Origin: a virus | Lineage: Duplodnaviria; Heunggongvirae; Uroviricota; Caudoviricetes | Length of the DNA: 51,538 bases | Reading direction: 5' to 3' (one strand) | IMG/VR virus record: IMGVR_UViG_3300026078_000021 | Coordinates: 1 to 51,538 of that record | Part shown: piece after piece, positions 1 through 51,538 of the stretch | Numbering within the stretch: position 1 is the stretch's first letter | How the letters are laid out: each line of letters opens with the position of its first letter | The notes under the pieces: generated by a model | Database searches by the model: none | Seen by the model: the letters and a program-made list of their open reading frames with translations, nothing else | What the model was told of the DNA's origin: nothing | Translations under genes and position numbers: made by a program

Positions 1-36
1 GGCGAGCCAGTTGCGGGTGACGTCACCGGTGATCAT
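1..36 (-). CDS. 5' end of a leftward gene running off the window (MITGDVTRNWLA...)
   Basis: ATG at 36-34 with AGGAGG RBS at 43-48 and a TTGACA-N17-TAGCCT promoter upstream; product unidentifiable. Confidence 0.55.
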   Translation of the reverse strand, partial: MITGDVTRNWLA

Positions 37-137
37 GGGGGGCCTCCTGGGACGTGGGGGCGGGGTGCTGGAGGTGTCGAGCGACGAATCGGTGTATCAC
101 GGAATGGTTTTCGTTCGGTCTCTTCAAGGTATTGGCT

Positions 138-166
138 AGGCTACTCGCGGCGATCATCTGTGTCAA
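138..166 (-). promoter_or_regulatory. Leftward housekeeping-sigma-type promoter TTGACA-N17-TAGCCT, divergent from the GntR gene
   Basis: -35 at 166-161, -10 at 143-138; overlaps the inverted repeat GTCAA-N9-TTGAC (162-180). Confidence 0.65.
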
Positions 167-203
167 GCGAGCGCTTTGACCTGCGACGGAGTATCATCCG
201 ATC

Positions 204-632
204 ATGAAAGCCACCCCCTTCGCTCGCCCCTACGGCACCCGCGTCGAACACCTCGCCAACACACTGACACTCCTCATCGCAACCCGCGAACTGCGGCCCG
301 GCGACCGCCTGCACTACGAGGAGATCGAAAGCCGCTACGGCGTCTCGCGCACCGTCGTACGCGAAGCCCTGCGCGTCCTGGAAGGCAAGGGCCTGGTCGA
401 GGCCCGGCCCCACGTCGGCACCCGCGTCGCCGACGCCGCCGGCTGGAACATCCTCGACCTGAGCCTGCTGCGCGCCATGGCCACCTTCGACGACGAGCTG
501 CGCCTAAGCGCCCAGCGCGTGTGCGACGCCGTCGAGACGCAGCGCGACCTGAACGGGCCCAGTGCGCTGACCGATTACCTCGCCGGCACCATCAACGCCG
601 CGCTCGCCGCGCCGCTGACCGCCTTGACGTAG
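204..632 (+). CDS. GntR-family (FadR-like) wHTH regulator with short/degenerate effector domain
   Basis: LRPGDRL..EEIESRYGVSRTVVREALRVLEGKGLVEARPHVGTRV is a GntR HTH; WNILD follows as in FadR-type proteins; TATCAT 6 nt before the ATG suggests a leaderless mRNA. Confidence 0.85.
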   Translation: MKATPFARPYGTRVEHLANTLTLLIATRELRPGDRLHYEEIESRYGVSRTVVREALRVLEGKGLVEARPHVGTRVADAAGWNILDLSLLRAMATFDDELRLSAQRVCDAVETQRDLNGPSALTDYLAGTINAALAAPLTALT

Positions 633-703
633 CCCGCCGCGTCGAACGGGGGTAGCATGCGGGACACCTCGCACGGCGCCCAGAAGCGAGGAAGCACAAG
701 CCG

Positions 704-826
704 TTGAAAGCAGAAGGCCCCGGCGACGCATCGCCGGGGCCCTCAACTCCAAGGAAACGGTACCACGTGAATACAGTAGTAGCAACCTTGGCCTGCCCTC
801 GCGCGGCCGAGGCGGTGACGCCATGA
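704..826 (+). CDS. Possible 40-aa ORF coupled to the initiator, containing a hairpin at 716-741
   Basis: TTG start; its TGA overlaps the initiator ATG (ATGA); 11-bp perfect stem GGCCCCGGCGA-CGCA-TCGCCGGGGCC. Confidence 0.3.
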   Translation: MKAEGPGDASPGPSTPRKRYHVNTVVATLACPRAAEAVTP

Positions 827-1722
827 GCGTCTACGCCACGACCTGGGTCTATGACCACTCCCAGGCCCGCAACGGCGCGCGGCTGGTTCTGCTCGCGATC
901 GCCGACTCGCTCAACCAGAACTCCGGTCGCGCCTGGCTGTCGATGACCGAACTTCAGCGCAAGGCCGCTCTCGCACGCAGTTCCGTCAACGAAGCGCTGA
1001 CCACCCTGCGCGCGCTCGGCGAGATCGAGGCCGTCGAGGAGGAGATCGGGCCCCGGGGCCAGACCGTCTACCGCATGCCGCGCTTCCAACCCGAGCTGCC
1101 CGCCTGGCGCGACGGCGTCACTGGTACGAAATGCGTACCAGTCCAGCACGGGGGTGAGAGCGCCATCGTGTCCGAGATCCGTACTAGTACGGAATCCGAA
1201 CTAGTACGGAATCCGGCGGCCAGCGGTACGGAATTCGAACCGGTCCTGGTAGGGATTCCGGACAGCCACACCTCTATAAGGAAACCGGAATCTAACCGGA
1301 AGAGAACCAAAGTGCAGGCGGCGCCTCGCGGCGGCGCGGCGCACCACGTCCAGTCCCCGCTCGTCGTCGGACTACCGGAGCCACCCGAGAGCGAGGGGCA
1401 GCGAGTCAACCGCCTCGCCCGCGCCTACACCGACCACGTCCCGCTCTCCAGCTTCAACGCCGTCGCCGGAGTCGTGCGCAAAGCCGTGCGCGCCACCGAC
1501 AGCGAAGGCGCCGCGCTCTACAGCGACGAGCAGATCGAACGCGGCCTCGCGCAACTGGCCGACACCGGCTGGTCCGTCACCGCCAACACCCTGCGCACCG
1601 CCATGCAGGGGCCCCCTCGCGCCACCCAGCCGGTCGGCCGCGCACCATGGCAGAACCCTTACACCGAGGAGGACTACCAGAGCGGCTGGGGCAACGGCGC
1701 GCAGAAGGCGGCGTGGGGATGA
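823..1722 (+). CDS. Phage replication initiator (N-terminal wHTH, O-like)
   Basis: N-terminus WVYDHSQARNGARLVLLAIAD...LQRKAALARSSVNEALTTL typical of phage initiators; internal iterons; directly upstream of a DnaC-like ATPase. Confidence 0.75.
   Translation: MSVYATTWVYDHSQARNGARLVLLAIADSLNQNSGRAWLSMTELQRKAALARSSVNEALTTLRALGEIEAVEEEIGPRGQTVYRMPRFQPELPAWRDGVTGTKCVPVQHGGESAIVSEIRTSTESELVRNPAASGTEFEPVLVGIPDSHTSIRKPESNRKRTKVQAAPRGGAAHHVQSPLVVGLPEPPESEGQRVNRLARAYTDHVPLSSFNAVAGVVRKAVRATDSEGAALYSDEQIERGLAQLADTGWSVTANTLRTAMQGPPRATQPVGRAPWQNPYTEEDYQSGWGNGAQKAAWG
1124..1315. repeat. Putative replication origin (iterons plus AT-rich tract) inside the initiator gene
   Basis: ACTAGTACGGAATCCG at 1183-1198 and 1200-1215; degenerate copies near 1226 and 1249; palindrome TCCGTACTAGTACGGA at 1178-1193; AT-richer tract at 1270-1312. 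Confidence 0.6.
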
Positions 1723-2402
1723 ACGAGCCGACCCTGGCCCTGACCCAGTTGCCTCCCGCTGTGCGCGACCGCATGAACGCCGCGCTCCAGCGCACCGGCG
1801 AGCCCGCCGAGGAGAGGGACCTGTCCGCCGCCAAAACCCGCGCCGACGCGCTGGCCGCATGGCAGGCGGTGCCCCCCCGCTTCCGTAAGGCCGACCCGGC
1901 GCACCCGGACACGCACCCGGCGGTGCGCGCCTGGGCGCGGCACTACGCCGAAGACCCCGCCGAAAGCAACTCGTTGATGTTTCACGGCACCACCGGGTCA
2001 GGCAAGACGCACGCCGCGTACGCGACGCTGCGCGCGGTCGCCGAGAGCGGCACGAAAGCGTACGCGTGGCGGGCGCTGACGCTGCCGAACCTCTTCGGCG
2101 CGCTACGCGGGCGTTCGTTCACCGAAGCGGAGGCATACCTGCGCGCCCTGTGCCGGGTACCGATCCTGCTGCTGGACGACCTGGGCACCAACAAGGTCAC
2201 GGAGTGGACGGAAGAGGTAATCTACCGGGTGATCAACACCCGCTACGAGGACTGCCTGCCGGTGATCTTCACGGGCAACCATCCGCCGAGCGCGCTCGGC
2301 GGGATCGTCGGTGAGCGGGTGGCCTCGCGTATGGCCGAGATGGTCGGGCAGTGGGAGGTCGCTCTGACCGGCGCGGACCGGCGCAGAAGGCCGCCTGCGT
2401 GA
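1719..2402 (+). CDS. DnaC/IstB-like AAA+ ATPase (helicase loader)
   Basis: Walker A GTTGSGKT, Walker B ILLLDDLG, IFTGN, RVASRMAEM; ATGA overlap with the initiator. Confidence 0.9.
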   Translation: MNEPTLALTQLPPAVRDRMNAALQRTGEPAEERDLSAAKTRADALAAWQAVPPRFRKADPAHPDTHPAVRAWARHYAEDPAESNSLMFHGTTGSGKTHAAYATLRAVAESGTKAYAWRALTLPNLFGALRGRSFTEAEAYLRALCRVPILLLDDLGTNKVTEWTEEVIYRVINTRYEDCLPVIFTGNHPPSALGGIVGERVASRMAEMVGQWEVALTGADRRRRPPA

Positions 2403-2474
2403 TGCGCGCCCAGCGCCGCCGGGCCTGGGGGGAGTAAGATCAGCAGTGCCCTGACGAGGTGGCGAACGCGAACG

Positions 2475-3005
2475 ATGACGGGAGGCGCTGTGCAGGAGCC
2501 CGAAGCTGCCGACGCGCAGGAGGCCACCGACCAGCACGCGGACGAGGAGAGGCTGACCTGCCTGAAATGCAGGCTGGAGCTGCCCGCCAACTGGTTCGCG
2601 CGCACGCCCGGCCAGGATGGCACCTGGCGGGTGGACGGCTGGTGCCGCGACTGCCGGGGCAAGTTGCGCGCGGCCAACCGCGCGCCGGCGAAGGGCACGC
2701 GGCGCGGGGACCGGGAGTACAGCAACGCGCGCAGCCGTGCGGTGGCCGCCGCGAACCGGCGCCTGCGCGAGGAGCACGAGGCGACCTACCAGCGGTATGT
2801 GCGTGAGGCCGCCGAGCGTACGCCCCTGCCGCCGAGCGATCCGGGCGACGCGAAACGCACGCAGGATCGGATGAACGTACACGCGCAGCACGCGCGGCGT
2901 GCGGCGCAGCGCCTGCGCGAGGACCACGCGGAGGCGTACGAGGATTACGTGGAGACGGAGCTGCGCGCGCAGGGCTATGAGCCGCGTCGGCCGAGGAAGC
3001 GGTGA
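2475..3005 (+). CDS. Hypothetical protein with CxxC...CxxC Zn-binding motif and helical C-terminus
   Basis: CLKC...WCRDC; RBS GAGG upstream; GTGA overlap with the next gene. Confidence 0.6.
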   Translation: MTGGAVQEPEAADAQEATDQHADEERLTCLKCRLELPANWFARTPGQDGTWRVDGWCRDCRGKLRAANRAPAKGTRRGDREYSNARSRAVAAANRRLREEHEATYQRYVREAAERTPLPPSDPGDAKRTQDRMNVHAQHARRAAQRLREDHAEAYEDYVETELRAQGYEPRRPRKR

Positions 3006-3310
3006 ACCGGCCGGGGCCGCTGCGGTGGGAGCGGTGGCGCTCGCGGGCTGCATGCCAGGGCCTGCCGCTGGGGCTGACGAAGGCGTTCATCGCGGCGGCT
3101 CCGCTGGAGAGCGAGCGCATGTGGGCGCTGGGGTTGTGCGGCGGGTGCCCGGTGAAGCGGGAGTGCTATTTGTGGGCGTGGTCGGCGCGCGGGTTCGAGG
3201 GGATCGCGGGCGGGCGGTGTTGGCCGGCGGCGCGACGCAGTGTGGCGGGGAAGCGGGGGCCGGGTGCGGTGGCGGCGGCGCGGGTTTCGGCCGGCGCGTC
3301 AGGTACGTGA
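3002..3310 (+). CDS. WhiB-family Fe-S transcription factor
   Basis: AACQG...LCGGCPVKRECY...GIAGG: four Cys plus a variant G-[IV]-x-GG turn. Confidence 0.8.
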   Translation: MNRPGPLRWERWRSRAACQGLPLGLTKAFIAAAPLESERMWALGLCGGCPVKRECYLWAWSARGFEGIAGGRCWPAARRSVAGKRGPGAVAAARVSAGASGT

Positions 3311-3614
3311 GGCGGTGTGGCGTCGCGCCGCCGGCTGTTGTGAGCGGTGCGGTGCGCCGTTGGCGGGGCGCGCGGCGCTGTGGTGGCGGCGCTGCGCGCC
3401 GGCTCGGGTGGATGCGAGCAATGTGATGTTGGCGTGTGGCGCGCGGGCCGGGACGCCCGGGTGCGCGGCGTGGCTGGCGGCGCATCACGAGCGCGCGGTG
3501 CGCAGCGGGTGGCTGGTGGAGCGGGGAGATGATCCGGCGGCGGTGGCCGTGCGGGTACGGTGGCGCGGTTTCGTGCTACTGGACGCTGCGGGTGGGTGCC
3601 GTCCGGCGCGGTAG
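3264..3614 (+). CDS. HNH-endonuclease-like protein, degenerate
   Basis: VWRRAAGCCERCG...ASNVMLACG..GTPGCAAW..GWLV..GDDPAAV resembles actinophage HNH proteins, but the expected HHRR reads WWRR; start uncertain (3240 or 3264). Confidence 0.55.
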   Translation: MRWRRRGFRPARQVREAVWRRAAGCCERCGAPLAGRAALWWRRCAPARVDASNVMLACGARAGTPGCAAWLAAHHERAVRSGWLVERGDDPAAVAVRVRWRGFVLLDAAGGCRPAR

Positions 3615-3896
3615 CATGGCGGGGCGTTTTCGTAGGCGCGCTGACGGCCGCCGCGCCGCCGGGTTTGACCTTGGCCCGGGGGTGCGGCGGCTGTCTTGAT
3701 GTCGCGGCGCAGTCGATGCGAGTGTTTCCACGCGTGGGCGTGGTTTTTCGTCACAGGTTTACAGGGCGCGGGTGTGTGCGCAGGTGGCGGCCTCTTGCGC
3801 GGCGCGGGGTGCGGCGTCTACGGTCTGCTCACACGTCCCCTCGCGCTGCCGCTGTGCGCCTGGATGCGGGTGGGCCGATCGAAGGAGGAGTCACTC

Positions 3897-4385
3897 GTGA
3901 CGATTGCCGGTACGTGTGACCCGGTACGTTCGCTGCCCGCGCCTCGGTTGCGCGTGGTGCCGTATACGGGTTCGTTCATGCAGCGGCTGACGCAGGATGA
4001 CACCGCGCTCGCGTTGCGCGCGATGAACACGCCCGCGCCGTGGGATGAGGGAGAGGACGATGAGGCGCTGGCGCGTGCGGCGCTCGCGCGGCGCTGGTGG
4101 GCGGTGCGCTGGCAGTGGTATGACCCGGAGATCCTGATGGGGATGCGCCGGCGGCTGAGCGAGGGCGTGCGCGTGGGGGTGGCGGAGGTGGTGCGGCGTA
4201 TGCGGGTGGATGAGCGGCGGCACAACGCGGCGGTGCGCGCGGAGTTGGCGGCGGTGCTGGACCGGTTGGACGCTGCGGCGTTTCGCGCCGGGGTCGAGTC
4301 GGCGGTCACCCGCACGCTGGGGCGGCAGTTTTACCGGAGCCGTTCGGTCGCCGGTGTGCTGCGCGCGTTGCGCGCTACCCTGTAG
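3897..4385 (+). CDS. Hypothetical protein
   Basis: GTG start with strong RBS AAGGAGGAG; candidate promoter TTGCGC-N18-TACGGT at 3795-3824. Confidence 0.6.
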   Translation: MTIAGTCDPVRSLPAPRLRVVPYTGSFMQRLTQDDTALALRAMNTPAPWDEGEDDEALARAALARRWWAVRWQWYDPEILMGMRRRLSEGVRVGVAEVVRRMRVDERRHNAAVRAELAAVLDRLDAAAFRAGVESAVTRTLGRQFYRSRSVAGVLRALRATL

Positions 4386-4466
4386 CAGGGGTGTCGGGTT
4401 CCCGCTGTCGAGGCTACTCCGGCGGGTCGCGCCGCTCTCTCTCCCCCCCCTTGAGACGCGGCGCGG

Positions 4467-4511
4467 AAAAGGGGTCCTGGGTCGGCGCCGGCCCAGGACC
4501 CCGTGGTTTTT
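4467..4511. terminator. Bidirectional intrinsic terminator between convergent genes
   Basis: 11-bp stem GGGGTCCTGGG/CCCAGGACCCC (4471-4502), A4 upstream and T5 downstream. Confidence 0.75.
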
Positions 4512-4987
4512 CAGGTGTAGAGCCGGTATCCGCCTTTGAGGACCAGTGCCTCGCGCACCCGCAGTTCGTCCCACACGGCGTACTTGTCGTTGACGTAGTC
4601 CAGCGGTTTGGGGAACCAGGAGTGGAACGTGATGCGCGCGGCGCCGCTGCTGGAGACGCGGATCATCGCGGCGACCTCGGCGACGCCGCACAGCAGTGAC
4701 GGGATGGGCCCGGGTTGCGCCGTCTCCTCCTGCTCCATCAGTGCGATGAGTTCGGTAGGCAGGTAGGCCACGGTCAGCGCGTGGGCGAGGTATGCCCTGG
4801 CGGCGGTGCGCGCGTCCCAGATCGGTAGTTTCCCGCCGCTGATGCGTCCGAGCGGGGCGGGGAACCATAGGCGGCCGGTTTGCAGGTGCGCGGCTTGGCG
4901 GCTGACGCGGCGCCAGGCGGCGAAATCGCCGACGCTGGCCAGCAGGTAGCTGCGCGCGGTGGTGGCCTGGTCGGTTTTGGCGCTCAT
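4511..4987 (-). CDS. Tandem AlpA/MerR-like HTH DNA-binding protein (repressor candidate)
   Basis: Two internal repeats: LASVGDFAAWRRVSRQA..WFPAPL..PIWD and LCGVAEVAAMIRVSSSG..WFPKPL..AVWD; RBS AGGAGAA. Confidence 0.65.
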   Translation of the reverse strand: MSAKTDQATTARSYLLASVGDFAAWRRVSRQAAHLQTGRLWFPAPLGRISGGKLPIWDARTAARAYLAHALTVAYLPTELIALMEQEETAQPGPIPSLLCGVAEVAAMIRVSSSGAARITFHSWFPKPLDYVNDKYAVWDELRVREALVLKGGYRLYT

Positions 4988-5018
4988 CGTGGGTTCTCCT
5001 CGGGTTCACGTGACGCCA

Positions 5019-5047
5019 AGGCTACGACCGGCAGTTCGCCGTGTCAA
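5019..5047 (-). promoter_or_regulatory. Promoter TTGACA-N17-TAGCCT for the tandem-HTH gene
   Basis: Same hexamers and spacing as the promoter at 138-166. Confidence 0.7.
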
Positions 5048-5149
5048 GCATCATACGTTGATACTCATGCCAGTTGTCGCGGTAGGAATGTGCTTGATAA
5101 TACTCTGGCCTGCGCAGACACCGGAACGTGGCACGCAACCGCCAGAGGC

Positions 5150-5179
5150 TTGACGTAGCGAAGCGTGCCTGATTAGGGT
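5150..5179 (+). promoter_or_regulatory. Promoter TTGACG-N18-TAGGGT for the ParB-like operon
   Basis: Consensus-like -35/-10 about 50 nt upstream of the TTG at 5229. Confidence 0.65.
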
Positions 5180-5228
5180 GTTGGGTCACACATAAACGCA
5201 CCACCAGCGCAGCAAGGGAGCCCTCACC

Positions 5229-6203
5229 TTGTCGTCCACGGCAACGCTGCCCGTCCTCAAACAGCCCGAACCCATCACCGCCGACGGCGTCGAAGTCAAA
5301 GTCATCACCCTCACCGCCGAACTGGCCGAAGAACTCATCGCCGCCAACGCCGGCAACCGCAACGTCTCGGAAGAGGAAGTCGCCCGCCACTGCCGCAACC
5401 TGCTGAACAACCGGTGGAAATTCAACGGCGACACCTGGCGCATCGACCTGCACGGCAGATTCATCGACGGACAACACCGCGTCCACGGCTACCTGCGCGC
5501 CATCGCGATGCTGGAGGCCCAGGGCCTAGAGCCCTTCACCATGCCCATCATCCTGGTCACCGGCCTACAACCGGAGGCACGCGCCACCATCGACCTGGGA
5601 CGGCGCCGCTCCCTGGCCGACGAACTGCGCATGCGCGGCTACAAGGACACCACCCACCTGGCCTCTTTCACCAGCCTCGTATGGAACTACGACGTCTACG
5701 CCGGTGACCTGCGCGAGGCGGCCGGACGCTCCAAGGGCCTGCCGTCCGTGCCCGAACTGCTCGGCCTGTGGGACGAGCAACTGCACAGCCTGTTCGCCGA
5801 CCCGCTCACCACCCAGGGCAACGACGAAGAGGACCCCGACCTGCTCTCACGCGGACGCACCCTGGCCGCCGGATGCCGGATGCCGGTCAGTAGCTGCATG
5901 CTCGTCCTCTGGATTCTCGACCAGGTCGACCCCATCGACGCGCAGTTCTTCATCGACCGGCTGACCACCGGGGACGGGGTGAGTACGGATGATCTGCGCA
6001 CAAACCCAATCTTCAACCTGCGCCGGCTGATCCACAATAAAAGGAAAGTCAAAAAAATGCGCGTCCCGTCCTGGCTGTGGGTCGCCTGGACGCTGCGCGC
6101 CTGGCACCACTTCCGCAACGGCCAGCGGGTGGAGAACATCACTTTCACCGCCGGCGGCCAGAACCCTGACCCGTACCCCCGGCCGCTGAACGAACTGCAC
6201 TGA
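5229..6203 (+). CDS. ParB/Srx-like (DGQHR-motif) protein
   Basis: NRNVSEEEVARHCRNLLNNRWKFNGD..GRFIDGQHR..ILVTGL..IDLGRRRSLAD; RBS AAGGGAG. Confidence 0.7.
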   Translation: MSSTATLPVLKQPEPITADGVEVKVITLTAELAEELIAANAGNRNVSEEEVARHCRNLLNNRWKFNGDTWRIDLHGRFIDGQHRVHGYLRAIAMLEAQGLEPFTMPIILVTGLQPEARATIDLGRRRSLADELRMRGYKDTTHLASFTSLVWNYDVYAGDLREAAGRSKGLPSVPELLGLWDEQLHSLFADPLTTQGNDEEDPDLLSRGRTLAAGCRMPVSSCMLVLWILDQVDPIDAQFFIDRLTTGDGVSTDDLRTNPIFNLRRLIHNKRKVKKMRVPSWLWVAWTLRAWHHFRNGQRVENITFTAGGQNPDPYPRPLNELH

Positions 6204-6218
6204 GAGCGGGGGGCGAGG

Positions 6219-6455
6219 ATGGCGACGCGACGCGAGAGGACACGGACAGTAGTGGCGACGGCGGTGGCGATTCTCCCGCTCGGTGCCACCGCGCCCGCGC
6301 TGGCGAACCACGAGGTGCCCGCCGGGGCGCGCGCCGCCCTCAGTTTCGTCGACATGGTGTGGGTGGTCGGGGTGATGATGGTGATCCTGCCCGCCGTCCA
6401 AAAGCGCCGGGAACGCACAGAGCAACACCACGACGAGGACGGACCCGGCACGTGA
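6219..6455 (+). CDS. Small membrane protein
   Basis: Two hydrophobic segments; RBS GAGG. Confidence 0.55.
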   Translation: MATRRERTRTVVATAVAILPLGATAPALANHEVPAGARAALSFVDMVWVVGVMMVILPAVQKRRERTEQHHDEDGPGT

Positions 6456-6766
6456 ACGCGATCGCGGGCACCCTCACGCACATCGGCATGCTGCTCTGGG
6501 TGGCGGGTGCGGCATGCACCTACGTCCTGCCGCGTCAGAAAGCCGTATGCGTCTCCCTCGCGTTGGCCACCGGCAGTCTGCTCTGCTACACCGTCAGCGC
6601 GATCCTGGCCGACGACACCCCCATCGCCCTGCTGGAGGCCACGTTCACGGGCGTGGCCGCGTGGGCGTGGTGGACGCGCGGCGGCGGCGACGGCACCAAG
6701 CGCCGGCTGCGCCGCCTGCGTGCCCGGTTCCGCGCGGTGCGACGCACCGCACCGGTTACGACATGA
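6452..6766 (+). CDS. Small membrane protein (about 3 TM) with basic tail
   Basis: GTGA overlap; hydrophobic helices ending AWAWWTRGGGDGTKRRLRRLR. Confidence 0.65.
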   Translation: MNAIAGTLTHIGMLLWVAGAACTYVLPRQKAVCVSLALATGSLLCYTVSAILADDTPIALLEATFTGVAAWAWWTRGGGDGTKRRLRRLRARFRAVRRTAPVTT

Positions 6767-6781
6767 CGAGGGGGGCCGACC

Positions 6782-6922
6782 GTGTCGGTGCTCTGCATGG
6801 TGCTCGCGCTCGTGCTCGCGGTGCTCGGCGTGGTGGTGCCGGGCTGGCCGGGCCTGGGGTGCGCGCTGGCGGCTCTGCTGCCGCTCGCCGTGCTGGCCCG
6901 GCGCGCACGACACCGGCGGTAG
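6782..6922 (+). CDS. 46-aa membrane peptide (not in ORF track)
   Basis: GTG start; VSVLCMVLALVLAVLGVVVPGWPGLGCALAALLPLAVLARRARHRR; purine-rich RBS. Confidence 0.5.
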   Translation: MSVLCMVLALVLAVLGVVVPGWPGLGCALAALLPLAVLARRARHRR

Positions 6923-6958
6923 GCTGCCACAGCGGTGTAAGGCAGGGGGTGTTCGGGG

Positions 6959-7231
6959 GTGGGTATGTGGCGGTCGACGTTGGGTGCGGCCTCTGCGGTG
7001 CTGGGGGCGTCCTCGGCTCTGGCGGTGCTCACGTTCCTGGTGGCACTCGGGGTTTTCCGGGGTCCGGCGCACATGTCGTGGTCGTGGTCGCTGGCTCTCG
7101 CGGGGGTGCTGGGGGGTGTGCCGGCGGCCCTGGGGTGGCTGCTGGCGATGGTGATCGTGCTGGCGGGGCTGGGGCGAGCGGCGTGGGGATCGGCGCGCCG
7201 GCGCGTCGCGGAGCACCAGAAGAAGGCTTGA
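6959..7231 (+). CDS. Small membrane protein
   Basis: 2-3 hydrophobic segments, basic C-terminus. Confidence 0.55.
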   Translation: MGMWRSTLGAASAVLGASSALAVLTFLVALGVFRGPAHMSWSWSLALAGVLGGVPAALGWLLAMVIVLAGLGRAAWGSARRRVAEHQKKA

Positions 7232-7256
7232 CACAGTTGAGTGACGCGCTTACGGT
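7228..7256 (+). promoter_or_regulatory. Promoter TTGACA-N17-TACGGT
   Basis: Consensus -35, TANNNT -10, 17-nt spacer, upstream of gene 7289. Confidence 0.65.
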
Positions 7257-7288
7257 GGCTGTGTCGCCACCGCCTGGAAGGGAGCACC

Positions 7289-7516
7289 ATGACCGCCACC
7301 GACACCCCGCGCACACCCGTCGCCCGGCGCCTCGCCGAGCAAGCCGCCGCCGAACTGCGCGAAGCGCTCACCGCCGCCGGGTTCACCACCGCCGAACTGC
7401 GCAACGTGCGCGGAGACACCACCGCCAGCGCCGAACCGTTCGTCGCCCTCGGGCGCCTGACCCCGGCCGCCGCGCTACGGCTCGCCGAGATAGCGCGCGC
7501 CGGCACCCCGCAGTAA
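7289..7516 (+). CDS. Small hypothetical protein
   Basis: ATG with RBS AAGGGAG; GC3-rich; followed by a hairpin. Confidence 0.65.
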   Translation: MTATDTPRTPVARRLAEQAAAELREALTAAGFTTAELRNVRGDTTASAEPFVALGRLTPAAALRLAEIARAGTPQ

Positions 7517-7538
7517 CATCAACGCCAACCCCTCCACA

Positions 7539-7572
7539 CCGCGCGGCCCCGCGTACGGGCGGGGCCGCGCGG
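7539..7572 (+). terminator. GC-rich hairpin, probable terminator
   Basis: 14-bp perfect stem CCGCGCGGCCCCGC/GCGGGGCCGCGCGG. Confidence 0.55.
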
Positions 7573-7639
7573 CCACCCGACGGCGTGACTCAGCCGGTGT
7601 ACACAGCATTTCGCGGCCACCTCTGGAACTGGACACTGC

Positions 7640-8302
7640 ATGCAGACCCCACCCGCGCGCCACACCGGCGCCCTGCTGATCACACCGCACATCGCCGACA
7701 GCCTGATCGAGCAACACCCCCACTGGCCCACCCGCAAAGACCCCGACCTGGACGTGGTCTTCACCCTCGAATCGCGCAGCGCCAACACCGGCAAAGGCCC
7801 GGTCACGCGCCGCGACGCCACCGCGCTGATCCCCGTGAACGACGAACTGCGCGCAGCGCCACTGATCGCCAAGCAGATCCAAGCCGTCGTCGACCAGTTC
7901 CCGACCCGGACCTTCGCCGGTCACATCCAGGCCACCCCCGACGACGGCACGCTGCCCTGGCGTTACACCGTCAACCGGCGCACACGCACCGTCGAGATCA
8001 TCAAACCCCGGACACTGCTGCTGTGGCCCGGAGACCCCGAGCCCGGCGCGCCGCCGCGCACGCCCAGCGGCCTGGCCCGACGGATCATGGCGTTCTTCCA
8101 GGCGCACCCCGGGGAGTTTTTCCACGGCGCGGAAGTCGCCCGGCGCCTTAAATCCCCGCCCGCGTCCCTGTCCAACGCGATGCGCCGCCTGCACGAGCAA
8201 GGGTTGCTGGACGAACAGTGGAATCTGTTGCCGACCGGGCGGGCCACGACCCGCGTGCACCAGTACCGCGTCACCGCCAAGGGCCTGGCGTGGCGCGCCT
8301 AG
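7640..8302 (+). CDS. Protein with C-terminal winged-HTH domain
   Basis: RRIMAFFQAHPGEFFHGAEVARRLKSPPASLSNAMRRLHEQGLL..YRVTAKG. Confidence 0.6.
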   Translation: MQTPPARHTGALLITPHIADSLIEQHPHWPTRKDPDLDVVFTLESRSANTGKGPVTRRDATALIPVNDELRAAPLIAKQIQAVVDQFPTRTFAGHIQATPDDGTLPWRYTVNRRTRTVEIIKPRTLLLWPGDPEPGAPPRTPSGLARRIMAFFQAHPGEFFHGAEVARRLKSPPASLSNAMRRLHEQGLLDEQWNLLPTGRATTRVHQYRVTAKGLAWRA

Positions 8303-8529
8303 CCCCCGGGGTGGGGGAGGGCGCGTACCTGCTGGCGCACTGGCTGGAGCACTACCTGGACGATTGCCCCGGCGGGGTGTTCCCCGAAGACCTCGTGCTG
8401 CGCAGCGGCGCGTTCGTGCAGGCGCATTTCCCCGAGTACACGGCCGCGCTGCGAACGCAGCGCACCGACACCCAGCAGCTGCTGCGCGCGGTGGGCGCCG
8501 TGTGGGCCGATACCGGGGAGACGGTATGA
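8290..8529 (+). CDS. Hypothetical protein (start uncertain)
   Basis: Fills the gap; its stop overlaps the ATG at 8526 (ATGA). Confidence 0.45.
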   Translation: MARLAPGVGEGAYLLAHWLEHYLDDCPGGVFPEDLVLRSGAFVQAHFPEYTAALRTQRTDTQQLLRAVGAVWADTGETV

Positions 8530-9392
8530 GAATCCTGCTCGCGGGCGACACCCACCGCAACCCCCATCACCTGCTGTACCTGCTGGGTATCGCGGTCGAC
8601 GAGGGAGTAACGATCGTGTTCGTGGTCGGTGACTTCGGCGCGCTGGAGCACACCAGCAAAGGGGCTGAGTTCTTCGAAACCACCCAGCATTACGCGCAGC
8701 AGTGCGGTATCACCGTGTACTTCCTCGACGGCAACCACGACAAGACTTCCCTGGTGATCGAGCGTTACGCCGACCGGCTCGACGAGGAGGGGTTCCTCAT
8801 CTGCCGGCCCCGGGTGCGTTACGCGCCGCGCGGGCACCGCTGGAGTTGGGGCGGTGTGCGGTTCATGGCGTTCGGCGGCGCGTACAGCGTGGATAAGATG
8901 CTGCGCCTGGAATGGGAGCACCGCGAGCGCAAACGCCGCATGGAACGGGTCGTCAAATACGGCTCGACGGTCAACCCGGACACCTCGGGCATGCACTGGT
9001 TCCCCGAGGAGCAGGCCACCGAGCAGGACGTGCAGCGTATCCTGGCGGCCGACTCCTCCCCGATCGACGTGCTGCTCACCCACGACAAACCGAACGGTGC
9101 CACGCCGCCGGGCTGGACGTACAACCAGCCGGATGAGTGCTATCCGAATCAGGAACGCATTCAGCGCCTGGCGGAGGCGCTGCGCCCGAAACTGCTGGTG
9201 CACGGGCATCTGCACTACCCGTATCAGCAACTGGTCCCGATCGGCGGCGCCGCGCGGATGCAGGTGATCGGCTTGGACTGCGACGGCCCGAGCTTCTATC
9301 CTCACTATGATCCGACGAATTCGTGGATGGTCCTGGACCTGGACGAGCCCCCGTATCCCCTGGAGGCGGCAGATGGCGTACCGACGGCGTGA
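8526..9392 (+). CDS. Calcineurin-like metallophosphoesterase
   Basis: GDTH, GDFG, DGNHD, THD and HGHLH motifs all present. Confidence 0.9.
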   Translation: MRILLAGDTHRNPHHLLYLLGIAVDEGVTIVFVVGDFGALEHTSKGAEFFETTQHYAQQCGITVYFLDGNHDKTSLVIERYADRLDEEGFLICRPRVRYAPRGHRWSWGGVRFMAFGGAYSVDKMLRLEWEHRERKRRMERVVKYGSTVNPDTSGMHWFPEEQATEQDVQRILAADSSPIDVLLTHDKPNGATPPGWTYNQPDECYPNQERIQRLAEALRPKLLVHGHLHYPYQQLVPIGGAARMQVIGLDCDGPSFYPHYDPTNSWMVLDLDEPPYPLEAADGVPTA

Positions 9393-9465
9393 CCCGACCG
9401 CCAACACCGGGTGCGTCCGCTGGCCGGTAGACCAACCGGGCGTCATCGACACCGGCGAGGGCGGC

Positions 9466-9777
9466 ATGAGCGTCTACGCGTTCTGGACTCAGGCACCCGA
9501 CTTCGACAGGGAAGACTTCGTCGTGTGCTGCGAGGGTTTCGAGCTGCGCGCCGAACTGCGCGACACCCCGATCAGTCCCGACCCACAGCGGTTCGAGCGC
9601 AACCTGCTCGGGGCGCTGCTGCTGGGTACCAGCGGAGGCTCCTGGTTCGACCACGCCGCCGACCGAACCTGGCAGGCCGCCACGGGCGATCTGACCGAGG
9701 CGGGCCAGATCGCCGTCGCAACGCTGAGCCGGATCTACGGCCGGGAGGCGACATTGTTCACCGCCCTGGACACCTAG
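9466..9777 (+). CDS. Hypothetical protein (alternative start 9373)
   Basis: GC3-rich reading frame between neighbouring genes. Confidence 0.55.
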   Translation: MSVYAFWTQAPDFDREDFVVCCEGFELRAELRDTPISPDPQRFERNLLGALLLGTSGGSWFDHAADRTWQAATGDLTEAGQIAVATLSRIYGREATLFTALDT

Positions 9778-9784
9778 TCGCCCG

Positions 9785-10111
9785 GTGACAGAGCCCTTCG
9801 TCAATGATACAAATGTGTTCATGCGTGAACCGATCCAAGTCACCCACAACACCGTGCCTTTGCTGCGCGCCCTGTGCGAACAGCGCCGACTGTGGTACGG
9901 CTACGAACTCGCGCAGCACACCGGCCTGCGCAGCGCCACCCTCGGCGTCCTACTGCACAGGCTGGTGGAAATCGGTTGGGCCGCCCGTCAGCAGGAGAGC
10001 GAGCAGGCGTGGCGCGCACGCCGGGCCCGCACCGCACGCCGCACGTACTTCATACTCACCGACGAGGGCGCCACCGGCGCCCGGCGCATCCTGAAGGACC
10101 AAGACAGATGA
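9785..10111 (+). CDS. PadR-like wHTH transcriptional regulator
   Basis: WYGYELAQHTGLRSATLGVLLHRLVEIGW...RRTYFILTDEG. Confidence 0.8.
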   Translation: MTEPFVNDTNVFMREPIQVTHNTVPLLRALCEQRRLWYGYELAQHTGLRSATLGVLLHRLVEIGWAARQQESEQAWRARRARTARRTYFILTDEGATGARRILKDQDR

Positions 10112-10173
10112 AACACCCCACCCCCTCCTAGTGGGCTTGAGCCGGAGACGCCGGCCGCCCCGAGAGGGAAAGC

Positions 10174-10617
10174 ATGTCGCGCACCGCGCACCACGTGCGG
10201 TACGAGCACTGGAACATCCGCCGCCCCGACTACTACTGGGCGCCGCGCTGGCGCCTGGAGGCAGGGGTCGAGTTCTACCCGCACCGCAAAAGCGGCGGCG
10301 GCGGGTGGGTTCTGGCCCGGCACGAGGAGATCCTGGGCAACGTCGTCTACGACCTGCGCTACTACGCCGGGTGCAAGCGCGTCCCGCGCAAGATCGTGCG
10401 CCGCACCCCGGACTGGGGCGGCTGGCCCTACGCCTGGGGGCACGGCGGGATGGCGGGTGTCAAGCACTGGGCCGACCAGATCGAAGGCGGCATTCGGGCC
10501 GCCGCCCGCGACTACGCCCGCGCCGCCGTCAAAACCCACCGCGCCGGCGGCGACGTCGAAGAACTGCTGGAACCGGACGGGCGCACCCGGGGCAGCGCGC
10601 TGTACGAGGCGTGGTAG
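10174..10617 (+). CDS. Hypothetical protein, Arg/Trp/Tyr-rich
   Basis: RBS GAGGGAAAG; strong GC3 bias. Confidence 0.65.
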   Translation: MSRTAHHVRYEHWNIRRPDYYWAPRWRLEAGVEFYPHRKSGGGGWVLARHEEILGNVVYDLRYYAGCKRVPRKIVRRTPDWGGWPYAWGHGGMAGVKHWADQIEGGIRAAARDYARAAVKTHRAGGDVEELLEPDGRTRGSALYEAW

Positions 10618-10653
10618 CATCACCGGCACAGGCTAAGGGACGCACCGAAACGC

Positions 10654-10705
10654 AAAAAAGGCGGCGACCGGCCTCCGGGGTTATCCGGGAGCCGGTCGCC
10701 GCCTT
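10654..10705. terminator. Terminator between the convergent early and late regions
   Basis: 15-bp stem AAGGCGGCGACCGGC/GCCGGTCGCCGCCTT; A6 tract gives a U-tail on the - strand. Confidence 0.8.
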
Positions 10706-10907
10706 ATGCGGTCACAGGGGTGTGGGTGTCGTACTTGCCGCGTTTGACGTCCTCGACGAACTTGAGCCATGTGCCGGGCGTGAACCACAACGCGCCGTTA
10801 CCGTGCAGTTTGGAGTCGAGCAGGGCCACGCCGTCGGGCAGCAGCGCGACCTCGATCGCCTCGTTGTGGGTGCCCGAACCCAGTTTCACGATAGTACTCA
10901 TGGCCAT
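10704..10907 (-). CDS. DUF397-family protein (BldB/Scr2-like), orphan
   Basis: IEVALLPDGVALLDSK..GALWFTPGTWLKFVEDVKRG matches the DUF397 pattern CVEVA..VAVRDSK..L.F....W..F...VK. Confidence 0.75.
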   Translation of the reverse strand: MAMSTIVKLGSGTHNEAIEVALLPDGVALLDSKLHGNGALWFTPGTWLKFVEDVKRGKYDTHTPVTA

Positions 10908-10915
10908 ATGGTAAC

Positions 10916-10945
10916 ACCCTGATTAAAGGCGCGCCACCCTGTCAA
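10916..10945 (-). promoter_or_regulatory. Promoter TTGACA-N18-CAGGGT for the DUF397 gene
   Basis: Shares AGGGTGTT around the -10 with the 5150 promoter. Confidence 0.5.
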
Positions 10946-10955
10946 GTCAAGGGGT

Positions 10956-11963
10956 TCACACGTGGAGCGCTGCGGAGGTCACCGGGCCCACGATCCCGTC
11001 CACCATCAGGTGTTTAGCGGTCTGGAACCGGCACACCGCCGCCTCTGTCAGATCCCCTGCCACCCCGTCAAGCGGGCCCGGGGAGAACCCGGCGGCCAGC
11101 AACGCGGTCTGCACCCGCGCCACCCACTCGTCCAGCGCCGTCCACGTGCGCGGACCCGCGACCCCGTCCGCCCACTGCACCTGCGCCAAGTGCGCCTGCT
11201 GCCATTCCACCAGCGCGCCGTGGGTACGCGGCCCGAACGCCCCGTCCGCCGGCCCCGGCCAGCACCCGGCCATCGCCAAATCCCGCTGCAACCGCATCAC
11301 CAGCGGGCCACTGGCCCCCTCACGCACCGTCGCGGGCACGCCCGGTGGCACCTCTACCGGGCTGCTCGACTCCCACTGGCCGAACGCCTGCGCCGTCGCC
11401 TCGTCCAGATCCACATCCGCGTCCGCGACCTTCTGCTCCACCGCGACCTGCCGGATCAGCGCGCGGCTCTCCCACCGGCCGCCCGACCAGGCGTAGGTCT
11501 GCCACAGGTGCGCGAACCCCGCGTCGGCAGCGGCCTTGACCACCTCGTAGCCGCCGTACACCCCGACCCGTGCGTGCGAGCCCTCGGCGTCGGCCGCCCC
11601 GTGCAGGAAATCGAGTACCGCCGTCACCTGCGTAGCGTCAGCGTCGAAATCCGCCGAGTAGTAGATCGGGATGTCCGGGGGCGCGCCGACGGAGGTGGCC
11701 TGCGCGCGCGCGTTGCGCGCGGTGGACAGGCCCGCCGCGTAGCCGCCGAGCATGAAATTCGCGGTGCTCTCGTAGTTCAGGACGATCGCGATGCCGGCCG
11801 CGTGCAACTGCGCCGCCTCGACCGCCGTGAGGTCTTTGCTGTTGTGGTAGCCGGACGTCCCGTCGCTGGAGAGGTACCGGCACGCGAATTTCACGCCGGC
11901 CTGCGCGAGCGCACCGGGAGCCGGGCGCGCGAAAGAGTAGTCGACGCCGGAGATAGCCGTCAT
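10956..11963 (-). CDS. Endolysin: DUF1906 (GH25-like) catalytic domain plus two peptidoglycan-binding domains
   Basis: GVDYS..GVKFACRYLS..KDLTAVEAAQLHAAGIAIVLNYE..IYYSADFD..GVYGG..WQTYAWS; C-terminal LQRDL..DGAFGPRT and VQTAL..DGIVGPVT. Confidence 0.9.
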   Translation of the reverse strand: MTAISGVDYSFARPAPGALAQAGVKFACRYLSSDGTSGYHNSKDLTAVEAAQLHAAGIAIVLNYESTANFMLGGYAAGLSTARNARAQATSVGAPPDIPIYYSADFDADATQVTAVLDFLHGAADAEGSHARVGVYGGYEVVKAAADAGFAHLWQTYAWSGGRWESRALIRQVAVEQKVADADVDLDEATAQAFGQWESSSPVEVPPGVPATVREGASGPLVMRLQRDLAMAGCWPGPADGAFGPRTHGALVEWQQAHLAQVQWADGVAGPRTWTALDEWVARVQTALLAAGFSPGPLDGVAGDLTEAAVCRFQTAKHLMVDGIVGPVTSAALHV

Positions 11964-11973
11964 AGCAACGCCT

Positions 11974-12405
11974 TTACGTGTTGGAGTGGGCCTGGGCGTG
12001 ATCGTCCTGGGCGTCCAGATGCGCGTGCAGGCCCGCCAGCTCGTGCAAAATCGCCTCGGTGTCGCGGTAGGTGTCCTGTGCACGCCGGTCAGACGCTTTG
12101 GCCTGCGCGTTCTGCCCGACGATGATCACGGGCAGCAAGACGAGCTGGAGGAAATTACTGGATACCCAGGCGATGATGATCGTCAGGTTGTGGGAGGCGA
12201 TCGCGGAGGGCAGCGAGAGCAGCGCCAGCAGCGTGAAGCAGTAGGCGCAGCTCATCGTGCCCACCAGCAGCGTGATGCGCAGCGCGAGGTTCGCGTTGAA
12301 GCGTTGCCACGCGGTGCGCCGGGGGTACTGCTCGGCGCTCGTCGCCGGCCCGGGTGAGCGCCGCTGCGCGATATGCGGGTGGGGGACGTGCCGGTACAGG
12401 CTCAC
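11974..12405 (-). CDS. Membrane protein in the lysis cassette (DUF1003-like; holin-associated candidate)
   Basis: Two TM segments, LQLVLLPVIIVGQN; GTGA overlap with the upstream gene. Confidence 0.6.
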   Translation of the reverse strand: MSLYRHVPHPHIAQRRSPGPATSAEQYPRRTAWQRFNANLALRITLLVGTMSCAYCFTLLALLSLPSAIASHNLTIIIAWVSSNFLQLVLLPVIIVGQNAQAKASDRRAQDTYRDTEAILHELAGLHAHLDAQDDHAQAHSNT

Positions 12406-12701
12406 AGCGCGCCCCCGTGCAGGACTACCGCCAGCACCACGCCGGTGATCGCGACCAGCAGCGGCAGCAGCCAACGCCAATGCTCCTGGCGTTCGCGTTG
12501 CGCACTGCGGGTGGCGTTGCGCGCGGTCTGGTCGGACTCCACGCGCCGCTCCAGCGTGTCGACCCGGTGGTCCAGCGCCGTGAGGTCCGCGCGATCCGCC
12601 TTCAGGTTCAGCACGGTGAACATCGCGTCGATCTTGCGGTCGAGTTTCTCGATCACTTCCTTGAGCGTGTAGCCCACGTCCGGTCCGTGCGGTTCGCTCA
12701 T
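12402..12701 (-). CDS. Coiled-coil protein with C-terminal TM (lysis-cassette membrane protein)
   Basis: MSEPHGPD..LDHRVDTLERRV..WRWLLPLLVAITGVVLAVVL; RBS GGAAAGGA. Confidence 0.65.
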   Translation of the reverse strand: MSEPHGPDVGYTLKEVIEKLDRKIDAMFTVLNLKADRADLTALDHRVDTLERRVESDQTARNATRSAQRERQEHWRWLLPLLVAITGVVLAVVLHGGAL

Positions 12702-12750
12702 CGCGTCCTTTCCTCCTCGTGGCGGCGGGATGGGGCAACGAGGGGGCAGG

Positions 12751-13239
12751 CTAGGAGGAGACCCACAGGACGGAGAGAAAACTGTCCTGGTCGACACCGA
12801 TCTGCGTGGCGAGGTTGCCGCCGGTGTTCTGGTATCCCTGGAGTTCCAGGTAGTCGCTCGCCGAGCAGGCCACGATGAACCCGGCCGTGCTGATCGACAC
12901 ACCGTGCGCGGTGGAGGCGGAACCGACGAGGCTATACGGGCCCTGAATCGTCGAGCCGTTCTTGACGATCTTCGCGCCGCGATCGCCGGAGGTGTTCAGA
13001 GCGAACGCGACGGTGCCGGACACAAGGTACTTCCCCGGTACTTGGATCGTGTACCGGGAGTTACTGGTCACATTGGAGTGGCCGCCGTAGTTGTCGATCG
13101 TGGACGAATCAAAACCGATTGATGTCCACGCGTTTGTTGGGACGGTGGTGGTAGCGCTGCTCTGCACCAGCACCGCGATCGGCGGATTAGACAGGAAACT
13201 GCCCTGCGCCAACAGCAGCGTCTCGAAAGTCGAGGCCAC
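12751..13239 (-). CDS. Minor tail/fibre protein with C1q/TNF-like beta-sandwich
   Basis: WTSIGFDSSTIDN..RYTIQVPGKYLVSG..DYLELQGYQ; last gene of the tail module. Confidence 0.6.
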   Translation of the reverse strand: MASTFETLLLAQGSFLSNPPIAVLVQSSATTTVPTNAWTSIGFDSSTIDNYGGHSNVTSNSRYTIQVPGKYLVSGTVAFALNTSGDRGAKIVKNGSTIQGPYSLVGSASTAHGVSISTAGFIVACSASDYLELQGYQNTGGNLATQIGVDQDSFLSVLWVSS

Positions 13240-13246
13240 ACCCCTC

Positions 13247-15574
13247 CTATGCCAGCACCGTGACACCGGTCGCAGGCCACAGCCCCACGCCCGGCCACGT
13301 GCCGCTGTAGTCGATCTGCGCGACGGAAGAGACCTGCGGCCCCGGGGCCGCCTGAAGGGTGACGGCGGAGGCGTAGAAGATCGCGGTAGCCGGGGGCGTG
13401 CCGCGCTGGTATACCCCGACGGTGGCGTACACCGCCGTGGACGGCGGTGTACCGGTCACCGCGAGCCGCGTCCAGGTGTTCGCCGCCACGCTCGTCGTCG
13501 CGCCGGTCGCAGAGGAGATGAACCCGCCGCTGAATCCCGCCGCCGTGTACCAGTTGACGATGATCTCGCAGTTCGAATACCCGGTCGGCGAGTAGAACCA
13601 GCAGGTACCGGTGTAGGACTGCTGGAGGTTGACCGCCTGAAGCTGCGATTCGATGTCCACCGACGCGGAGACCCCGTTGGGGGTGAACTTCCCCGAGAAC
13701 GGCAACCCGCCCTGCGTGAACGCACTGGACTGGACCAGTGTGCCGTTGCCGGCGTTCCAGAAGTCCACGCCGCCCGAGAAGTCGAAGTTCGGGTTGAGCA
13801 CGGGCCCGGGTTGCACGGTGGCGTCCAGCACACCGACCAGCCGCCGATCCGGGGTGTTCGTGGTAATCAGGGTACTGACGCGGGCGCCGCTGTCCTGCCA
13901 GGTGTGCACCACGCGGTTGTTGCGCGCCCCGGGCGTCCCCGTGCCGTTGGAGTTGTCGTAGATCGTCAGCGGCACCGCGTGCCCGCTCGCGCCCGCGCTC
14001 CAGCTCGTCGACCCGGTCGCGCGCGTGAGCACGGTCGGATTACCGGGAAACACGTCCACATCGTCCGACAGCCACGCGTAGTTGTTCAGGTCGCTGCCCG
14101 GCTGGGAGAGCACGATGTGATACGTGGTGGCGTTGGTCAGCCCGGTGGCGGGCAGCGGCACCGAGATCACCGGGATGCGGGTGAGCGTCGCCGTCAGATA
14201 GGACGTCGGGTTCAGGTCAAAGACCTGCCAGGTGTCCGTACCCGAGGAGAAGATCGCGAACATGGACTGGACCAGGGACTGATCCGGCAGCGTCCCGTTG
14301 TAGGTGCCGCGAAACCAGCTCCCGGGCCCGGAGGAGTCGAAACTGAGCGACTGGAGATCGTTGGTCGGGGAGAAGGAGGGGACCGTCCAACCACCCACGA
14401 TGAACAACCCGCTGTCGGCCGCGACGATGCCGCCGCTGGTGGCCACCGGGCTGCTCGGGCCGGCCTGCCACGCCCCGAGGCTGCCGTTGGTGTTGATCGG
14501 TGCGTAGTACGTGGAGGCCGAGACCGTCACGGTGGCGTTCTGACCGCCGGTCACCACCAGGAAGTTCCCGATCACGGCGACGCTGGGGAAAGTGACGGCG
14601 ATCGGCAGCGGCGGCCCGCTGTTCCAGGAAGTGATCTGCCCGTTCTGCGTCTGCGCCCAATACACGGTGCTGAGCGTGGTACCGCCGCTAGAACCCCCGA
14701 CCAGGTAGACGTAACTATCGTTCCAGGTGGCGGCACCGCTGGTGGTGGATTCAATGGCCTGGGGCAGGGAAGTTTGCTGCGCCCACGCGCCCACGGTGCC
14801 GGCACCGTCCCAACTGGCGGTGTACACGGTGGCCTGGTCGACGCTGTTGACCCCGCCCATGCAGATGATCGTGTCGCTGGTCGCGGCGGCGGCGGCCGAG
14901 GACAGGCCCTGCGGCAGGGAGGGTTGCGCGACGGCGGTGCCCAACGTGGCACCGTCGTAGAAGTAGCTGAACACGTTGCCGACCGGCGGGCCGGTGAAGG
15001 TGGTGCCACCGACGGAGACCATGTAGTTGCCCGACAGCACCACGTTGGTGTTGGGGAACAGCAGACTGGTCGCGCTCACCGACGGGAAAGACCACCCCAC
15101 GCTCGTCCACGCGCCGATGTGGAAGGCGCAGTTGCCAGCGCCGGCGAGCGCGTTGCCGGTGTCCTGCACGACCGGTGCCGTGTTGGACGGGCCCGCGACG
15201 GCGGTCAGCGCCGCCTGCTGCACCAGCCAGGACGCCGGCACCCGGGTCTGGGTGACCAGCGTCCCGGGCACCCCGGCGTTGTTGGTGTACAGGCTCACGA
15301 TCAGGTCAGCGCCAGTGCCACTGGGCAGCAGCGGCAACACGACGCGCCCGATCGCGGTGCCGGACATGGTGAAAGGCTGCGCGAGATCGTAGGCGTCCAG
15401 GTGGTAGGTCCAGTCGGTGCCGCCCAACCCGTTCGGCGTGAGAATCGCGTTGCCCTGATACACCTCGCTGCCGGCGTGCATCCCGAGGAACTGGTTGATC
15501 TGCGCGGAAGCGTCCACCGCGCCGTTGTCGCCGAGCAGGCCGGCGCGCGCAGCGGACCAGTTGGGCGTCGCCAC
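13247..15574 (-). CDS. Large minor tail protein with Kelch-like repeats and a CBM-like domain
   Basis: Kelch-like blades (YMVSVGG, IICMGG, YVYLVGG, FLVVTGG, LFIVGG); VLNPNFDF..W..YTGTCWFY CBM-like segment. Confidence 0.7.
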   Translation of the reverse strand: MATPNWSAARAGLLGDNGAVDASAQINQFLGMHAGSEVYQGNAILTPNGLGGTDWTYHLDAYDLAQPFTMSGTAIGRVVLPLLPSGTGADLIVSLYTNNAGVPGTLVTQTRVPASWLVQQAALTAVAGPSNTAPVVQDTGNALAGAGNCAFHIGAWTSVGWSFPSVSATSLLFPNTNVVLSGNYMVSVGGTTFTGPPVGNVFSYFYDGATLGTAVAQPSLPQGLSSAAAAATSDTIICMGGVNSVDQATVYTASWDGAGTVGAWAQQTSLPQAIESTTSGAATWNDSYVYLVGGSSGGTTLSTVYWAQTQNGQITSWNSGPPLPIAVTFPSVAVIGNFLVVTGGQNATVTVSASTYYAPINTNGSLGAWQAGPSSPVATSGGIVAADSGLFIVGGWTVPSFSPTNDLQSLSFDSSGPGSWFRGTYNGTLPDQSLVQSMFAIFSSGTDTWQVFDLNPTSYLTATLTRIPVISVPLPATGLTNATTYHIVLSQPGSDLNNYAWLSDDVDVFPGNPTVLTRATGSTSWSAGASGHAVPLTIYDNSNGTGTPGARNNRVVHTWQDSGARVSTLITTNTPDRRLVGVLDATVQPGPVLNPNFDFSGGVDFWNAGNGTLVQSSAFTQGGLPFSGKFTPNGVSASVDIESQLQAVNLQQSYTGTCWFYSPTGYSNCEIIVNWYTAAGFSGGFISSATGATTSVAANTWTRLAVTGTPPSTAVYATVGVYQRGTPPATAIFYASAVTLQAAPGPQVSSVAQIDYSGTWPGVGLWPATGVTVLA

Positions 15575-15595
15575 CGCTCACCTCACCTGCCTCTC

Positions 15596-16318
15596 TTACG
15601 CGACGGAGGTGAGCAGGCCGTTGGTGTAGGAGTAACTGCGGGAGGAGTTCACGTACTGGTTCGCGCCCTGCGCGACGGTGTACTCCTGCACCTGGCTGGG
15701 CGTACCCGCGCCGTTGTAGGTGAAGATCGTCCACCGCGCCCCGGAATCCTCATAGGTGTGCAGCAGACTGCCGCTGGTTCCCGAGTACACCTGGTACACC
15801 AACCCGTAGGTCTGCGCGGCCCACGTCGTGCCGTTCGCGCTCGTGGACGCCCCGGAGACCTGGTTCGACTTGAGCCAGGAATAAAGGTTGGAGGGATCAC
15901 CCACCGCGTTCATCACAATCCAGTACGTGGTGGCGTTCGCCAGCGGCGCGGACAGCGGCATGCTGACGTTCAAACTGCCGGCGGAGGTGAAGCTGCTGGG
16001 CACCTGGATCGTGGCGAGCACCGTGCCGGACGGAGCGCCCGCGTTGTTGCTCTGCAACGAGACCGTCAGGGGTGTCGGTGAGCCTGTGACTGCGAAGTCG
16101 AGCACCACACGGGTGCTGGTATACGCACTGGCCGTCGTGAACGACTGCGCGATGTACAGGCTGTTGGTGCTCGTCGACCCGGAACCGAGCGTCGTCTGCG
16201 CGTTCTGGCTGGTGCCGGTGTAGGCGAGGGTGACCGCGTGCGTTCCCAGGAACTGGTTGATTTGATTGGCGAGCGGCGGCTGCCCAGAGGTCGCGCCGTC
16301 CCACGAGAGCGTGGCCAT
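15596..16318 (-). CDS. Minor tail protein (paralog of 18082-18831)
   Basis: QINQFLGTH, AQSFTT, AQTYGL.YQVY, YEDSGARWT, SYTNGLLT shared. Confidence 0.7.
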   Translation of the reverse strand: MATLSWDGATSGQPPLANQINQFLGTHAVTLAYTGTSQNAQTTLGSGSTSTNSLYIAQSFTTASAYTSTRVVLDFAVTGSPTPLTVSLQSNNAGAPSGTVLATIQVPSSFTSAGSLNVSMPLSAPLANATTYWIVMNAVGDPSNLYSWLKSNQVSGASTSANGTTWAAQTYGLVYQVYSGTSGSLLHTYEDSGARWTIFTYNGAGTPSQVQEYTVAQGANQYVNSSRSYSYTNGLLTSVA

Positions 16319-16330
16319 GATCCCCGCTCC

Positions 16331-18082
16331 CTAGCGAATCTTTTCCAGGTACCCGCCCTGGCATGAGATCGTGTTGGACGCGGACGCCGTTCCCCACGTG
16401 AACCCGACCGACAGCGCACTGTTCGACGAGGATGACACGGTCGTGCCGACGCCGGGCGTCCCGACGAACGTGCTCGTCGCATCCGTGCTCGTCGATGTGT
16501 CCAGGTTCAACCTGATCACGGCGGTGACCACCGTCGTGGAGCGGAAGTTGACCACGGCGTCGTAGTAGAACGGCGCACTGGTCAGCGTGCCGGCCGTGAT
16601 CGCCGGGATGGACGCGATCAACGTTCCGCCGGTGCCGCCCCAGTACAGCGCGAACGTCATCGTCGGCGTCCCGGTCGTGGAGTAGACCCCGTACCCCACG
16701 ACGCGGTACACGGAACCGGTTTGCGGGTCGTTGCCCGGCACGGTGACCGTCTCCAACGTGCTCAGCGCCGCCGTGTTGGAGATCGTCGTAGATCCGGTGA
16801 TGGCGCTGCTGACCGTTTTGATGGGCAGGAACGACCACGTGCCGCCGACCCGGTAATACAACCGGTTGTTGAGTGTGTCCAGGCCGCCGACACCGTTGAG
16901 CGGCGTCGTGCCGAACGAGCCGTCACTGACCGCGCCGGCCACCTGCGTCAGAGGGCTGCCGGGCGCGTAAATGGCCGTGGACGTGTTGCCGCCGAACTGC
17001 GTGCCGTTATCCGCGCTGCAATCGCTGATGTGCACGGAACCGGTATTGGTGCCGAAATTCACATGCGCGCCGGTCGGTGTCGCGCCACCGGTGTAGGAGC
17101 CGCGAACGTTGTCCAGGAAAACAGTGGACGAAGCCAGTGGCGCGTTCACGGTGACACCGTTGGAGATCGTGGCGTTCGCCGTGGCGTTGAAGATCAGGAC
17201 TTCCTTGAGCGTACCGAACTGCGGGCCGAACACGATCGCGTCCTGCGCGGTCGAATATCCGCCGAAGAAACCGCCGACGTACACGTGAGTGTTCTTAAAG
17301 TGGATGTCGCGCGCCGTGGTGTCCACGAAGATCGTGTTGCCGCCGTTGAGGTTAGTGGTCTCCAGTTTGGAACTGACGAAGTAGAGGCTGTAGGGCTGGC
17401 CGATGTTCGTGCCCAGGCCGCGCTCCACACGGACCGCCCCCGTTTTGTACTGCTCCCACCGGCATCCAAACAGGTAGATGTTGTTGACGGTGTCCGCGCT
17501 GTACCCGAAACCGGAGGTCGCGGCGGAGTTGCGCAGCCACAGGTTCGGGGCGGTCGTGTTGGCGGTGGTGGACCCGTTGGTGTCCCACAGGACGTTGAAA
17601 TAACGGCTGTCCCAGAATTCCGCGCAGTCCTGCACGACGTCCGCGCTACCGGTGAACCGCACATCCCGGAAACACAGGTTGTCGGCGTAGTACGTCTGAA
17701 TGAGCGTCCCGGTCAGCGAGTTGCCGCTGAGCGTCAAATCCTCCAGCGAGCAAAATTCGCAGTGCGTCGCGGCGGTGGTGTCCGTGGACGGCCCCGACAT
17801 GGAGATCACCGGACCGGCGGACAGCCGCTTGATGATAGTCGCCGCCTGGCTGTGGCCGATCAGCCGCACGCCTTTGTATCCGCTGGTGCCGTTGTTCAGG
17901 ACGATCGCGGCGGTCGTAGAACTGACCGGTGTGACGGCGTAGGTGCCCGGCGGGAAGTAAACCACGCCGCCCGTGGACGCCACGGCGGTGATCGCCTGGT
18001 TGATCGCGGAAGTGTCGTCGTTGGACCCGTTAGCCAGCGCGCCATAGTCCTGCGGCGTGACGAACCCGGCCAGGTACGGCAT
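16331..18082 (-). CDS. Tailspike/depolymerase with pectate-lyase-like beta-helix
   Basis: VTPQDYGALANGSNDDTSAINQAI..GGVVYFPPGTY motif; TGATG overlap. Confidence 0.8.
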   Translation of the reverse strand: MPYLAGFVTPQDYGALANGSNDDTSAINQAITAVASTGGVVYFPPGTYAVTPVSSTTAAIVLNNGTSGYKGVRLIGHSQAATIIKRLSAGPVISMSGPSTDTTAATHCEFCSLEDLTLSGNSLTGTLIQTYYADNLCFRDVRFTGSADVVQDCAEFWDSRYFNVLWDTNGSTTANTTAPNLWLRNSAATSGFGYSADTVNNIYLFGCRWEQYKTGAVRVERGLGTNIGQPYSLYFVSSKLETTNLNGGNTIFVDTTARDIHFKNTHVYVGGFFGGYSTAQDAIVFGPQFGTLKEVLIFNATANATISNGVTVNAPLASSTVFLDNVRGSYTGGATPTGAHVNFGTNTGSVHISDCSADNGTQFGGNTSTAIYAPGSPLTQVAGAVSDGSFGTTPLNGVGGLDTLNNRLYYRVGGTWSFLPIKTVSSAITGSTTISNTAALSTLETVTVPGNDPQTGSVYRVVGYGVYSTTGTPTMTFALYWGGTGGTLIASIPAITAGTLTSAPFYYDAVVNFRSTTVVTAVIRLNLDTSTSTDATSTFVGTPGVGTTVSSSSNSALSVGFTWGTASASNTISCQGGYLEKIR

Positions 18083-18831
18083 CAGGAAACCCCCGTCAGA
18101 AGACCGTTGGTGTACGAGAGGGTCCGGGTGGACTGGAACGGGGACGCGGGGTTTTGCGCGGTGGTGTATTCCGTGATGGTTGCCACGCGGCCGAAGGCGT
18201 CGTACGTCAGATGCGTCCAGCGGGCGCCGGAGTCCTCGTAGAGGTACTGGACCTGGCCGCTGGTGCCCTGGTCGTACACCTGGTACATCAGCCCGTAGGT
18301 CTGCGCGTTCCATGTGCTGGCGTCCGTGCTCACCGACGCTCCCGAGGTTTGATTCGAGTGCTGCCAGGCGTAGTAGGCGCTGGCGGTGCCGACCGGGGAG
18401 AGCACGAGCTGGTAGGTCGTGCCGGGGGACAGGCCCGTGACGGCGAGCGGGAACTGGACCCAGAACGAGGAGGAGTACACGTACTGCTCATTCAGCGCGA
18501 CGCTGCCCAGCGCGGTTCCGGCCGGGGCTCCGGCGGAGCTGGCGTACAGCGAGAGGGCCAACGGCGCGATGCTCGCGGTCACCGGGGAACCGCCCACTGT
18601 GCTGACCTGGAGGTACACGGCGCCGACGGTGGTCTGTGAGGAACCGGTGGTGAACGACTGCGCCAGGTACTGGCCTGTGGTCGAGCTGTACACGCCGCTG
18701 CCGGTGCTCTGCGAGGCGCGCGAGACTCCCGCGTACAACCACGTGGAAGTGTGCGTTCCCAGGAACTGGTTGACCTGTCCCGCGTTGGCGGCGCTGCCGG
18801 CCGAGGCCGCCAACCAGTTGGCAACCACCAT
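18082..18831 (-). CDS. Minor tail protein
   Basis: Paralogous to 15596-16318 and to the scaffold of 13247-15574. Confidence 0.7.
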   Translation of the reverse strand: MVVANWLAASAGSAANAGQVNQFLGTHTSTWLYAGVSRASQSTGSGVYSSTTGQYLAQSFTTGSSQTTVGAVYLQVSTVGGSPVTASIAPLALSLYASSAGAPAGTALGSVALNEQYVYSSSFWVQFPLAVTGLSPGTTYQLVLSPVGTASAYYAWQHSNQTSGASVSTDASTWNAQTYGLMYQVYDQGTSGQVQYLYEDSGARWTHLTYDAFGRVATITEYTTAQNPASPFQSTRTLSYTNGLLTGVS

Positions 18832-18839
18832 CTCGTCTC

Positions 18840-19397
18840 CTACGGGCCGAATCCCAGGCTGACCTCCAGGATCAGCGTGTCCGTGGTAGGCACTGTCACC
18901 GTCGGGGAGAACGACCAGTGGTCAACCATCGCGCCGCTGTTCGTGGTCGAGGTGGCGTTGGCGAACATGCCGGCCTCGCCGACCGTCCAGGTCACCGAGG
19001 GCGAGGGGAAGTAGAAAAGCCACGTCGCCTCGCCGGCGATGCTGCTGGTCGCCGGAAACGACGCCCCGGCGCCCACGACGACGCGCCCGAGTTCCGCTTG
19101 CAGCGCGGTGTCGCTCTTGACCACAGCACCAGTGCCAGAGCCCACTGCGCCGTACAGCGGGGTGAGGTACGTGGGGGTGGTCACGCCCAGGGCGCTGGCC
19201 TGGTCCTGAATACCGGACCACACCAAAGCTGAGGCAAGCACCGTGTATCCGGTAGTGCACACTACGTTGTCGCCTTCGCGGCGATCGCGCACGCTGCCGT
19301 CCGGGCGCAGCACCGTGAGGGTCAGGTGCCCGCGCACCGGGACCGGGTCGCGCCCGCTCAGCTCCACAGCACGCTGTTCCACTGTCCCTGGTCCCAT
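18840..19397 (-). CDS. Minor tail protein (alternative start 19367)
   Basis: DNVVCTTG..AVGSGTG..DTALQAELGR..EAGMF..W.F..VTV: phage tail-collar/fibre-type motifs. Confidence 0.65.
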   Translation of the reverse strand: MGPGTVEQRAVELSGRDPVPVRGHLTLTVLRPDGSVRDRREGDNVVCTTGYTVLASALVWSGIQDQASALGVTTPTYLTPLYGAVGSGTGAVVKSDTALQAELGRVVVGAGASFPATSSIAGEATWLFYFPSPSVTWTVGEAGMFANATSTTNSGAMVDHWSFSPTVTVPTTDTLILEVSLGFGP

Positions 19398-19570
19398 CCG
19401 GGGTTGAGGTTCGCGGTGGCGAACGCGCTGTCGGTGACGGTCACGCTCTCGTCGACTTCGGCGAAGTCGCCGAGCCCGTTGATCAATTGCGCGCCGTTGT
19501 TCTGGCCGTTCTGCTGGTTGAGGGTGGCGATCACATCGACGAGGGTGTAGGGGCGCAGTACGCCCGGCAT
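19358..19570 (-). CDS. Small tail-region protein (70 aa)
   Basis: ATG with RBS GGGAGG; MPGVLRPYTLVDVI...GWDQGQWNSVLWS. Confidence 0.55.
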   Translation of the reverse strand: MPGVLRPYTLVDVIATLNQQNGQNNGAQLINGLGDFAEVDESVTVTDSAFATANLNPGWDQGQWNSVLWS

Positions 19571-19580
19571 CCCGACCTCC

Positions 19581-20969
19581 CTAGATGCGCACGGCGGTGA
19601 TCTGGGCCTGGCGGTACCCGCCGTCACCGAAGGTGATCTGGTTGGCGACCACCAGGAACGTGTCGTTGATGCCCCACGAGTAGGAGTTCTGCGAATCCGG
19701 GACGAACCGGTTGATGACCTGGCAGGTCTGCCCGGCACGCACCCACCCCACGAAATCCTCCGTCGTGGTGAACGTGATGCGCTCAGCGGCGAAGGCGTAC
19801 TCGGTGCGTTCGCGTTGCGCGCGTGCGAGCGCCATCGGGACGGTGACCAGGGAGGTGTCGTTGATGTACTCGGCGAACACCCCGCCGTTCGGCCCGTTGT
19901 ACTGCACCTGGCTGGCGCGATCGGACGCCTGCGCGACGATCGGAACCTGATAGTCGTACCAGATTTTGAGCACCGTCCCGGACGCGGGCGCGGCAACGGT
20001 GTTGATCAGGTAGTAGGCGCCGATCGCGTTCTGCACGACCTGCCACTGCGCGGTGGAGGTGGCGCCGGCCGCGACGGTGACGACCTGCGCGACAGCGACA
20101 CCGTTGACGTGCAACACCGGCGTGCCCGTGACGATGAACCGAAGCGGCCAGGAGTTCTGCGTCCCGTTGCCCAGCCACGTGTCGGTCGGCGGGTTGCTGG
20201 TGTGGTAGTAGCGGACCGTCTGGTTCGCGCCCTGAACCAGAATCCTGTTGTGTACGGAGGTGCCGTCCCACTCGTACCCGAAGGTCGAGTCGGCGTAGAA
20301 GTGCCCTTCGGTCAGCGACCCGCCGACGGTGGGGGTGGTGGTGAAGGTCACGCCGGAGGACTGCGCGGTGGTGGAGTCGTAGAAATGCAGGCGCCTATTC
20401 TCGTCCACGTACCAGCCGTAGGGGGTTACCTGCCCGGCCAGGGACGCGAGCCGGCGCCACGCGTCGGACAGTGTGGTGTAGTTCAGCACGAAGCTGGCCA
20501 ACTGCACGCCGGGGGCGACGAACCCGCCGTTCGCGATCTTCGCGGCGGTGATCCCGCAGTTGGCCTGCGCGGTCAGGTCCACCACGATCGCGTCCACGGT
20601 CCACCCGATGTACGTGCCGTGGACGATCGCGTTGTCCGCGTAGCAGGTGTAGTCGGTGCACTGAAGGTCCCACTCGTTGGAGTTCGGGCCTTCCACGCGC
20701 AGCACCGGGTCGTTGATCACCCCCGCGAACAGGCTCACGTTCGCGGTGTTGTCGAACAGCGAGACCTGCGAGAGCACGGGGATGTGGAAGCTCGGGGTGG
20801 TGGTGTACTCGTCGATGAGCGGGATCAGCGCCGTGTCTCCCTGGCGCCCGAAGTTCTGGCTGACCGACAACTGGTTGTTGGCGCCGGCCCACGCCAGGTG
20901 GCTGGTGTAGTCGGTGGGTGAGCCACCTGGCGCGGTGATGGTCAACGTCAGGTTGGGCACGGCGACCAT
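19581..20969 (-). CDS. Tail tip/hub protein
   Basis: Directly after the tape measure; beta-rich; GWYVDENRRLHFY. Confidence 0.7.
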   Translation of the reverse strand: MVAVPNLTLTITAPGGSPTDYTSHLAWAGANNQLSVSQNFGRQGDTALIPLIDEYTTTPSFHIPVLSQVSLFDNTANVSLFAGVINDPVLRVEGPNSNEWDLQCTDYTCYADNAIVHGTYIGWTVDAIVVDLTAQANCGITAAKIANGGFVAPGVQLASFVLNYTTLSDAWRRLASLAGQVTPYGWYVDENRRLHFYDSTTAQSSGVTFTTTPTVGGSLTEGHFYADSTFGYEWDGTSVHNRILVQGANQTVRYYHTSNPPTDTWLGNGTQNSWPLRFIVTGTPVLHVNGVAVAQVVTVAAGATSTAQWQVVQNAIGAYYLINTVAAPASGTVLKIWYDYQVPIVAQASDRASQVQYNGPNGGVFAEYINDTSLVTVPMALARAQRERTEYAFAAERITFTTTEDFVGWVRAGQTCQVINRFVPDSQNSYSWGINDTFLVVANQITFGDGGYRQAQITAVRI

Positions 20970-20973
20970 GGCG

Positions 20974-23900
20974 TCACATCCTGATGAACGCGCCGGCGGC
21001 AGGCAGGGCGCGTGTGGCGATCCGGGAACCGATCTTGTTGACGAGCCGGTCCATGTCGGCGTCGCCCATCACCTGGCTGCCGCGCAGGTCGACGTAGTTG
21101 CTGTAGGTCACGGCCTGCGTGCCGCGTCCCAGGTTGCTGCCGGCCAGAGTGCCGCCGGGCAGGTTGACGTTCGGGTTGATCGACGTGGTGATCGTGCCGG
21201 TGACCTGTTCAAGTTTTTTGCGTAGCGCTTCGGTCTGCGAGTCCAGACCGGTGATCAGGCCCTGCATGATCAGTTGCCCGTTGGCGACCAGCAGGATCTT
21301 GTCCCGCGCCGGCGGACCTTTCCACGAGGTCAGGTCGTGGGTGAAATTGTTGAGCCAGCCCTTCACGGTGCCCACCACGGATTTCAGACCGCCGAGCAGG
21401 CCGTTGAGGATGTCCTGGCCCGCTTTCCACAGCCACGTGCCGGCGTCGCTGAAGAACGAGACGATCGAATGCCACACGTCTTTCAGTGCTTTGCCGATGC
21501 TGCCGAGCGCGGTTTCGATGGCACCGGTAAAACCGCCCCAGATGCTGGAGGCGGCGCTGGCGACCGTGTGGCCGATTTCCCCGAGGATGGTCTTGAAAAA
21601 GCCCCAGACGTTGTTCCAGACGTCTTTCGCGATCTTCTCGACGTCACCCCACAGTTTGCTCCATTTCCCGGTGACCAGGTCGGCGAAGAGTTTGAAGAGG
21701 TCTTTCAGGAAATCCAACGCCGTGTTGATGGTCGTGGTGATCATCGTCCAGACGATTTTCACCGCGCCTTCGATGATGTCCCATCCGGCTTTCAAAGCGC
21801 CTTCGGTGTAGGTGATACCGGCGCTGATCGTCCCGGAAATCAGGTCCCACGCGACCTTCACGATCCCCCAGATGACGTCCCACGCCATGTGGAAAACGCC
21901 CTGGATGAGGTCCCATCCGGCTTTGAAGTAGCCGATCCACGGCAACACGACGATCTTGATCATGTTGGTGATCAGGTTGAGCTGGGAGCGCAGGAAACCC
22001 GAAATAGATTTCCAGTTCTCGGCGATCAGGCTGACGAGTTTCCCGCCGGTCGCGTCCCAGATCGTGGTCAGCGAACCCCAGATCGAGGAAAGATCGTCGC
22101 TGATGCGCTTCCACTCTTTTTCGAGCGGTGCCGCGATGTCCTTCCAAACGCCGGAGAAGAATTTCGCGACGGTGCCGGCGGTGCCTTTCAGCCAGCCCCA
22201 GAAATCCTCGAACCACGCTTTGACGGTTTTCCAGTGGGTGATGATCTCCAGCGCGACGCCGATGACCAGGCCGAGCGGCCCCATCAGCACCGTCAGTGCC
22301 CCGGCGACCAGGTTGACGTGCGCCTTGATCCAGCCCCACGCCTCGGCGGCGGTTTTCTTCAGCCAGCCCCAGAACGCCTCAAGCCATTTCTTGACCGTCG
22401 ACCAGTGCGTGATGATCAGCAGCGCGACCAGAGCGATCGCCGTGATCACCAGGATGATCGGGTTGGCTTCCAGGAACTCCATCGCGACGCTGAGCGCTTC
22501 CATCGCTTCTTTGACCATTTTGATGATCTTCACGACGGACAGGACCGCCACGAGCAGCGTCGCCAGGGCCCCGACGACGCCGAGGATGACGGCGGCGAGT
22601 TTCTGGTGTTTGCTGATCCAATCGGCGATCGGCTGGATGATCTTCATGATCACGTCGAGCAGTTTGGTGACCGCCGGCAGCAACGCGGTCCCGATGCGGA
22701 TCGCCGCGACCTGGACGGTTTCCTTGAACTGCGCGAGTTTCTGGTTGAAGTTGCTTTGGATCAGTTCCCAGCCATTGACGTCCTTGCCCGCGCCTTTCGC
22801 CGCGTCCGCGACCTTCTGGACGTTCTGCTGGAAAAGCTGGCCGTTTTTCGCCGAAAGCATCAGCATCGTGTTCAGGCCCGTGGCGCCGCCGGTCATCTTC
22901 TGCAACGCGGCGTTGAACGTCATCGCGTCCGGCTGCCCGGCTTTAAGCAGGTCGTTGAACCCGTTGGCCTTATCGGCGAGGGTCTGGAACTGCATCATCG
23001 CGTTGCGCTGAATAGGCGGCAGCGCATACAGCGCGTCACGGAACTGCTTGGCCGACATGCCCCCGGACAGGAACGAGTTCGCCAGGGACTGCATCTGCGG
23101 GGTCATCCCGGCGACCATCGCCTTGAGATCCTGCGCCGCCGCCGCCGACTTGTACCAGGTATTCAGCATGACCGTGCCGTTTTTGGTGTGCGCGGCGATC
23201 GCCTGAAGCAGGGTGTTCATCGTCCCGGTCAGGCCGTTCTTACCCAGATCCTGCGACAACTTGTTGCTGTCAATGCCCATCTGCTGCATCATCTGGATCT
23301 GCACGTTGTTCGGCGCCTGAAGCGAGCGGATGGTGTGCGCGAGATCCTGCGACGCCTGCTGCGCGCTCATGCCCTGCGCGGTCATCGTCGCGAGCGCCCC
23401 GCCGACCTGCGAGAAACTCAGGCCGGCGGCGTTGGCCACGGGCAGCACCGCCGACAGCGAAGCGCTCAGCGCCTCGGTGGTCGTCTTGCCGTTCTGCACC
23501 ACCGCGATGAGCTGGTTCATCGCCGCGACCGGCGTACCGACCGACTTGCCGTAGTCCAGCATGATCGTCGTCAGGGCGTTGCTGACAGTGCCCAGATCCG
23601 CGTTCTCCGCCTTCGCGCCCTCGGCTGCGGCTTTGAGAACATCAAGGCCTTTAGCGCCGGTGAAACCGGCGGACCCGATCATGTACATGCCCTTGGTGAG
23701 CTGATCGGTCGCGGTACCGGTGGACTGCGCGATGTTCAGGATGCCGTTGCGCACGGTGGCCAGCAGCGCCCCGGTCTTGTCCATCTCCCCGCCGGAGGTG
23801 GCCAGCACCGTGGTCATCGACTGGAAGCTCGCGGCGGCTTTCGAGGTCAAGAACCCCAGCGCCCCGACACCGATCGCGGTGGTGGCCGCCGCTGTCTTCA

Positions 23901-24453
23901 ATGCGCCGAGCGACGCCGCCCCGAGCCCGCTCTCACTGGACGCAGCGATCTGCGCGTCCTTCATCTCGGCCGTGCGGACCGTGACTTCCCTCTCGGCGAG
24001 CTGAAGGTCATCCAGCGCCTTGATCTGCGTGAGGGTGGCCTCTTTCACCGCCGCCGCCGCCGCGAGCGCGCTTTCCTTGATGACCCGGTAGGAGAACTCC
24101 TCCTCCTCGCTCAGGGCGGTGGTCGCGGCAGCCAGTTCCTCTTCCGCTTCACGCTGCAACGTCGCCCACTCCACCGCCTGCTCCTGCGCGTCACGCACAG
24201 CGGCGTTGGAGGCGGCCAGTTTCTCCTGCGCCGCCGTCTGCAACTCCACGGCCTGCGCATACGCGGCGGCGGACGCCTCGGCTTTGGCGTTGGCGGCGTC
24301 GATCTCCGCCTGGGAGCGGTTGGCCTTCTCGGCGGCCTCGGAGATGGCGTCGCCCATCGCGGTGAACGTCGCCCCGACGCGCCCGAGAATCCCGGACGCC
24401 TTATCAACCGCCTCCAGCAGCAGCAGGATCGTGACTTCCTCTTTGCCCGCCAT
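20974..24453 (-). CDS. Tape measure protein
   Basis: About 1160 aa; MAGKEEVTILLLLEAVDKAS; TP901-type core (KGMYMIGSAG, GGALATMT), TM segments, W/F-periodic repeats. Confidence 0.92.
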   Translation of the reverse strand: MAGKEEVTILLLLEAVDKASGILGRVGATFTAMGDAISEAAEKANRSQAEIDAANAKAEASAAAYAQAVELQTAAQEKLAASNAAVRDAQEQAVEWATLQREAEEELAAATTALSEEEEFSYRVIKESALAAAAAVKEATLTQIKALDDLQLAEREVTVRTAEMKDAQIAASSESGLGAASLGALKTAAATTAIGVGALGFLTSKAAASFQSMTTVLATSGGEMDKTGALLATVRNGILNIAQSTGTATDQLTKGMYMIGSAGFTGAKGLDVLKAAAEGAKAENADLGTVSNALTTIMLDYGKSVGTPVAAMNQLIAVVQNGKTTTEALSASLSAVLPVANAAGLSFSQVGGALATMTAQGMSAQQASQDLAHTIRSLQAPNNVQIQMMQQMGIDSNKLSQDLGKNGLTGTMNTLLQAIAAHTKNGTVMLNTWYKSAAAAQDLKAMVAGMTPQMQSLANSFLSGGMSAKQFRDALYALPPIQRNAMMQFQTLADKANGFNDLLKAGQPDAMTFNAALQKMTGGATGLNTMLMLSAKNGQLFQQNVQKVADAAKGAGKDVNGWELIQSNFNQKLAQFKETVQVAAIRIGTALLPAVTKLLDVIMKIIQPIADWISKHQKLAAVILGVVGALATLLVAVLSVVKIIKMVKEAMEALSVAMEFLEANPIILVITAIALVALLIITHWSTVKKWLEAFWGWLKKTAAEAWGWIKAHVNLVAGALTVLMGPLGLVIGVALEIITHWKTVKAWFEDFWGWLKGTAGTVAKFFSGVWKDIAAPLEKEWKRISDDLSSIWGSLTTIWDATGGKLVSLIAENWKSISGFLRSQLNLITNMIKIVVLPWIGYFKAGWDLIQGVFHMAWDVIWGIVKVAWDLISGTISAGITYTEGALKAGWDIIEGAVKIVWTMITTTINTALDFLKDLFKLFADLVTGKWSKLWGDVEKIAKDVWNNVWGFFKTILGEIGHTVASAASSIWGGFTGAIETALGSIGKALKDVWHSIVSFFSDAGTWLWKAGQDILNGLLGGLKSVVGTVKGWLNNFTHDLTSWKGPPARDKILLVANGQLIMQGLITGLDSQTEALRKKLEQVTGTITTSINPNVNLPGGTLAGSNLGRGTQAVTYSNYVDLRGSQVMGDADMDRLVNKIGSRIATRALPAAGAFIRM

Positions 24454-24733
24454 CCCCGCCGCCCCCCTCGCGTCGCGCGTCGCGTTCGCGGCGCATGTGT
24501 TCGAAGGCGGCCTGCGTCGCATCCGGGTCGCCCCGGGACTGCTGGCTCTGCACGGACCCCTGGATTTCCAGGAACTTCATCACGTCGTTGAAATGCTGGG
24601 GCGTCCATAGAGCCCAGGCGGTCTCCAACGTGAGACCGAAGCGCGTCCACAACGCCTCGCGGGTCCACACCTCGACCGCGAGCGGATGGCTGGAGCGCCC
24701 CGAGTAGGCGGCGCGGCGAAGCTCACTGGCGAA
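24404..24733 (-). CDS. Tail assembly chaperone extension (gpT-like), in the +1 frame
   Basis: GC3-rich frame FASELRRAAYSGRSSHPLAVEVWTREALW...; overlaps the end of the chaperone; no good RBS. Confidence 0.65.
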   Translation of the reverse strand, partial: FASELRRAAYSGRSSHPLAVEVWTREALWTRFGLTLETAWALWTPQHFNDVMKFLEIQGSVQSQQSRGDPDATQAAFEHMRRERDARREGGGGDGGQRGSHDPAAAGGG

Positions 24734-25247
24734 AGTCGGCCTCCGCCTCGGCGTCGCGTTCCTGCCCCTGCTCGGCGATCTGCCCCTCGACCGTCTCGAC
24801 CAGCACGTTGTACGGGCCAGACGGCAGGCGCGTGAGCGAGCGGCGTTTCGCGGACGCGGGGGAGAGCGGCAGCACCTGGTCGTGCTCGTCGGTCAGGTTC
24901 CAGTCCGTGACGGCGAGCATGAGCAGTTCGAGGCGGTAGGCGGCCTGGTCGACGGTGACGGCGGTCTGCACCGCCGTCTCCTGCTCTGGTGCCTCCTCCT
25001 GCGGGTCGCCCTCGGGCAGCAGCTTCCGGCGTGCCGCACGGTTACGAAGCCGTGCGGCCTCGGCCGCGCCCGCCGCTTTGGCGGCGTTACCGGTGCCGGT
25101 GGCACTGATCTGGATGCGCTTGCCTTCTGCCACGTCCAGGTCCGCGCCGGGCAGCGCGGCTTTCAGATCCACCCAGTACGGGCCCTCGCCGCTCGGGGAG
25201 GGCAACTCGACACGCACGGTGCCGGCGAAAGCGGACAGGAACCCCAT
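24723..25247 (-). CDS. Tail assembly chaperone (gpG-like)
   Basis: Between tail tube and tape measure; LAVTDWNLTDEHDQVLP motif; ends DFRQ*. Confidence 0.8.
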   Translation of the reverse strand: MGFLSAFAGTVRVELPSPSGEGPYWVDLKAALPGADLDVAEGKRIQISATGTGNAAKAAGAAEAARLRNRAARRKLLPEGDPQEEAPEQETAVQTAVTVDQAAYRLELLMLAVTDWNLTDEHDQVLPLSPASAKRRSLTRLPSGPYNVLVETVEGQIAEQGQERDAEAEADFRQ

Positions 25248-25265
25248 AGGTTTCCCTTCAGGTCT

Positions 25266-26480
25266 TTATAGTGTGAGGTAGTTCGAATCGATGACGGTCG
25301 CGGAGATCGTCTGGAGGGTGCTCAGGTTCAGGAACGCCTCGTAGGACAGGGACGTCATGATCACGTCTTCCATCTTCACCGCGTCCGTCGCGAGCTTGAT
25401 GTAAACCTTCGGAAGCGTGAAGATGATCGAGCCACCGGACGCCGGGTGCGCAAGCGTGAAGGTCAAAGCGCCGCTGGTGCCGTTGACCATCTGCGTGTAG
25501 TAACCCCACGTCGCGTCGTCCAGACTCGTGAACACCACGTCGATCTTGCCGCTGACGCGGCGGGTGACCGGGGTGAGGAACTGGAGGTTGTGGGAGGCGT
25601 TGAACGTGTACGTGGACACCAGGCCGTTCTCGACATCCATGGAGAAGTCAGTGGCCTGAAGCACACTCTGGCTAAAGAGGCTCACCGTGGCCTCGGCGAA
25701 CACGAACGGCGACTCGTTCACGATCGAGATCGCGGACGGGGAGTCCAGCACGGCGGAGGACTTGGCCACCAGGTCCGCGCTGAACGTCGCCTCGGTGTCA
25801 CCGTTCTGCGTGGAGATGTTGAACTTGTTGATACGCGCGCCGGCGAACTGGAGGCTGTCGAAGCCGCCCAGGTTCTTCTCCACCGTGAACGAGCTGAGGC
25901 TGTTGGCCTGCTGGACGGAGTGCGTGTACGGCGCCACCACACCGATGACCGCGACACCGGTCAGGTGCGCGTACGTCAACGCACTGTCCAACGTCAACGT
26001 GTTGGTGGTGATGTTGGTGATCTTCCGGCATTCCGCCGTCGTCGGCGTCGAGGTGTTGTTCACGTCGATCTGGATGACCTGGTTCTGCGACAACCCGGCG
26101 GCGGAGGTCACCGTGATCGTCGTCGCGCCGGCGGACGACCCGCCGCTCAGCGTCGTCGACCCGGTGCCGACCGTGCCGGTCACCCCGAAGCCGGCCTGCG
26201 CGTCCGGGCCGATCGCGCCGGCGATCAGCATCGCGCCGTTGGACGGGAACAGCGGGGCCGAGAGCGCCCCGGCGAGCTTGTACTGCCCATAGAGGGCAAA
26301 CGTGTTGAGATCCCGCTGGCCGAACATGACCTTCGGGCTGAACAGGCCGACGTCGAGCTGAAGTTCGTTGCCGGTCATCGGCACGAATCCGGTGGGAACC
26401 ACCGGCGTACCGAACGTGGCCTCCCTCGCCAGACCCGTCGCCGACAGCGAGCCATAACGCTCAACAACGGTAGTTGGCAC
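25266..26480 (-). CDS. Major tail (tube) protein with an inserted beta-domain
   Basis: GLAREATFGT..SFTVEK..RRVSGKIDV; GTG start with RBS GTAAAGGAG. Confidence 0.85.
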   Translation of the reverse strand: MPTTVVERYGSLSATGLAREATFGTPVVPTGFVPMTGNELQLDVGLFSPKVMFGQRDLNTFALYGQYKLAGALSAPLFPSNGAMLIAGAIGPDAQAGFGVTGTVGTGSTTLSGGSSAGATTITVTSAAGLSQNQVIQIDVNNTSTPTTAECRKITNITTNTLTLDSALTYAHLTGVAVIGVVAPYTHSVQQANSLSSFTVEKNLGGFDSLQFAGARINKFNISTQNGDTEATFSADLVAKSSAVLDSPSAISIVNESPFVFAEATVSLFSQSVLQATDFSMDVENGLVSTYTFNASHNLQFLTPVTRRVSGKIDVVFTSLDDATWGYYTQMVNGTSGALTFTLAHPASGGSIIFTLPKVYIKLATDAVKMEDVIMTSLSYEAFLNLSTLQTISATVIDSNYLTL

Positions 26481-26514
26481 ACAACTCCTTTACATTCGCT
26501 TGTAGCGTTATGGC

Positions 26515-26820
26515 TTACGGGTGGCGCACGGGCACGTCGTCCGGCACGCTCTCGTCGAGCGGCCACGGCGTGAACAGCCGTACGGTCAGTAGCGCGGGCA
26601 CCAGCCGCGCCGGCGCGGCTACGACCTCACCGGGCGACAACTCACCGAACGGCGACACCACGCGGCCCGGGTCGCCGGTGTAAACCAGCAGCACCCGCCG
26701 CTCAGCGGGCGCCGACGGCGCAGTGTTTTGCGCGGGGGAGAGGTCCACGGCTGGAGCAGGGGCCTGCCCGTCCGCTGTCGGCGCGGCCTCGTCCCGGGCC
26801 GGTTTCTTGGAGGCAGGCAT
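26515..26820 (-). CDS. Hypothetical virion-assembly protein
   Basis: Tight coupling to neighbours; RBS TAAGGAG. Confidence 0.55.
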   Translation of the reverse strand: MPASKKPARDEAAPTADGQAPAPAVDLSPAQNTAPSAPAERRVLLVYTGDPGRVVSPFGELSPGEVVAAPARLVPALLTVRLFTPWPLDESVPDDVPVRHP

Positions 26821-27287
26821 CAGGGCTCCTTAAACAGCTCAGCGAGGGACGCGGTGATCTCCGGCAGCATTCGGTCGGCGACGCGCTGCGGGAACGGGTT
26901 GGGCTGCGCACCGGGATGGTTGACATGCATGCGGAACTGCCAGCCGCCGTAGTCCTCCCACGCCAGCACCCGGGCGCGCACCGGGTCGATGGGGTGCGGC
27001 GGGGTGCCCTCCACCACGTAGCGGGCGTAAGGCAGGTTGGTGTGAAACGCCAGGCGCACCCCGCTGAACGCGGTCTGCCGCTCGTAGCGGATCGAGTCGC
27101 GCAGCGCACCGCCGGTCACCGGCTTGTGCGCGCCCTGCACCGGGGCCTCTTTGCGCAGCTGTGCGAGGATCGGCGGCCCCCAGCGATCCGCCCAGCCCGC
27201 GAGCTTCGCGAACGCCTCGAACCGTTCCAGGAACGTCCTAGCCTTCGAATCGCCGGCCATGCCGACCGCGAGCAGCGGATCGCCCAC
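26820..27287 (-). CDS. HK97 gp10-like tail-completion protein
   Basis: APV..TGGALRDSI..PYARYVVEGT..VNHPGAQPNPF; GTG at 27287 has an RBS. Confidence 0.8.
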   Translation of the reverse strand: MGDPLLAVGMAGDSKARTFLERFEAFAKLAGWADRWGPPILAQLRKEAPVQGAHKPVTGGALRDSIRYERQTAFSGVRLAFHTNLPYARYVVEGTPPHPIDPVRARVLAWEDYGGWQFRMHVNHPGAQPNPFPQRVADRMLPEITASLAELFKEP

Positions 27288-27301
27288 ACGCCCCCTGATG
27301 T

Positions 27302-27805
27302 TCAGGCTTGAATGAGTTCCTCGACCGTGCACGTCACCTTCGCGACATAGCGCAGCATCCGCTGGTCAGCGGTCGAATGCACCGGCGCATAGTCCCAGTC
27401 CATGCGCTCGCCGATCGCCAGCAGCGTGGAAGGGGCGCCGGTCACCGGGTCCACGACGTTCTGCACCGGCATCAACGTGTTGCGCAGCACGGCGGTCACC
27501 GAGTCGATGATCGCCGGGAACAGCGAATCGGCCTGCGCGTCGTCGGCGTACCCGAACCACGTGATCCACAGGTCGATCTTGTGCATGATTTTCTTGAACC
27601 CGCCGGTCGAGTACTGTCCGGGTTTCGCGCGCGGCATGCTCTGGCGCGCCTCGTCCGCCACCGAACCCCAGATGTACACGGTGGGCACCATGCCCTCGCC
27701 CGGGTCCGGCGGCGTGATCACCGCCGTCAGTACGCCCTCACCCAACGGCAGCGGCGTCTGGTCGAGCAGTGACTTGAGGTACTGCTGGACTGTGTTCAGA
27801 GGCAC
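27302..27805 (-). CDS. Putative tail terminator
   Basis: Position in the head-tail module; GTG at 27805 with RBS GAGGGGG. Confidence 0.6.
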   Translation of the reverse strand: MPLNTVQQYLKSLLDQTPLPLGEGVLTAVITPPDPGEGMVPTVYIWGSVADEARQSMPRAKPGQYSTGGFKKIMHKIDLWITWFGYADDAQADSLFPAIIDSVTAVLRNTLMPVQNVVDPVTGAPSTLLAIGERMDWDYAPVHSTADQRMLRYVAKVTCTVEELIQA

Positions 27806-27940
27806 GCCGCACCCCCTCACTTTTCGCGCTTCGCGGTGAGGGTTGGACAAGCGCGGGGCCGGTGTGTATGATTAATCCCATGAGCCCCGGGTGAGCCTCT
27901 GGTTGCATGCGCCCCGGGGCCCAGCCTTGTCCCGGGCACG

Positions 27941-28909
27941 TCAGATGACACGCCGGTAAGGGTGTAGTAGCCGCTTGGCCGCGTCCTCGAAATCCTTGCT
28001 CGAACCCCACGAACCGACCACGCTGCCCGGCACCGCCTGCACCGCCGTCGCCGTCGACCCGCGCGCCAAAGCCTCGGAAACCGCGTAGAAGATCGTCGCC
28101 TGCTGGATACTGCCCGGCAGCGTCGAGCACATCACCCCGTAGCCGTGCGCGTAACTCAGCGGCGCGGACAGCGACAGGTACCCCGGCCCGGAGACCACGG
28201 ACGCCGCCGTGCAGGTGACGACCTCCTGCACACCCTGGTCGTAGAGGATGCCCGTCGCGCCCGTGGTCGACCCGCTCGGCGGACCCCACCCGGTGCAGTC
28301 ATCCACATGGATCAACCTGTCCCCGGCAGCCGCCGGGGAGACCAGCGACGTATGCGGCCACCCATTGATGTAAGTGACCTGAACGTCGTAAGAGTTACGG
28401 CCGAACAGCCACGTCGCGTTGCCCGGCGCGAGATACACCACCTGGCCGCCGTCGCCGCTGCCACCAGGGGAGGTGGTGCCGTACACCCCGATGACCGGTT
28501 GACGGATACGAAACTGGCTGGCCGCCAGCGGCGTCCACTGCGCCGGGAAAGAACTGGCCGGCGAAATCTGACCGCCGAGAACCGCCGTGACCGGGCCGCG
28601 CGAGAGCAACAACCATGCCCGACCCGTGTTCGTCTCCAGTTGGAAGCGGAAATCACCCGGGCCCGTGAGCTGCTCGGTGTCCACCGTCGCGTGCAACGGC
28701 TGGTTGACGTACCCCGCCGCCGAGGAGGACGCGCGCCGGCAGATGTTCAGCTGCTCCGCGTACTGCTGCTCCTGCGTCGGCCTCGTGGTGCCATCCCCGC
28801 CGATACTGGTCCACGAGATCCCGGTAGCCGCCGAACGCAGCATCGCCGGGGTCACATACGGCGTACCCGGCCCCACGACCGGCACATCCACCGGAGAGTA
28901 AACAGGCAC
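27941..28909 (-). CDS. Head-to-tail adaptor with inserted domain
   Basis: PYVTPAML..RRASS..YVNQPL..VTYINGW..PGSIQQAT..AKRLLHPY. Confidence 0.7.
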   Translation of the reverse strand: MPVYSPVDVPVVGPGTPYVTPAMLRSAATGISWTSIGGDGTTRPTQEQQYAEQLNICRRASSSAAGYVNQPLHATVDTEQLTGPGDFRFQLETNTGRAWLLLSRGPVTAVLGGQISPASSFPAQWTPLAASQFRIRQPVIGVYGTTSPGGSGDGGQVVYLAPGNATWLFGRNSYDVQVTYINGWPHTSLVSPAAAGDRLIHVDDCTGWGPPSGSTTGATGILYDQGVQEVVTCTAASVVSGPGYLSLSAPLSYAHGYGVMCSTLPGSIQQATIFYAVSEALARGSTATAVQAVPGSVVGSWGSSKDFEDAAKRLLHPYRRVI

Positions 28910-28921
28910 ACACCAACCCCC

Positions 28922-29098
28922 TTACGCTCCGTTGCGCTCACAGCGCGCGCACACCCACGCCCCGTCCACGAACCGCACATGCCGCGTACAAATCCCCGCG
29001 CCGCACCGCAGGCAGTACGCCACCACATCAGCCCGCCGCCCAGCGCGCCCGCGCTGCGGGCCACCACACAGCGCGCACAACCCGCCGGGTTTACCCAT
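28922..29098 (-). CDS. 58-aa binuclear Zn-finger protein (not in ORF track)
   Basis: TAATG overlap; C-x2-C-x17-C-x2-C-x4-C-x2-H-x9-C-x2-C. Confidence 0.75.
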   Translation of the reverse strand: MGKPGGLCALCGGPQRGRAGRRADVVAYCLRCGAGICTRHVRFVDGAWVCARCERNGA

Positions 29099-29547
29099 TA
29101 CGCCCCGCTCTTGGCGGGACGCCCCGGACCGCGCTTGACCCCGGCCTCTTTCAGCAGCGCGTCCTTCTCCGCCGGGTCCAGATTGGCGAGCAGCCGCACC
29201 AGATCAGCCTTCGACAACGACTCGGCACTCGCCTTCACCGACGCCGCCGGGGAGATCGCGTCCGCCAGCACCGTGGACGCCAACCGCTCACCGATCGCCT
29301 TAGCGGCCAGCGCCTGCGCGGCCAGACCCTGCTGGCGGGTGTCCTCCAGGACCGCCCGCTCATCCGGGGTGAGCATCACGCCCTCCGGGGACGCAGCCCA
29401 ACCCCACAGCTTCAAAGCCCCCGGCTCGCAGTCCGGGCACACGAACCCGCGCCCACCACCAGGCTGCGGCTCCACCGTGTGCCCGTGCCCGCAACCACCG
29501 GGGATCGCGGAAACAGCCCCCGCATCACTTGGCGCGTATGCAGTCAT
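29098..29547 (-). CDS. Hypothetical protein (CxxC; C-terminal KRGPGRPAK)
   Basis: GC3-rich ORF coupled to the next gene. Confidence 0.65.
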   Translation of the reverse strand: MTAYAPSDAGAVSAIPGGCGHGHTVEPQPGGGRGFVCPDCEPGALKLWGWAASPEGVMLTPDERAVLEDTRQQGLAAQALAAKAIGERLASTVLADAISPAASVKASAESLSKADLVRLLANLDPAEKDALLKEAGVKRGPGRPAKSGA

Positions 29548-29551
29548 TGCC

Positions 29552-29824
29552 TCACTCCTCGCTCGTGGACGCCCCGCAACGCGGGCACGCCGTGTTCCAG
29601 GCGTTCCAACGCCGGTTACACGGCGTGCACACCCTCGTTTTCTTCGTGCCGAACGTGAACCGCTCCCCGCCCGCCATCACACCCGACGAGCCGTACCAGG
29701 ACTTGCCCACGTGCTTGGCATGCTCGGACGGCAACTCCACCCGGCCCCGGCCGTCCGCGTCATAACGGGTACCGTCCGCCATGTCCAGGCCCGTACACCC
29801 ATCCGGCAGGGTGATCTTCGCCAT
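29552..29824 (-). CDS. Small protein with C-terminal Zn ribbon
   Basis: CTPC..CPRC; RBS GGGAG. Confidence 0.7.
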   Translation of the reverse strand: MAKITLPDGCTGLDMADGTRYDADGRGRVELPSEHAKHVGKSWYGSSGVMAGGERFTFGTKKTRVCTPCNRRWNAWNTACPRCGASTSEE

Positions 29825-29834
29825 CTGACGCTCC

Positions 29835-30110
29835 CTACGTCTGAAGAACGCCCAGCGTCGCGGTACCGGACGCGGTGATCGCGTACACGGCGTCGCCGGG
29901 GTACAAAGTGATCGGTACGGGCGCGCTCACCGCATGCGTGACCTTCATCCCGTTCGTGGACGTGACGCCCACGCCACCCACATACGCGTCCGTCGTCGCG
30001 TCTGCGAGCACCAGCAGCGCGCCGACCGGCCCCGGCTGGGGTGAGGCCGGCACGCTGCCAATGAGCACGGCGGTCGTGGAGACGGAGTACTGCTGACTGC
30101 CGACGGCCAT
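29835..30110 (-). CDS. Small beta-rich virion protein (decoration-like)
   Basis: Ala/Val/Thr/Gly-rich; head module position. Confidence 0.6.
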   Translation of the reverse strand: MAVGSQQYSVSTTAVLIGSVPASPQPGPVGALLVLADATTDAYVGGVGVTSTNGMKVTHAVSAPVPITLYPGDAVYAITASGTATLGVLQT

Positions 30111-30113
30111 GGT

Positions 30114-30641
30114 CTAACCCACCCGGCGGCAGACCACAGACGCCGAGTAGATCGACGATGCCGTGGCGTTCGCGATCGCCGTCACGTTCACTGTGTCCAC
30201 AGCCGAGAGGTTGAGGACCACCGCCTGCGTGACGATCGCCGTCGAACCGGTCGTGCCATTCACGGGGAACGGAACCGGCGAGATGACCGCGCTAGAGGTC
30301 TGGTTGATCGCGAAGTTGTTGCTGTCGGTCGCCGCCACGGTCGTGCCGGTGACAGCGAGCGTGACCACGCACTCCCACTTGCCAGCGGTACCCGGCGTCA
30401 CCGTCGCGACCACCGTGGCGGCGGTCGGCGCGGTCGCCTTGCCGCTGCCCTGCGCGGTGACGATGGTGTCCCGGTAGAACCCGGTCTCCAACAACGCGTT
30501 GCCACCAGAGGCCAGTTCAGTCAGATAGGCGTTGCCGGACGGGTCGGCGGGCGTCTCAATCTGCTCCGTCACCCCCGGCGAAGGCTGCGCGAAGCCGCCG
30601 GGAACCGGCGTGCCCTGCGCGTTGAAGTTGGTGTTTGGCAC
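30114..30641 (-). CDS. Beta-rich virion protein (decoration-like)
   Basis: Thr/Ala-rich; GTG with RBS GTAAAGGAG. Confidence 0.65.
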   Translation of the reverse strand: MPNTNFNAQGTPVPGGFAQPSPGVTEQIETPADPSGNAYLTELASGGNALLETGFYRDTIVTAQGSGKATAPTAATVVATVTPGTAGKWECVVTLAVTGTTVAATDSNNFAINQTSSAVISPVPFPVNGTTGSTAIVTQAVVLNLSAVDTVNVTAIANATASSIYSASVVCRRVG

Positions 30642-30660
30642 ACAGCTCCTTTACGGGGGC

Positions 30661-30686
30661 GGCACCCCGGCTCTCGCCGGGGTGCC
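30661..30686 (-). terminator. Hairpin after the 30693-31001 gene
   Basis: 11-bp stem GGCACCCCGGC-TCTC-GCCGGGGTGCC; no U tract. Confidence 0.45.
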
Positions 30687-30692
30687 CGCCGG

Positions 30693-31001
30693 CTAGGACA
30701 TGTTGATTTCGGTGAAGCACTGGATGTTCGTGACGGCGGCGTTCAGGCTCGCGGCCAGAGCGACACACTCATTGGCGACGAAGTCGCGCACGAGTTCACG
30801 CGCCAGGCGGATACCGGACTCCGGCCAGAAAATGGTCACCACCGCGCCCGATGCGCTCGCGGTGGCGGCGGTGTTGGACACCGCCGGGAAGATGATGCCG
30901 TTGAACGCATTGACGATCGTGGTGGCGTCGCCGTTGGTGTTGCCCGGCGCGCTCAGGGTCACGTACGTGCGGTACGCGAGAGTGCCCGCTGGTGCGGTCA
31001 C
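30693..31001 (-). CDS. Hypothetical head-module protein
   Basis: GTG at 31001 with RBS GGAGG. Confidence 0.65.
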   Translation of the reverse strand: MTAPAGTLAYRTYVTLSAPGNTNGDATTIVNAFNGIIFPAVSNTAATASASGAVVTIFWPESGIRLARELVRDFVANECVALAASLNAAVTNIQCFTEINMS

Positions 31002-31049
31002 ACAACCTCCGTTGTAAGGCGATGGCATTCTGCAAGATGCCACCGCAGG

Positions 31050-31067
31050 GCGGTATTATGCAGGCAT
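31050..31067 (+). promoter_or_regulatory. Leaderless promoter/operator of the LAGLIDADG gene
   Basis: TATTAT (31054-31059) 6 nt before the ATG; near-identical to capsid exon 2 sequence at 31639-31621. Confidence 0.55.
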
Positions 31068-31581
31068 GGATGAACTGTCGCTCGCCTACTACGCCGGTCT
31101 TCTCGATGGCGAGGGGCACATCGGCATCCACCGCACGGTCCGCAAGAGGGATCAGGGCGTTCAGTACGGCGGCCGGATGTCGCTGCGCATGTCGGAGAGG
31201 GAAGTGATCGAACAGTTCGCGGAAGATTTCGGTCTCTCTGCCGGGCCCGCGAACTGCGGCACCAGACATGCAAAGCGGGAGGTGTTCGGGGTGTCGGCCG
31301 AAGGCCGACGTTCGAGAGTCCTGCTAGAACAACTCCTGCCCTATCTGCGGGTGAAGCGCGCGCAGGCCGAGCTTGTCATCCGGCTTGAAGCCGAGAAGCG
31401 CGAGCCCGGACTGCGCAGCAGAAAGATCCCCACGAGTCGGCTAATGCCTGGTGGGGTCGTCGTCCGTAGCACCGCCTCAGCCATCGGGCCGGAGACCATT
31501 GCCCGATGGGAGGCGATGTACGTGGAGGTGCGCAAGTTGAACAGGCCGGAGCACGAGATCGCGCCCCGGCCTGCCGGTTAG
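31066..31581 (+). CDS. Free-standing single-motif LAGLIDADG homing endonuclease, antisense to the late operon
   Basis: LAYYAGLLDGEGHIGI motif; LLPYLRVKRAQAELV; stop overlaps the capsid exon 2 stop (TTAG 31578-31581). Confidence 0.9.
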   Translation: MDELSLAYYAGLLDGEGHIGIHRTVRKRDQGVQYGGRMSLRMSEREVIEQFAEDFGLSAGPANCGTRHAKREVFGVSAEGRRSRVLLEQLLPYLRVKRAQAELVIRLEAEKREPGLRSRKIPTSRLMPGGVVVRSTASAIGPETIARWEAMYVEVRKLNRPEHEIAPRPAG

Positions 31582-33660
31582 GACCAGGTACCGGTCGAGC
31601 CGGAGCGGTCGGATTTCTGAATGCCCTGCATAATGCCGCAGTACTGCATTTCTGTTACCCACACCCACGACGGATGTGCGGCCACGTCATTTCTGCGCGG
31701 CTCTTACGCTCTCACGCAAGATCAGACCATATCTTGGACTTCTGGAGTCCCACCGTACATGGTCGTTGAACCTTCCCGTCGGGTTTCCCCAGGCGGGCTC
31801 GGCTGCTGATTGCCCCTGCTGCTTGCTTTTCAGGCGTTCACGCTCGGGCTTTCGCCCCACGTTGTAGCGCAAGCAGGTGAATCGGGTGTTCCAGCAATTC
31901 TCGGTGTTTTCATTCGCAGGTCGCCCTGCGACGGCCCCCTACTGAGGCGCGTTTGCAACCAAAGCCCCGTACATAAACATGCTGTAACGGAACGATGCGT
32001 CGATCACCGGCCACGAAATGGACAGGTAGTCCTGGACCGTGACGAACTCCCACACGTTGCTCACGTTCGACCAGGCGAACGGGAGCGTGTAGCTCATCGC
32101 CATGAGCGTGCCCTGCGGCAGCCACGGGTGCACCAACAGCTTGATGACGCTGCGGGTGATCGGGTTCTGGAACTCCGATACGGCTGCTCCGGCGCGGACA
32201 CCGGCCACGTCCGGCTGCTCGACGAACAGACGGTAAGCGGTGGTCGTGCCGCTCTGGACGATGTCGTTGCTCAGGCGCATCAGGTCGCCGCCCTCGCCGA
32301 TCAGCTCGGCCGGGTCGGCGCGGTAGGCCCCGGGGCCGTCCCACAGGCCCTGAAGCATCGTGTTGACATTCGTGATGTGCAGCACGTCGCCGACGGACTG
32401 GTTGATGTAGCCACCGTCCCAGCCGGCCGGGTAGACCTGGCCGTTGCCCTGGGAGTGCCCGGCGATGACCGGGATCAGGCCCTCCTGGGCGTTCGCCGAG
32501 CCCGTGCCGGTGTCGGCGGTCGGAGCCGTCGCGCCGGTGGTGTTCAGGGCGCCCTGGAGCGTGAAGTTCAGGCCGCCGACGCCGGACTGCATCAGGTGGT
32601 AGGTGCCGGCCGATGCGCCTGTGGTGACGTACAGGTTGTACTGGAGGGCGCCGGTGACCGGGGCGATCGTGACGTCCACGACCTGCCCGGAGGACCAGGC
32701 CACCGAAGCGCCGGTGGAGGCCGCCGTCTCACCCCAGTAGTTCGTGGCGGTCACCTCGACGAAAACGTTCGTCGTGATGCCGGTCAACGCGGACTCGCCG
32801 GAGTTGGCGGCGCGGGCCACGAGCGTCGGGGTGCCCGGGGTGGACAGGTTCGTGGAGGTGGCCGCGAGGTGCGCGACTTCCTCGTTGGACATGAACTCCT
32901 GGAGGAGGATCAGGTTTGCCAGGGCACTGATGTCCTCGAACCCCTGGCCGGCGAACTGCGCGAGCCAGGACAGCGACTCGCTCAGGCCCCAGAAGCGGTA
33001 GGGGACGTTGAGGTCGATGGAGTCCTGCACGCCGGAGCCTGGCAGGTTCAGCGGCCAGTTCTGGAGCGAGGAGGACCCGGTGACCAGCTCAGGGATGCCG
33101 AGCTGCACGAACTTGCCACCCGAGGTGCCGGTCTGAGAACCGCTCACGCCCGTGATGACCTTCGTACGGCGGGACGTACCCTGACCCGGGACACGCGGCA
33201 GCTTGTTGCGGATCGGGCTGTAGATCGGGTAGATCAAGCGGCTCGGTGCAACGAGATCGAACGGGACAAGACCCGAAGACAAAGGACTTGTCAACGTCAC
33301 GTTACGACCGATGAAATCGCTGATCTGGCCCGAGAGCTGACCCAGCATCTGCTGCATGCCATACGCCTGCGGCGTGGAGTTCAGGAACGACCCGAACTGT
33401 CCGACGAAGTCGGCCGACAGGCCCTTGACCACGGCCTGCGGGTCCGCGAGGGACTTACGCACCGCGTGCGTCAGGGCCATCTCCGCGCGCATGGAGCGCT
33501 TGAAAACCTCGTCATCGTCCTGCAAGGCGGCGTTGCCGCCGGGCCGGGCGAACCCGACCCCTTTGACCATGCTCGGCATCTTGCCGGCGAGCATGGCGTT
33601 CGGCTCGTCGTACTGGGCGGCCTCAGTCGCCAGCGACGAACCGTCGAGAACAACGGTCAC
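31578..33660 (-). CDS. Major capsid protein, split by a group I intron: join(33660..31945, 31646..31578), 594 aa spliced
   Basis: GLVPFDL..SPIRNKLPRVPGQG..EEVAHL HK97-fold motifs; splicing gives ..GALVANAP|QYCGIMQGIQKSDRSGSTGTWS; unspliced mRNA stops at 31939. Confidence 0.88.
31647..31944 (-). ncRNA. ORF-less group I intron (298 nt)
   Basis: P AAUUGCUGGAA (31899-89), Q AAUCAGCAGCC (31811-01), R GUUCAACGACCA (31771-60), S AAGAUAUGGUCU (31735-24); P3 CACCG/CGGUG; P7 GACCA/UGGUC; GNRA-capped P2, P5, P6 stems; 5' exon ends in U and intron ends in G. Confidence 0.92.
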
Positions 33661-33691
33661 ACAACCCCTTTCTAGGGGGAGTACGGAATAT

Positions 33692-36286
33692 CTACGGGAT
33701 GATGTAGGTCGACAGGACGCGCTCCGCGTTCATGCGCTGAACCGGGTCGCCACTGTTGGCCAGACCCGTCAGATACCGGATGTACGCGGCACGCTCCTGT
33801 GCGGCCTTCTCCGCGCGCTGGGCGTCGCCGATCGCCTTCTCCACGGGAGAGGCGTCCTCGTCGACGGCCGACTTCCGTACCGCGCCCCGTGGCGGGGCCT
33901 GGGTCGGGTCGGGCTGGCTGCCCAACAGATCAATCTCCGCCTTGAGGGCGGTGATCTGGGTTTCGTACTCGTCGCGCAGCGCGGAGGTGTGCTCCGCGAC
34001 GAGAGCCTTGACGATCTCCGCGACGTCGTTCTTCTCGCCGGGAGCCTTCGGGGTGGTCAAAGGGGTCGCCGCCTTCGGCACGTTGGTCGCGCCCATCGCA
34101 GCGTCCAGCACCGGGCCGGACGGAGCCATTGGGCAGGCGTCCGGGTAGGTGTTCGCGATGTGGTCGTGCAGGCTGGCCAGGGCGTTGCGGGCGGCGTCCT
34201 GGGCGCGTGCGCCGTAGAACCCGCGTGCCGCGCCGCTGCCGGCGATGTTGGTGGGGTTGTTGCCCGCCTTGCTCGCCGGCGACGGGCGCTCCTGGCCGGT
34301 GGTGAGCGGACCCCGGGTGAAGTCGCCCGGCTCCGGGACGTGGCTGGATGGCGGAACGCCGCCGCCGACGCGCGAACCGGTCGCGTTCTGCGCGGCGTGG
34401 CCGCCGGTGATGTACGGGCGGGTGAACTTGCCCGGCGTCACCGCGTCCGCCATCGGCTTGAGCGAGGCAGTGGGGTACAGGGAGGTGAAGGACTTGTGCA
34501 GGGCGGCGCGGGCGTCGGCCAGCAGGTACGGGTCGGTGGCTTTGAGCGACGCGGCGGCCTCGGCCAGCTCGCGCAGCTCGTTCGCCTTGCGTGCCTTGCC
34601 CAGGTCCGCGTGCTCGTCGGCCAGGCCCATCCAGTACGCCGGGTCCAGCGCGTCCGTGAGGGACTTGAGCGAGGGGTAGGCGGCCAGGACATCGTCGCCG
34701 TGGTAGGCGGCGCACAGGGCGTCGTGGGCGCGCTGCTGCGCGTACCCGATTCCCTTCTGGCCGACGGACGCGGGGACTTTGTCCGGCGTCGGGTCCGGGT
34801 CGGTGCCCATCCCGGCGTCGTGCTCCAGCGGTTCCACGGTCGTGGTGCCGTCCGGTTCGCGGTGCGTACCGGCTGGCTCGACGCTGGAGGGCATCGCACT
34901 CTTCGTGGTCGGCGCGGGCAGTTTGGCGCCGCACTTCTTGCAGTATTTGACCTTGGTATCGGCGTGGTAGACCTTGCCGCAATCCGGGCAGGTCTTGCCG
35001 CCTGCCTTCTCGGCCGGCTTGGTCTCGGAGGCGTCGTCGCCGATCGGCTTGCCGCACCCCTTGCACGTGGTGGAGCCGGCCTTGTTGTAGGTGTTGCAGT
35101 CCTCGCACTGCACCGCGCGGCCCTTCGCCGGTTTCTTCGCGGCTTTATCCGCGCTCTCGCCGTTCTTCCACGCATCCGGCAGCTTCGCCTCGAACGCGGC
35201 GCCTTTGCGCTTGGCGATGCGGATGATGTTGGCTTTGATCTGGTCGGCGGAGAAGTTGTCGGAGCCTGCGCGGCCCAGGGAACGCGCCGCGTCGGCGACG
35301 TCCTGTGGGCTGACGATGGGGAAAGAACGGTCTTTGCCGGCGAAGTCCTCGGCGGGGATCTTGTCGCGGTCCGTGCCGCCGCCCACGTTGGGGTCCATGT
35401 CGCGCTTGGCCAGCCACACCGGGTAGCCGTCGTCGGTCAAGCCCTCGGCTTCGCCCTTGGCCCACCAGCGCTGCCATGCGGCGCGTTTGACCAGGTACTC
35501 GGTGCCGTCGGCGGACTCGCCGCGATTCGGCTCGCCCTTGAGCCACGCGTGGCGCTGCGTTTTCCACAGCATCTCAGGGGCGCGGGTTTTGGCGGTCGGG
35601 CCGTCGGGGTTGTCGGCGTCAACGTCTTTCGGGTCGTCGTCGGCGGCTTCGGCGGCGTGCTCGCCGGCCTCTTCGGTGTCCTCGCGGTCCGGTGGTTCCT
35701 CGGGGGAGCCGGTTTTGTGCAGGTGCGTTTCGGCGCTTTTCTCCAGCATGCCGTTCAGGTCGCCGAACTCCCAGTCCGCGTCGATGCCCTCGGATTTGAC
35801 GAGGGTGAAGCCGCAGTTTTTGTTCGCGGGGGAGTCCACGAGGGAGAGTTCGCAGATGGAGGTGCGTTCGTTGCCTCGGATGATGCCGCCGCGTGCCTTG
35901 CCGGACATGTCGCGCTCGATCACCGGGTGCGCGATCCCGACGCTGAAGGCGCGCAGGACGCGGTTCTTCACCAGGGCTTTCGCGGTCGGCTCGACCACCA
36001 GGGCTTTGACGAAGTGTCCGTGGGGGGTGGTCTCGACCTCCAGGCCGCGACCTGCGGGGTAGAGCTTCGGGTTGTGCTGGACGCGCAGGGTGCCGCCGTC
36101 GGAGAGCCAGTCCTGCATGGCTTTGGCGGACCACTGGGGGTCGACGATCTGCTGGTCGGTGTCGATACTGCCGTCGGTGGCCTTGCCGTAGACGACGAGG
36201 TTGCCGTCCGCGTCCTCCTCGGATTTCGTGATGTCGAAGCCGACGTACACCTTGTCGCTGTTGTCGGCGTCGATCAGCTTCGCCAC
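33692..36286 (-). CDS. Prohead maturation protease fused to scaffold, with accessory domains (DUF6582-like, double Zn ribbon)
   Basis: VYGKATDGSIDTDQQIV..RAFSVG..ELSLVDSPAN; FAGKDRSFPI domain; CEDC..CKGC, CPDC..CKKC; C-terminal coiled coil. Confidence 0.85.
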   Translation of the reverse strand: MAKLIDADNSDKVYVGFDITKSEEDADGNLVVYGKATDGSIDTDQQIVDPQWSAKAMQDWLSDGGTLRVQHNPKLYPAGRGLEVETTPHGHFVKALVVEPTAKALVKNRVLRAFSVGIAHPVIERDMSGKARGGIIRGNERTSICELSLVDSPANKNCGFTLVKSEGIDADWEFGDLNGMLEKSAETHLHKTGSPEEPPDREDTEEAGEHAAEAADDDPKDVDADNPDGPTAKTRAPEMLWKTQRHAWLKGEPNRGESADGTEYLVKRAAWQRWWAKGEAEGLTDDGYPVWLAKRDMDPNVGGGTDRDKIPAEDFAGKDRSFPIVSPQDVADAARSLGRAGSDNFSADQIKANIIRIAKRKGAAFEAKLPDAWKNGESADKAAKKPAKGRAVQCEDCNTYNKAGSTTCKGCGKPIGDDASETKPAEKAGGKTCPDCGKVYHADTKVKYCKKCGAKLPAPTTKSAMPSSVEPAGTHREPDGTTTVEPLEHDAGMGTDPDPTPDKVPASVGQKGIGYAQQRAHDALCAAYHGDDVLAAYPSLKSLTDALDPAYWMGLADEHADLGKARKANELRELAEAAASLKATDPYLLADARAALHKSFTSLYPTASLKPMADAVTPGKFTRPYITGGHAAQNATGSRVGGGVPPSSHVPEPGDFTRGPLTTGQERPSPASKAGNNPTNIAGSGAARGFYGARAQDAARNALASLHDHIANTYPDACPMAPSGPVLDAAMGATNVPKAATPLTTPKAPGEKNDVAEIVKALVAEHTSALRDEYETQITALKAEIDLLGSQPDPTQAPPRGAVRKSAVDEDASPVEKAIGDAQRAEKAAQERAAYIRYLTGLANSGDPVQRMNAERVLSTYIIP

Positions 36287-36304
36287 ACAACTCCTTTACT
36301 TGCC

Positions 36305-37099
36305 CTAGGGCATTGACGTTCCCGGGTCGGCGGGGTCGCGGGTAAGAATGTCTATGAGTTGATCTCTGGCTTGCTGCCAGGACGCCAGGCGCGTGACGCC
36401 TGGCGGGGCCTCGCCGTTTGGCCGGTACGGGCTCGGGGGCGACCACAGTTGCACCCCGGGTGCGGGGATGAGGTATTCGAACGCGGGGTTGTCGTCGATC
36501 AGCACGGCGGGTTTGTCCGCGTCGAAGCGGCGCATCCACGCGGGTTTGTTGCCGTGTCCGACGGTGGCCAGGCCGTCCGCGCTCAGTCCCCACAGTTCCA
36601 GCCACCGGGAGGTGACCTGGTGCAGCGCGGGGTTGCGTTCGGTGCACACCCACACCGGGTAGCCCAGGCGTTGGGCGAGCAGCAGGGTGTCCACCGCGCG
36701 CCAGTCGGGTGCGAGGTTCTCGTACAGATCGCTTTGGGTGAGCTGGTCGCGTAGCCAGGCGCGCTGTTTTTTGGGCAGCAGCAGCGGCCAGTCGTACACG
36801 GTGATGTCAGAGGTTTTGTAGTCGTCGCCGAAAGCGGCGTTCAGGGCGGTGAGCGCGCTTTCCATCATGAACGCGAGGGTGCCGTCGATGTCGAACACGA
36901 TCGTGGGCAGCGTCCAGGTGGTGTGGAACGCGCGCGCCGGGTTGCCGAACGCGTACGCGAGGGTTTTCGGGACGTTCGCGGCGGCCTCTTCGGGGCTGAT
37001 CTCTACCGCTCGCGCGGCGTCGAGCAGTTGCCCGAGCACGATGTTGCGCGGGTCGTGGTGGTGTGCGAGCGGCATGTCGCAGCCGCATGTGAGGCACAC
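36305..37099 (-). CDS. HAD-family 5'(3')-nucleotidase-like phosphatase with N-terminal Cys/His domain
   Basis: VFDIDGTL (motif I), VCTER (II), K (III), LIDDNP (IV); N-terminus CLTCGC..HHHDPRNI. Confidence 0.8.
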   Translation of the reverse strand: MCLTCGCDMPLAHHHDPRNIVLGQLLDAARAVEISPEEAAANVPKTLAYAFGNPARAFHTTWTLPTIVFDIDGTLAFMMESALTALNAAFGDDYKTSDITVYDWPLLLPKKQRAWLRDQLTQSDLYENLAPDWRAVDTLLLAQRLGYPVWVCTERNPALHQVTSRWLELWGLSADGLATVGHGNKPAWMRRFDADKPAVLIDDNPAFEYLIPAPGVQLWSPPSPYRPNGEAPPGVTRLASWQQARDQLIDILTRDPADPGTSMP

Positions 37100-37137
37100 G
37101 GGCTCGCCCCCTCCCACGCGCCTGTAGCATCCGTGTT

Positions 37138-37338
37138 ATGACAATGCGATCGAGCAGCGCTGTCGGGACCGTCTCGGGTTTTCTCGGTCTGGGGGCCGGC
37201 TGCCTTGTCGGTGCGTTGACCGATGGCATGTGGTGGAGGGTGGCCACCATCGCGGCGGGCAACCTGTCGGCCTTCGTCGTCGGCTGGAATTTCGACCGGC
37301 TCGCGGCGCGATTCGAGAAGCGATTCAGTCGCCGCTGA
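37138..37338 (+). CDS. Small 2-TM membrane protein on the opposite strand (moron-like)
   Basis: Two hydrophobic helices; TAGCAT 7 nt before the ATG. Confidence 0.6.
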   Translation: MTMRSSSAVGTVSGFLGLGAGCLVGALTDGMWWRVATIAAGNLSAFVVGWNFDRLAARFEKRFSRR

Positions 37339-37353
37339 CCTGTTTAGAAAACG

Positions 37354-40300
37354 TCACTCATCGTCCACCTTGAGGATGTTGCGGAACTTGTTCAGTTTCG
37401 CCCGGCCCATGGCGGCGGTGGAGAACCCGCCGTCTTTGAGTACTCCGACGTAGGCCGGGGCGGCGTGGCCGCCGGTCTGTTTGATCGCGGCGGTACGGTG
37501 CCACCCGTCGGCGATCAGGTACTTCTCGTGCCCTGGTTCCTCCACGAGGACGACCGGGTCGAGTTTGTGGCCGTCGTCGATGGAGTGCGCGATCATCGCG
37601 ACCTTGTTGGGGTCGCGTGCGCCGCCTTCGCGCCGGTCCATGTCGATCTGGTCGAGTGGAACGTTCACCGGGCCGTGCCATACCGCGCGTTTGACCCATT
37701 CGAGCTGGGCGGCGGGGTAGTGGCGGGCGAGGTAGGCGTAGACGTGATGGGTCTGGTCCGGGACCTTGTGGTTGCCGTGATCCTCGTGTGTGATCTCCTG
37801 CGCGGCCTTGTTCGACTGGTCGTCGGGCAGGGAGGCGATCCACGCGAGGCGCGCGGCGTTGATCAGGGCCGTGAGCCATGAGGGCTGGTTGGTTTCGGAC
37901 GCGGCCGGCGCGAACGCGAGGGCGCCGAGCAGGCCGGGGTCGCCCACGGGGGTCAGGGTGCAGCGGCAGCGCGGGCCGCCCATGCACAGTCCGAGCCCGG
38001 AGGCGGAGATGACGCTGGTGCCGCCGAATCCGCCGTCGCCGGGGAACCCGGGGATGGTGTCGGCGGTGTAGAGCTGTCCGTCGCGCGGCGCGCACAGCAC
38101 GCACGGGTCGGCGGACGTGGTGTTCCAGCGCACGTACCCGTCCGGGCGGCCGGAGAACGCGGTCAGGCCGTAGCCGAGGTTGTACGCGGCGTACGCCTGT
38201 GCGCCGTAGAGGTCGAAGCGCCAGGCCAGGGCCTGGAGGATCTCGTGGATCGCGCCGGCGCGCAGGATGTCTTGGAGCAGACCGGTCAGGAAATCGGTTT
38301 GGTCGCCGGCGCGCTGGTCGGCCAGGTCGGTCAGGTACTGCCCGTAGGGGCCGTCCAGGATCGTGTCCGCGTCGTAGCCGCCGTCCTCGTCCTCGTTCTC
38401 GCCGCCGTCGTCGGCTTTGGTGGCGTGGGCGCGTGGGCGGGCGATGGCGTCGCGGGCGCCGGCGAGGATCGCCTGCCGGATGCCCTCGCGCATGACGCGG
38501 GTGCCGTCGTCGATGACGGCGATACGGGATTCGGAGCCGTCTTTGACCCCGCGCGCCAGGGTGCCGAGCCGGGAGGCGACCTGGGCGGCGATCGGGGCGA
38601 TGACCTGTTCGCGTCGCTGGTCGACGACGTTGGCTTTGACGCGGTCGCGTGCCTTGTTGATCGCGGCGTTCGGGCCGATCACCTCCAGGTCTTCGATCAG
38701 GCTGACCCCGATGTGCTCGGGTACGTCCGCGAACGCCCAGCTCTTAATGCTGCGGCCCTTCTCCAGGCGGCGGCGGATCAGGTCCAGTTCGCGCAGTGCG
38801 CCTTTGACGTTGGCCGGTTTGACCGGGGTGTTGGCGTTCTGCTGGCCGTGCGACGGGGTGCCGCTGGCCTGGTTGGCACGGGCCTGGTCTTTGGCGTCCA
38901 TGACGGCGGCGGCCGGCGTGGGTTCTTTGACGGAGGCGACGACGTTGCCGGTCTGTACCGCGCCGACCGGGGTGGGTGCGGGGATGCCGGATGCGGCGGA
39001 GGCGCTGCCGGTGACGGGGGTGCCGGCTTGGCCGGGCAGCAGCGGCTGCATGGCGGCTGGGCGGCCGGTGAGCGGGTCGATGGAGCCGAGCGGTACGACG
39101 CCCATCTGTGTGGCCCACACCGGGTCGCTGGTCAGCGGCAGGCCCCAGGGCTGTTCGCCGATCTCCACGCGGGCTTCGTCGATGCTCATCATGCCGTGGC
39201 CGACCTGGTCGACCAGGTTTCCGACCAGGGACTCGCGGTCCTGGCCCTCTTCCAAACCGGCCCACATGAACTGCATGTCGTCCTGGCCGCACAGGGTCTG
39301 CAAGACGTAGTCGAACAGGGTTTGTTTCAGCCACATGAGCAGGGGTCGCAGGGCTTTGCGCTGGTTGACCACGGCGGAGGCTTTGGCCATCTGGTTGGCG
39401 GCGCCGGGGGAGGGGGTGAGGGAGACCTGCGGGGTGATGCCCAGTTCCATGGGCATGACGTCGAAGGCCATACACACCTGGTTCATGATCACTTCGTCGA
39501 AGGCGTCGGCGAGTGGCACCGGGCGCATCGGTTCGATCTTCGAACCACCAGGCAGAACAATGATCTTGTGTTTCCACGCCGGGTCGCCGGCCATGGCGTT
39601 CAGCGCGTCCTGCAACGTGCGCAGTTGGTTCGGCGTCGCGTTCGGGTCGCCGGAGGCGATGAACACCCCGGGCACGCTGCCGTCGCCGAAGTAGGAGAGC
39701 TGGTACTGCTGGCGCTGGAGCCCGGAGACGATCGGCACCAGGGCCTTCTCCACCAGGCTGAAGCCGTACGGGGTCCAGGCGCGCGGCGTGTAGGGCAGGT
39801 AGAGCACCTGGTCGGCGCGGTACTCGGCCAGCAGCGAGTCCTTCATGTCGGAGACCTCGGCGCCGCTGATCGCCGTCATCAAGTCAACACGTGGAACACC
39901 GTAGTTGTAGATCTGGACGGCGGGGTTCGGCGGCTGCGGCGTTCCGCCCTGGATGTCCAGCAGCGGACGCGCGGTCGTGCCGTCGATCAGGCACAATGCG
40001 CCCAGGTCCGAGCCGAGCAGGCCCCTGCCCTTTTTCCTCGTCGGCTGGACGTAGAGGGTCAGGGCGTCGATGACGAAGATTTCCTCCAGCACGGCCGAGA
40101 GCCACGCGGAGTAGCCCCGGTATTTGCCCGGGTCGGGGTTCTGGAAGAACGCGACGGCCTCGGCGCGGCGCTGCTGGAAATCCTTGTGCCGGGAGGCCTG
40201 CCCGCGCATCTTTTTCTCTGCCTCGCGCGTGGGCATGATGTCCCACTCCAGGCCCAGGATCTCCTGTTTGCGCACGTTGATGCACGCGCGGGCCACCGAG

Positions 40301-40704
40301 TACTGGTCGGCGAGGGAACGCAGCGTCGCGAACGGCGCCAGCTTCAACCCCTCGCTGCCCGGCTCCCCGACCGGCATGTTCCAGCCGACCTGGTAGGTGT
40401 AGCGGCGCGGCTCGGGGCGCCCGGTGTCCGGGTCCGGGGCGTCGATGCCCACCGGCTCGATCGGCGTCAAAGGCCCGAACGCGCCGGCGAGGAACGTGCC
40501 CGGGTCGCGCGGCAGCCCGATGCCGTAGGGGCGGCCCTGCGACCACTGCTGGTAGGAGGAGATCAGCGGCGAGGGGTTCTGCGTCGCGCCGAGCGTGCCC
40601 ATCGTCGCCGGCACACCGCCGAACCCGCCCGGCACGCTGCCGGTCGGGGCACCGTTGCCGACGGCGCGGCTGGCGCGCGCGACGGCGCGAGGGTTACCGG
40701 ACAC
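37354..40704 (-). CDS. Portal protein fused to a MuF (gpF-like) domain and a C-terminal ParB/Srx-like domain
   Basis: Portal motifs (ARACINVRKQEILGL, YGFSLVEKA, ICMAFDVMPMELG, MSIDEARVEIG); MuF WNT..DPCVLC..GGPRCRC; ParB PVVLVE..YLIADGWHR. Confidence 0.88.
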   Translation of the reverse strand: MSGNPRAVARASRAVGNGAPTGSVPGGFGGVPATMGTLGATQNPSPLISSYQQWSQGRPYGIGLPRDPGTFLAGAFGPLTPIEPVGIDAPDPDTGRPEPRRYTYQVGWNMPVGEPGSEGLKLAPFATLRSLADQYSVARACINVRKQEILGLEWDIMPTREAEKKMRGQASRHKDFQQRRAEAVAFFQNPDPGKYRGYSAWLSAVLEEIFVIDALTLYVQPTRKKGRGLLGSDLGALCLIDGTTARPLLDIQGGTPQPPNPAVQIYNYGVPRVDLMTAISGAEVSDMKDSLLAEYRADQVLYLPYTPRAWTPYGFSLVEKALVPIVSGLQRQQYQLSYFGDGSVPGVFIASGDPNATPNQLRTLQDALNAMAGDPAWKHKIIVLPGGSKIEPMRPVPLADAFDEVIMNQVCMAFDVMPMELGITPQVSLTPSPGAANQMAKASAVVNQRKALRPLLMWLKQTLFDYVLQTLCGQDDMQFMWAGLEEGQDRESLVGNLVDQVGHGMMSIDEARVEIGEQPWGLPLTSDPVWATQMGVVPLGSIDPLTGRPAAMQPLLPGQAGTPVTGSASAASGIPAPTPVGAVQTGNVVASVKEPTPAAAVMDAKDQARANQASGTPSHGQQNANTPVKPANVKGALRELDLIRRRLEKGRSIKSWAFADVPEHIGVSLIEDLEVIGPNAAINKARDRVKANVVDQRREQVIAPIAAQVASRLGTLARGVKDGSESRIAVIDDGTRVMREGIRQAILAGARDAIARPRAHATKADDGGENEDEDGGYDADTILDGPYGQYLTDLADQRAGDQTDFLTGLLQDILRAGAIHEILQALAWRFDLYGAQAYAAYNLGYGLTAFSGRPDGYVRWNTTSADPCVLCAPRDGQLYTADTIPGFPGDGGFGGTSVISASGLGLCMGGPRCRCTLTPVGDPGLLGALAFAPAASETNQPSWLTALINAARLAWIASLPDDQSNKAAQEITHEDHGNHKVPDQTHHVYAYLARHYPAAQLEWVKRAVWHGPVNVPLDQIDMDRREGGARDPNKVAMIAHSIDDGHKLDPVVLVEEPGHEKYLIADGWHRTAAIKQTGGHAAPAYVGVLKDGGFSTAAMGRAKLNKFRNILKVDDE

Positions 40705-40725
40705 CAGGCACCCCCGTTCACGTGT

Positions 40726-41014
40726 TTACTCATCGGCGTTAGCCCACCGGGTAGCGCCACGCGCGTGGCTGCGGCCGGGCACCGTTGTCATGCATAACTT
40801 CGGCAGGTTCGGGGTGCGTGGGGGCGGGCGGCTGCGTTGTCGTCCACGCGGATGCGTGGTGTGTTTCCGGCGAATAGCCGTGCGCCACGAGCCACAGCCA
40901 TCTGCCGTGCGCGTCGTCGTAGACCGCGTGCACGGTGCGCGCACCCAAACGGCACACGCAACTATCCGGCTTCGGCCAGACTGTGTCGCCGACGCCGATC
41001 GCCTTCTCGTGCAT
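40726..41014 (-). CDS. Hypothetical protein
   Basis: Fills the gap; GVGDTVW SH3-like start. Confidence 0.5.
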
Positions 41015-41075
41015 AATGCGGGCCTCTGTGGAATTGATTGATCGGCGTTCGGAACAGTCCTGGAGGGTCGGTCAA

Positions 41076-41342
41076 TCAATCCGTGGCGGGCGTGCGCGCG
41101 GGTTCGTAGGTCTTCTCGAAAATCTCCGGCTTGACCGGGTAGAACTCGTCGTGCACGCCGCGCACCACCCAGTCGCCCGGGGAGGCGAGCACCGCGCCCT
41201 CCAGGGTGGGGATCAGCAGAGCGTCACGCACGATGTGGGGAACGGTTCCGTACCCGAGCATCCAGGTGATCACGCTCGCGGGGTCATCGCCCGGCCACTG
41301 GCGCGCTTCGATGGTCACCGCTCTCTTCGTGTAGGCGGCCAC
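41076..41342 (-). CDS. Widespread phage hypothetical protein
   Basis: YTKRAVTIEARQW..IPTLEG..SPGDWVVRGVHDEFYPVKPEIFEKTYE. Confidence 0.8.
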   Translation of the reverse strand: MAAYTKRAVTIEARQWPGDDPASVITWMLGYGTVPHIVRDALLIPTLEGAVLASPGDWVVRGVHDEFYPVKPEIFEKTYEPARTPATD

Positions 41343-41343
41343 G

Positions 41344-41823
41344 TCATGCCTCGCTCTCGGGGTCGACGGCCTGCTCGGGGAAGATCACATGGTCGGTGGG
41401 CCAGCGCCCGTCGGGCCAGAACTCGACCTGCGCGATCTCGCCATTGGTGTGGAAGGAGAACCGTCGCACCCGGGGGCAGGCGTGCAGGTGGTAGCCGCCA
41501 CAGTGCGAGCAGCCCTCACCGCGTTTGAACCGCTCGCGCATCTCGGCGCGGTCCTCGGCCGTCATCTCGGTGGGCGGCGGCGCGGTGATCGCCTCCAGCG
41601 CGTCGGCGTAGGCCAGCGCGTGGCCGGCGGGCACGGCCTCGCCGCGTTCCCAGCGCAGCACGGTCTGCGCTGAGACGCCCACGACGGCGGCCAGTTCACT
41701 GAGCGAGACCCCGGCGCTCTCGCGCAGCAACCGCCGCTGGGCACCCGGGGGGATGCGGCGGCGTGCCTGCGCTGCGGCGTGCAGATCCTGCGCGCTGGTG
41801 AACCGGGGCCGCTTCGCGCTCAT
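41344..41823 (-). CDS. XRE-type HTH protein with C-terminal Zn-binding domain
   Basis: RLLRESAGVSLSELAAVVGVSAQTVLRWERGE; CSHCGGYH..CPR. Confidence 0.75.
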   Translation of the reverse strand: MSAKRPRFTSAQDLHAAAQARRRIPPGAQRRLLRESAGVSLSELAAVVGVSAQTVLRWERGEAVPAGHALAYADALEAITAPPPTEMTAEDRAEMRERFKRGEGCSHCGGYHLHACPRVRRFSFHTNGEIAQVEFWPDGRWPTDHVIFPEQAVDPESEA

Positions 41824-42440
41824 TTCTTCAGCTTCGCGTCACGTTGCAGCAGGTATGCCAGGGCGTGCTCGTAGTCGCCGGTGGAGTGCAACGCTTTGAA
41901 GCATTCGTCCGGGGTCGCGCTCACGGCGGCGCGCAGCCTGCGGAAATCGTCGATGGTGAACCAGTAGGACGGTTTGAAGGTCTTGAGGTGCTCTGCGGCG
42001 GCGGCCTCGAACAGGCGCCGCGCACTGCGCCGGGCTTCGTAGAGCGTGGGGCACGGCGGGCTGGTGACCGACACCCCGGACAGTTCGTCCTCCCAGGTGA
42101 CCTTCACCATGCCGCTGGTGGCGGCGTAGGCGGGGGGTTTCTCACACACACCCTGCGGGGGGCGCACGAAGTTCGGCGCGCCGGTGCCGGAGAAGGTGAG
42201 CGTGCCGGTGGTGACCAGGTACCGGCCGGCGGTGCCCACCGTGTACCGGCCGGCGGTGCCCACCGTGTGCGTGCCCGTCGCCGTATCGGGGCTCTGCGCG
42301 CAGGCGTCCTTCGGGGTGGGGGTGTAGGCGTCGCGCAGTTTGCGCGGTAGGTCGAGGGCGTCTTCCAGAGCTTTGACGCGTGCCACCAGGGCGGCGAAGT
42401 CGTGCACCATCTGTGCCACTGTACCGTTCTTGTTTTCCAC
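41820..42440 (-). CDS. Hypothetical protein with C-terminal EF-Ts-N-like (UBA-like) domain
   Basis: TIDDFRRLRAAVSATPDECFKALHSTGDYEHALAYL; TAGAAT 6 nt before the GTG. Confidence 0.6.
   Translation of the reverse strand: MENKNGTVAQMVHDFAALVARVKALEDALDLPRKLRDAYTPTPKDACAQSPDTATGTHTVGTAGRYTVGTAGRYLVTTGTLTFSGTGAPNFVRPPQGVCEKPPAYAATSGMVKVTWEDELSGVSVTSPPCPTLYEARRSARRLFEAAAAEHLKTFKPSYWFTIDDFRRLRAAVSATPDECFKALHSTGDYEHALAYLLQRDAKLKK
42219..42266. repeat. Perfect 24-bp in-frame tandem duplication (TVGTAGRY x2)
   Basis: GTACCGGCCGGCGGTGCCCACCGT repeated twice. Confidence 0.9.
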
Positions 42441-42449
42441 GTGTTGATT

Positions 42450-42626
42450 CTATTCGCCCGAGCGCATCGCGGCGATCAACAAATTCGTCACGATGGTCAG
42501 TGCCTGTGCCTCGGTGAACCCGGCGGCCACGTACGCCTTGAACGTCTCGTGCATCACGGACGCGCCGGCGGCCAGCGGGGTGAGGCTGTCGCCGAACGCG
42601 TCGGTCTGCTCACTGGACTCATCCAC
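42450..42626 (-). CDS. 58-aa hypothetical protein (not in ORF track)
   Basis: MDESSEQTDAFGDSLTPLAAGASVMHETFKAYVAAGFTEAQALTIV...; RBS AGGTGGGAG. Confidence 0.65.
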   Translation of the reverse strand: MDESSEQTDAFGDSLTPLAAGASVMHETFKAYVAAGFTEAQALTIVTNLLIAAMRSGE

Positions 42627-42810
42627 GCTCCCACCTGCGCTTCCCGGTGCCGCCGTCCACGATGAGCATCACGGGGCGCGGCGGCTGGGTTGCCTGCTTG
42701 ACGCGGTTGCGGCGGCGGGAGACCCCGGTGGTGGCGGCGGACTTGTTCTGCTTGACCGTCCTGTGAATACGGTATTTCAATTTAAGCCACGTATATTCCA
42801 CATCGGCCAT
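42619..42810 (-). CDS. Small basic hypothetical protein
   Basis: ATG 1 nt after the terL stop, RBS GGAGG; AT-richer 5' half. Confidence 0.5.
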   Translation of the reverse strand: MADVEYTWLKLKYRIHRTVKQNKSAATTGVSRRRNRVKQATQPPRPVMLIVDGGTGKRRWERG

Positions 42811-42811
42811 G

Positions 42812-44314
42812 CTAGGCCACCTCCTCGCTCGACTCCGGGACCGGATGCGCCCACCGCGCACGGCAACGCGGACACACGTGCGGATGCAGATCACCCATGA
42901 ACCGGTGGTCACAGGAGGCGCAGATCACGATCCCGTACGCCTCATGCCAATCCCCGGCGCCCAGCCCACGCAGCTCCACACACGCCCACACCAGCGCGTC
43001 CGCGCGGTCCGGGGACTGCCGGCTGCCCGGCATCCACGTGACCATCTGGTCCTCCAGGTGCGCGAACACCCCGACGTGATGCACCCGCTTCTGCTCATAG
43101 AGCGCAGCCACCGGCTCCGCGCGAACCTGTTTGTTACGGGTCGCGCGCACCTGCCGGTAGGGCACGTTCGGGTCCACCGTGCGCAGCAGCGACCCGATGT
43201 AGTCGCCGCCCTGGTTGACCTCGGCCACGATGCAGTCGGCCTCGTGTTCCTCGTAGGCGGTCACCGCGCGGCGCATGCACGCGTCCGGGCTGCCTTTCAT
43301 GCTGTAGTCCGCCAGCACGTAGGCGTGTCCCTCCAGGGACTCCCCGACCACCACGATCCCGGTCTCGTCGCTGGTTTCGCTGCCGGTGACGGCAGGGTCC
43401 ACGCCGATGACGATGCGCAGCAGTTGCGGCACGTCGCTCTCGCGCACCCTGGTCTCGTCGATCACCGAACGCGACCACAGCGCGCCCTCGATGTCCTCCA
43501 GCAGCTCGCCCTCAAGCTCCTGGCGGCCAAGCCGGGTGCCCTCGTAGCGGCGTTTGAGTTCCGCCAGGGCGCTGCCGGAGAGGTTCTTCGCGTTCTCCCA
43601 CGTTGAGCCGCGCGTGACGTGCACGGTGCCGTCGTCGCGGCCGAGCAGGTCACGCAGCAGCGGCGTCGGGCGCGGCGTCGTGGTCACCAGGATGCGCGGG
43701 TGCTCACCGATACGCAGCGCCGGGATCAGGCCCTCATACCACGTCTCGTGATACCGCCAGGAACCGACCTCATCGGCCCATGCCCCGGACAGGTTCGCGC
43801 CACGCACACGCTCCGGCTGATCGGCGGAGTACCCGTAGATCACCGAGTCGTTGGACAACACGATCTGAAGTTCGTTGCGCCGGTACTGGCGCTCCTCGCC
43901 CTCGCGCAACGCCGCCCGGATACCGCTGCTGCCTTCGATACACACCTTGCGAACGTCGCCGAAGGTCGGTGCGAACACGCCCCACTCGGTCCTCGGGGTT
44001 TTCAGTGCCTGCGCGACCAGCCAGTTCGAGCCCGTCCACGTCTTGCCCAGGCCACGCCCGGCCATGATCAGGTGGACCACCCAGTCGGTGTCCACGCCGT
44101 CGCAGCCGCACCGGAACCCTTTCTCGTCGGGCAGGTGGTGGCGGGGGTGATCCGGGGGCAGCTGTTTCGGGCGCGCCATCTTGTAGTAGGGGCGCTCGTC
44201 CAGGTCGGCTGCGCGCGCGCGCAGCCGCTCCAGCAGGAGCAGCTTGTCCACCGACGACCAGGCGCGCCACCCGTCCGGCTCGAAATCCGGGGGCAGGTCG
44301 AAACTGACGGTCAC
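42812..44314 (-). CDS. terL: Terminase large subunit
   Basis: MAGRGLGKT Walker A, AWADE Walker B, IGVDPA nuclease, SPDRADALVW. Confidence 0.95.
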   Translation of the reverse strand: MTVSFDLPPDFEPDGWRAWSSVDKLLLLERLRARAADLDERPYYKMARPKQLPPDHPRHHLPDEKGFRCGCDGVDTDWVVHLIMAGRGLGKTWTGSNWLVAQALKTPRTEWGVFAPTFGDVRKVCIEGSSGIRAALREGEERQYRRNELQIVLSNDSVIYGYSADQPERVRGANLSGAWADEVGSWRYHETWYEGLIPALRIGEHPRILVTTTPRPTPLLRDLLGRDDGTVHVTRGSTWENAKNLSGSALAELKRRYEGTRLGRQELEGELLEDIEGALWSRSVIDETRVRESDVPQLLRIVIGVDPAVTGSETSDETGIVVVGESLEGHAYVLADYSMKGSPDACMRRAVTAYEEHEADCIVAEVNQGGDYIGSLLRTVDPNVPYRQVRATRNKQVRAEPVAALYEQKRVHHVGVFAHLEDQMVTWMPGSRQSPDRADALVWACVELRGLGAGDWHEAYGIVICASCDHRFMGDLHPHVCPRCRARWAHPVPESSEEVA

Positions 44315-44332
44315 CCCGGCCCCCTCACTACA

Positions 44333-45292
44333 TCAGCCGTGCGCGTCCATTTCAGAATCGAGCGCGCACTGCGCGTACCGCTTGATCGCGAGGTCGTGGT
44401 AGGCAGGACTCAGGTCGATGCCGACGTACCGGCGCCCGAGCCGGAGCGCCGCTTCGCCTGTGGCTCCGCTGCCCGAGAAAGGGTCGAGCGCGACCCCCCC
44501 CGGTTTACAGCCCGCCTTGACGCACCGAATCGGCACGTCGATTGGGAACGTCGCGAAATGCGCCTCGGGATACGACCGATTGTTGATGCTCCACACGTCG
44601 CCCGGGTTCGCGCCACGCGGGTGACAAGACTGCTCAGGCCGCAGCGAGTTGGGCTTTCGCAAGTCGCCCTGCGTCCGATCGGCCATCAACCGGCGTCCCC
44701 GTGCTCGCAGCAGACTCGCTGATGCGTGCGGTTGACGAATCGCGTCGAGGTCGAACCAATACTGTGGCTGCTTGGCGAACAGGAAGATGCTCTCGTAACG
44801 TTTCGAGAGTCTGTCGCGCACCGCCTCTGGCATCGCATTCGGCTTGTGCCACACAATTGCGTTACGCAGAATCCAGCCGTCGTCCTGCAAAGCGAACGCG
44901 ACGCGCCATGGAATGCCGAGCAGATTTTTGCGCGGTAATCCAAAGGACGGACCGTCAAGGACGCGCTTGCCAGGCCGTCGCGCAGGGTTCTTCAGGTCCG
45001 GCTGCGTGGGTTCGCCTTTGCCGCTGTAGTACGAATCCCCAAGATTGAGCCACAGTGTGCCGTCCCTGGCGAGCACTCGCCGTGCCTCGGCGAACACGGC
45101 GCGCATGGTCTCGACGTACGCGGACGGGGTGGCTTCGAGGCCGTACTGCCCGTCCACGCCGTAGTCGCGCAGCCCGTAGTACGGAGGCGAGGTGACCACG
45201 CAGTCCACGGCCTCGTCCGGCATGCTGCGCAGTATGTCCAGTGCGTCGCCGAGATGCAGCGTGACGTCCTTGCTGGTGTAGTAGGGTGTCAC
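44333..45292 (-). CDS. DNA methyltransferase (N4-C/N6-A, beta class)
   Basis: VVTSPPYY (motif IV) before LDPFSGSGAT (motif I). Confidence 0.92.
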   Translation of the reverse strand: MTPYYTSKDVTLHLGDALDILRSMPDEAVDCVVTSPPYYGLRDYGVDGQYGLEATPSAYVETMRAVFAEARRVLARDGTLWLNLGDSYYSGKGEPTQPDLKNPARRPGKRVLDGPSFGLPRKNLLGIPWRVAFALQDDGWILRNAIVWHKPNAMPEAVRDRLSKRYESIFLFAKQPQYWFDLDAIRQPHASASLLRARGRRLMADRTQGDLRKPNSLRPEQSCHPRGANPGDVWSINNRSYPEAHFATFPIDVPIRCVKAGCKPGGVALDPFSGSGATGEAALRLGRRYVGIDLSPAYHDLAIKRYAQCALDSEMDAHG

Positions 45293-45972
45293 GGCTTGCC
45301 CTGCGCCGGGTCTTCCACGACCTCCGCGTCCACGATCGCCTCGGTGGTACCGGGCGGCGGTGCGGCGGCGATCCGGTTGGCGATCTGCCGGCGCTCGGGT
45401 TTGGAGGCGGCGGCGATCAGGTTGAGCAGCTGCTCGATCTCGTGGTCCATCGCGTCCTGCGTACGCACCTCCACGCGGGTGACGGCCGGCTTGTCCAGGG
45501 CCTGGATGCGGCGGCGTTCCCGGCTGATGACCACGAGCCGGTCGATCGCGGCGAGCGTCGGGCCGATGTCGATCAGCGGCTCACCGGTGCGGGGGTCCTC
45601 GACCACGCGCCCGGAGTTGGAGATCACGTAGTGCTTCTGGTCGAGCATCCCCATCACGATGCGCGAGAGGTGGTCGTAGCGGGCCAGCTCCAGGGCTACC
45701 GCGACCTCGTTGTCCTCGTGCAGCACGCGCAGGCGTTCGGCGGCGCGGTCGACGGCTTCTTTCGCGGCTTTGGTGGTGGGGTAGGACAGGGCCTTGGCGA
45801 TCTGGGGGTAGGAGTAGTGCTGGCGGCGCAGTTCGAGTGCTTCGGCGTCGCGGTGGGTGCGGGCGAGTTCCGCGTTGCTGGGGCGTTTGGGTTCGTCTTC
45901 GGGTAGCGGCTTGTCGGCCGGGTCGGGGCCGGCGGGCCAGGAGGCGTCGCGCGGCAGCTCGATCTCGTCCAT
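45289..45972 (-). CDS. terS: Terminase small subunit (HTH)
   Basis: ALELRRQHYSYPQIAKAL..LELARYD..AIDRLVVISRERRRIQALD; upstream of terL. Confidence 0.75.
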   Translation of the reverse strand: MDEIELPRDASWPAGPDPADKPLPEDEPKRPSNAELARTHRDAEALELRRQHYSYPQIAKALSYPTTKAAKEAVDRAAERLRVLHEDNEVAVALELARYDHLSRIVMGMLDQKHYVISNSGRVVEDPRTGEPLIDIGPTLAAIDRLVVISRERRRIQALDKPAVTRVEVRTQDAMDHEIEQLLNLIAAASKPERRQIANRIAAAPPPGTTEAIVDAEVVEDPAQGKP

Positions 45973-46018
45973 CACACCCCCTCGTGCGATAAGGTGACGT
46001 CGGGCCAACCCCAGGGGT

Positions 46019-46052
46019 CCGGCTCGGTCCACGTCGTGGGGGTCCGAGCCGG
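46019..46052 (-). terminator. Hairpin upstream of terS
   Basis: CCGGCTCGG...CCGAGCCGG stem with inner CCAC/GTGG pairing. Confidence 0.4.
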
Positions 46053-46061
46053 GCCGCTGTT

Positions 46062-46529
46062 TTACGTGACCTGGATTTGCCCCGTGTTGATGATCACGGT
46101 TTCCGGGGTGGCTTGGATCTGAATCCACACCGTGTAGGTCAGCCCGGCGCTCAGCGTGATCGTTCCGCCATTGGGGCCCACCAGGCACTGGGCGACGTAC
46201 TGGCCCTGCGCGGTCGTGGTCCAGGACGCAGCTTTCCAGTCCCCGGACGCGGGGTTCGCCGCGCCGTTGATGAACGCCATCTCCACCACGAAACTCGTGG
46301 GGTTGACCACGATCCCGAGCTGGTCGGCGTACACGGGGACACGCACGTACGGCGTGGCGAGCGAGGAGAGCTCGAACGGCACGAACGCCACCCCCTCGCT
46401 CGTGTCGTCGCTGCTGGGCGGTTGTGTGAGCCACTTGCCTTGCGGTTCGGCGACCCGCCACACCGTGACCGGCGGCTGCGCGGTCCATTTGGGGACCGGG
46501 TCGCCGACGTGTACGCGCAGCGACACCAC
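46062..46529 (-). CDS. Virion-associated protein paired with the upstream tailspike
   Basis: YVRVPV..NPT..VEMAF..GDWKAASW..AQCLVGP..YTVWIQI; RBS TAAAGGAG. Confidence 0.65.
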   Translation of the reverse strand: MVSLRVHVGDPVPKWTAQPPVTVWRVAEPQGKWLTQPPSSDDTSEGVAFVPFELSSLATPYVRVPVYADQLGIVVNPTSFVVEMAFINGAANPASGDWKAASWTTTAQGQYVAQCLVGPNGGTITLSAGLTYTVWIQIQATPETVIINTGQIQVT

Positions 46530-46537
46530 GGGCTCCT

Positions 46538-49216
46538 TTAGTCCAGGACCCACACGGCGGTCGGGATGGTGGTGCCGCTGGAGGTGTTGATCTTGACGTA
46601 TTGGCCCGGTCCGACGCGCACCGGGAACGGCACGCTGATCGTCCCGGCGGCGGTGAAGTCAGCCACCGTGCTCACCGCCGGCACCGAGTTGCCGCCGGCG
46701 AGCGCGGAGACCTGGATGGTGGTCAGGTTCGCGCCGCCCGTCAGATACACCGTCGCGGGTCTCCAGAGGTTGTTCATCACCGCCGTGTTCGCCGACAAGG
46801 CCGGCGGGGCGGACGCGACACCCGGACTGATCTGCTCTTTGATGACGCGCGCCAGGAATCCGGTGCCGGTGGCCACCGTGATCGCGCTCGGCGAGCCGGT
46901 GATCCGGATCTCGCCCGTCAGCGTGTTCAGGCTCGCGCCGTTGCTCGGGTTGTCCCGAAACTGGATCGTGCCCTCGGTGTCCATCGTCCAGTGCACGATG
47001 GGACCGATGCTCGCCGCACCAGAACCAAACACATTGATGTGGTACGTGCACGCCTCGACGCAGAGTTGATCAAACCAGGACGCGTGCAGCGCCGAGACGG
47101 TCCCGGACGCGGCCGAGTCGCCGTAGGCGCCGCACGGGCAGATCCCCGACCAGCAGTACAGGATCGTCACGTCGTTGCCGACGGTGTGCTCCATGGCCAC
47201 CAGGCCGTAGGTGTATCCGCCGTTGCATACCACGTTGTTGAGATAGTTGCTGGCGTTGTTCCCGTTCGACGGCATCAGCAGCCCGACGGCCAGGCCGCCG
47301 GCAAGCAGGGTGACGTTCGTGAAGTCGCCGTTGTTGCCGTTGAAAAGTTCGATCACACCGGTGGTGCCGTAGGTGAAGTTCCTCGCGTGGAACCTGGCGA
47401 TCCCGAACATGTTCGCGGCCGAATACGTCCAACCCGAGTTGCTGTGTGTGGTCAGGATGCTGATGTCCTGGAAGACCACGCACGTGTTCGAGTACAGCGG
47501 CGTCGGGGTGCCGACACCGTAGCCGTTCTTGCCGGTGCCCCCGCCGATCACGGACGGGTTACCGCCGAAGCCACCGCTCAAACCGTTGATGCTGTTGGAC
47601 TGGGCGGTGGACGAGGTGAACACCCCGAACGAGACGATCGGCGAACCGCTCAGCGCCGGGTAGGTGCTGTTCCAGTACCGCGTCTGGCCGCCGTCGCCGA
47701 CACCCCGGAAGATCAACGTGACCGCGCTGTTGTGCTCGGCGTTGACCGGGATCGTCAACTGGCTGTTATAGACAGCGTTGGTTCCGTCGGTGTTCTTCAG
47801 CACGCCGCCGATCGCGTAGAACAAACCGGCCGGGGCGGGGAAGAACACCTCGCCGACGCCGTGCGTGCCCGCGTAGGTGTTCGCGGACGCGATCGTGCTC
47901 TGGACGGCGGCGGTGTCATCGGTGCCCCACAAAACCTGGAGCCCGCTCGCGGTCTGGGTTGGTGTCGTGTTGAACGTCGCGGTGAACGAGGTCGAGGAGT
48001 TCACGGCGGTGATCGTGCCGACGGCGGTGGTCTGCCCGGAGGTGCTGCGGTCCTGGAGGGCGTTCTTCACCGCGACGACCTTGCCCACGTCGCCTGCGGT
48101 CAGCACCGCCTCGCCGATGGTGACGGTGCTGGAGGAGGCGGTGGTGGCGCCGGTGTTCGACAGCTTCCCGTCGCCTTTCGCGCCGGCCGCCATGACGCTG
48201 AAGCGCCACGCCTCCAACGGGTGCGTGTGGCCGCCGTCCGCCGCCAGGCCCGTCGCCCCGGCGTTCGCCGTGCCCTGCGGTTGCAGATCGGAGGCGTTGC
48301 CGTCCAGACGCAGCGCGCCCTGGGCGCCGGTGGTGCCGGTGGGCAGGTCCCCGGCCGCGATAGCGGCCAGCGACGCGTTGGTGCCATCGGAGCGCAAATA
48401 GTGCCCGGAGGACTGACTACCCGTCAGAGCATTGATGGCCGCCTGCTGCGAGCCCTGGCCGGTGCCGCCCTGGGTGATGGCGAGCGTGCCGGTGACGTCC
48501 GCCGCCTGGAGGCCGGAGAGCGCCGCGTTGGTGCCATCGGACCTTAGATACTTGCCGCTGGACTGCGCGCCAGTGAGGGAGTTGATCGCAGCCTGTTGTG
48601 TCGCAGCCGCCGTACCGCCCTGCGCGAGCGGCAGCGGGGCAGACAGGTGTGTGCCGACCACCTGCGGGCTGGCGTTCGTGCCGCCCAGGTCGCCGGCGAT
48701 CTGCACTCCGCCGGCGGGAGCGGCCCACGTGCCGTCGGCGCGCAGGAAATCCGCCGTGCCCCCCGGCGGGGTCGCGATGCTGGTCGGGCCGAGCGCGAAG
48801 CCACCTGTAAACGTGTTGGTGCCGGTCCACGTGTTGGCCAGGGCCAGCACGCCGAACGGGGAGACCGTCGGCAGCGTCGTGACGGGGGCGATCGCTGCCA
48901 GGTCAACGGTCGCGCCGAGCGTGTGCGGCAGCGAGATCAGGTACTGGCGGCTATCACCGCTGACCGTCTCAACGACCGTGTACACGAAGCCGGTCGGGGA
49001 GAGCGTGGTGTTGTCGGTGCACGGCAGTACCACGCTGAACGCGCCGTTGGACAGGGTCGCGGTGACGGTGACGCCGGAGAGGAACGCCGGCGCGGTCGGG
49101 TCCGCGAACGGGCTGGCAGAGGCGATGAACTGGACGGTGCCGGACAGCGCGTTGCCCTGAAGGTCGTAGAAACTGCCGGTGACCGTGATCGTCGTGACGT
49201 TACCGGGCAGGCTCAC
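46538..49216 (-). CDS. Second tailspike/fibre with beta-helix, located before the terminase
   Basis: N-terminal TVTGSFYDLQG..FSVVLPCTD anchor; two about 50-aa repeats (QGGT..QQAAIN.LTG.QSSG.YLRSDGTN); FSVMAAGAKGDG..GTDDTAAVQ..VFFPAP. Confidence 0.8.
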   Translation of the reverse strand: MSLPGNVTTITVTGSFYDLQGNALSGTVQFIASASPFADPTAPAFLSGVTVTATLSNGAFSVVLPCTDNTTLSPTGFVYTVVETVSGDSRQYLISLPHTLGATVDLAAIAPVTTLPTVSPFGVLALANTWTGTNTFTGGFALGPTSIATPPGGTADFLRADGTWAAPAGGVQIAGDLGGTNASPQVVGTHLSAPLPLAQGGTAAATQQAAINSLTGAQSSGKYLRSDGTNAALSGLQAADVTGTLAITQGGTGQGSQQAAINALTGSQSSGHYLRSDGTNASLAAIAAGDLPTGTTGAQGALRLDGNASDLQPQGTANAGATGLAADGGHTHPLEAWRFSVMAAGAKGDGKLSNTGATTASSSTVTIGEAVLTAGDVGKVVAVKNALQDRSTSGQTTAVGTITAVNSSTSFTATFNTTPTQTASGLQVLWGTDDTAAVQSTIASANTYAGTHGVGEVFFPAPAGLFYAIGGVLKNTDGTNAVYNSQLTIPVNAEHNSAVTLIFRGVGDGGQTRYWNSTYPALSGSPIVSFGVFTSSTAQSNSINGLSGGFGGNPSVIGGGTGKNGYGVGTPTPLYSNTCVVFQDISILTTHSNSGWTYSAANMFGIARFHARNFTYGTTGVIELFNGNNGDFTNVTLLAGGLAVGLLMPSNGNNASNYLNNVVCNGGYTYGLVAMEHTVGNDVTILYCWSGICPCGAYGDSAASGTVSALHASWFDQLCVEACTYHINVFGSGAASIGPIVHWTMDTEGTIQFRDNPSNGASLNTLTGEIRITGSPSAITVATGTGFLARVIKEQISPGVASAPPALSANTAVMNNLWRPATVYLTGGANLTTIQVSALAGGNSVPAVSTVADFTAAGTISVPFPVRVGPGQYVKINTSSGTTIPTAVWVLD

Positions 49217-49718
49217 CGGTCACCTCCAGGGCGAACGGGCGCATGGTGTTGCGCGCGGCGAGCATGCCCGGGGTGACGGCAGCCGGTGAGCCCTGGCCGC
49301 ACAGCCAGTCGACGCCTGCGGCCTGCCCGCATGCGGCGACGACCTGCGAGCAGATCATGGCGCGCTCGTTGTCGGCGGCGCGGGTGAGCCACCGCCAGCG
49401 CAGTCCGAGCGCGGACAGGCCCAGGCGCACGATGTCCAGGTAGCCGTAGGGCACGCCGAGCAGCGCGGTGGCTTTGGCCACGACGCGCTTGCGCTGCTCG
49501 TCGGTAAGGCTCTCGTCGGTGTCGGCGAGCATCGGGTAGCCGGCGTAGGTGCTCAGCGGGACCTCGCGGCAGCCGCCGGGCTGCGCTTCGATGATGCGCC
49601 CATCGCCGGCGTAGATGAACGCGTGGTCGTAGGGGGAGCGGGTGAACAGGCGAATGGAGAGGGGCACGAACCCGTGGGTGCGTACGCACACGTAGGTGCC
49701 GGGCAGCAGGTCAGCCAC
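49200..49718 (-). CDS. Permuted papain-like NlpC/P60 (YiiX/YebB-like) enzyme
   Basis: YDHAFIY..IIEA..GVPYGY..MICSQVVA: His precedes the catalytic Cys. Confidence 0.85.
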   Translation of the reverse strand: MADLLPGTYVCVRTHGFVPLSIRLFTRSPYDHAFIYAGDGRIIEAQPGGCREVPLSTYAGYPMLADTDESLTDEQRKRVVAKATALLGVPYGYLDIVRLGLSALGLRWRWLTRAADNERAMICSQVVAACGQAAGVDWLCGQGSPAAVTPGMLAARNTMRPFALEVTGEPAR

Positions 49719-49767
49719 ACCACCCCCGGAGCTGTGTTGTTATTGGGCTGTTCCTGCACGAGGAATG

Positions 49768-49808
49768 ACGGTGCCCCCGCGTAGCTGTCCGCCACGCGGG
49801 GGCACCGT
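49768..49808. repeat. 15-bp perfect inverted repeat between divergent genes
   Basis: ACGGTGCCCCCGCGT-N11-ACGCGGGGGCACCGT. Confidence 0.7.
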
Positions 49809-49833
49809 GCTGTCTGGCGGTATGATCGATGTC

Positions 49834-50163
49834 ATGTGCCGGTACGCGCAGGGCAGGATCTACAAGACGCACTGGGTGTGCACCCGTTGCCGGGTCTCGT
49901 TCAAGTACCTGCCGGACTACGTCGTCGTCTCACTGCTGGACGCCTCGATCGAGCGGATCGAGGCGCGCCGCTGCCCGCACTGCGGGCTGGCGATGATCGA
50001 CGCCGGCCGGGATCTGGCGGTGCCGCGCAAGGCTGATAGGGCCGGATGGCGCACGCTGGTCGCGCTTTTGGAGCGCGGGGTGCGGTTCCACAGTTGCGGC
50101 TGCACGGGCCCGGGTTACCGTCCGCGCACGCCGGGACAGTTGCGGCGCTGGGCGCCCACGTAG
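49834..50163 (+). CDS. Cys-rich Zn-ribbon hypothetical protein, opposite strand
   Basis: YKTHWVCTRCRVSFK..CPHCG..DAGRDLAVPRK..W..CGC.GPGYRPRT; TATGAT 7 nt before the ATG. Confidence 0.7.
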   Translation: MCRYAQGRIYKTHWVCTRCRVSFKYLPDYVVVSLLDASIERIEARRCPHCGLAMIDAGRDLAVPRKADRAGWRTLVALLERGVRFHSCGCTGPGYRPRTPGQLRRWAPT

Positions 50164-50307
50164 CCCGCGCGGCGTGCTACAGTATGACCGCTCCTTCTGG
50201 CGGTGGCGGACACCACGCGAGTTGGGAGTACAGCCGGAGGACCCCCGCGTCGTACATCGTTCTAGCCGACGAGTGCGACCAGACAGCGCGGGGGTCTTCT
50301 GTCGTCC

Positions 50308-50787
50308 TCAGCGCACCGGGGCGTCCAACTCGATCAGCGGGCGCAACTCGGCGTGCGGGACGAAGAACGCCGGGGCCCGGCCGCCGTGCTCGCGCAGCCA
50401 CTGCGGGCGTTTCGCATCCCGCCCGAATATCCACCCGTGGATTTGGAAGCGCGGCAGCGTACCGGTCACCAGGATGAACCGGTCGTCGTCGCGGTCATCC
50501 TCGCGCACGATCAACTCATAGTCGTGGCGTGAACGGGTGCGCACCTGAAGCGTGCCGACGTCCCCGCCCGCCTTGAAGGTGCCCACCGGCATCTGCCAGT
50601 AGCGGTCGAGAGCTTTCGCGGCGGCCATCTCGCCGGCCGCGCCCTCGATATGCAGCGTCCAGGAGTCCTCGCCACCGGCGCCGTGCTTATCGGCCAGCCC
50701 GCGCGTGAGGGCATCGATCTGCCGCTCGGCACCGGTGAGGATCGCCGCGCGGGCCTCCGTCGGCGTCAGGGTGATCGAAACGGCCAT
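50308..50787 (-). CDS. Hypothetical protein, possibly PD-(D/E)XK-like fold
   Basis: EGAAGEMAAAK..GGDVGTLQVRT..FILV..GWI; TACTCT 6 nt before the ATG. Confidence 0.55.
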   Translation of the reverse strand: MAVSITLTPTEARAAILTGAERQIDALTRGLADKHGAGGEDSWTLHIEGAAGEMAAAKALDRYWQMPVGTFKAGGDVGTLQVRTRSRHDYELIVREDDRDDDRFILVTGTLPRFQIHGWIFGRDAKRPQWLREHGGRAPAFFVPHAELRPLIELDAPVR

Positions 50788-50838
50788 GGCCGCAGAGTAA
50801 AGCCCCTGCGGCCATGTAGCAACGCTCGTATCTAAAGA

Positions 50839-51414
50839 CTATTCCATACTGTCGAGCGCTTTCCTGGCCAGGGACGAGAGCCCCTCCAAACCCTCGGCGA
50901 GCGAAGCGAGTGCTTCGCGCGCCTTGGCGCGGGTCTCGCGGCTGCGTGAAGCCACCATCTCGTCGATCACGCGCTGGATATCCGCATACGGGTCCTGCTG
51001 CGGCGCCTGGTCGACGACCTGCGGTGCGTCCTGGGCGGCCTGCTCGACCGGCACAGGGACCGGCACGGGGACCGGCCCGTTCCAGGTGTCCGAGACCCAG
51101 AACTTAGACGGCTTCTGGTTGGCTCCCGGCTTGAGCAGCGCCACGTTCACCGCGCTGTAGAGGCGGTCACGGACGGCGTTCCACGCGGCGGCTGTCCCGT
51201 TCACGCTCAGGTGCGGCCACCACTCGCGGATCAGTTTCGACGCGCTGCCGTACCACCACACGCCGGGTCGGCCGTTGTATTTGCGTTCCCCGGGATCGGC
51301 GGTCTCGCGCATGTGGTGCCAGATGGCGTATGCGGCGGCGGCGTAGTCCTGCTCGGGGGAGGAGGGCCTGGAGGCTGGCACTGTGGCGGGCGCCGGGTCG
51401 TCTATGCTTGTCAT
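50839..51414 (-). CDS. Hypothetical protein with C-terminal coiled coil
   Basis: GC3-rich ORF; TAATGT 6 nt before the ATG. Confidence 0.6.
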   Translation of the reverse strand: MTSIDDPAPATVPASRPSSPEQDYAAAAYAIWHHMRETADPGERKYNGRPGVWWYGSASKLIREWWPHLSVNGTAAAWNAVRDRLYSAVNVALLKPGANQKPSKFWVSDTWNGPVPVPVPVPVEQAAQDAPQVVDQAPQQDPYADIQRVIDEMVASRSRETRAKAREALASLAEGLEGLSSLARKALDSME

Positions 51415-51455
51415 GCCACCACATTAGTCATATCGGTGCGCCGTGTCTGCCACGG

Positions 51456-51538
51456 CTACTTGAGCAGTTCGAGAAAGTCGCGGAACTCTCGCGCGCGGGT
51501 TTCCAACCACTCCGCCGTGCCCTCCATCAGGTCTCGCG
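51456..51538 (-). CDS. 3' end of a gene entering from outside the window (...RDLMEGTAEWLETRAREFRDFLELLK*)
   Basis: GC3-rich open frame ending in TAG at 51458-51456. Confidence 0.45.
   Translation of the reverse strand, partial: RDLMEGTAEWLETRAREFRDFLELLK

Follow-up and report, generated by a model that had tools for sequence, protein, structure and literature searches.

The frameshift that adds a long product to the short tail assembly chaperone is said to be conserved in long-tailed phages, a generalisation commonly attributed to Levin, Hendrix and Casjens in 1993 and to Xu, Hendrix and Duda in 2004. Xu et al. reportedly already admitted members that do not shift by -1, phage Mu with a shift of -2 being the example, and a chaperone pair lacking a -1 heptamer is therefore compatible with the G/GT functional class. 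The gpG/gpGT pair of phage lambda and the chaperone frameshift of long-tailed phages are summarised in PMC5009743, in which the chaperone shift of HSTV-2 is termed 'very likely +1'. A +1 site, TTT-CGC, has been proposed for the tail chaperone pair of the HF1-group haloarchaeal myoviruses (Dyall-Smith et al., 2020; PMC7230728), and the SEA-PHAGES chaperone annotations hold 350 forward (+1 or -2) against 2368 backward sites, at shift positions that are approximate guesses by the annotators (PRFect; PMC10885494). In bacteria, UUU_Ynn is described as a +1-prone tetranucleotide and is the proposed site of the Yersinia YopN-TyeA fusion (PMC5009743). A screen by reporter and mass spectrometry also places TTT_C with the tetramers of its most efficient +1 sites (bioRxiv 10.1101/2025.10.02.679949), and the +1 motif of influenza A PA-X is UCC_UUU_CGU (PMC3498833). 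A +1 chaperone shift is not a new idea, being a rarer and already proposed version of lambda G/GT. In view of the 2020 proposal for the haloviruses and the hundreds of forward annotations in actinophages, the locus described below is not the first case in prokaryotic viruses.

The chaperone gene pair studied here comes from an uncultured 115-kb soil phage of 67.6% GC; 'the window' denotes the whole stretch of its DNA that was analysed, 51,538 nt in length. The host is probably an actinomycete, given the GC content and the relatives of the phage among Streptomyces prophages, an example of which is the L022 locus of Streptomyces sp. NPDC001634. [quoted passage not shown] The product of the gene upstream of the pair is probably the tail tube subunit, as judged only from its position directly upstream of the chaperone; an HK97-gp10-like gene is found farther upstream. 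The end of T overlaps the start of the tape measure gene by 50 nt. This tail gene order is kept in all 15 of the homologous loci described below, in each of which an ORF of >670 aa begins at the end of T. Both gene order and frame geometry thus agree with the predicted tail chaperone pair of the G/GT type. The pair differs from lambda in that its T frame is reached in the +1 rather than the -1 direction, in that X_XXY_YYZ is missing and in that no Pfam or PHROGs family is matched.

Table 1. Features of the tail chaperone region in the window (positions are those of the window).
Feature	Position	Strand	Description
G-like tail assembly chaperone ORF	24723..25247	-	174 aa (P0001), zero-frame end ...DFRQ*; flanked by the genes for the phrog_290 tail protein and the tape measure protein
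Proposed +1 shift site TTT_C	24731..24734	-	UUU in the P site would re-pair to UUC; conserved across homologous loci
T-like extension, +1 frame	24404..24730	-	108 codons + TGA 24406-24404; open frame, conserved domain
Predicted GT fusion	24404..25247	-	280 aa (P0002); junction ...EAEAD-F-ASELR...; translation with TTTC taken as a single step
Tape measure protein gene	20974..24453	-	1159 aa from ATG 24453; PF10145 2.1e-26; many tape measure PHROGs, best 5e-65
Upstream tail protein gene, probable tail tube subunit	25266..26480	-	404 aa; phrog_290 tail protein, 1.2e-24

An AlphaFold model of G (pLDDT 82.5) was compared with known structures and appears nearest to those of tail assembly chaperones. 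The top VIA-align rows were 3klu, of the YqbN/XkdN type (Z 7.9 over 98 residues), 3fgx (Z 5.9) and 2ob9, the tail assembly chaperone of HK97 (Z 5.9 over 93/104 residues); unrelated rows reached Z ≤3.8, and all of these values lie below 8, the tool's stated grey zone. Foldseek with the same model found no significant match in the PDB (3klu at E 0.46), and the 280-aa fusion had no match in Pfam (E 0.1) or PHROGs (E 0.01). In the GenBank phage collection (50,697 records) the locus had no blastn match, and no tblastn match was obtained for G, for two homologue fusions or for the neighbouring tail protein; this chaperone family is therefore absent from the annotated ones. The locus resembles the SEA-PHAGES cases in its actinophage-type genome and in the position of T at +1 of G, and the PRFect 'three identical bases' class includes TTT; it differs from them in that tblastn links neither G nor GT nor the adjoining tail protein to any cultured phage in GenBank.

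Read on the minus strand, G ends with GAC (24737-24735), TTT (24734-24732), CGC (24731-24729), CAG (24728-24726) and TGA (24725-24723), and this TTT is the sole in-frame TTT within G. Relative to G, the frame terminated by TGA 24406-24404 is +1; it stays open from 24892 onwards, with the reading ...PTFASELRRAAYSG...; the coordinates predicted for the end of G at UUU_CGC and for the +1 frame to 24404 proved exact, and the fusion comes to 280 aa as foreseen. The -1 frame, which is that of the tape measure gene, offers a tail of 47 codons, rich in R, P and G and not protein-like, before two stops near 24590. Downstream of the site third-position GC is 0.78 in the +1 frame versus 0.62 in the -1 frame, and the GC3 coding signature shifts into the +1 frame at the TTT_C site. 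The sole protein-like continuation of G is the +1 frame, to 24404. A search across G for a usable -1 X_XXY_YYZ heptamer found none in the overlap, in line with the earlier statement that such a heptamer is absent and the -1 frame poor; the only in-phase heptamer, GGGCCCG at nt 62 of G, was rejected as a -1 site as it sits upstream of where the -1 frame opens. Other +1-compatible words in the overlap (TCC_C, CCC_G, AAA_C and two GGG_C) were discarded, since none lies at the boundary of conservation or was seen to be conserved.

A scan for related loci with the single G protein as query gave no match. Alignment-based scans, by contrast, did find related loci. G has 17 homologues, among which MGFL, WNLTD and F172 are invariant, and the DNA was examined where the lineages are present in IMG/VR or GTDB. 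The resulting comparison set comprised 15 distinct homologous loci of 39-69% GC, mostly at 30-50% protein identity. In 15/15 the F172 column holds the codon TTT, followed immediately by C, which bears out the expectation that the motif would be conserved in homologues; TTTC are the only invariant bases from -36 to +64 around the site. The codon that follows varies over Arg, Pro, His and Gln (CGC, CGT, CGG, CGA, CCA, CCT, CCG, CAC and CAG) and the codon preceding TTT is not conserved. Since the A-site residue varies and the previous codon is unconserved while TTT_C is fixed, the constraint acts on nucleotides and not on protein. Of the predicted motif UUU_CGN, then, the UUU_C part is invariant, whereas CGN is not constrained, the family using CGN, CCN or CAN. 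Genome-wide, Phe is encoded by 96 TTT versus 648 TTC codons (12.9% TTT), and outside the site the G and T genes of 12 GC-rich loci hold 4 TTT versus 63 TTC (about 6% TTT); judged from such codon usage, the conservation of TTT_C exceeds chance.

In each locus of the family T lies in the +1 frame relative to G, and the zero-frame stop lies 3 to 43 codons beyond the site depending on the locus. These frames were assigned by GC3 phase and ORF extent. Ungapped positional identity past the site gave no separation (0.23 in the zero frame versus 0.25 in the +1 frame) and is uninformative because both frames read the same bases; substitution-phase counts among close pairs were too few to inform. The same geometry bears on whether the frame break might be an assembly or sequencing indel, or the mark of a decaying gene, with the true gene continuous or T dead. 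The window does rest on a single metagenome-derived record. However, identical +1 geometry recurs in 15 independently assembled, diverged loci and T is conserved at the protein level. Moreover, searches for a continuous G-T homologue were negative: querying a word index with the T region gave no in-frame fusion at lengths of 154-490 aa, and phmmer with T against 1.84 billion representatives of any length returned short ORFs and one unrelated repeat protein (P0024). We give an error or decay of this kind almost no weight.

A shift of -2, as proposed for phage Mu, would reach the same frame as +1 and is inseparable from it by sequence geometry alone; the junction would then read ...DFR-ASELR. 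Such a shift would, however, require tRNA-Phe to pair with ACU, AGU, GGU or similar triplets or, by an alternative route, four A-site tRNAs (Arg, Pro, His and Gln) each to pair with UUC. The bases ahead of TTT are unconserved, and the site contains no run of identical bases longer than TTT itself. A -2 shift is on these grounds highly improbable, and the +1 direction is assumed in what follows.

In all of the homologous loci the +1 frame holds a conserved domain of 78-124 aa that begins directly after the site. An HPL(I/A)xxxW block lies about 15-22 residues into T, and in L004-L007 this block is upstream of the G stop. Within the overlap GC is highest, at 0.80-0.88, in third positions of the +1 frame. 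No start codon or Shine-Dalgarno (SD) sequence in the +1 frame of T is conserved among the loci. The question arises of whether T is instead a separate protein, with no frameshift involved: it would then be initiated internally, at GTG 24670 or elsewhere, or else by ribosomes that re-initiate past the G stop. Gene callers do predict stand-alone T ORFs, and all relatives of T in the protein libraries are short calls of this type (72-115 aa), but their called starts vary from protein to protein. In L005-L007 an ATG at T codon +22 is preceded, 6-7 nt upstream, by AGGAG or AGGA, and a shorter T might also start independently in this subclade. The first +1-frame start in the window is GTG 24670, 20 codons past the site and without an SD, L003 has no T start codon before +34, and in L019 and L020 the first 45 codons beyond the site contain none. 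Conserved residues and the +1 GC3 signature extend upstream of any such start, and in L004-L007 and L022 they do so upstream of the G stop. Independent initiation would also leave the invariant TTT_C without a reason. A separate T is thus very unlikely, and use of GTG 24670 in particular is disfavoured by its lack of an SD, its lack of conservation and the conserved T residues upstream of it.

Taken together, these observations make it very probable that the gene pair yields a short G and a long GT by a minority +1 slip on the conserved UUU-C, in the manner of lambda G/GT. In the proposed mechanism the majority of ribosomes would make the 174-aa G and terminate at TGA 24725-24723. Peptidyl-tRNA-Phe (anticodon GAA) on UUU 24734-24732 would be held by a G-U wobble, and in a minority of ribosomes would move one base forward, where it could form Watson-Crick pairs with UUC; the shifted ribosomes would then read GCC AGU GAG... 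in the +1 frame and produce the 280-aa GT. We infer that the fusion would form a small proportion of the product, probably a few per cent, comparable to lambda GT. Slippage of tRNA-Phe from UUU to UUC in the P site, which had been anticipated, is supported by the invariant UUU_C and, on comparative evidence, appears to be the best explanation for the expression of T.

A related possibility is that a +1 shift does occur nearby but by another mechanism, such as an out-of-frame incoming tRNA without P-site slippage or stimulation by an acidic nascent peptide, UUU_C being necessary but not sufficient. In-frame TTT_C is frequent elsewhere in the genome, occurring about 40 times in 116 crudely called genes, where it is not avoided (the base after TTT is C in 42% of cases versus 23% after TTC). 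The tetranucleotide alone is therefore not very efficient, and either a low shift rate is enough or an extra context element assists. Almost all members carry a strongly acidic stretch of GAN codons ahead of the site; its sequence varies, however, and it may be no more than a linker. At the nucleotide level, none of the members' shared features qualifies as a conserved stimulator. A consensus fold looking for conserved 3' RNA structure gave 0 consensus pairs, and 80 nt from the window fold no better than shuffled sequence (z = +0.56). An upstream SD was discarded as a family feature, GGAGG 5 nt before TTT being present in the window and L003 only. A quadruplet-reading tRNA was likewise set aside: the tRNA-Phe encoded by the phage is called as an ordinary GAA tRNA of 74 nt. 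P-site slippage accounts best for a tetranucleotide that is exactly conserved and permits perfect re-pairing, and a different +1 mechanism is accordingly very unlikely.

The P-site slip may also be set beside the other described +1 sites. Amalgaviruses are said, in work credited to Nibert et al. in 2016, to use the +1 motif UUU_CGN. The window shares the UUU_CGN words and the UUU to UUC P-site slip with that case and with PA-X, but those systems involve eukaryotic ribosomes and a slow CGN codon and, for influenza, UCC in the E site. In the phage family, by contrast, the A site holds CGN, CCN or CAN and the E-site codon is unconserved. The analogy to PA-X drawn in the original prediction does not, for the window, extend to the slow CGN codon of the PA-X model: CGC is the most used Arg codon (1137, versus 109 CGA and 38 AGA), and given this abundance and a phage-encoded tRNA-Arg(ACG), the usual 'hungry codon' pause is missing. 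With the bacterial UUU_Ynn cases the site has in common UUU with a 3' pyrimidine, no need for an adjacent stop, and a tRNA-Phe(GAA) that gains a G-C pair by slipping; the bacterial cases are error-level or incidental events in cellular genes, whereas the phage site seems to be under selection for setting a protein ratio. In prfB (CUU_UGA) and the tsh gene of a Listeria phage (CCC_UGA) the shift codon directly precedes the stop, while in the window CGC and CAG separate TTT from TGA and in homologues the stop is up to 43 codons off. The HF1-group site occupies the same gene position, likewise calls for a +1 shift, has TTT-CGC near the stop of the first ORF and a TTT that is rare in a GC-rich genome, and is also a prediction. 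It differs in that the hosts are archaeal, the tails contractile and the conservation is among six close genomes, whereas the present family keeps its motif at 30-50% identity and 39-69% GC, with UUU_C and not CGN constrained.

Comparison across the family gives a clear-cut case of a minimal +1 recoding signal in bacteria, and suggests that the determinant is UUU_C rather than UUU_CGN. The gain from G-U to G-C in the P site may suffice to shift the few per cent of ribosomes that a tail chaperone requires. More tentatively, and with the balance tipped slightly against it, bare UUU_C might be a sufficient programmed +1 signal that fixes the G:GT ratio with no slow A-site codon, stop, upstream SD or RNA structure, kept across a deep family of uncultured phage chaperones of 39-69% GC; together with the halovirus case it would then represent a second way for prokaryotic viruses to solve the problem of the tail-chaperone ratio, one that is general and for the most part unannotated. 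Gene callers in practice break up such GT genes or overlook them, the T entries in libraries are arbitrary short ORFs, and annotation tools tuned to -1 heptamers or rare A-site codons will miss these pairs. Many chaperone pairs of metagenomic phages could be recovered by a rule that seeks, at the point where the coding signal passes into another frame, a rare but conserved TTT with C as the next base.

The window covers the opening 51.5 kb of an IMG/VR virus record of 115,538 bp that carries direct terminal repeats; GC content is 67.6%. Among the tail genes listed in the table, G occupies the standard place for a tail assembly chaperone pair, and by function the pair belongs with the G/GT chaperones of long-tailed phages, T being the extension encoded in the +1 frame and GT the predicted fusion. 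The T frame extends beyond the tape measure ATG; with the tape measure gene read in the −1 frame relative to G, each of the three frames is in use inside ∼ 330 nt.

Features of the chaperone locus and of related loci (window positions unless a locus or record is named)
Feature	Coordinates	Strand	Size	Remarks
G-like ORF	ATG 25247 to TGA 24725-24723	-	174 aa	P0001
TTT_C site	24734-24731	-		sole in-frame TTT of G
T frame	open from 24892 to TGA 24406-24404	-		+1 relative to G
T/tape measure overlap	24404-24453		50 nt	
GGAGG	24740-24744			5 nt upstream of TTT
Tape measure gene	24453-20974	-		downstream of G; PF10145, 2e-26; tape measure PHROGs, best 5e-65
Tail protein gene			404 aa	upstream of G; phrog_290
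HK97-gp10-like gene				farther upstream than the phrog_290 gene
Second in-frame TTT_C	L002:2507-2510; L015:2507-2510			codon 3 of G in two homologous loci
Codon +22 ATG of T	L005:3054-3056; L006:3045-3047; L007:3048-3050			AGGAG/AGGA 6-7 nt before
Marginal G-domain relative	L021:2204-2928			
tRNA clusters	G000:C1:53172-57580 and 111730-113437			full phage record, outside window; also tRNA-Arg(CCG), tRNA-Ile(TAT)

Searches of Pfam and PHROG returned no family for G, and no match was found in 50,697 GenBank phage records; a large protein collection contained relatives (n = 17). In the alignment of these relatives the Phe of the site, F172, is invariant and R173 almost so, and past these residues the proteins diverge in sequence and vary in length. 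An AlphaFold model of G from the 17-sequence alignment (pLDDT 82.5) gave nothing significant in Foldseek (best row YqbN, 3klu, E 0.46). Using an all-against-representatives aligner, the top three matches were phage-related, namely 3klu (YqbN; Z 7.9, 98 residues aligned), 3fgx (Z 5.9) and 2ob9, the HK97 tail assembly chaperone (Z 5.9, 93/104 residues aligned), with unrelated rows at Z ≤ 3.8. At scores within the aligner's grey zone, the model lends tentative support to a chaperone fold for G, and gene position is the main evidence for its chaperone identity.

The coordinates that the original prediction gave for GAC TTT CGC CAG TGA at the end of G are exact, and the downstream frame is +1 relative to G, as claimed. 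Translation of this frame in the window gives Arg-rich, off-frame text before the site and protein-like sequence past it, and downstream GC at the third position is 0.78 in the +1 frame versus 0.62 in the −1 frame. The −1 frame is indeed poor, running for 47 codons rich in R, P and G before it meets two stops, and no usable −1 heptamer was found in G. When TTTC is taken as one step the predicted translation is 280 aa (P0002), matching the fusion of ∼ 280 residues originally proposed. The observation itself is confirmed.

Alignment-based scans recovered 20 loci from viruses and a further one from a Streptomyces genome, among which 15 sequences, the window counted in, are distinct. These span 39% to 69% GC, and their G parts are mostly 30–50% identical. 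Conservation of the motif, on which the prediction had hinged, was found throughout: TTT at the F172 column followed by C is present in 15/15 distinct loci, and TTTC is the sole invariant stretch from −36 to +64 about the site. The codon before TTT is unconserved, and that after it varies (CGC, CGT, CGG, CGA, CCA, CCT, CCG, CAC or CAG, encoding Arg, Pro, His or Gln). For Phe, the phage genome uses TTT as the minor codon (96 TTT versus 648 TTC), and in the G and T genes of 12 GC-rich loci, outside the site, the counts are 4 and 63. TTT has been kept in every lineage, followed by C irrespective of the residue encoded, and this is a constraint on the RNA rather than on the protein. The second TTT_C of two homologues falls in the invariant MGFL N-terminus, where the window has TTC; a slip there would end translation early, and its tolerance fits a low intrinsic shift rate.

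In every locus the +1 frame is open through the site and encodes a conserved domain of 78–124 residues, which ends at, or just within, a long downstream ORF of > 670 aa. Conservation in this frame starts immediately past the Phe, and the zero-frame stop lies 3 to 43 codons beyond the site, depending on the locus. In long-overlap loci GC peaks at the third position of the +1 frame (0.80–0.88), indicating that the coding signal switches frame at TTTC. The same geometry in 15 independent assemblies excludes an assembly error as the origin of the frame break. Transcriptional slippage requires long homopolymers and is unlikely at a run of only three T. Protein library searches found no continuous G–T protein; T entries there are short ORF calls only (72–115 aa) with inconsistent first residues. 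L021, excluded from the set as a marginal match only, has the WNLTDE block in common but is extended by protein-like sequence in the −1 frame (GC3 0.88, 57 codons beyond the stop); no in-phase X_XXY_YYZ heptamer was found in it. Related chaperones may have moved from one of the −1 and +1 solutions to the other.

T might instead be made by independent initiation, either from its own internal start or by re-initiation after the G stop. However, the +1 frame has neither a conserved start codon nor a conserved SD. GTG 24670, which the original prediction had named as a possible start, is the first in the window, yet it lies 20 codons in, lacks an SD and is preceded by conserved T residues. The closest relative, L003, has no start ahead of codon 34, and the first 45 codons of L019 and of L020 contain none. 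An ATG with AGGAG or AGGA is confined to L005–L007, at T codon 22, and conserved T residues lie upstream of every such start, this one included. In L004–L007 and L022 conserved T residues are found even ahead of the G stop, so that re-initiation after termination is ruled out. Independent initiation is thus improbable as the source of T. The codon +22 ATG sits within a conserved ...IQEIWMRE... block, and in the L005–L007 subclade initiation there might additionally yield a shorter T-only protein. A −2 shift into the +1 frame is more improbable still, as it needs either tRNA-Phe to pair with upstream triplets that are unrelated or UUC to be read by four distinct tRNAs from the A site, and there are no conserved bases upstream of TTT.

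On the comparative sequence evidence, a +1 slip at UUU_C likely produces GT. tRNA-Phe(GAA) in the P site, held on UUU by a G–U wobble, would gain a G–C pair on UUC. This mechanism, as originally put forward, is the best-supported reading given the invariance of TTT_C in 15 loci, and it agrees with a reporter and mass-spectrometry screen in which TTT_C is one of the tetramers that characterise the most efficient +1 sites (bioRxiv 10.1101/2025.10.02.679949). In contrast, the UUU_CGN motif drawn from influenza and amalgaviruses does not hold, since the A-site codon is not limited to CGN in this family, and features of that model beyond the UUU to UUC slip do not apply here; the interpretation is partly supported. 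CGC is the commonest Arg codon of the phage, and among its 31 tRNA genes are those for tRNA-Arg(ACG) and for a tRNA-Phe(GAA) of the ordinary kind.

A search for conserved 3′ RNA structure after the site found none. The GGAGG upstream of TTT, otherwise present only in L003, resembles the prfB SD stimulator and is unconserved elsewhere in the family. Nearly all members have an acidic stretch ahead of the site, and a further context effect on the shift is possible. Elsewhere the genome shows no avoidance of in-frame TTT_C (∼ 40 in 116 genes, by crude gene calls), which suggests that the site is probably weak. In lambda about one GT is made per 30 G (PMC5009743), so what such a pair calls for is a weak site.

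Forward shifts in the chaperone gene are a known minority, with 350 forward versus 2368 backward in SEA-PHAGES annotations (PRFect paper, PMC10885494), and for HSTV-2 a +1 shift has been called very likely (PMC5009743). Among precedents, the HF1-group halovirus chaperone, for which TTT-CGC was proposed (PMC7230728), comes closest. The contribution of the present locus is a new, uncultured chaperone family in which deep comparison singles out UUU_C as the constrained element.

Follow-up and report, generated by a model that had tools for sequence, protein, structure and literature searches.

Collaborative homing is the favoured model for the assembly of mobile group I introns from a ribozyme and a free-standing nuclease, and to our knowledge only a few cases are known. 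In cyanophage S-PM2 such a pairing links the psbA intron to F-CphI, a free-standing endonuclease (Zeng et al. 2009, reported in PMC6083498 and PMC3984707). A comparable exon-adjacent endonuclease was described for T3/T7-like phages (Bonocora and Shub 2009, cited in PMC10448857) and, with T5orf172 next to the terminase intron, for Vibrio phage ICP1; collaborative homing and HEG turnover are the explanations offered for these cases (Barth et al. 2023, PMC10448857). The trans homing of T4 mobE and I-TevIII, as described by Wilson and Edgell (2009, PMC2790892), is a case in which a free-standing endonuclease mobilises a neighbouring immobile intron. A capsid gene is affected in mycobacteriophage LittleE, where a group I-like intron is accompanied by an I-CreI-like protein of ~177 aa (gp14) encoded on the opposite strand; there the late capsid mRNA has to be spliced, which was demonstrated with RT-PCR and by sequencing the N-terminus of the protein (Pope et al. 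2013, PMC3706429). A capsid-gene intron with an antisense I-CreI-like LAGLIDADG gene is thus already known, and free-standing LAGLIDADG genes are known as well, being annotated in the Streptomyces phages Anedea (gp24) and Faust (gp7).

The locus analysed here belongs to a high-GC soil phage with a genome of ~115.5 kb that carries a split gene, probably the major capsid gene. All coordinates refer to the window, the whole stretch of 51,538 nt that was analysed. Exon 1 (31945..33660, minus strand; 572 codons, start codon putative) was defined by its ORF, its homologues and a match to phrog_13692, and is separated by a 298-nt insertion (31944-31647, minus strand), 22 codons before the end of the gene, from exon 2 (31578..31646, minus strand), which contains 22 codons (66 coding nt) and the stop codon TAA at 31580-31578. 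The unspliced ORF (33660..31939, minus strand) encodes 573 aa and ends at a TAG (31941-31939), the position just inside the 298-nt element at which the earlier note had seen the capsid ORF stop. Joining 31945 to 31646 yields a protein of 595 aa. The 22 in-frame C-terminal residues that the earlier note expected from this excision (QYCGIMQGIQKSDRSGSTGTWS) are exactly those in which P0004, P0005, and P0008, homologues with an uninterrupted gene, end; similar tails end nearly all of the best 120 of the 1034 homologues found, and the DNA of exon 2 matches the relatives L002 and L003. The assignment as a probable major capsid gene rests on the phrog_13692 match (E = 1.6e-67), on distant homologues annotated as major capsid or head protein, on the gene order portal-protease-capsid, and on the nearest named Atlas clusters (‘Major capsid protein’ and SU10_MCP). 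Searches of the protein against Pfam and NCBIfam gave no match, its profile found only chance matches among the PDB sequences, and its AF2 model is poor (pLDDT 55).

The insertion is identified by its sequence and covariation as a group I intron (31647..31944, minus strand) that is absent from the uninterrupted homologues. The group I covariance model RF00028 matches positions 31954..31703 (minus strand) over its full length with 45.4 bits, below the gathering score of 50, and with E-values of 2.7e-10 (local scan) and 1e-11 (genome); a scan of the whole window against Rfam at the gathering threshold returned no match, and the intron surfaces only in a permissive scan. The orthologous intron of the relative L018 scores a similar 45.6 bits and paralogous introns score 59.4 (L018) and 53 (L016). 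An alignment of the intron family (29 sequences, 80 base pairs) pairs in 97.5% of its cells, compared with 32-42% when the partners are slid, and displays compensatory changes on both sides in 58 of the 80 pairs, including three of the five P7 pairs. Such changes maintain the core helices P3-P9 with the P3/P7 pseudoknot. On the minus strand the predicted elements are P1 (31948-31944 with 31938-31934), P2 (31931-31914), P3 (CACCG/CGGUG, 31906-31902 with 31755-31751), the P4-P6 arm with an extended P5 (31896-31770), P7 (GACCA/UGGUC, 31764-31760 with 31729-31725), P8 (31750-31736), P9, P9.1, and P9.2 (31720-31661), and the terminal G at 31647. The 5' and 3' splice positions are ambiguous over 5 nt because CAGTA opens both the intron and exon 2, and only the combination 31945|31944 with 31647|31646 provides both a U at position -1 and a terminal G. 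This U31945 pairs with G31937 as a U.G wobble in the 5-bp P1, and the wobble falls on one common column of the guide sequence in all three introns known at this terminal site (window, L016, and L018). Stop codons occur in all three frames of the intron. The statements of the earlier note on the sequence were all confirmed: the covariance-model scan that it proposed matched, although below the gathering score, and its reading of an intron without an ORF and with P3, P7, U(-1), and the terminal G at these places was recovered, the helices covarying across the 29 members. A blastn search of the locus against cultured phages returned only short matches to the conserved intron core (Xanthomonas, Vibrio ICP1, and Bacillus phages), which are uninformative on the locus.

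The intron belongs to a family for which the capsid genes are a hot spot. Its profile gave 143 matches across the loci analysed, where a single capsid gene can be interrupted as many as six times, relatives having up to five or six group I introns per gene; the intron-rich capsid genes contain micro-exons of 12-14 codons, and because of the many family introns per gene such capsid genes are systematically fragmented by gene callers in metagenomic phages. Within the capsid family the position of the terminal intron is predicted to have shifted over the span of a single codon (phases 0, 1, and 2) with the wobble pair kept, many other capsid loci hold family introns at other sites, and some of these introns carry endonuclease ORFs, including an antisense LAGLIDADG ORF in L057. 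In bacterial genomes the motif of the intron core was found at 62 loci from many phyla, ten of them with family introns and two with the same capsid family (an uncultured Actinomycetota MAG); neither the terminal intron nor the endonuclease was present at any of the 62. A search of viral and metagenome contigs with the junction pattern GTAACA-N9-TACTGCGG gave chance matches, with no intron, capsid, or endonuclease at any of the 236 loci listed.

For full-length capsid protein to be made the intron would have to leave the late mRNA, since the unspliced message stops one codon into the intron. Splicing of the capsid mRNA is predicted, with CTGCGGCATTATGCAGGG (capsid sense) as the expected sequence of ligated exons. 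In a rhizosphere metatranscriptome run (X5), a contig of 172 nt agrees with exon 1 at every position as far as 31940 and continues with 18 unplaced nt. Given the 5-nt common CAGTA, position 31940 is the exact point at which ligated exons would be expected to diverge, but the 18-nt tail is equally compatible with an intron-less variant or with DNA in the library, and a second contig of the same run crosses the 3' splice site unspliced. The read layout of this run on the locus listed no joints, and the parts of the intron left uncovered carry no meaning because the coverage is patchy everywhere. A further run (X6) contained only the conserved core of another intron, and a protein-database search with the 49-aa tail of exon 1 returned five fragments of relatives, none of them identical.

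On the opposite strand, outside the intron and beyond exon 2, lies a free-standing LAGLIDADG gene of 171 aa (31066..31581, plus strand) with the single motif YYAGLLDGEGHIG. Its stop codon TAG (31579-31581) overlaps the capsid TAA, reproducing the tail-to-tail arrangement with exon 2, 66 coding nt from the intron, that had been described earlier. By family and fold, as judged from sequence and structure models, the protein is a single-motif endonuclease of the I-CreI type. A phmmer search against the PDB gave E-values of 3.6e-8 to 3.7e-7 for chains of I-MsoI and I-CvuI (3.6e-8 for I-MsoI and 2.7e-7 for I-CvuI), with a sequence identity of 16-20% to I-CreI, I-MsoI, and I-CvuI; the Pfam model LAGLIDADG_1 stays below its cutoff (17.4 bits, cutoff 23.1, E = 0.0087). 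Among 15 relatives the motif residues D14 and G17 never vary, the catalytic-position acid E16 hardly does, and P92 and K97 are invariant as well. The AF2 model (pLDDT 88.3, pTM 0.81) predicts an alpha-beta-beta-alpha-beta-beta-alpha fold, the top 47 Foldseek matches are all chains of the I-CreI family (including I-CvuI, I-MsoI, E-DreI, and I-Vdi141I), and the leading ones (I-CreI, I-CvuI, and I-MsoI) reach a probability of 1.00 with TM scores of 0.64-0.75. Modeling supports dimerisation through the motif helix: the homodimer scored 0.74 (best control 0.00), above a mark that is reached by 21 out of 30 proteins solved as one-chain pairs and by none of 23 solved as single chains, although this pass may reflect memory of solved I-CreI-type dimers. 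Contact agreement between runs was at least 86% and the partner pLDDT at least 83, with a predicted interface formed by the LAGLIDADG helix (residues 3-16) and residues 42-50 and 93-96. From these similarities the protein would be expected to have nuclease activity. The GC content at third codon positions is 77% in this gene and 87-90% in its neighbours.

The nearest relatives by capsid protein identity, L100 (90%), L002 (80%), and L003 (74%), contain neither the intron nor the endonuclease gene. Among 5.8 billion proteins the only close homologues of the endonuclease were P0122 and P0123 (45% identity), and both of their genes occupy the same antisense tail-to-tail position adjoining the same terminal intron. 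The survey of related capsid genes called for in the earlier note found the two elements strictly together: the terminal intron is present in all three loci that bear the endonuclease, neither element occurs in the about 39 other capsid loci, and no locus among the total of about 42 holds one without the other. The sample is small, comprising three loci and only two clearly distinct, independent lineages, the endonucleases of L016 and L018 being 80% identical to each other. Each of the three carriers is sister to non-carriers on the capsid tree, and monophyly of the carriers is rejected (AU test, p = 5e-8). This strict co-occurrence with a patchy phylogenetic distribution supports, at the level of sequence, a cassette in which intron and endonuclease gene are co-mobile.

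A comparison with L002 outlines the endonuclease cassette. Similarity between the window and L002 ends at TAACC (31576) and returns at TGTGTGACC (31004), so that the cassette (31005..31575) replaces a spacer of ~55 nt between the capsid gene and the next gene, which follows the capsid gene directly in L002, L003, and L100. A 15-nt inverted repeat (31542..31573) forms a hairpin just past the capsid stop codon, within the endonuclease ORF at its 3' end; L016 and L018 have corresponding hairpins, and the repeat does not fit the consensus of the terminator scan. Directly upstream of the endonuclease ATG lies an inverted near-copy (31050..31064, plus strand; 14 out of 15 positions) of the exon 2 bases 31625-31639, which contains a -10-like TATTAT (31054-31059) 6 nt before the ATG. 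An inverted repeat as good as this one arose in 25 out of 1000 Markov resamples of the region, and the copy was not seen in L016 or L018. A consensus scan for promoters and terminators over 30900-32000 found nothing, including no promoter for the endonuclease. Another inverted repeat (31039-31052 with 31922-31935, 12 out of 14) was judged to be at chance level.

The reading that is given somewhat better than even chances is that intron and endonuclease gene act as one mobile cassette. In a mixed infection the endonuclease would break both strands of cassette-free capsid alleles at the insertion site or within roughly 100 bp of it, and recombinational repair from the cassette-bearing genome would copy both the intron and the endonuclease gene, a form of collaborative or trans homing. 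The exact position of the cut, and protection of the phage's own genome by the intron, are predictions of this model. The collaborative homing proposed in the earlier note gains from the strict co-occurrence, from the absence of both elements in the nearest relatives and from the scattered carriers. Its novelty had been overstated in view of LittleE (PMC3706429) and of the free-standing LAGLIDADG genes of Streptomyces phages.

In a stricter, tentative version of cassette homing, which is credited with clearly less than even chances, the recognition site spans the insertion site, and the intron protects its own genome and rides along with the endonuclease gene. The arrangement fits the definition derived from S-PM2 and F-CphI (PMC6083498; PMC3984707), the insertion site lies within the highly conserved NAP-x-YCG motif of the capsid protein, and an intron at the terminal site was never seen without the endonuclease. 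The window intron also splits a GTAC-centred pseudo-palindrome (7 out of 11 positions symmetric, against a background of five per 1763 positions in the capsid mRNA) whose centre lies 4 nt (+4) from the insertion site. However, the 8-bp core of this palindrome arises from half of the CAR-TAY-TG codon choices for Gln-Tyr-Cys and no pseudo-palindrome is present at the junctions of L016 and L018, so it was downgraded as target evidence, being mostly a by-product of codon usage. Furthermore, the perfect palindromic, terminator-like hairpin in the spacer of the HEG-less relatives L002, L003, and L100 is no worse a candidate as the target of an enzyme that acts as a homodimer. The most specific form of the proposal, in which an antisense I-CreI-type homodimer cuts the NAP-x-YCG site of intron-less alleles and the ORF-less intron serves as the immunity element, would constitute LAGLIDADG-based collaborative homing in a virion structural gene and is regarded as rather doubtful. 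If it were true, the exon-2-like inverted copy before the endonuclease gene could be an operator for autoregulation.

In an alternative reading, the endonuclease targets the spacer or a neighbouring gene and the intron, 66 nt away, is co-converted without being protective. A conserved gene nearby is the usual target of free-standing endonucleases (PMC6083498), the cassette replaces the palindromic hairpin of the three relatives, and in L403 this spacer is occupied by an antisense ORF of another kind, unrelated to the endonuclease, so that the spot itself attracts insertions; family introns have moreover spread at many other capsid sites without the terminal-site endonuclease. Decoupled genomes would then be expected, yet none were found among the about 42 loci, and it is left unexplained why the terminal site is filled only together with the endonuclease. 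Intron hitch-hiking of this kind is considered unlikely.

Cassette homing also has to be weighed against a relic linkage, in which the two elements are adjacent by descent or because a free-standing gene took the place of a lost intronic one, the endonuclease is inactive at the locus, and the patchy distribution reflects repeated loss by recombination with cassette-free phages. The endonucleases of the two lineages are more diverged (45% identity) than their capsid proteins (about 65-70%), so that a recent transfer between the sampled lineages is unsupported, and an old association with repeated loss is possible on these sequences. No signature of co-conversion was visible in the identity profiles, the identity to L100 and L002 being flat along the gene. 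Turnover of HEGs has been put forward to explain how such arrangements arise (Barth et al. 2023, PMC10448857), consistent with the endonuclease ORFs inside other family introns, among them that of L057. Against this, all three endonuclease ORFs (window, L016, and L018) are intact and keep the motif acid and K97, and two precise deletions would be needed per lineage in several sister lineages. This explanation is unlikely as well, if anything a little more so than hitch-hiking. That the protein has no nuclease function and acts in trans as a maturase, helping the capsid intron or introns to splice, is very improbable: LAGLIDADG proteins can be maturases, as for the Thermotoga 23S intron (PMC3984707), and the endonuclease accompanies capsid genes with one to six introns, but many capsid genes with several family introns lack this protein, the residues at catalytic positions are kept, and the closest resemblance is to the DNA-cleaving homodimers I-CreI, I-MsoI, and I-CvuI.

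Under cassette homing, the window locus, together with its two relatives, would supply a case with a LAGLIDADG enzyme, situated in the late gene that a phage expresses most highly; no collaborative homing with a LAGLIDADG enzyme was found in the literature searched. The system lends itself to direct tests: it involves a single small protein and an RNA of 298 nt, and alleles free of the cassette occur naturally (74-90% capsid protein identity). Introns of the LittleE type, in which the antisense LAGLIDADG gene is internal, could be compared with it as a natural ‘after’ state. Enzymes of the I-CreI type are the scaffold of engineered meganucleases, and a new natural specificity would therefore be of practical interest.

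The I-CreI, I-MsoI, and I-CvuI enzymes share with the window protein the single motif, the core fold, the predicted dimer through the motif helix, and the conserved acid and lysine. They are, however, encoded in sense orientation within algal rRNA introns, whereas the window enzyme is encoded by a free-standing phage gene and adds, in the model, a beta-hairpin and a C-terminal helix (residues ~120-160). The same protein clade includes Anedea gp24 and Faust gp7 (about 31% identity, with a common DGEGHIGI motif), likewise from large actinophage genomes; according to the annotation, their genes lie beside ThyX, point in the same direction as the adjoining genes, and have no nearby intron. LittleE resembles the present phage in being an actinophage of about 110 kb with an intron in the major capsid gene and an antisense LAGLIDADG gene (PMC3706429). 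The two differ in that gp14 is encoded within an intron of 820 bp close to the 5' end of the LittleE gene (PMC3706429), while here the intron is ORF-less, 298 nt long and located at the 3' end, with the endonuclease gene outside it, beyond exon 2. There is no detectable relation between the capsid families of LittleE and the window, and gp14 is absent from the tblastn matches of the endonuclease at E ≤ 1e-3.

The ICP1 and T3/T7-like loci, as presented in PMC10448857, are alike in having the endonuclease gene beside an exon instead of within the intron, but involve other endonuclease families (the GIY-YIG-like T5orf172 and others), other host genes and other phage lineages. In T4, as far as described for that system, MobE is an HNH enzyme and the mobilised intron keeps a defunct endonuclease ORF, whereas the capsid intron is devoid of any ORF. 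The proposed logic is the same as that reported for S-PM2 and F-CphI, in which the intron keeps the phage genome from being cut by its own enzyme, and this enzyme mobilises the intron along with its own gene. F-CphI, in the accounts cited above, has a catalytic motif of the Endo VII type and demonstrated cleavage at the insertion site; the enzyme of the present locus is a predicted LAGLIDADG homodimer for which cleavage is a proposal, its gene is antisense with a stop codon overlapping that of exon 2, and its host gene is structural.

The probable capsid ORF on the minus strand (33660..31939, 573 codons) ends at a TAG stop codon (31941-31939), as the earlier note described. Among the best 120 of >1000 metagenomic homologues, only two, the product of the window itself and a truncated protein, do not extend beyond ...NAP-x, and nearly all of the others close with tails that resemble YCG...QKSDRSGSTGTWS. 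With 31945 joined directly to 31646, a 298-nt insertion is lost and an in-frame C-terminus (QYCGIMQGIQKSDRSGSTGTWS) is restored that is identical to those of the homologous proteins P0004, P0005, and P0008, and the capsid gene is uninterrupted in the nearest relatives (loci L100, L002, and L003 with 90%, 80%, and 74% capsid identity); judged from these comparisons, the insertion is real. Because both the intron and exon 2 start with CAGTA, the exact junction can be shifted within 5 nt; of the possible placements, 31945|31944 with 31647|31646 is the only one that leaves a U on the exon side of the 5′ splice site and a G at the end of the intron.

The IMG/VR virus record is 115,538 bp long and has direct terminal repeats and a G+C content of 67.6%; the window covers its first 51.5 kb. 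The interrupted ORF belongs to phrog_13692 (E 1.6e-67) and lies downstream of a portal fusion gene and an 864-aa ORF. Arthrobacter phage Mufasa8 and Alicyclobacillus phage MMB025 encode distant homologues that carry the annotation major capsid or head protein and share the portal-protease-capsid order with the window, and the Atlas clusters closest to the protein among those with a name are "Major capsid protein" and SU10_MCP. However, the AF2 model of the capsid reached a pLDDT of only 55 and a search of PDB sequences returned no relative. Since annotation, gene order, and Atlas clusters are indirect support and the fold test failed, the assignment to the major capsid gene is retained as probable.

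Based on sequence and covariation, the insertion (31944-31647) is a group I intron. It matches RF00028 end to end (31954..31703), although with 45.4 bits it scores just below the gathering score of 50 bits and is therefore missed by a default scan. A nhmmer profile built from the three orthologous introns identified 143 copies of the family among the loci retrieved, and the intron is the single copy in the whole genome of the window phage. The fold of a 29-member alignment consists of P2, P3, P4, P5 with an extended GNRA-capped arm, P6, P8, P9, P9.1, and P9.2, without P7.1 or P7.2, and displays compensatory changes in 55 out of 75 predicted pairs. With a manually placed P7 pseudoknot, pairing holds in 97.5% of cells, compared with 32-42% with slid partners, and 58 out of 80 pairs covary. 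The P3 (CACCG/CGGUG) and P7 (GACCA/UGGUC) helices first read from the single sequence are the same as those of the family alignment, and stops in all frames agree with an intron that lacks an ORF. The window phage is present in a rhizosphere metatranscriptome run, in which a 172-nt contig matches 32093-31940 without difference and then ends in 18 letters that do not run on into the intron, breaking at the exact point where ligated exons would diverge. This is only a hint of splicing, and a second contig spans the 3′ splice site unspliced. The conserved P4-P6 core is 72-82% identical to stretches in Xanthomonas jumbo phages, Vibrio phage ICP1, and a Bacillus phage (OQ790161.1 253467-253569, HQ641347.1 40367-40470, and MZ501265.1 37258-37378), mostly at locations with no annotation or a hypothetical protein only, and these are presumably separate group I introns.

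The endonuclease ORF (31066..31581, plus strand, 171 aa) lies tail-to-tail with the capsid gene, its TAG overlapping the capsid TAA. Although the Pfam match (E 0.0087) falls short of the cutoff and the family has the PHROGs label "HNH endonuclease", the LAGLIDADG assignment of the earlier note holds: the protein carries a single motif (YYAGLLDGEGHIG), matches I-MsoI (E 3.6e-8) and I-CvuI (2.7e-7) among solved structures, and has an AF2 model (pLDDT 88.3) that aligns structurally with I-CreI, I-CvuI, and I-MsoI (TM 0.64-0.75). Across 15 relatives, D14, G17, P92, and K97 are invariant and E16 nearly so. Modelling two copies of the protein lends support to dimerization through residues 3-16 (score 0.74 vs 0.00 for the best control; contacts agreeing at least 86% between runs, pLDDT at least 83). 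Among solved proteins, 21 of 30 one-chain pairs and none of 23 single chains attain the dimer mark, and the score may reflect simple likeness to solved I-CreI dimers. Compared with L002, a stretch of about 31575-31005 stands in for a 55-nt spacer with a palindromic hairpin. GC3 is 77% in the endonuclease gene and 87-90% in flanking genes. Directly 5′ of its ATG, 31050-31064 is an inverted 14/15 copy of 31625-31639 (the start of capsid exon 2) and contains a TATTAT at a distance of 6 nt from the ATG. It may represent a leaderless promoter or an operator; when the region was resampled 1000 times, 25 resamples yielded a repeat of equal quality, and the copy is not present in L016 or L018.

The endonuclease family is rare (8 matches among 5.8 billion proteins). 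The close homologues P0122 (loci L016/L017) and P0123 (L018/L019/L065/L087) are each 45% identical to the window protein and 80% to each other, and their genes likewise lie antisense and tail-to-tail to capsid genes, the last intron of which is orthologous to the window intron (82% column identity). In about 39 other capsid loci the site is empty and the endonuclease absent, with roughly 21 of them carrying family introns at other positions. In the capsid tree, each of the carriers groups with non-carriers as its sisters at strongly supported nodes, and a single clade of carriers is rejected (AU test, p = 5e-8). Such co-occurrence among scattered carriers is expected from a mobile two-part cassette, and co-mobility driven by this endonuclease is slightly favored. 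An old association with repeated loss is also compatible with the data, given that divergence is greater among the endonucleases than among the capsids and that a co-conversion tract is not seen. The intron-less sister of L016 carries an unrelated antisense 135-aa ORF without a Pfam match in the same capsid-downstream spacer (L403:3893-4300, minus), a spot at which antisense genes may generally insert. More distant endonuclease relatives (23-31% identity) are likewise located beside weak RF00028 matches (L091:2630-3246, with an orientation antisense to the neighbouring genes and directly adjoining the match, and L099:4254-5564).

The capsid genes of L018 (5560-9000, minus) and L016 (5590-9930, minus) contain five and six interruptions, of which five and four match the family profile, with RF00028 scores up to 59.4 and 53 bits and micro-exons of 12 and 14 codons (SISWPVIDASFR; SMFMYGAMVVNAPF). 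So many group I introns in one phage gene are not known to have been described. In the roughly 21 loci with family introns at other capsid positions, these lie at about residues 139, 145-151, 220, 247-260, 535-549, and 560. The homologue P0074 ends at ...SISWPVIDATFR, where L016 and L018 have their fourth intron, and is probably another intron-bearing capsid truncated by gene callers. The orthologous terminal introns (predicted ends 31944/31647 in the window, 5939/5629 in L018, and 5976/5656 in L016) are predicted to splice in three codon phases (CCT|CAG, CCCT|TC, and CCCTT|C), with the U.G wobble on the same guide-sequence column; the distance from the conserved GTAACA to TACTGCGG is constant at 9 nt and 6, 7, or 8 intron nt follow GTAACA. 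The terminal intron thus looks as if it slid across one variable codon. Some members of the family carry ORFs, an antisense LAGLIDADG_3/Hom_end protein in L057:7355-8140 (+), arranged as in mycobacteriophage LittleE, and sense-strand DUF559 (Vsr-like nuclease) plus HTH proteins in L062:2158-3108, L049:1367-2224, and L016:7633-8463; introns of this family therefore occur without an ORF, with an ORF, or next to an endonuclease gene.

The reconstructed junction GCGCCT|CAGTACTGCGGC is a candidate cleavage site, 7/11 symmetric about GT|AC and 4 nt from the insertion site, with equally symmetric sites at 5 of 1763 positions of the capsid mRNA. Strict collaborative homing, as one form of the co-mobile cassette, is the more doubtful proposal because the symmetry is largely codon-derived (Gln-Tyr-Cys gives the 8-bp palindrome core in half of the possible codon choices) and absent from the L016 and L018 junctions, which have Phe for Gln, and because the spacer hairpin of cassette-free relatives would be an alternative palindromic target.

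Collaborative homing was defined in S-PM2 with F-CphI and in T3-like phages (PMC6083498; PMC3984707). The ICP1 terminase intron adjoins a T5orf172 gene, and turnover of homing endonuclease genes was proposed as an origin of such arrangements by Barth et al. (PMC10448857). Streptomyces phages contain annotated free-standing LAGLIDADG genes of the same clade as the window endonuclease. The novelty claimed for a LAGLIDADG version is too strong, since the LittleE capsid intron, of which BAKA carries an ORF-less relative, already pairs with an antisense I-CreI-like gene (PMC3706429); that gene lies inside the intron, whereas the window endonuclease lies outside. The new element is the combination of a LAGLIDADG enzyme that is outside the intron, antisense, overlapping the exon 2 stop, and recurring with one specific intron site.

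Follow-up and report, generated by a model that had tools for sequence, protein, structure and literature searches.

A Group I Intron and an Adjacent LAGLIDADG Endonuclease Gene at a Palindromic Site in the Probable Capsid Gene of a Soil Phage

Organization of the Locus

The DNA analysed here (the window) is the first 51.5 kb (51,538 nt) of a virus record that is complete at 115,538 bp and carries direct terminal repeats. According to the ORF list, its minus strand contains an ORF of 573 codons (33660..31939) that terminates in ...VANAPQ-stop. The corresponding protein has 1034 homologues, most of which are 590–630 aa long. The closest full-length intronless homologues (P0004, P0005 and P0008) end in ...ANAPQYCGIMQGIQKSDRSGSTGTWS, identical to the product expected after splicing, and this 22-residue tail is encoded exactly at 31646..31578. 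The features of the locus are as follows.

31945..33660, minus strand: exon 1 of the capsid-like gene, 572 codons, ending ...GCG CCT (from the ORF list)
31944..31647, minus strand: ORF-less group I intron, 298 nt (Rfam Intron_gpI, covariation, RNA contig)
31578..31646, minus strand: exon 2 of the capsid-like gene, 22 codons, QYCGIMQGIQKSDRSGSTGTWS, plus stop (from the C-terminus of intronless homologues, tblastn and the L001 alignment)
31066..31581, plus strand: free-standing gene, running antisense to the capsid gene (the two stops overlap), for a predicted single-motif LAGLIDADG homing endonuclease of 171 aa
31005..31577: endonuclease cassette, an insertion of about 570 bp relative to contig L001 (from blastn and reading of both sequences)

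On the minus strand, exon 1 ends in ...AACGCGCCT at 31945 and exon 2 starts with CAGTACTGCGGC at 31646. The closest relative of the capsid-like gene, found on L001, shares 90% aa identity with it and has neither the intron nor the endonuclease gene. When the region was compared by megablast with deposited phage genomes, zero matches were returned.

The gene split by the intron is a probable capsid gene. In the Atlas it resembles clusters of SU10/N4-type major capsid proteins, which serves as a lead only, and its PHROG match is PHROG 13692, of no assigned function. A PDB profile search with the capsid alignment gave nothing meaningful, and the AlphaFold model of the protein had a mean pLDDT of 50, too low for a fold search; consequently, the capsid identity rests on gene order and on the Atlas look-alikes. 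Introns have a bearing on annotation, since gene calling renders the capsid gene of these phages as a truncated or fragmented ORF wherever an intron is present.

Upstream of the capsid-like gene, on the same strand (33692-36286), lies a gene for an 864-aa protein in which Pfam detects a DZR double zinc ribbon (E 2e-5, just under the 27.3-bit cut-off). The sole PHROG match of this protein is to a PHROG of no assigned function, and in L001 and L004 the capsid gene has the same gene ahead of it.

The Group I Intron and Its Removal

The intron interrupts the capsid-like gene at NAP|QYCG. In the alignment with intronless L001, homology runs to ...CCTCAGTA and restarts at CAGTAC..., and we set the borders (31944..31647) by the rule "U before, G at end". 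Group I introns require a U ahead of the 5′ splice site; the last base of this intron, directly before exon 2, is a G at 31647. By reading, the 5′ splice site falls after the U of GCCU, which can pair with GGGC at intron positions 9–12, with a U·G wobble at the splice site itself. A shifted P1 register (GCCUC/GGGGC) is also possible.

Rfam model RF00028 (Intron_gpI) matches 31954..31703 over its full length, with a score of 45.4 bits, below the gathering score of 50, and with E-values of 4e-10 in the window search and 1e-11 in the genome search. A search of the whole window at the gathering threshold returned nothing, and the intron surfaces only under an E-value threshold. When 10 members of the intron family, drawn from other viral contigs and from differing insertion sites, were aligned, 42 of the 72 consensus pairs proved to be kept through changes on both sides. 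The 298 nt are ribozyme throughout, with no endonuclease ORF, and neither a second group I intron nor a second endonuclease was found in the complete genome of the phage.

A 172-nt metatranscriptome contig joins 31641 to 31940 with 0 mismatches. Because TACTG is repeated at both borders, this join is the same as the predicted one (31646|31945). Contigs from three DNA runs read through the intron unspliced. The short side of the RNA contig measures only 18–23 nt and an RNA library can contain DNA, so that we grade removal of the intron with exact exon ligation as strongly supported, not proven; the intron and the junction themselves are as good as established.

The same metatranscriptome run yielded contigs over the endonuclease gene (31135-31317) and over the unspliced border between exon 2 and the intron (31452-31725). 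These contigs, which may be of either strand, could represent endonuclease mRNA, capsid read-through, precursor RNA or DNA carry-over.

The LAGLIDADG Endonuclease

The endonuclease gene lies outside the intron, on the opposite strand and about 66–69 nt beyond the intron end, a point left unstated in an earlier, sequence-only reading of this DNA. At the equivalent place L001 has a spacer of about 52 nt, with a terminator hairpin, between the capsid stop and the ribosome-binding site of the next gene, and homology to L001 restarts at that ribosome-binding site.

The sequence-only reading had taken the 171-aa product for a single-motif LAGLIDADG enzyme of the I-CreI type, and profile comparisons bear this out. 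As a single sequence, the protein matched Pfam LAGLIDADG_1 with an E-value of 0.0087, below the cut-off. A profile built from the protein and seven relatives, when run against PDB, matched I-CvuI (2e-15, over the whole chain), I-MsoI (6e-11) and I-CreI (about 1e-9). The motif LAYYAGLLDGEG (residues 6-17) and the segment PYLRVK (with K97) align to the motifs of I-MsoI and I-CreI, and both are invariant or conservatively kept in the 8 aligned relatives. Judging from these similarities, the protein is an I-CreI/I-MsoI/I-CvuI-like single-motif LAGLIDADG enzyme.

A two-copy model of the protein scored 0.73 versus 0.34 for the best control, passing a mark that is reached by 20 of 30 solved homodimers and by 1 of 23 monomers, a pass that may reflect memory of I-CreI-like structures. 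The interface is formed by residues 3-16, 42-50 and 93-96; the runs agree in at least 85% of contacts, with pLDDT values of at least 81. The enzyme is thus predicted by modelling to be a homodimer, assembled through the LAGLIDADG helix.

Could the protein have ceased to be a homing endonuclease, its gene being in decay or its role being that of a maturase for the neighbouring intron? Bacterial LAGLIDADG maturases exist (PMC3984707), the family diverges fast (45% identity between lineages) and the single-sequence Pfam score falls under the threshold; in such a case, the palindrome described below would be roleless. We consider this quite improbable, as all eight aligned relatives retain a full-length frame together with the acidic motif residue (in DGEG) and the Lys of PYLRVK, the identical protein is encoded on 4 contigs, and the profile match spans the entire I-CvuI chain. 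Moreover, the same intron family occurs at many sites without any LAGLIDADG protein, implying that it needs no dedicated maturase.

The ATG of the endonuclease gene has no Shine-Dalgarno sequence ahead of it (31040-31068) and is preceded, 6 nt upstream, by TATTAT, which suggests a leaderless transcript; unlike the window gene, its relatives in L002 and L004 have GGAGG ahead of their starts. A scan of 30600-32100 for sigma-70 promoters and terminators gave nothing. The gene is also flanked by a 15-nt inverted repeat (14/15; 31050-31064 and 31625-31639), whose chance expectation in the 1.1-kb region is, roughly, about 0.03. The first arm overlaps the TATTAT and ends just ahead of the ATG, and the second is exon 2 coding sequence, 8 nt from the intron site. 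Its absence from L002 and L004 means that the repeat does not characterise the family; it may be a relic, or else an element with a regulatory or operator-like function.

A Palindrome at the Joined Exons

Joining the exons creates the 16-mer GCCTCAGTACTGCGGC (GCCT|CAGTACTGCGGC), which is 14/16 self-complementary (7/8 symmetric pairs) and centred on GTAC. This agrees with the sequence-only reading, and the junction is now backed by the intronless homologues and the RNA contig. The left outer arm is GCCT, i.e., the last 4 nt of exon 1 (31948..31945), and the first 12 nt of exon 2 (31646..31635) supply the center and the right arm, with the predicted GTAC at 31644..31641. Extended to 22 bp, the joined site has 7/11 symmetric pairs. 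The intron was said to insert within the left arm and to replace GCGCCT, and at the 3′ junction it does put GAAATG in place of GCGCCT. Both donor intron borders retain 12/16 of the joined site.

In the 51.5-kb window, 16-mers with at least 7/8 pairs occur with a frequency of 9.1e-4 per position (47 cases), and a point placed at random has p = 0.008 of falling within 4 nt of such a 16-mer (p = 0.019 for 10 nt), which puts the coincidence at p of about 0.01-0.02. We surveyed about 78 intronless relatives for the palindrome and could profile 74 of them across registers. Among the 331 registers covering the last 330 nt of the gene, the highest mean palindromy was that of the intron site, at +4 nt from the insertion point.

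The palindrome corresponds to the codons for Pro-Gln-Tyr-Cys-Gly, CCG CAG TAC TGC GGC, in a high-GC genome. Intronless QYCG alleles have 7-8 of 8 symmetric pairs (mean 7.4/8) and up to 9/11 over the longer span; two of them (L219 and L222) carry the perfect 16-mer GCCGCAGTACTGCGGC, and L153 has a perfect variant with an ATAT center. QYSG, QYNG, FYCG and YYSG alleles are far less symmetric. In the phage under study, the sole asymmetric pair is caused by the T of CCT, most relatives having CCG, and this symmetry-breaking T is the U needed ahead of the 5′ splice site.

The codons of a conserved peptide account fully for the palindrome, so that no endonuclease is needed to explain it. This is the starting point of the main rival to cleavage at GTAC, namely a nearby target that does not depend on the palindrome. 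The palindrome would then be a coding coincidence, the endonuclease would be active but cut elsewhere in the vicinity, and the intron would be a closely linked passenger. We regard this as rather unlikely. Against it, the intron site is the top palindromic register across the family. In addition, other palindromes with at least 7/8 pairs exist within about 1.5 kb (centers at 32099 and 32550), and these are intact in the phage's own genome, meaning that they cannot be targets of the endonuclease.

Two further searches were made. The complete 115,538-bp phage genome contains no copy of the joined site, GCCKCAGTACTGCGGC, within 2 mismatches; provided that this sequence is the target, the donor lacks an intact target. 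The pattern GTAACA..TACTGCGG gave 49 matches among genome contigs, which appeared to be chance matches in unrelated bacteria and were discarded.

Association of Enzyme and Intron in Related Phages

Among 5.8 billion proteins we found only two close relatives of the endonuclease, P0122 and P0123, which are 45% identical to the window protein and 81% identical to each other. P0122 is encoded on L002/L003 and P0123 on L004/L005/L006/L093/L233; on every contig recovered, the gene is antisense and just past the capsid gene. In the adjacent capsid genes, the NAP|xYCG site likewise holds a homologous intron (82% column identity), and four or five additional introns are present. Every locus with a close endonuclease relative has the intron, and about 80 (>75) sampled relatives are without both elements. 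Among 80 LAGLIDADG relatives in viral contigs, only L006 adjoins this capsid family.

That the endonuclease was never seen without the intron argues against the intron being a mere passenger; however, with only about two independent endonuclease lineages, the co-occurrence could be due to close linkage alone. Two other observations favor a palindrome-independent target. First, the junctions of the related endonuclease lineages are non-palindromic: in L002 and L004 the joined site (FYCG, ...CCCTTCTACTGCGGT...) has only 4/8 symmetric pairs, and the best nearby register at most 5/8, with splice points that are not fixed to the nucleotide because several U/G choices yield the same mRNA. Second, in the metagenome contigs L234 and L237 an intron is present at the NAP|xYCG site with no endonuclease gene in >1.1 kb downstream, showing that the intron is independent of the enzyme. 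The introns of L234 and L237 differ from the window intron in their catalytic core and are similar to it in P1-P2. Their state also matches the stage of endonuclease loss that the life cycle of such elements predicts.

Joint transfer of intron and flanking DNA might leave a trace of co-conversion. Third-position identity to L001 is 0.50-0.60 near the intron vs 0.72 overall, and for the last 140 nt of exon 1 no sampled relative matches above 0.86. Similar identity dips occur elsewhere in the gene, so that this signature is a hint only.

Proposed Mechanism of Homing

The intron sits nearly on the palindrome and the adjacent enzyme belongs to a type that cuts palindromes; for this reason, they are likely to be spreading jointly, forming a selfish gene pair of a known type. 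More specifically, the intron and the enzyme may form a two-part unit of the collaborative-homing type in this 115.5-kb soil phage, with the joined palindrome as the target of the enzyme, a reading that we hold to have about an even chance of being right. Cleavage of the palindrome at GTAC, as predicted from the sequence, could in our estimate equally well prove true or false.

In the proposed mechanism, the homodimeric enzyme would act on the intronless capsid alleles of related phages. Its target would be a 14-16 bp palindrome, (G/C)CC(G/T)CAGTACTGCGG(C), arising from the PQYCG codons, and its center would lie 4 nt downstream from where the intron inserts. A cut across GTAC would generate 4-nt 3′ overhangs, and repair from the donor would copy the intron, the 69-nt exon 2 and the endonuclease gene jointly, amounting to about 0.94 kb (31005-31944). 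A break at this site, 69 nt from the endonuclease gene, fits such a scheme, being close enough for joint conversion. The donor genome would remain uncut because its intron replaces the left half-site from position -5 outwards.

The literature supports the enzymological premises of the sequence-only reading, i.e., that enzymes of this kind bind pseudo-palindromes and that GTAC has a precedent as the center. I-CreI-type enzymes cut 22-bp pseudo-palindromes whose half-sites share 7/11 or 5/11 bases (PMC3315327), and GTAC is the center of the symmetrised I-CreI site, among the minority of cleavable centers (PMC3413129). As for the assignment of the target in the present case, we see it as a good, testable hypothesis, a well-founded prediction from sequence rather than a result.

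Many free-standing phage endonucleases cut elsewhere in the vicinity. If the enzyme did so here, the candidate targets would be the insertion point of its own gene, in the spacer between the capsid stop and the next gene, which in L001 contains a terminator palindrome with a 12-bp stem, or another conserved stretch of a neighboring gene. The cassette replaces the hairpin-bearing spacer of L001, so that a target in the spacer would be destroyed by the insertion alone. However, spacer and terminator sequences are not conserved among the relatives, which makes them poor homing targets.

Returning to homing into the joined palindrome, a broader scenario may be put forward more tentatively, and we would not expect all of it to hold. 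The pair may hunt the perfect palindrome encoding PQYCG in capsid genes of related soil actinophages, the symmetry of the donor being broken by the U requirement of the ribozyme, and such pairs may have invaded the 3′ end of the capsid gene over and over. This end of the gene has up to six introns in relatives, with two unrelated cores occupying one site.

Comparison with Known Systems

Collaborative homing in phages has been reviewed, including the case of F-CphI and the ORF-less psbA intron of cyanophage S-PM2 and a case from a T7-like phage (PMC3984707). F-CphI is a free-standing endonuclease of S-PM2 (PMC6083498), and in T4, mobE is responsible for the trans-homing of the I-TevIII intron (PMC2790892). 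As in these phages, the inferred target in our system is the intron insertion site, the intron would shield the donor and both elements would move jointly. The enzyme is of the LAGLIDADG homodimer type, whereas those of the other phages are Endo VII-like or HNH enzymes; the host gene is structural and capsid-like and belongs to a high-GC soil phage; the gene for the endonuclease runs antisense and overlaps the stop of the capsid gene; and cleavage is, here, predicted only.

I-CreI, I-MsoI and I-CvuI are homodimeric LAGLIDADG enzymes encoded by introns of algal chloroplast 23S rDNA. The window enzyme resembles them in having a single motif, about 170 aa, the acidic residue and the Lys, and a predicted dimer through the motif helix, and its expected target is likewise a pseudo-palindrome with a 4-bp center. 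I-CreI, too, cuts a few nucleotides 3′ of its intron insertion site. Unlike these enzymes, however, the window protein is not intron-encoded, and its predicted target is protein-coding DNA rather than rDNA; the similarity is remote (profile E 1e-9 to 2e-15).

Introns also occur in the capsid genes of cluster J mycobacteriophages. The capsid-gene introns of actinobacteriophages and the present one are all small, ORF-less and located in structural genes of phages of Actinobacteria. The actinobacteriophage introns are not known to have a partner endonuclease or a target site.

Should cleavage map to the palindrome, the pair would be a LAGLIDADG-type addition to the handful of demonstrated collaborative-homing systems, which are thought to represent the step before an endonuclease gene enters an intron. 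If the proposal is true, the alleles of the capsid gene (perfect palindrome, one-base asymmetric, non-palindromic FYCG and intron-protected) would also constitute a natural series for the co-shaping of homodimer specificity and ribozyme splice-site rules.

Other Introns in Related Phages

Related capsid genes can be split by as many as six introns (L002:4600-8530, L004:4570-7900, L237:1180-4140, as well as L235 and L234). The approximate insertion sites, in P0004 numbering, are 160, 240, 267, 563-567, 579 and 592, and in these genes the gene callers give strings of small ORFs. In L234:1300-1700, L237:1190-1530 and L235:1030-1380, the NAP|xYCG site holds a group I intron with another core, in which the start of P1-P2 is nearly the same (GGGGGCCACAGCACGGTGACGTGC...). 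This combination is suggestive of introns that are chimeric or of a single site that was invaded repeatedly.

Finally, two members of the intron family lie in non-capsid genes (L090:2731-2900 and L091:200-345). Past their core, the sequence can be read as an ORF that includes a zinc-finger-like CxxC...C stretch. It is similar to the extensions at the C-termini of P0126 and P0128, which are distant LAGLIDADG relatives, and may represent an intron-encoded protein.
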